DNA of 63,140 bases, counting the filler, from Octopus bimaculoides (Eukaryota), in the NCBI RefSeq assembly GCF_001194135.2. It is 6 parts of 6 records of this genome, joined end to end, with 100 filler letters (N's around TTAATTAATTAA, not from the genome) between each part and the next. Parts side by side here need not be neighbours in the genome. Positions count along the whole stretch, not along the records: positions 38,530 to 61,511 come from NC_068981.1; 5 more parts are not named here. One strand, 5' to 3'. The notes beneath the pieces are model-generated. The model saw only the letters and a list, made by a program, of their open reading frames with translations. It had not been told where the DNA came from and ran no database searches. Of the stretch, positions 1-63,140 are shown in pieces. How positions within the stretch are numbered: the stretch's first letter is position 1; each line of letters opens with the position of its first letter. The translations under genes and the position numbers were made by a program.

Positions 1-37877: not shown

Positions 37878-38087
37878 CAAGGGTGTGCTGTGAAGTTCCT
37901 GTCTTACGGTCAAAGGTCTGGTTGAGACCCAAACTTCCGAGTTCTTTCACAGGGATTAAAAAAACCTGAAGGACCACTGCAAGAAGTTTGTGAATCTGAG
38001 AGGGGAATATTCTAAATAAAATCGTAATTAACTAATCCTTCTGTATTTTCTTTTCCCCACAGCAAGTAAACTTTCAGCGTCTCCTCG
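37878..38087. mobile_element. Mariner-derived MITE
   Basis: TA-CAAGGGTGTGCTG.GAAGTTCCT left end with an imperfect inverse right end (AAACTTTCAGCGTCTCCTCG). The internal frame LKDHCKKFVNLRGEYSK* resembles the end of a mariner transposase. Confidence 0.65.
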
Positions 38088-38144
38088 AATACATGTGCAT
38101 TTATATATACATACATATATATATATGTTAAAGTCTGTCATACC

Positions 38145-38184
38145 GGCCATGACGAAAGGAAATAGCCCTGAAACTCGAGTCGCC
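38145..38184 (+). ncRNA. Minimal type I hammerhead motif with a 1-nt core insertion
   Basis: ggc C(a)TGACGA aagg-aaatag-ccct GAA ACTCGAGT C / gcc. Perfect 8-nt palindromic stem III and GUC triplet. Confidence 0.6.
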
Positions 38185-38529
38185 TTTATATATTTATATT
38201 TATATATTTATATATTTGATCCTTTATATTGAACACTCAATATTTCATCTACATTCAATACTTTATTTCATGGTGCCATCCATTTTAATTTTATTTTATT
38301 TTATATTATATATTGTATATTCCATATTCTATACCCCACATTGGTTCTGCAAGAATATAAATAAAACATAAAAAACAGACAGTGTTGGAACTCTTTTAAA
38401 CAAAATAATATATTCCTCTATACACAATCNNNNNNNNNNNNNNNNNNNNNNNNNNNNNNNNNNNNNNNNNNNNTTAATTAATTAANNNNNNNNNNNNNNN
38501 NNNNNNNNNNNNNNNNNNNNNNNNNNNNN

Positions 38530-38567
<38 letters not shown>

Positions 38568-38749
38568 GAATGTATATATCAACCAACAATAAATAACAAA
38601 TTTTCATGGATTAGTTCATAAACTTTGGTTCTTTTCTCTAAAACTATATATTTATTTTTGTACTGTGAAACTTAATTTAATTTTAATTTTTAATAAATTG
38701 AATTTGATTGAGTTTTTACCTGTAAATTTGGATTTTTACCCCTAATATA

Positions 38750-39758
38750 ATATAGGATGATCCTGCAGCGTCAATTACAGCCTGCAGACGCTTCGGGTAG
38801 CCTTCCACGAGCGTGCTGCGGTGGTCTGCTGATAGTTTTCGCCCATTTTTCATGGCAGAACTTCTCGAGCTGTGTCAGATTGGATGGAGAACGTCGGTGC
38901 ACAACCAGCTCTAGATCTCGCCATAATTTTTCTATAGGATTGAGGTCTGGAGACTGGCTGAACCACTCCAAAACTGATTTTGTTGGTAGTAGACCAAGCT
39001 TTAGTGCTTTTTGACACATGCTTGGGGTCGTTATCTTGTTGAAACTTGAAATTGCGACCCAAGTGCAGATCTCTAGCAGACTTCAGCAGGTTTGCCTCCA
39101 ATATTTCTTGTACTTGACACTGTCCATGATACCTTGGATGGTTACCAACTCTCCAGGCCCTGCAGCTGAAAAACAGCCCCAAACACGATCGAGCCACCGC
39201 CATGCTTTACAGTGGGGACGGTGTAACGAGGTTGGTGAGCAGTGCTTTGTTTCCGTCAAACGTAGCGTTTCGTATTTTTTTCCAAATAACTCGACTTTGG
39301 GTCTCATCTCACCACAAAATCTTTCGCCACACGGTCATGGAATCATTAATGTGACTTTTGGCAAAGTTTAACGTAGCTTGCTTGTGTATAAACTTCAGAA
39401 GGGGCTTTTCTCTAGCTACCCTCCCTTGCAGGCCAGACCGCTGAAGTACTCTGGAAATTGTAGATGCATAGACATCTGTCCCAGTACTGGAAACTGAAGC
39501 TTTCAAGTCTTCCAGTGTTGCACCAGGGTTGGAGGTTGCCTCCCGGACCAGTTTTGACTTTGCTCTTCTAGTAAGTTTGCTCGGTCTCCCAGATCTTGGT
39601 AGGGTAGCAGTGGTTTTGTGCACTAACCACTTCTAAACTACAGTTTTAACAGTGCTTAGGAGCAATTCTAATGTTTTTGCAATCTTTTTATAGTCATTAT
39701 TTTCATTGTAATTTTGAATAATAATGTTTTTAAGTTCCTGAGACAGATGTTTGCCCAT
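38750..39758 (-). pseudogene. Tc1 DD34E transposase, near full length, disrupted
   Basis: MGKHLSQELK.., [71 protein letters not shown]. Confidence 0.9.
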
Positions 39759-40175
39759 TTTCTTTCCCGATTTGTATACCTTGTATTTACAGTCAGAGTT
39801 CAAAGACCAACATACCAAAACACCATGTGGTGAATGATTTTGTAACCAGTTAAATCACCTTATATAGTATAATAATAGACTGGCCAACTTTGTTTGTTAT
39901 GGTAGAATTCACATGTCACTTTTGATTGTTTGGATTGTATACATCAACAGTATAATATCGGGTGGGGGTGTAGACTTTTGCAAAAGCATTTTTCTAGGTT
40001 ATATGATTTTAAGAATCAGTGAGAAATTTTTAAAATGTAACATATCAAAGGAAAGTGTGATAGATCTGCTTATTATTTAACAAATATTGGAATTGAAAAA
40101 AATGTGTTGTTCCCTGTTAAATTATACAAAATATATAAATTTTCAAAGGGGGGTGTAGAATTTTGCAAGGCACTA
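38750..40175 (-). mobile_element. Tc1 IR/DR-type transposon, one terminus missing
   Basis: rc terminus TA-tAGTGCCTTGCAAAATTCTACACCCCC, with an inner direct repeat GCTTTTGCAAAAGTCTACACCCCC at 39964-39990. Confidence 0.85.
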
Positions 40176-41939
40176 TATANNNNNNNNNNNNNNNNNNNNN
40201 NNNNNNNNNNNNNNNNNNNNNNNNNNNNNNNNNNNNNNNNNNNNNNNNNNNNNNNNNNNNNNNNNNNNNNNNNNNNNNNNNNNNNNNNNNNNNNNNNNNN
40301 NNNNNNNNNNNNNNNNNNNNNNNNNNNNNNNNNNNNNNNNNNNNNNNNNNNNNNNNNNNNNNNNNNNNNNNNNNNNNNNNNNNNNNNNNNNNNNNNNNNN
40401 NNNNNNNNNNNNNNNNNNNNNNNNNNNNNNNNNNNNNNNNNNNNNNNNNNNNNNNNNNNNNNNNNNNNNNNNNNNNNNNNNNNNNNNNNNNNNNNNNNNN
40501 NNNNNNNNNNNNNNNNNNNNNNNNNNNNNNNNNNNNNNNNNNNNNNNNNNNNNNNNNNNNNNNNNNNNNNNNNNNNNNNNNNNNNNNNNNNNNNNNNNNN
40601 NNNNNNNNNNNNNNNNNNNNNNNNNNNNNNNNNNNNNNNNNNNNNNNNNNNNNNNNNNNNNNNNNNNNNNNNNNNNNNNNNNNNNNNNNNNNNNNNNNNN
40701 NNNNNNNNNNNNNNNNNNNNNNNNNNNNNNNNNNNNNNNNNNNNNNNNNNNNNNNNNNNNNNNNNNNNNNNNNNNNNNNNNNNNNNNNNNNNNNNNNNNN
40801 NNNNNNNNNNNNNNNNNNNNNNNNNNNNNNNNNNNNNNNNNNNNNNNNNNNNNNNNNNNNNNNNNNNNNNNNNNNNNNNNNNNNNNNNNNNNNNNNNNNN
40901 NNNNNNNNNNNNNNNNNNNNNNNNNNNNNNNNNNNNNNNNNNNNNNNNNNNNNNNNNNNNNNNNNNNNNNNNNNNNNNNNNNNNNNNNNNNNNNNNNNNN
41001 NNNNNNNNNNNNNNNNNNNNNNNNNNNNNNNNNNNNNNNNNNNNNNNNNNNNNNNNNNNNNNNNNNNNNNNNNNNNNNNNNNNNNNNNNTATATATATAT
41101 ATATATATCATCATCATCAACATTGTTTAACGTCCGTCTTCCATTCTGGCATGGGTAGGGCGCTTGACAGGAGTCGCAACAGCGCCACAGAGTGGATTGA
41201 GTACTTTTTAAGTGGCACCATCACAAGCGAGATCGATTTTGGCATGATTTTTTACAGCTGGATACCCTTCTAAATGCCAGCCACTTCACAGTATGGACTG
41301 GATGCTTTTCACGAGGCACCAGCACCGGCAAGGTCACCAAGTAACTAGCAAGGCAAGGTATTTTGAGAGGGGAGGGGCATTGGAGGAGGGGATTCGTATC
41401 AGATGAGGAATGGTTAGAGATTGACAGAGAGGCAAAGTGGCAGAAGCAGGTGCGTTGCTATAGAAGAGGGGTTGTGATCTTGTGTTAGATGATGATAGGT
41501 TAGAGTGTGAAAGAGCAACAGAAAGGCAGAAACATGTGTGTTGCTATAGAAGAGGTACATGGTTACCTGGCCAGAGAGAGAGAGAGAGAGAGAGATATGA
41601 GAGAGAAGAGAGAGTGAGAAGAGAGTGAGACAGGAGAGAGAGTAAGACAAGAGAGAGAGTGAGACAAGAGAGAGAGTGAGACAAGAGAGAGAGTGAGACA
41701 AGAGAGAGAGTGAGACAAGAGAGTGAGACAAGAGAGAGAGAGAGGGAGAGAAATGGAGGGAAAGAGGGAGAGGAAGAGAGATATAAGAGAGAGAGGTGGA
41801 AGGAAAAAAGGTAAAAGGGATAGCGAGATCCAAGAAAGACGACAGAAGCAAGTGTGCTAATGTAAAGAAGATACTTGGTTACCTAGCCAAAAGGAAAAGC
41901 GAGAGATGGAGAGCGAATGAGAGGGAGCGACAGAGAGAG

Positions 41940-42117
41940 AGAGGGGGGGCAAAGAGAGAGAGGGGGCAGAGAGAGAGAGAGGGGCAGAGAGAGAGAGAGG
42001 GGCACAGAGAGAGAGGGGCACAGAGAGAGAGGGGCAGAGAGAGAGAGGGGCACAGAGAGAGAGGGGCACAGAGAGAGAGGGGCACAGAGAGAGAGGGGCA
42101 CAGAGAGAGAGAGAGAA
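41940..42117. repeat. Minisatellite of GGGGC(AC)AGAGAGAGA-type units within a GA-rich tract
   Basis: Direct inspection. Confidence 0.9.
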
Positions 42118-42644
42118 TGATCAAGAATGAGGGTAGAAACAGGTGCGCTGCTGTAGGGGAGGCCCATGGCGACACAGTCAGAGGGAAGAGCAAGGGAAAG
42201 AGAAAGAGAGTGAGAAACAGCCAAAGTGCAAAATGAGCAGGAGAGAGATGGTGGTAAAGTTTCAGGGTAACTCACAAGTCAGAAGGATCAGAGCATAGAT
42301 GGGATGGTAGAGTAAGGAAGAGAGATAAATGGTGGCAATTGCCAGAGCATGTCCTCAAGGTACCGTGGTCATAAAATATGCGACCAGGTAATGTCAAATA
42401 GGCGCGAGTAGGGAGTGGGGGTTGTAGTGACTGATGAGAACCTGGGTATAAAGATTACGGGAGATAGCAGCAATAGAGTGAGCCAGGCAGTGAGGGCATG
42501 GAAGGGAAGTGGGAGACAATCATAGTGTCAGATTGGAAACGTGAGGAAGAGAAAAATTCAGTTTAGAAGAAGAGATGTAGTTTGGTTTCTTGGGGTGGGA
42601 TGTGTGAAAAGTCTATTGTTACATGTGGCGAGGACACAACGCTT

Positions 42645-44965
42645 CTAGCACTCATAATGCCAGACATCTCGCTTCATTGTCATTTCCTCCGTGAGCTCTA
42701 ACATCCTAAGATCGCTCCTCACCACTTCATTCCATGTCTTTCTGGGTTTCCCTCTCCTACAGATACCATCCACTTTTAGTGATTGGCACTTCTGTATACG
42801 GCTGACTTTACTCATACGCATCACATGTCCAAACCAACGCATTCTCCTCTCCTTCATGCCACATTTAATTTCTCATATACCCGACTTTGCTCTCAACACA
42901 GTTACGCTTTTCCGTGCATTCACACTGATGCTGCAAATCCAACGGAGCATAACACCTTCATTCCTCTCCAGTCTACGCATGTCCTCTGCATTCAGAGCCC
43001 ATGTCTTACTATCATAGAGTACAGCCGTTCCTACACAGACATCATACAATCTACCTTTCACAGTGAGAGAGAGACTTTCTTTTGCCAACAGAGGTAGTAG
43101 TTCTCTGAACTTCCTCTCTAGAAACAATACTTTCAGAGCATTCACCACCGTTACTGATTTGATCACCTAAGTAGCAGAAACTATCTACTACCTTACGAGA
43201 ATCTACTGAACGCATCATAGAGTCCAAATCCCTTGTATTCTTAGTGCGTATTGTTCCTGCACATCTGCCACACACGAAAGCGACCTTACCTTATTTGTTA
43301 ATCTATCTGTGATTCCACTGCGTCTTTTATGTGCGTGTCCATAGCTTACACTGCGTGCAGGGAATGAAATTTCTTCCCATTCCTTACCCACATATTGAGC
43401 ATAGCCATTTACCTGATGGAAACAAAATCTTATCTGTTCCTTGCTAGCAACAACTCTGGTCTTTGCTAGGTTAACTCAAGGCCCTCTGATTCCAGGTTTT
43501 GCTCCTATACTTGGAACTTCTCCAGTTTTGATTCAGATTCTGCAATAAGAACAAGGTCATCAGCATATAGCAGTTCCTATGGACATCCAGCTTTGAATTC
43601 CTCTGTTATGGCCTGGGGAACTATGATGAATAAATGTGGATTAAGAACTGATCCCTGGTGAACTCCAAATTGTACGCTAAATTCATCACTGTGTTCAAGG
43701 CCGACTCTCACCTTACTGACAACACCGCTGTACATGGCTTGTACGGCTCTAAGCCACTCCTCTACTCCTAGCTTCCTTATAAACCACCAGATAAGAGAGC
43801 GGAGAATCCTGTCGAAAGCTTTCTCCAGGTCGGTGAAAGCTAAGTACATGAGTTTACTTTTGGCCAAATACTTTTCTTGCAACTGTCTCACTAAGAAGAT
43901 GGCACCTGTGGTACATCTCCTAAGATTAAAACAAAACTGCATCTCATCTAGTTTAATTCTATTCCTAATCAATTAAGCAATAACTCTCTTTGTAATTTTC
44001 ATGACCTGGTCCAGCAGTTTAATACCTCTGTAGTTGTTTCTAAGACATCACCTTTACCTTTGTAGCGACTAACTATAATACTACTACACTAATCTTTGAG
44101 GATAATCCCTTCCTGAATAACCTAATTAACCAGGCGAGTGGCTAAGCTGTATCCCACACTGCCAGAGATTTTTTTATCAATTCGGCAGTGATACCCGATT
44201 GTTCTGGGGCTTTCTTAGCCTTCATATCTTTAGTTGCCTTATCTATTATACTGCTATCAACTCTGTTGGCTGGTCCCTCAATTGGTTCAATATTTGAAAA
44301 ACTCTCCTTCTCTCAATCATTCTCAACATTTATTAACCTTTCATAATGGCATCTTCACGAATCTTTCTTCTCTGAGTTACTAAGTACAAGCATACCATTA
44401 TCCATTTACACACATTTCTCACCTACCACATCTCTATTCTTTCTGATACACTGCTTTGCAAACTTGAACACCTCACGTCTCTGATCCTCACGCTGTAGAA
44501 CATTAGCAAATCTCTTACCTTCTGCTATTCCTTTAGCTATGTAAACCTGTGGTACTGTCCACCTCCTTCCACCACCATGTCACCCTTGGCCTAGCTGGGA
44601 CTTTACACCATCCACAGGTTTGGTCAGCAACCCCCAGTAAATTATCTCACAAGAACTTCAAGTTGTTCTCTAAGCTATATGTCCAATCCTCCTCCTCTTC
44701 CTCCACCTTCTCCTCCACCTCCTCCTCATCCTCTCTATAATAAGAGGCTTCCAGTAGAGTGCCTCTAAAATTTTGTTGGTTTGCTGGGTCTTTGAGCTTC
44801 CCTAATCTTCTTTTCCAGTATGGTCTATTTCTCCGAGTCTTTCTACTCCTATTTCTGAAGTCACTAATTATTAGGCTATGTTGCAGTGTATACTCTTCAC
44901 CTAGGAAAGACTCCGCATTTGCGAGTGTCAGCCTATCTCGACCTGCCTTATCTTCCGACCAGACT
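42645..44965 (-). pseudogene. RTE LINE ORF2 (end of APE region and reverse transcriptase)
   Basis: AIFLVRQLQEKY, AFTDLEKAFDR, GVHQGSVL, LLYADDL (43556-43567), FCYLG, LRWIC, RMRWFGHVMR, RGKPRKTW; multiple stops and frameshifts. Confidence 0.92.
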
Positions 44966-45118
44966 GATTAGTGATTAGATAACCAGCTAGTTACCTAATC
45001 ACTTATCAGTCTGGTGGGGTAAAATTAATAACAAATTCAAAATTGCCCGATGGAAACAATCCCTTTAAAAATCAATTTAAACAAATGAAGGTACCTGAGT
45101 TATCATTATCACCACCAC

Positions 45119-45167
<49 letters not shown>

Positions 45168-45225
45168 TCTCTCCACGTCGTTGTTGTCGCCGTCATTATT
45201 ATCACCAGCTAAAATATTGTGATAT

Positions 45226-45364
45226 TCTCCGCCGAGGTTGACTTTACCTTTCATCCTTTTGGAGTCGATAAATTAAGAACCAGTTGCGTACTGGGGTCGA
45301 TCTTATCGACTGGCCCCCCCTCCCTCAAAATTTCGGGCATTGTGCCTAGAGTAGAAAAGAATAT
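45226..45364 (+). mobile_element. Family C SINE, 5'-truncated
   Basis: CCGCCGAGGTTGACTTT..GTCGATAAATTAAG..TTGTGCCTAGAGTAGAAAAGAATATT matches 35024-35212. Confidence 0.8.
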
Positions 45365-45621
45365 TGCGATATTCTATACTTCATTACTGGCTAGAATATT
45401 GGGATTGCTAGGTATATGTGATTATTTGCTACATAACAAAATCCCCAGCATAATTTTCTGAATATATTTGCGTGAAAGTTTTGCATAGGGAATTTATCAT
45501 AAAGTTCAGGTGACAAGTGATGCAATCTTTCATTCCCGCACCAACTAAATCATTATGCTTTGTTTAATTGTTAAAAGGAAATAAATTTGCTATATGGAAT
45601 TTGTTCTTTTTTTTATAACAG

Positions 45622-45702
45622 AAGGAAGAATATGACTTAGCGTGGCTGTGGAACGTCAGCTATGCAGTGATTTTTGTATTTATTAGTTCGGCATCCGTCG
45701 TG
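45622..45702 (+). CDS. CLCN: CLC chloride channel/transporter internal exon (helix C region), phase 0-0
   Basis: Acceptor ttctttttttttataacag, donor GTG|gtgagt. The 81 nt encode KEEYDLAWLWNVSYAVIFVFISSASVV, a hydrophobic helix that splices in frame to the next exon. Confidence 0.85.
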
Positions 45703-46024
45703 GTGAGTAGACGCTGTTTCTAAATTTACATGACTACCGGATTGATTGATTTTAGAAACATACAAAATGGAACACTGAATTCAGTTTCTATCAAAGTCAA
45801 TTTATCCCTAACCTATAAATGAAAGTAGCAAGGTTTCAAATACAGCTACTATAATCTCTCTTCAAAAATACAAACGCACATGATCTTGCACGTGTAAATG
45901 CGTGTGTGTCTGTGCACGCGCGTAATATTTGTGTATATACAAACATACTCTTGTATATACGCGCACACACACTCATATAAAACACCAAAATTAAAAATCA
46001 CTTTATCAATAACACATTAGAAGC

Positions 46025-46452
46025 ATGTGATCTGTTTTGGCATGGTTTTCATTGCTGGATGCCCTTCCTAACACCAACCATCTCGTAGAGTGGACTGAGA
46101 GCTTTTTACGTGGCACCAGCACAGAACAGGTCAGTTCTCGCATGTCTTTTACAGCTGGATGCTATTCCAAAATGCCAAACACTTGACAGTGTGGACTGAA
46201 TGTTTTCTAAATGGCACCAGCACAGACAGGGTCACCAAGTAAGTTGCAAGACTATGAAGATAGTATCTGTGGTACATCCAAGAATAAAGCGAAATTGCAT
46301 CTCATCTAGTTTAATTCTATTCCTAATCAATTGAGTTATAACTCTCTTTGTAATTTTGATGACCTGGCCCAGCAGTTTGATACCTCTGTAATTGTTTCTA
46401 TCTAAGACATCACTTTTACCTTTGTAGCATCTAACTATAATACTACTACACC
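46025..46452 (-). mobile_element. Internally deleted RTE derivative (3' UTR fused to an RT fragment)
   Basis: 46025-46255 resembles the UTR at 41230-41350 (tandem about 90-bp units); 46262-46452 closely matches 43900-44090. Confidence 0.8.
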
Positions 46453-47089
46453 GCAGCTGTTAAAAACTATAGAAGATTTGCTAGTGGTTGTGTTAGACAA
46501 TTTCCATTTACTTGTAAGTGTGTATTTACATTTAAATATTCAAGCCACATTATATATGTTTTTACCTTATATATAATGACGACGTGTGACTACTCACTCT
46601 ATAATTTTTTATGTCCTATTCAGTAAAGAAATAATGTTAATTATCAAAATTCAGATTATTCTGAAACTTTTAATCACAAAGAAATTTTCGAAAGTAGTTA
46701 ACGACTCAGAATCTCTATTTCCCGAAAAGTAATTGTAATTATAGAAAGTAGAAGTTTTTGCATTAAGAGTCGATCTGTAAAATGTACATGTTGTCTCTAC
46801 AGTTAACTGCATGCCGGGTATTAAGTTCTCTTTGGATTTTTGGTCCCCTATAGCTTTAATTCAAAAGCTTTTCTCTCACTTTCTCTCTCTCTCACTCTCT
46901 CTCCCTCCCTCTGTATATTTCTATGTATGTATGGTTGGTTGGTTGACTGGCTGTCTGTCTGGATGTACATATCGAAATAAGGGTGCCATTGTTTAGGCTT
47001 TGATTAGGTTTCTTAATATACTAAACTACCATCTCATATAACCGTCGATCTTGTTTGTCTGGGCTACACAGCTGATATACTGATATCGT

Positions 47090-47540
47090 ATAGTACCAGT
47101 AGTCAAGATATCCTTAGCAGGATGGCATGCTCATAAACTCAGACTTTATCAGTACACCATCAGATGGATCAGACAACCAAACTTGGTGATCGAGGCCTGA
47201 AAGCCACTGCGATCTTTGCAGATGTCATCTTTGTCCTTCAGGCTGCAGTTAAAGTTTCCATGATAGTATCTCTTATTAATGACTTCTGCGCACCAATCTT
47301 TGTCTTAGATCCATGACACTCCACCACTGCTGCTTTGACCACTATCTTCATGGTGAAAGCAATAACAATATCTGAGATGATGCAACCAGTTATAGTAACT
47401 TATATACTGAGATAATGCAGCCTTAACTCATAGGCATTTGTGAGTGATAACCACAAAATCACCAGAACTTCGTGATATTTCTTTGCATCTGTTAAGAATG
47501 CATACATGGCAACTGCATTTTCTATGAAGCCAGGTGTCAG
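47090..47540 (-). pseudogene. HERO-like (RLE clade) LINE reverse transcriptase fragment
   Basis: rc PGFIENAVAMYAFLTDAKKYHEVLVILWLSLTNAY and TITGCIISDIVIAFTMKIVVKAAVVECHG resemble the HERO motifs LWLDLTNAYG and IITGCTIS..LAMN.IVKSAEVECRG (from memory of the family). Confidence 0.6.
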
Positions 47541-47749
47541 AGATCGTGCATTTCTGTACTTATGTATCAATGTAGCCATTATTTAGAGAAAAATAAATTT
47601 TCAACCGTCGAACAATGTAACTGAAACATATCTTTTCTTCTCCGTTAAGTAGAGAGATGGTTCAAAACTGTTCGATCTTTTTAGAGTTGCCCTTGTGGAT
47701 CTTGAATCTAAACACCACTAACATTCTCCATTAGCTAGCGACTCTCCCT

Positions 47750-47883
<134 letters not shown>

Positions 47884-48129
47884 GCCAGATCTCTTTTAGA
47901 TACTTCTACAGTTACTGCATGAACCACGAATAACGCTGCACTGTATTCTGCATGGTCCGTGAGCAGAGTATAACTCTACAACGTTAGTAACATACCGAAA
48001 TTTCGACTTGATTCATTCATGCCAAGCCCCATATGGCCTGTGCTCATAAGAATTTCGTTTTGAGAAACTCCAACTCTTTTGTATGATCATCCAGAAGTGG
48101 TGAAGACATTTATTATATCCACTTAACCC

Positions 48130-48330
48130 TTGAGATACCTACTTTACTGTTCATCAAACAGCTTCTTAGAAAATCTTAACGGTTTGGAAACTGAAAATCT
48201 CTACTTCCTAATCCTTATGTTTATTCGTTTTAAGTGCCACTCTGCTCTGCGAAGTGTTCTGAGTTTGTCCTTCAAACTGTCTCGAAGCTCTGCTAGTTGG
48301 GGACCCTTTCCATCGACAACCTTGTACAGA
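48130..48330 (-). pseudogene. HERO-like LINE ORF fragment upstream of RT
   Basis: rc QLAELRDSLKDKLRTLRRAEWHLKR..KPLRFSKKL resembles HERO LAELR..L..LRRAEWHRR..NPF.FTKKL; same strand and expected order relative to 47090-47540. Confidence 0.65.
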
Positions 48331-49552
48331 TTCCTGGGTGTTCACCGCTCCTGCTGCAATTGTATTGTATTGGGCATGCGTTTTTTTTCTTTTTTCATTC
48401 TTTTTTTGGTGGGGGGGGGGATTCTTGTCTTTTTCCCACTTCATTGTCGTTGATTATATCTGACGCATCGCTTATGATGATGGTTGACATTGCCTGCAGC
48501 CGACTGTCGGTATCATTCTTAACTCTTGTTTCTAGTATACTGCACCTATTCTTCAAACATTTTCCACGAGTTGTTTACAGTGACTATGTGATCATTTGTT
48601 GAACTATTCTTAATAGAGTTGGCGGTAGAGACACGTGATATAACATGTTACTGTAGGGTGAGTCATACTTATGCTCTCTTAAGACTTTCAAAGATGTAAT
48701 TCTGTGCTTTGAATCGTTTTATCCTTAGCCAGATACTTTATTTTGGCCAAATGGATTCGATATCGCGCAAACTCATACATTCATTGTCATATTAGTATCT
48801 TGCATTGTTGAAAACTTAAGTACCTCATTTCTATATGTTATGTAGTGTATATGCACTCACGTTGCTAAATATTGGAACTAGGAAAGCGATGTAGAGAAGA
48901 CACTCGAGAAACCTGCAGCTGTCTTCCTGTGCCTAAACATTATATGGTCCATACTTTTCATCAGCACCAGATTCTACATATATTTACCAACGGTGATCTA
49001 TATCCGCGAGATATGTAAAAAAAGACTAGTACAAGCTATAAAAATGTCCTAGTATCACAGTAAGAATATCATGACATGAGCACATCACGATTAAAAGAAG
49101 CGTAGAAAGATCGAAACTTAGTAGCTTAGGGGTGACTATCACCATGAGATGGCTGAAAATGACTATCTATGTGCCACACATGTCTATAAAGAAACCAATG
49201 ATAACTTCTCTCAAGTAAAAACCAAAGATCATGTGTAGGAAGTGAGACAAATCTGTCAAAATCTGTTCGAGGACTATGAATGAGGGATTGGAAAATATGT
49301 TTTGGCCTGGAAGCAGCAGGCTCATGATGGGATTTACAATTATACTCGGAGAAGAGCTGTTGTTGCATGACAGTCACTGGAAAGCTGAAAGAGTTAAGTT
49401 TGTAAAATTTTCATTTTCCTTTCTTTTTTTTTTTTTTCAAAAGTATGAAACTTGTTCCATAAATATTTTCTAAATAATTTACATCTATATAATACCATCT
49501 TAACATATACGGGCAGGAGAAAGTCTATTGTGAGTCTTTATGTTTATTTTAG

Positions 49553-49728
49553 TTTTTGAAACCGTCTGCTGGAAGTTCGGGAATACCTGAAGTGACTGCT
49601 TATTTAAATGGGACTTTTATACCAGAAACGTTCAATATAGGAACTCTGCTGGTAAAATTCCTGTCTTGTGCTTGTGCTATTGGCTGTGGAATGCCAGTAG
49701 GGCCAGAAGCTCCGATGATTCACATGGG
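49553..49728 (+). CDS. CLCN: CLC chloride channel/transporter exon (helices D-F, selectivity and gating motifs), ClC-6/7-like GPEGP branch, phase 0-2
   Basis: Acceptor tttatgtttattttag, donor GG|gtgagt. The 176 nt encode FLKPSAGSSGIPEVTAYLNGTFIPETFNIGTLLVKFLSCACAIGCGMPVGPEAPMIHM(G), with GSGIPE-like and GxEGP-like CLC signatures in canonical spacing. Confidence 0.95.
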
Positions 49729-50128
49729 GTGAGTAGATGATATTTGTTCTTATAAAGATAACCACCTCATTTCATAGCCACTGGTAAAAATAGTCACTTG
49801 CATTTCATGGTAATCAATTCCAAAGATGCATTTAGATTGTCATAAGCGAATACATAATCATTCATTGAAATTAAAAATATTAACAAACATTTTTGCCTAA
49901 TTATATGATACACAAGTTTCCTACTGCTTTCTAAATTGCTTTCGACATAATTATCGTGTATCTTCTAGCGCTGACCGTAACGTCAGATATTTTTCATTAT
50001 ATATCAAACATCATCTGTAGTTTGGTTTAGCAGTAAGCTACCTCAAATTATCCCATTTCGGAACTGTATCACTCCAGAATAGCCTGCTCATTTCCTTCTA
50101 AATATGTCAACCACCAAACACACACACG

Positions 50129-50215
<87 letters not shown>

Positions 50216-50277
50216 ATTTTATATATATAACGAAACGTTAGCACCGAGCAGTGTTTAGGTACATGCACAATTTAGGT

Positions 50278-50705
50278 TAGTTCAAACATATTTGTGACAT
50301 ATTTCAACTGCTAAAAGGCAAATTCATGGCAGTTACCGACCGAACAGAAAATACTTTTCTTATAGTAAAATGGTGTGAAAATACCCAGTTTTTTCAGTGT
50401 CGCCATCTATCAGGAATCTCAGATATCGCGCGATCTACCAGCGCAAATAAGTCAACGTTGTTGACTATATTTTACATAGAACTATTGCTTTATAAGATTT
50501 GTTCAGAGTAGCAGTTCTTAGGTACATCTCATTGATAAAAGCCAAGTAGCTTCAAACCTAGATGTCTAGGATTCCAAATAGATGGCGACACTGAACAAAT
50601 AGGGTGTTTTCACACCTTTTTACCATAAATGAAATATTTTCTCTAGGTAGCTGCAGTGAATTTACCTTTTAACAATTGAAATATATCACAAACATATTTT
50701 AACTA
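50278..50705. mobile_element. Foldback/MITE with about 130-bp imperfect inverted arms
   Basis: 50278-50409 is the inverse of 50579-50705; the inner ends CAGTGTCGCCATCTAT / ATAGATGGCGACACTG are perfect. Confidence 0.85.
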
Positions 50706-51362
50706 ATCTAAAGTTTAGATTAGTTAATATACATATATACATGCATGTGTGCGCTCACGTGTATGAGTGTCAATATGCAGTAAAAGGTATTTTATCGAGC
50801 ATCTACATAGAAAAAGTTTCATAGAAGATTTAAATCAGGGAAATTCAAATGGTATCAAAATTGGTGCAGTAGAGAAATACCTTATGGGCCTTAATTTCGT
50901 TAAATCGCCCAAAGGTAAGGGCTGAAATTTTCGAGTCATCATATTTCAGTTATGTTAGAAAGCATGGTGGCAATCTAGTACTGAATATTGAGTCAACATT
51001 GGTGCAGTAGAAAACACTTTGGGGGCAAAAAATTGTCAAATTATAGGTGCTTACTGGGCCACTTAATTGTAGTTATGTCTATGTGTGTGTAGATGTATAC
51101 GTATAACTAAGGGATCGAGAGAGTGGTGGGGAACTTGTGTATGTAGTCAACGAAAGAAAAATAAAAGAAGTGACAGTATTGCTTTCTACAATGCTTAAGA
51201 TAACCTATTATTAACATCTACGCTTTTAGGCAAATGTAAAAAGTGTAGCTTTGAATCTTCATCGGCATAAGGTGTCACTTAAATCTCATTCTTTGATAAA
51301 CTTTTGCATCGGATTGTACCTATTTTATTTGTATTGTCTGTACATGCATGTACGTATATATA

Positions 51363-51475
<113 letters not shown>

Positions 51476-52159
51476 GTATATATATATATATAATATCATA
51501 TAGCATAATATAATATAGTATAATGTAATATAATATAATATAATATAATATAATATAATATAAACGGCTAGGCGCAACATAATAACGTAAACAAAAAAAT
51601 TATCGTCACTAATTCTATATTTTCTCTAATATAAACCGACATATACGTATATACACATATATATGTATATGTGTATATATGCATATATATATATTATTTA
51701 TATTATTAATTAATTGAACGCCACGCATCCATTTCCAANNNNNNNNNNNNNNNNNNNNNNNNNNNNNNNNNNNNNNNNNNNNNNNNNNNNNNNNNNNNNN
51801 NNNNNNNNNNNNNNNNNNNNNNNNNNNNNNNNNNNNNNNNNNNNNNNNNNNNNNNNNNNNNNNNNNNNNNNNNNNNNNNNNNNNNNNNNNNNNNNNNNNN
51901 NNNNNNNNNNNNNNNNNNNNNNNNNNNNNNNNNNNNNNNNNNNNNNNNNNNNNNNNNNNNNNNNNNNNNNNNNNNNNNNNNNNNNNNNNNNNNNNNNNNN
52001 NNNNNNNNNNNNNNNNNNNNNNNNNNNNNNNNNNNNNNNNNNNNNNNNNNNNNNNNNNNNNNNTATATATATATATATATATGGTAATAGTATGACAACA
52101 AAATAATGAATGAGACCTCGATATTATGTAAATGGAGGAATTTATCGGTAATATGATAT

Positions 52160-52583
52160 GTGCAGTAAGCTCTCATGGCACTCATCTTGCACAGACTTTA
52201 TGGAAGCCGAGTTCATCGTACATGATTTGATTGGCAGAACCATGTCTAATCTGCAGAGAACGAGCTACCTCGTCGACTATAACTCACCGGTTCACCATAA
52301 CCAGGCTCTGGAGCTTACTGAATCTTCTCGTCAGTGGTGGATGTTGGCAGGCCTCCTGACACATTTGAAACGCCTTCTGACCAGAAAAATCGGATCATTG
52401 CTCTTCTTCTTTGGTGCATATTGCTTACACTATAAAGCCAGAAATAAAATGGCGTGATCAGGCTCAAACTTCGATCACGTGACAATAATAGTGCCAAATA
52501 TAAGCACGCATGTGCAGAATGCAGCGTGACAACAATAAAGTTATGTTATGGCGAAATTACGGATGATATTTGACTTTCTCTCG
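52160..52583 (-). mobile_element. Mariner element 5' part (TIR and N-terminal transposase, internally deleted)
   Basis: rc terminus CGAGAGAAAGTCAAATATCATCCG; translation RAMIRFFWSEGVS / TSTTDEKIQ / VDEVARSLQIRHGSANQIMYDELGFHKVCAR*VP*ELT (WVPRELT motif). Confidence 0.8.
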
Positions 52584-52693
52584 AATATATATATATATGT
52601 GTGTGTGCGTACGAGTGTGTGTTCGTGTGTGTGTGTGTGTGTGTGTGTTTGTTTGTGTGCAAGTATGCACGTACGTCTGTATGCATGTATGTA

Positions 52694-52752
<59 letters not shown>

Positions 52753-52960
52753 ACATATATATATTATTACCCTCTCTTGGAAATACTATTCTGTATAATT
52801 AGATCTGCTCTCCTGGAAACAATACATCTTGCAAGAGTATTTATCTGCTATACGCCGCCATGCAGCTCCACACGCACTTCTGTATGCACTTTACTTAGCA
52901 CTTGAGTTTGATCAAAGAGACTTCATGCACGATGCAAAGAGGTTCGAATATGAGACTTTA

Positions 52961-54041
52961 CACAGACATGCAAGAAGTAAATAGACACCTTTAATTTTCA
53001 AAATCTTTTATTTAATACGCAAAGCGAACAATTGAAATGTAATCGACAGGTAGGACTACATACTTTTGTATTTAGTTGACAGTCCCTTTGCACTTTTTAA
53101 TTCAGAAACTTTTTATGGCATTGGACTTTGTGATTGCCTCTTGTGGAATTTCTGCCCACTTTTCACGCAACAATCGAAACAATTAATCTTTAGATTTAGG
53201 TTTCTGTCGAGTTTTTCGTATAGCTCTATCTAGTATGCGCCAAAGATTTTCAATTGGGTTCATGTCAGGAGATTGACTCGGCCAAGGAAGCTTTTTGATC
53301 CCATTTTCAGACAGCCATTGTTGATTCCTTTTCACTGTGTGGCATGGAGCCCCATCTTCCATGAAAAAAACTCATTTTTCGTTATGTTATCGTATGAATA
53401 CATCGGAAGTAGTTCTTGCTTAAGTATTTCGATGTATTTTTCAGAATTTATGGTTCCAACACATTCGATCTGCTCAGAACGACCATTGTTGGTGACAGCT
53501 CCCCATAACATTACAGAGATATCACCATGTTTCACAGTTGATTGGAGTCGTTTCCAATCAAATTCCTGATTGGGAAGCCTCCAGACCCAAACACGTCTAC
53601 TGTCTGAAAATGATGTAAATCTGGATTCATCTGAGAAAATCACTCTATCCCAAAATGAACTGACTTTTCTGACATCTCCTTAGCTCATTTCTTTCTTTTC
53701 ATGATATTAATTGGTTGAAGAAGAGGTTTTGTTCTAGCTGCTCGTCCATAATAACCAGTTTTATGCAGATATGTAGCACACGTTCTTGGACTAACTTCTA
53801 GTTGTTTTGCAATGTCAGAAGCTTCAGCTTGCCCACCAATACGACCTTTTTGAAAATTTAACAGTTCTGCTGAATTTTTTGTGCGTGGCATGGTCACTCT
53901 TCGCAAATGTTTAATATAATGGTACCTGAAATAAAAAATAATAATTACATTGTAAATTCTACACCGCTGAAAACATATTAAGACGCTTAGAAAAGAAGGT
54001 TTGAAAATTAAAGGTGTCTATTTACTTCCTGCATATGTGTG
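52961..54041 (-). mobile_element. Tc1 transposon with both 41-bp TIRs and TA target-site duplication
   Basis: CACA(G/C)A(C/T)ATGCA(A/G)GAAGTAAATAGACACCTTTAATTTTCAA at both ends (3 mismatches), with TA on both sides. Confidence 0.92.
53080..53891 (-). pseudogene. Tc1 DD34E transposase, shortened HTH region, frameshifted
   Basis: MPRTKN.., GRAARTKPLL, VIFSDESRF, TVKHGDISVMLWGA, MEDGAPCH, SQSPDMNPIENLW. Confidence 0.9.
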
Positions 54042-54909
54042 TATAGTCTGATCGCTGAATAGATACCGCTATGTATTGCCACAATTCAGCTTCTGTGGAA
54101 GAGTTCGGTATTTAAAATAGCTGTCATAACAAAAGTTGACTCTGTCGGAGACCTGATTGAGCTAAATTTAGCAGTACCCCACCAAAATAAAAGCTATATC
54201 CGATGTGAGTTACAATGTATCGCATTAGATGGACATAATAAGTTGTTATTGATAAACCTGCTGGTGTTCACGGATGTTTAAGCGTTTCCGATTTCTTGGC
54301 GTAGATCTTTGTTAAAAATTCTTGACTTTATGTTTAGCAGAATTATAACCTTAAATTTGTGTATTATATACTTTTTACTGGGATCATTTCTCAACGACAT
54401 CGTCACTTCTCGGCTCATATGCTTGGGTATACGCCCAATCACCTATCCGTTGCAAAGGACAGTTGCCAAAGCAGTAGGAAATCTTTCTGACATACTCATA
54501 TATCTTTGGTGACACGCTGCACCTATACCACCGCCCCTTCAAACGAATTTCTGCCTTTCTTTTTCAAAGCGTACACCCAATATTTGACGTCAAATCAATG
54601 GTCGGAAATTATATTATATGCAGTGCTTTTTTATGTACCTCTGCTAATGGACGGATAAAGTCTCTACTGTCAAAGCGTTCTCTATAATAATGACATGCTA
54701 ATGAAAGGCCTCATAAATTCCGACTTAACTAATACATCCCGATGTTTTATTGATTTCTGCTCCCCCAAAATTGCACAATTTCCAGTAACTGGCTCATTAT
54801 TTTATTCTATTTATTATTATTTCTTTACATATTGAGCTTAGGCGAAGAATGGTGCCCTTGCCCTTCGCAGGCCCTTCCTCGTTGGCAAGATTGATTCGTT
54901 AATACTTCT

Positions 54910-55480
54910 CATGGACATTTATAAGTCAGCACCTTCAAAAAAGACAGGTGGTGGTGGAGGGAGGGGCTTCCAGAGAGACGGAATTCTAGGAAAGAAGGGC
55001 TGGAGATAGTGATTAGTGCATAGCCTGTAGAATTTGACACAGTATATGTGACTGAAAGAAGAAATACAAATTGTTTGTAGGCCAGAGGCTGGAGTGTATC
55101 ATTGACTGACTTTATGCCAATCAAATAGATGGCCCTTTTCTGGATGCAGTCTAGGATGTATGTTTGTGCAGCAGGTGTTGAAAAGAACACGTCTGCATAT
55201 TCCTATTGTAGGATACATTCGAAGTCTCTGTTCATAAAGTTAATGTTGATTGACTCTGTGTGTCTAGCTTGCGAGCAGATACATTTGGTTGGGAAATATG
55301 AGGCAGGAATGAAGAGCTGTGTTTCATGCATAAGAGTGGGTATCGTTGAATGTGATGTCAAGTAAGTCATTGGTAAATAAAAGGGAGAGTAGGTGATTGA
55401 CCCCCAAAACTGGAGAACGCTGGAGTTTGTAAAATAATGACGGAGCTCCATCAACACATAACAATATCCAAAACCCTCAA
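54910..55480 (-). pseudogene. CR1/L2-like LINE RT C-terminal fragment, heavily decayed
   Basis: rc ..LQ*EYADVFF..YILDCIQKRAIYLIG..DTLQPLAY resembles the EY...W..LLD.IQ.RA.RLI..LQPLA.RR pattern. Confidence 0.55.
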
Positions 55481-55789
55481 TACCTTGCGCTATACCATCT
55501 ATCAATCTAACAAAAACTATTGAAATACAAACTCAAAGCTTCACATTGAAGCCATTCAGAAATCTAAGCAATATTTTTCAAACATTTTGAACTGCCAAAG
55601 TGCGTTTGCGAAGATATTAGTGCCCTACTCAATTACTCTAGACTAATCATTGCGTCCGTCTAGATACTATTCACAAACCGAAATATACTCACTTTTGTCC
55701 ATAATAAAGATAGAGCCTCCTTTATCCGCCATTTTAATAACAATCAGTTAAGAAGCCTTGAGAGCCATTGTTTGCTTCTGTATCAAGGC

Positions 55790-55862
<73 letters not shown>

Positions 55863-56679
55863 GCCGTCATCAAAGAAATCACGTTTTACTTCAGCTCTAC
55901 AGAGTTTGTGGGAGAAAAAGATCGTTTGTTTTACACTGAATGGGATTGTATTTGTATTTGTTCTTTGTGCAATCGAATGAATGAAGGAACCTGCTAAATA
56001 ATGCTAGGTCTGTTTTTTTTTTATATGAGTTCTCACCTCGGGGGAGCTGTCGGTGTAATATTTGCTTTTGTAAAATTTCAAGATGATGTATGTCTTTCAA
56101 TAATAATAGTCAAGACAAACACAATAATGACTGAGAAAGAAGAGAAAAGTGCTGATGTAATAGTAGAAGATAGAAAGAGAGAGAAATTCAACCATAGTAC
56201 ATTAACGAGTTTAAATCTAGTAGCGTTGCTGTTATATTACACAAAGCAAGCAGGCGACAACAATAAAATGAACTTCGTGAACGATGACAACAACAACGAA
56301 AAATAACAATGTGAAAGACAACAAAACAATAATAAGTCAGTGTGAATAGTGACAGCAACAATAACTATAATATGACATCATTCCCTTCAACACTACCAGT
56401 ATCACTTTTAACAACAGCAACAATACGCACGCATTTATTTTTGATGGAGTGGTTTTCCGACGTTCTACTTAAATAGAAATGGAAGGTCCAACGTAAGCAG
56501 CAATGACCATTGTGTTTTGTTTCAGTTCCAACTGATCAGATTAGAACGTCTGCATTTTGGTTTCTTATATAAAGGACTTATTCCATTCGTCATGCAGTCT
56601 CTCTGTAACTAGCATCCTCTGCATACTGCATGTCGGATGAGTATACTGAGACTACTGACACGTGTATACGCGCTCAGGC

Positions 56680-57420
56680 TTCATCTACTGAAATTGCGCT
56701 ACAGTGTGCATGTGTGATGGCGGTTCGCAAGGCACGTTTTCCTGTAGCTCATCTCCTTGAGGGATCTGTAATCCTGGGTCGACCAAAATTGCGTACCTGG
56801 TGTCTGTTTTGATTACAGTTAGGGTTATCACGAGGTACGCATCGCTCTCTGCCAGTCGGGCAATGGGCTCGGGGAATGTTGCATATCAGCAATCGATACA
56901 GAGTTATTCGAGTAACAGAGAATCGACTTTCATAAGGAAATCCTGAACGTTAATGAAAACGAATGCTCTAGGGATTCGAAGGTCTTTCCGAACGGAGACT
57001 ATACTGAACGCCTTCCAGTAGACCTTGAACAGGCAGTGCTGTAGAGGGTCACTACCGGTTTGAGATAAAATCTCTTGGCATTGAAATGTTTTGAGACGGG
57101 TCTGTCCGAATGCGCGCAGAGTGATAAAACCATTTACATGCATTTATTCAGTGGCCGCTATTACTGACTCGTAGAGATATCTTGATCATTTGAATCTTCC
57201 TTGAAAATTGCCCTGACATCTTACTTTAGTCGTGCAAGGAAGGCAGTTTTCCTCTGATGACAATAGAAAATATCTGTATGTGGATGATGGGCAAACACTT
57301 TCGTCTTTAGTCAATCCTTCGTTGAGTCTTTCATATTTGACGTGGAAAGGAAGGTGGCTATGAAAAGAGAAGTCGTGTCTTCGATTGAATTTGTTGAAAA
57401 GTGGGTGAAAATATAAACGA
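56680..57420 (+). pseudogene. Tx1/L1 ORF2 C-terminal cysteine-rich region, decayed
   Basis: RPKLRTW; NAFQ*TLNRQCCRGSLPV*DK..RVCP / CAQSDKT / HAFIQWP (C-x2-C..H..C pattern); ERKVAMKREVVSSIEFVEKWV. Confidence 0.65.
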
Positions 57421-57724
57421 ATCGTAAGAGTAGATGTGGCCGTTTAAGTATAAACCGTTCAAGAACAATTCCAGACAGCATTTGCTCTTGGATGGGGTAT
57501 GCCTTAATTGGTCCAAGGTACAGGTCCTCTTGTTTCAGGAACATTGCTTCATCATCATCAACATCGTCATCGTCATCGTCGTCGTCGTCGTCTTCGTTGT
57601 CGTTGACGTTGGAATTTGTTTTTGTCCCGACTTCCCAAGTGATAGGAACTGAGATGACTTGACAAACAGGGTAGCCAGTGTTACCCAGAAATGAGCAAAG
57701 AAGAAGCTGACAGAATTGTTAGCT

Positions 57725-57900
57725 CGCAGAAGCGGTATTTTGTCTGTTTTTATGCTCTGAGTTTAAGTACCACCGGAGTCAGTTTTGCGTTTCATCCACT
57801 TAGGTATCGATAACATAGATACCAGTTGAACACTGGGTCGATGTAATCGACATACTCAACCCCCGAAAGTGTAGGCGTTGTGCTAAAATTTGAAACCAAT
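57725..57900 (+). mobile_element. Diverged family C SINE
   Basis: GCGGTATTT.GTCTG..TCTGAGTT..TCGATAA..ACCAGTTG..GGGTCGATGTAATCGAC. Confidence 0.7.
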
Positions 57901-58421
57901 ATATATGCATACATATAAATATATACAGTATACTATATATATATATATATATATAGTAACGGTGATAGCAAGTGGACCAGAGCCAACAATGGAAAGGGTG
58001 ATTGTAAACATGGTGTGCACGGAGGTCGAGATGGTATGAGAAATACTAATAATAAACGCATAAAAAACAATGGAAATGAAGTAACCATTAATGCTAATGC
58101 TAAAGCTAACATGGAGGGCAATTTAGGTAGAAATGACAATCAGAATGACAACAACGGCAACGGTGGTGACGGTGGTGATCGCCGTAATAACAATAATGAT
58201 GATAGTAATTTTAATGGTAATGATAATAGTAACGATAATAGTGGTGATAATAATGATAATAGTGATCATAACAGCACAGGTAGTAACAATGGGTAGGACA
58301 GGGTCAGTTGTAACTGAAGGCACTGAATTAATCCGGACCACCGGAGAGTACAGTTTCGAATTATTTGTGCTCATTCTCAGGCATAGCAGTAGTTTGCTCG
58401 AGCTCGTGATATAAAGAAAAG

Positions 58422-58789
58422 AAGTGACAACCAGTCATTGATCTTGCAACAAGCAAATTAACTTGTTAGAAAATTTCTATAGGAATTGAAATCAGTATTT
58501 ATACTGAGAAGTGTTGTTTATCGCCAATTCAACATGGTCCCATCGCTGGAAGATGGTAGGGGTTCGTTCCCTTCTTTGCAATATACATTGGATGCAGATT
58601 ACATCGAATAACCAGCTGGAGGAAACGTCCTCCTGGTGTTAAAATGGTAGTAACGTCGGTTCCTACAGAACAACCATGTTGAAGTGGCGATAAACATTAC
58701 TTCTCAGTATAGTTATTGCTTTCATCTCTTACAGAAATTTTGTAATTAACTAATTTGCTTGTTGCAAGATCAGTGACTAGTTTGTACTT
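58422..58789. mobile_element. Foldback/MITE with about 117-bp inverted arms
   Basis: 58422-58538 is the inverse of 58673-58789 (GATCTTGCAACAAGCAAATTA, TATACTGAGAAGT, TTTATCGCCA.TTCAACATGGT). Confidence 0.88.
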
Positions 58790-58889
58790 ATTTTCAATAC
58801 ATCGCGAGCCGGAGCGAACTACTGCTGGAAGCTCGCTATCGTGAACGGGTCATAAAAGCTACCATTCCCTATCCAATCAAATAATAAAT

Positions 58890-59057
58890 GGCAGGTGTGA
58901 CTGTGGGGTAAAAAGCTTGCTTCCCAACCACATGGTTCTTGCTTCAGTTTCACTGCGTGGTACCTTGGGAAGTCGTCTTCTACTATAGCCTCGGGTCGAC
59001 CAAAGCATTGTAAGTGAATTTGGTAGTCGGAACTGAAAGAAAACTGTGTATTTTTGT
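58890..59057 (+). mobile_element. Family A SINE head, cut off by a gap
   Basis: Matches the heads at 61612 and 62785. Confidence 0.8.
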
Positions 59058-59826
59058 NNNNNNNNNNNNNNNNNNNNNNNNNNNNNNNNNNNNNNNNNNN
59101 NNNNNNNNNNNNNNNNNNNNNNNNNNNNNNNNNNNNNNNNNNNNNNNNNNNNNNNNNNNNNNNNNNNNNNNNNNNNNNNNNNNNNNNNNNNNNNNNNNNN
59201 NNNNNNNNNNNNNNNNNNNNNNNNNNNNNNNNNNNNNNNNNNNNNNNNNNNNNNNNNNNNNNNNNNNNNNNNNNNNNNNNNNNNNNNNNNNNNNNNNNNN
59301 NNNNNNNNNNNNNNNNNNNNNNNNNNNNNNNNNNNNNNNNNNNNNNNNNNNNNNNNNNNNNNNNNNNNNNNNNNNNNNNNNNNNNNNNNNNNNNNNNNNN
59401 NNNNNNNNNNNNNNNNNNNNNNNNNNNNNNNNNNNNNNNNNNNNNNNNNNNNNNNNNNNNNNNNNNNNNNNNNNNNNNNNNNNNNNNNNNNNNNNNNNNN
59501 NNNNNNNNNNNNNNNNNNNNNNNNNNNNNNNNNNNNNNNNNNNNNNNNNNNNNNNNNNNNNNNNNNNNNNNNNNNNNNNNNNNNNNNNNNNNNNNNNNNN
59601 NNNNNNNNNNNNNNNNNNNNNNNNNNNNNNNNNNNNNNNNNNNNNNNNNNNNNNNNNNNNNNNNNNNNNNNNNNNNNNNNNNNNNNNNNNNNNNNNNNNN
59701 NNNNNNNNNNNNNNNNNNNNNNNNNNNNNNNNNNNNNNNNNNNNNNNNNNNNNNNNNNNNNNNNNNNNNNNNNNNTATATATATATATAATTATATATAC
59801 TTTATTAAAAAGCAGTAAAACTATCA

Positions 59827-59875
59827 CAAAAACTGTTACTCAGAGTTTCACGTTCCTGTTTGTCAGAGAGTTTTG
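59827..59875 (-). ncRNA. Minimal type I hammerhead motif, decayed
   Basis: rc: caaaactct CTGACAA ac-aggaac-gt GAA ACTC-T-GAGT A / acagtttttg. G8 and one stem II G appear as A, consistent with CpG decay. Confidence 0.55.
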
Positions 59876-60534
59876 TTTAGAATGGAGCAAGATAAAGTTA
59901 TATGCAGAAATACAATTACTTTGATTGATACACATTTGAAAATAGTTTTGTTTCATTGCTCCTTTCAACTAATGGTCTTTTCAATAACCGGTTGCATGAA
60001 ATAGCAAATTTCGGTTTAAAATCATATTATTATAAAAATCGAAGAAAATCTTAAATCAAAAATAGCTTACGAAGAAGGAAAAAGGCCTGAATACTCAGAG
60101 TAAATAATTAGTTGTAAAAATAATAATAAATTAATAAATTAAAAGATATATCCTTTTAAAAATTGATTACGCTAAAATGCATATACATTTACCAAAACAT
60201 ACACATACCAAACAATCTATAATATACGTATATACATTAAACATATAGACGTAGGTACATGGTTACATACATATAGACTCATATATAGGCAAAGCATAAA
60301 TATATACAAATGCATATATATGTATGCACGCACACACACACACGCATGCGCACAAAACCTCCTGGTGTATGCATATACAACTTAATTGTTACAGGCAAAA
60401 GAAAGTAAAGGAAAAACAAAGGAAAAACAAAAATGGAGAAAAGAAGAGAAATAAAAGAAAAAGGAACAGAAAATTAAAGAGAGAAAGGATCAAATAGATA
60501 GAGGCAGAGAGAGCGAAATGATTGGCGTTCCTAT

Positions 60535-60945
60535 AAGTGTTCTCCTATTAAAAATTCTATAGAACTTATGGTTAGATTAAAAATGTTTAGAAACTAATTT
60601 TAAGAAATCCCTTCCTATATTAATTTTTACGGCAATATTAAATGCAGGATTAAACCACAAAGCTTTCCTAGTTCTAGTTCTACGTGGTCTATTATTGTTA
60701 GAATTAGCTCAACTATACTGAATCTTCTCCGAGAATCCCCCTTTCCTTAATGCATTATTATAATACGGCGCCGAATTTTGAAATGCTGTCCCAGCTGAAG
60801 AAATTGATGATATTTGCCTTCCTACATTACTAACTAGGCTCTTAAGAATTACGGGTTGATGAGTAGATTCTTTGCTAATATAACATAGCTTTTCATTGGG
60901 TTTACTGTAGGGTTTAAATTTATCTAATTGTAAATCTAAGTTTAT
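60535..60945 (-). pseudogene. Penelope-like element RT C-terminus and linker
   Basis: One frame with two stops: KFKPYSKPNEKLCYISKESTHQPVILKSL..SAPYYNNALRKGGF..*..RTRKALWFNPAFNIAVKINIGRDFLKLVSKHF*SNHKFYRIFNR. Confidence 0.85.
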
Positions 60946-61611
60946 CTCCCCTGCACCTTTCCCTTTGTCTCTGATTTTTTTTCTAATCCTCCAATCCCAC
61001 TCTCCTCCTTCCACGTGACCAGTGTCCGGTCAACCATGATCTTTCTTTCTTGGCCTGATTGCCAACCGTCAACACGTCTTGTGTCCATCTCCCATGTCCC
61101 TGCCTTTAGGCTTTTACTTCATACACCCCAGCTCAATTTGAATCGTTCTCAGTCGAAAAACGCCTGTTCTTATTTCTTGTTGTATTCGTAATTGTGTACC
61201 ATGTTCTCCGTTTTATTGTTTGTTTGTTTTTTCGTCTTTGTTGCTGTACACATTCGCTAGCTTTTTACAAAGGGGTCTAATGCTCTTAGCTTAGACGTTT
61301 TTGCGGGGCAACCAGATGGAACCATCTCAAGTGTAACTGTCCGAAATGGTCGCAAATTCTGGTACTTGACTGATGAAAGAAAGTCAGGAATGACCCGTCT
61401 TTTTTGTCTGTCCTTATAATTGTTGTTTCTTTTGTCCGCCAATGTGTCGTTTATCTCTCCGAACGTTTTAATATATATATATATATATATATATTTGCAA
61501 TATATATATATNNNNNNNNNNNNNNNNNNNNNNNNNNNNNNNNNNNNNNNNNNNNTTAATTAATTAANNNNNNNNNNNNNNNNNNNNNNNNNNNNNNNNN
61601 NNNNNNNNNNN

Positions 61612-61988
61612 GCGCAGGAGTGGCTGTGTGGTAAGTAGCTTGCATACCAAGCACATGGTTCCGGGCACCTTGGGCAAGTATCTTCTACTATAGCCTCGGG
61701 CCGACCAATGCCTTGTGAGTGGAATTGGTAGACAGAAACTGAAAGAAGCCCGTCGTATATATATGTGTGTGTGTGTTTGTCTGTCTGTGTTTGTCCCCCT
61801 ACCATCACTTGACGACTGATGCTGGTGTGTTTACGTCCCCGTAACTTAGCGGTTCGGCAAAAAGAGGGCGATAGAATAAGTACTAGGCTTACAAAGAAGA
61901 AGTCCTGGGGTCGATTTGCTCGACTAAAGGCGGTGCTCCAGCATGGCCGCGGTCAAATGACTGAAACAAGTAAAAGAGTAAAGAGAGA

Positions 61989-61990
<2 letters not shown>
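61612..61990 (+). mobile_element. Family A SINE, full length but B-box segment deleted
   Basis: GGTTCCGG^GCACCTTGGG lacks the GTTCAGTCCCACTGCGTG segment present in the other heads. Confidence 0.88.
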
Positions 61991-62023
<33 letters not shown>

Positions 62024-62374
62024 TCACTTGTTGAACAATAACATCGTTAAGTGAAGCTTCCAAATGCGTATTTCAATTGTTCACCGCCTTTCTGACACTA
62101 GAGTAACAAGAGTGTATCTTTAACATGATGCAGAACAAATAACGCGAGGGAGATCGTTCGTATTGTGTTGAGTTAAAAGCTTTGCAACATATTGGTAACT
62201 TATTTGCTTTATTCGTCAAGTTACAACAAAAACAGTCATACATTAATCAACCTGGAGGAGGTGGAAGCTTCATTGAAAGAATTTATCGTGAGATTGACAG
62301 TGACTCATGGAGCCAACAAGAAAGTTTGCTGCAAAGACTACAAATTGAATCCTTGTTTTCGGCCTGACAGTTAG

Positions 62375-62562
62375 GACTCTGAGGTGGAGGATCATTATGG
62401 GTTTCCAAATGCCTCCTGAGTCCAAAGCAACTCTTGCAGACTTTGCCGCATACATCACAGGTAAGCGGGTCTGCGATAACAAATTGACCATAACCTGCTG
62501 GCGGGTTGTCTATGTGATTCTTGAGGTGGCTTTGGACTCCTGCGTTTAACAAGCATATTCGG
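62375..62562 (-). pseudogene. C2H2 zinc-finger fragment, probably the C-terminus of an RTE-type ORF2
   Basis: rc TCDVCGKVCKSCFGLRRHLETH (C-x2-C-x12-H-x3-H), preceded by the end of a similar finger (RICLLNAGVQSHLKNH); truncated at a microsatellite. Confidence 0.55.
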
Positions 62563-62784
62563 TATATACACACACACACACACACGCACGCACACGCACA
62601 CACACACACACACACGCACACGCACACGCACACACACACACACGCACGCACACGCACACGCACACACACACACACACGCACGCACACACACATATATTTA
62701 TATATATACATGTATATATCCGTGTGTGTGTGTGTGTGCGTGCGTGTGTGTGTGTCTGTGTGCGTGTGTATGTGTGTGTGTGTA

Positions 62785-63140
62785 GGCGCTGAAGTGGCTG
62801 TGTGGTAAGTAGCTTGCCTACCAACAACATTGTTCAGGGTTCAGTTCCACTGCGTGGCACCTTGGGCAAGGGTCTTCTACTATAGCCTCGGGCCGAATGA
62901 AGCTTTGTGAGCCCATTGTATATATATATGTGTGTGTATGTGTCTGTGTCTGTGTCTGTGTTTGTCTCCCCACCATCGCTTGACAACCGATGCCGGTGTG
63001 TTTACGTCCCTGTAACATAGCTGTTCGGCAAAAGACACCAATAGAATAAGTACGAGGTTTACAAAGAATAAGTTTGTTCGATTAAAGATTTGTTCGATTA
63101 AAGGCAGTGCTCCAGCATGGCAGCAGTCAAATAACTGAAA
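62785..63140 (+). mobile_element. Family A SINE running to the window end
   Basis: Homologous to 61612-61990. Confidence 0.88.

What the first reader, a model, noticed from the sequence alone, without database searches (positions are those of the whole stretch)
49571..49591. CLC selectivity motif reads SSGIPE; one A-to-I edit would restore GSGIPE
Seen: codons GGA AGT TCG GGA ATA CCT GAA. The normally invariant first Gly of GSGIPE (G106 in E. coli ClC-ec1) is an AGT Ser, while the central Ser is TCG. Known: inosine is read as G, coleoid cephalopods recode many neural transcripts, and ADARs favour a 5' A/U and 3' G context, which A49574 has. Inference: editing AGT to GGT would regenerate the consensus filter, allowing two selectivity variants from one gene. 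The cephalopod origin is itself inferred, and I found no convincing exon-complementary sequence nearby.
Basis: partly seen in the sequence, partly recalled or inferred. Interest (0 to 1): 0.75.

Follow-up and report, generated by a model that had tools for sequence, protein, structure and literature searches.

The report
Octopus CLC exon, Gly-to-Ser substitution
This is an ordinary coding exon of a fast-evolving octopus chloride/proton transporter (CLC) gene in which one species changed the first glycine of the GSGIPE pore motif to serine, a position that also varies in relatives, and nothing available here shows that RNA editing reverses it.

Summary
Bases 49571-49591 read GGA AGT TCG GGA ATA CCT GAA (G-S-S-G-I-P-E). 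They lie inside a real CLC exon (49553-49728, + strand) with canonical splice sites and a Pfam Voltage_CLC match. The cephalopod guess is also right: the piece is colinear at 87-89% DNA identity with the Octopus vulgaris locus of 'chloride channel protein A-like'.

O. vulgaris, O. sinensis and a more distant octopod all have GGT (Gly) at this codon, as do about 91% of the animal orthologs checked. A49574 is therefore a derived G-to-A change on the window's own branch.

The position is not invariant in this CLC subfamily:
- The 143 best homologs have G 76%, S 14%, A 10%.
- Among animal orthologs, the bird and newt members listed have Pro, a copepod has Ser, and an anemone and a sponge have Ala.

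In ClC-ec1 this residue contacts chloride only through its backbone. The exon evolves as fast as the flanking introns, with 7 nonsynonymous to 1 synonymous changes on this branch.

The editing idea could not be tested, because no RNA data were reachable. The ADAR neighbour context fits 10% of all adenosines, no pairing partner was found in the piece, and the base rate is low.

Best reading: a tolerated missense substitution in a weakly constrained paralog. Low interest.

The parts
49553..49728 (+). Coding exon of an octopus CLC gene, the ortholog of O. sinensis XP_029644599.2 'chloride channel protein A-like'. It encodes FLKPSAGSSGIPEVTAYLNGTFIPETFNIGTLLVKFLSCACAIGCGMPVGPEAPMIHMG. The last Gly codon is split by the intron.
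   Evidence: (Pfam Voltage_CLC, E=4.8e-12). tblastn to P0295 gives 78% identity, E=7e-26. Colinear with the O. vulgaris locus. AG acceptor at 49551-49552, GT donor at 49729-49730.
49571..49591 (+). Filter motif 1, read as G-S-S-G-I-P-E. SSGIPE stands in place of the usual GSGIPE. The central Ser (TCG, 49577-49579) is intact.
   Evidence: Gap-free alignment to AtCLC-a AAGPGIPE, CLC-7 AAGSGIPQ and CLC-2 AVGSGIPE.
49574..49574 (+). Derived A, giving codon AGT (Ser). O. vulgaris and a more distant octopod have G here (GGT, Gly).
   Evidence: Three-species alignments. The O. sinensis and O. vulgaris proteins read AGGSGMPQ. 123 of 135 animal orthologs have G.
49639..49639 (+). Second G-to-A change specific to the window's branch (ATG to ATA, Met to Ile at exon codon 29). 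It sits in the same 5' U / 3' G neighbour context.
49700..49714 (+). Second filter motif, G-P-E-A-P. The gating glutamate is GAA at 49706-49708. Ala replaces the usual Gly after it, a feature of this octopus paralog.
   Evidence: E in 149 of 149 homologs; G 140, A 6, V 2 at the next position. A only in the O. sinensis/O. vulgaris members of this paralog.
45622..45702 (+). The preceding coding exon, KEEYDLAWLWNVSYAVIFVFISSASVV, phase 0 at both ends.
   Evidence: tblastn to P0295 gives 89% identity, E=2.7e-10. AG at 45620-45621 and GT at 45703-45704. 3 differences in 81 nt from O. vulgaris.
50271..50712 (+). Long imperfect hairpin in the downstream intron, probably a MITE-like inverted repeat. 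It is not complementary to the exon.
   Evidence: Arms of 82 and 74 nt, 81-82% complementary. MFE -183.7 kcal/mol, z=-21.8 against shuffles. Present at the same place in O. vulgaris.

Best explanation
The region is one exon of the octopus ortholog of 'chloride channel protein A-like'. This gene belongs to the animal CLC clade that NCBI names after Dictyostelium ClcA-D, marked by the motif G-x-G-[LM]-P-V-G-P-E.

By homology the protein is a Cl-/H+ exchanger. The gating glutamate is in this exon. The second, 'proton' glutamate is present in the orthologs (SMEEVSSFW).

In the window's species a G-to-A transition changed GGT (Gly) to AGT (Ser) at the first position of GSGIPE. The substitution is tolerated. 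In ClC-ec1 this residue touches chloride only through its backbone amide at the internal site, and relatives carry Ser, Ala or Pro here. This paralog is also under weak constraint in Octopus. The protein is made with SSGIPE from the genomic sequence.

Shown here: the exon, the gene's identity, the octopus origin, the direction of the change, and the variability of the position.

Inferred: that the change is functionally tolerated, and that the protein is an exchanger.
For: - Exon and family.
- Orthology and synteny: window 42979-51738 is colinear with O. vulgaris OX597814.1 at 87-89% identity. The gene spans about 236 kb in O. sinensis, which explains why the piece holds only two exons.
- Direction of change: window AGT, O. 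vulgaris GGT, outgroup octopod GGT. The other octopus paralog and nearly all molluscs have G.
- Position is variable: G 108, S 20, A 14 among 143 aligned best representatives. Among named and animal orthologs: G 123, P 7 (six bird members and a newt), S 3 (the copepod Tigriopus californicus and two unnamed Logan proteins), A 2 (Exaiptasia, Oscarella). In the same alignment the columns L-N-G, the gating E and the final Gly are 100% conserved and are intact in the window.
- Weak constraint: 7 nonsynonymous to 1 synonymous change on the window branch, 8:2 on the O. vulgaris branch and 3:6 on the outgroup branch. Exon divergence is 8.2% against 8.3% outside the exons.
- Paralog rate: O. bimaculoides against O. 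sinensis is 86% identical for this paralog, while the other paralog is 89% identical between Argonauta and Octopus.
- Backbone-only role of Gly106 in ClC-ec1: PMC5859129.
Against: - Among animal orthologs Gly is strongly preferred (91%). Both the nearest sequenced relative and the outgroup octopod keep it, so the change may not be fully neutral.
- No functional data exist for the Ser variant.
- Only two exons of the gene could be examined, so its integrity in this species is not shown.
- RNA-level reversal was not tested.
Confidence: 0.82

Rival explanations
1. Restorative A-to-I recoding. ADAR edits A49574 in some transcripts, so AGT is read as GGT and part of the protein pool carries the ancestral GSGIPE. 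The G-to-A substitution became fixed because editing masks it (the harm-permitting model), or because having both isoforms is useful.
For: - The source is a coleoid.
- The ancestral state is G.
- The neighbour context is 5' A and 3' G.
- A very stable intronic hairpin that could in principle attract ADAR lies 543 nt downstream of the exon.
- Sense-strand A/G differences make up 11 of 21 exon differences against O. vulgaris, compared with 167 of 637 outside the exons (Fisher p=0.012, a post hoc test).
- The harm-permitting model is established in the literature (PMC6881472).
Against: - No RNA evidence was reachable. No transcript-derived protein carrying this exon is in the collection.
- The site pairs weakly in local folds, with pairing probability 0.33 and only a 7-bp helix. 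The fold of the exon with its flanks is no better than shuffled sequence (z=-0.03).
- The best long-range duplex in the 23-kb piece is matched by 8 of 25 control sites.
- The neighbour context fits 10% of all As.
- After correction, potential restorative sites are edited less often than synonymous sites overall, and median editing levels are low (PMC8249491; PMC6881472).
- Natural Ser, Ala and Pro variants show that editing is not needed to explain tolerance.
- Expression of this paralog in nervous tissue is unknown.
Confidence: 0.04
2. The A is not the species' fixed state. It is either a sequencing or assembly error in a draft assembly with many gaps, or one allele of a segregating polymorphism.
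For: - The piece is draft-quality, with three internal N gaps.
- The site differs from every other octopod sequence retrieved.
Against: - The same branch carries seven other point changes in this exon and about 8% divergence throughout. A real substitution is therefore the simplest reading.
- Per-base error rates of consensus assemblies are far lower than this divergence (own knowledge).
- Polymorphism cannot be told apart from fixation here. If it is a polymorphism, it is still a tolerated missense variant.
Confidence: 0.06
3. The paralog is decaying in this lineage, and the Ser is one symptom of a gene that is losing its function.
For: - The nonsynonymous to synonymous ratio is 7:1 on the window branch, giving omega of about 2.3, which does not differ from neutral expectation (binomial p=0.38).
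- The exons diverge as fast as the introns.
- The exon holds several residues that are rare in the family: K3, T15, E25, G30, A53.
Against: - Both exons are open with intact splice sites.
- Every 100%-conserved column is kept: L-N-G, the gating Glu and the final Gly.
- The O. vulgaris branch shows the same high ratio, yet O. sinensis has a full-length gene model.
- An O. bimaculoides model for the C-terminal 600 residues is intact, with Voltage_CLC and CBS Pfam matches. It is not shown that the window is from that species.
Confidence: 0.08

Closest known systems
Animal 'chloride channel protein A/B/C/D-like' CLCs, named after Dictyostelium ClcA-D. Examples: O. sinensis XP_029644599.2, O. vulgaris CAI9715288.1, Haliotis rufescens XP_048253453.1.
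   Same: - The subfamily signature G-x-G-[LM]-P-V-G-P-E, the L-N-G triplet, the exon boundaries and the Pfam Voltage_CLC match all agree.
- The locus is syntenic with the O. vulgaris gene.
   Different: - Ser replaces Gly at the first position of motif 1. This was seen only in the window's species among the octopods retrieved.
- Ala follows the gating Glu, a feature shared by this octopus paralog only.
Solved CLC exchangers and channels: AtCLC-a (8iab), CLC-7 (7jm6, 7bxu), CLC-6 (8jpj), CLC-2 (8ta2), ClC-ec1 (1ots).
   Same: - The exon aligns without gaps across helix D to helix F in the four best matches.
- The central Ser and the gating Glu are conserved.
   Different: - In the four alignments printed (AtCLC-a, CLC-7, CLC-2, CLC-6) the first position is Gly.
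- AtCLC-a changes the central Ser to Pro (GPGIPE). That is the known nitrate-selectivity switch, and it is a different residue from the one changed here.
Coleoid A-to-I recoding, in particular 'restorative' editing under the harm-permitting model (Jiang and Zhang 2019, PMC6881472; Shoshan et al. 2021, PMC8382921).
   Same: A coleoid gene carries a genomic A where the ancestor had G, at a nonsynonymous site with a permissive neighbour context.
   Different: - No DNA/RNA mismatch has been observed.
- No double-stranded structure was found at the site.
- The gene has not been reported as edited in the papers searched.

Membership tests
CLC family (Pfam PF00654 Voltage_CLC) | Profile match above the curated cutoff | tested here: met
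   E=4.8e-12, 46.1 bits against a cutoff of 24.8, profile positions 13-67.
CLC family (Pfam PF00654 Voltage_CLC) | Motif 1 G-S-G-I-P-E with the chloride-coordinating central Ser | tested here: met
   The central Ser (TCG) and G-I-P-E are present. The first position is Ser, not Gly. That position varies (G, S, A, P) among members.
CLC family (Pfam PF00654 Voltage_CLC) | Gating glutamate in G-(K/R/P)-E-G-P | tested here: met
   G-P-E-A-P at 49700-49714. The Glu is 100% conserved among 149 homologs.
CLC family (Pfam PF00654 Voltage_CLC) | Rest of the transmembrane domain, the proton glutamate and the C-terminal CBS pair | not testable with these tools
   These exons lie outside the 23-kb piece. 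In the orthologs the Glu-Glu pair (MEEVSSFW) is present in P0295 and P0311, and the CBS Pfam match (PF00571) is on record for P0311 only.
Animal ClcA-D-like CLC subfamily, octopus 'A-like' paralog | Orthology by synteny and best match | tested here: met
   87-89% DNA identity and colinearity with O. vulgaris OX597814.1 over about 9 kb. Exon identities to P0295 are 89% and 78%, against 43% and 69% to the other paralog P0244.
Coleoid A-to-I recoding site | Genomic A read as G in cDNA from the same individual | not testable with these tools
   No reads are accessible. No transcript-derived protein with this exon is in the collection.
Coleoid A-to-I recoding site | The site is embedded in double-stranded RNA | tested here: inconclusive
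   No partner was found in the piece. The other exons of the mRNA, where coleoid partners often lie, were not available.
Coleoid A-to-I recoding site | ADAR neighbour preference (5' not G, 3' G) | tested here: met
   The context is A-[A]-G. It is shared by 10% of all As in the piece.
Coleoid A-to-I recoding site | The organism is a coleoid cephalopod | tested here: met
   The piece is syntenic with O. vulgaris. The species itself was not identified.

The most novel reading that the evidence does not exclude
A49574 is a species-specific restorative recoding site. ADAR converts Ser (AGT) back to the ancestral Gly in the loop that forms the internal chloride site of a CLC exchanger, and this masking allowed the G-to-A substitution to fix. 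The second branch-specific G-to-A change at 49639 (Met to Ile, same neighbour context) could be another such site.
Probability: 0.04. Interest if true: 0.5.

Novelty: already known. Interest (0 to 1): 0.15.

Why it matters
As it stands, little. It is a lineage-specific missense change in an annotated gene family, at a motif position that turns out to be less invariant than textbooks suggest for this CLC clade.

Two minor points may be useful:
- The N-terminal exons of this paralog, including this one, are missing from the only O. bimaculoides model retrieved (P0311 begins after them). The window's species was not identified.
- Natural Ser, Ala and Pro variants at the first GSGIPE position give a ready set for testing what that residue does at the internal chloride site.

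If the site were edited, it would be a clean example of restorative recoding inside a transporter's ion pathway. It could be tested with public RNA-seq.

Tried and rejected
- The word-index search with the exon alone found a single protein, P0001. The exhaustive representative search and two profile searches were needed to reach relatives.
- I looked for further CLC exons in the piece by tblastn with Haliotis, Nymphon, Branchiostoma and Octopus proteins. Only 45622-45702 and 49553-49728 were found.
- I tried to name the species behind the Logan runs SRR118693xx through the paper library, without a usable hit.
- I first took that species to be the window's closest relative, because the 93% column identity was inflated by three identical rows. 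Pairwise BLAST shows it is the outgroup, at 83-84% against 89% for O. vulgaris. The branch assignments were revised accordingly, and the direction of change at 49574 is unaffected.
- Genomic look-ups of P0295 and P0311 failed. For P0308 the gene range was too long to fetch.
- The supplements of Shoshan et al. 2021 hold no chloride-channel entries, and a full-text search found no octopus CLC editing report.
- The first duplex scan timed out and was repeated at a coarser step.
- Mutually exclusive duplicate exons were considered and rejected. The piece holds only one copy of the exon.

Full report
**Observation**

Bases 49571-49591 read GGA AGT TCG GGA ATA CCT GAA. In frame this gives G-S-S-G-I-P-E within FLKPSAGSSGIPEVTAYLNGTFIPETFNIGTLLVKFLSCACAIGCGMPVGPEAPMIHMG. 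The segment is a real exon, 49553-49728 on the + strand. It follows ...ttttag and is followed by gtgagt. It matches Pfam Voltage_CLC at E=4.8e-12, 46.1 bits against a cutoff of 24.8.

The exon aligns without gaps to the motif-1/motif-2 region of the best-matching solved CLC structures. AtCLC-a reads AAGPGIPE, CLC-7 AAGSGIPQ and CLC-2 AVGSGIPE, and in the ClC-ec1 match query residue 8 falls on residue 106.

**What the gene is**

The exhaustive search with the exon returned CLCs that share the signature G-x-G-[LM]-P-V-G-P-E in place of the usual G-K-E-G-P. The named relatives are the animal proteins that NCBI calls 'chloride channel protein A/B/C/D-like', after Dictyostelium ClcA-D. They occur in molluscs, brachiopods, cnidarians, echinoderms, amphioxus, tunicates, chelicerates, copepods, and some birds and a newt.

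Octopuses have two paralogs:
- A conserved 'C-like' one: P0244 (O. vulgaris), P0310 (O. sinensis), P0309 (Argonauta).
- An 'A-like' one: P0295 and P0308 (O. sinensis), P0306 (O. vulgaris).

The window's two exons match the A-like paralog. Exon 45622-45702 is 89% identical to it and exon 49553-49728 is 78% identical. Window 42979-51738 is colinear with the O. vulgaris locus on OX597814.1 at 87-89% DNA identity. The source is therefore an octopus and the locus is orthologous.

The gene spans about 236 kb in O. sinensis. That explains why no further exon lies in the 23-kb piece.

The orthologs carry the Glu-Glu pair (SMEEVSSFW) that, in established CLC knowledge, marks Cl-/H+ exchangers rather than channels. 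A CBS Pfam match is on record for P0311 but not for P0295. That the window's protein is an exchanger is an inference.

**Direction of the change**

At exon codon 8 the window has AGT. O. vulgaris has GGT, and a more distant octopod known only from six Logan runs also has GGT. Pairwise identities place that third species as the outgroup: 83-84% against 89% for window to O. vulgaris. The other octopus paralog, Haliotis and nearly all other molluscs have Gly as well. A49574 is thus a derived G-to-A transition on the window's terminal branch.

**Is the Gly invariant?**

No. Among the 143 best representatives that align at this column, 108 have G, 20 have S and 14 have A. In the same alignment L-N-G, the gating Glu and the final Gly are 100% conserved.

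Ser-bearing members include a choanoflagellate, a foraminifer, an amoebozoan and several unnamed eukaryotes. Among 135 named or animal orthologs the counts are:
- G 123.
- P 7: six bird members and a newt, all reading GSPSGLPE or a close variant.
- S 3: the copepod Tigriopus californicus and two unnamed Logan proteins.
- A 2: Exaiptasia and Oscarella.

In ClC-ec1 the first Gly contributes only its backbone amide, to the internal site. The central site, which sets selectivity, uses the side chains of Ser107 and Tyr445 (PMC5859129). The known selectivity switch is Ser-to-Pro at the central position, as in AtCLC-a (for the sequence; own knowledge for the function). 'Two selectivity variants' is therefore not the expected outcome of a Gly/Ser difference at this position.

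**Constraint on the exon**

- The window branch has 7 nonsynonymous and 1 synonymous change in this exon.
- The O. vulgaris branch has 8 and 2.
- The long outgroup branch has 3 and 6.

The window-branch ratio does not differ from neutral expectation (binomial p=0.38). It differs marginally from the outgroup branch (Fisher p=0.05).

The two exons differ from O. vulgaris at 8.2% of sites, the same as the 8.3% seen in 7,638 aligned non-exon positions. The A-like paralog is 86% identical between O. bimaculoides and O. sinensis, while the C-like paralog is 89% identical between Argonauta and Octopus, a much deeper split by own knowledge of octopod phylogeny. Gly-to-Ser is thus one of many replacements in a weakly constrained paralog whose truly invariant residues are nevertheless kept.

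**The editing hypothesis**

It could not be tested directly. No reads are accessible, and no transcript-derived protein with this exon is in the collection. The indirect evidence is weak.

- The neighbour context is shared by 5 of 44 exon As and by 10% of all As in the piece.
- The exon with about 100 nt of flank on each side folds no better than shuffled sequence (z=-0.03).
- A49574 has a pairing probability of 0.33 and sits at most in a 7-bp helix.
- Its best long-range duplex in the piece is matched by 8 of 25 control sites.
- After the authors' correction, potential restorative sites are edited less often than synonymous sites when all levels are counted, and more often only above 10% editing (PMC8249491).

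Two observations lean slightly the other way:
- A very stable intronic hairpin lies at 50271-50712 (-183.7 kcal/mol, z=-21.8), 543 nt downstream of the exon. It is shared with O. vulgaris.
- Sense-strand A/G differences are over-represented among exon differences from O. vulgaris: 11 of 21 against 167 of 637 (Fisher p=0.012, a post hoc test).

Neither places A49574 in double-stranded RNA. I put the chance of appreciable editing at this site at a few per cent.

**Verdict**

This is a real CLC filter exon from an octopus. It carries a derived, probably tolerated Gly-to-Ser substitution at a motif position that varies naturally in this subfamily. The claims of invariance and dual selectivity are not supported, and editing remains an untested, low-prior possibility. 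Public genomic and RNA reads would settle it.

Noticed in passing
window 50271-50712 (+): A long imperfect hairpin sits in the intron 543 nt downstream of the exon. Its arms are 50271-50427 and 50561-50712. MFE is -183.7 kcal/mol, z=-21.8 against shuffles. It is present at the same place in O. vulgaris. It looks like a MITE and would be double-stranded in the pre-mRNA.
   Followed up: partly
window 45622-45702 and 49553-49728 against L010 (O. vulgaris): The two exons diverge from O. vulgaris as fast as the surrounding non-coding DNA (8.2% against 8.3%). The nonsynonymous to synonymous ratio is 7:1 on the window branch and 8:2 on the O. vulgaris branch, but 3:6 on the outgroup branch. This suggests relaxed or positive selection on this paralog within Octopus.
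   Followed up: partly
window 45622-45702 and 49553-49728 against L010: Sense-strand A/G differences make up 11 of 21 exon differences, against 167 of 637 non-exon differences (Fisher p=0.012, post hoc). Nine of the eleven have A in the window and G in O. vulgaris. Several on the O. vulgaris branch are A-to-G changes away from the family consensus (I to M, N to S, I to V).
   Followed up: partly
window 49709-49711: Ala replaces the near-universal Gly right after the gating glutamate (G-P-E-A-P). Among named orthologs it is found only in this octopus paralog. Among the 148 best representatives aligned at that column, 6 have Ala.
   Followed up: partly
window 38757-39623 (-) and 53183-53906 (-): Two decayed Tc1/mariner-type transposase remnants: HTH_Tnp_Tc3_2 at E=1.7e-19, and DDE_3 at E=6e-11. 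Their reading frames are broken.
   Followed up: partly
window 43577-43972 (-): A reverse-transcriptase fragment (RVT_1, E=2.5e-8) lies in the upstream intron. The region is colinear with O. vulgaris, so the insertion predates the split of the two species.
   Followed up: partly
window 51739-58890: About 7 kb of the downstream intron has no counterpart at the O. vulgaris locus. It includes an N gap and one of the transposase remnants. It is either an insertion in the window's lineage or a deletion in O. vulgaris.
   Followed up: no
proteins P0296, P0298, P0299, P0301, P0302, P0305, P0318 (a newt and six bird members): The ClcA-D-like CLC clade is not confined to invertebrates. Several birds and a newt have members, all with Pro at the first motif position (GSPSGLPE or a close variant) and G-L-F-C-G-P-E in motif 2.
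   Followed up: no
protein P0311 (O. bimaculoides XP_014778354.1): The only O. bimaculoides model retrieved for this paralog starts at MEEVSSFW. It lacks the N-terminal exons, including the one studied here. The N-terminal part of the gene appears to be missing from that annotation.
   Followed up: no
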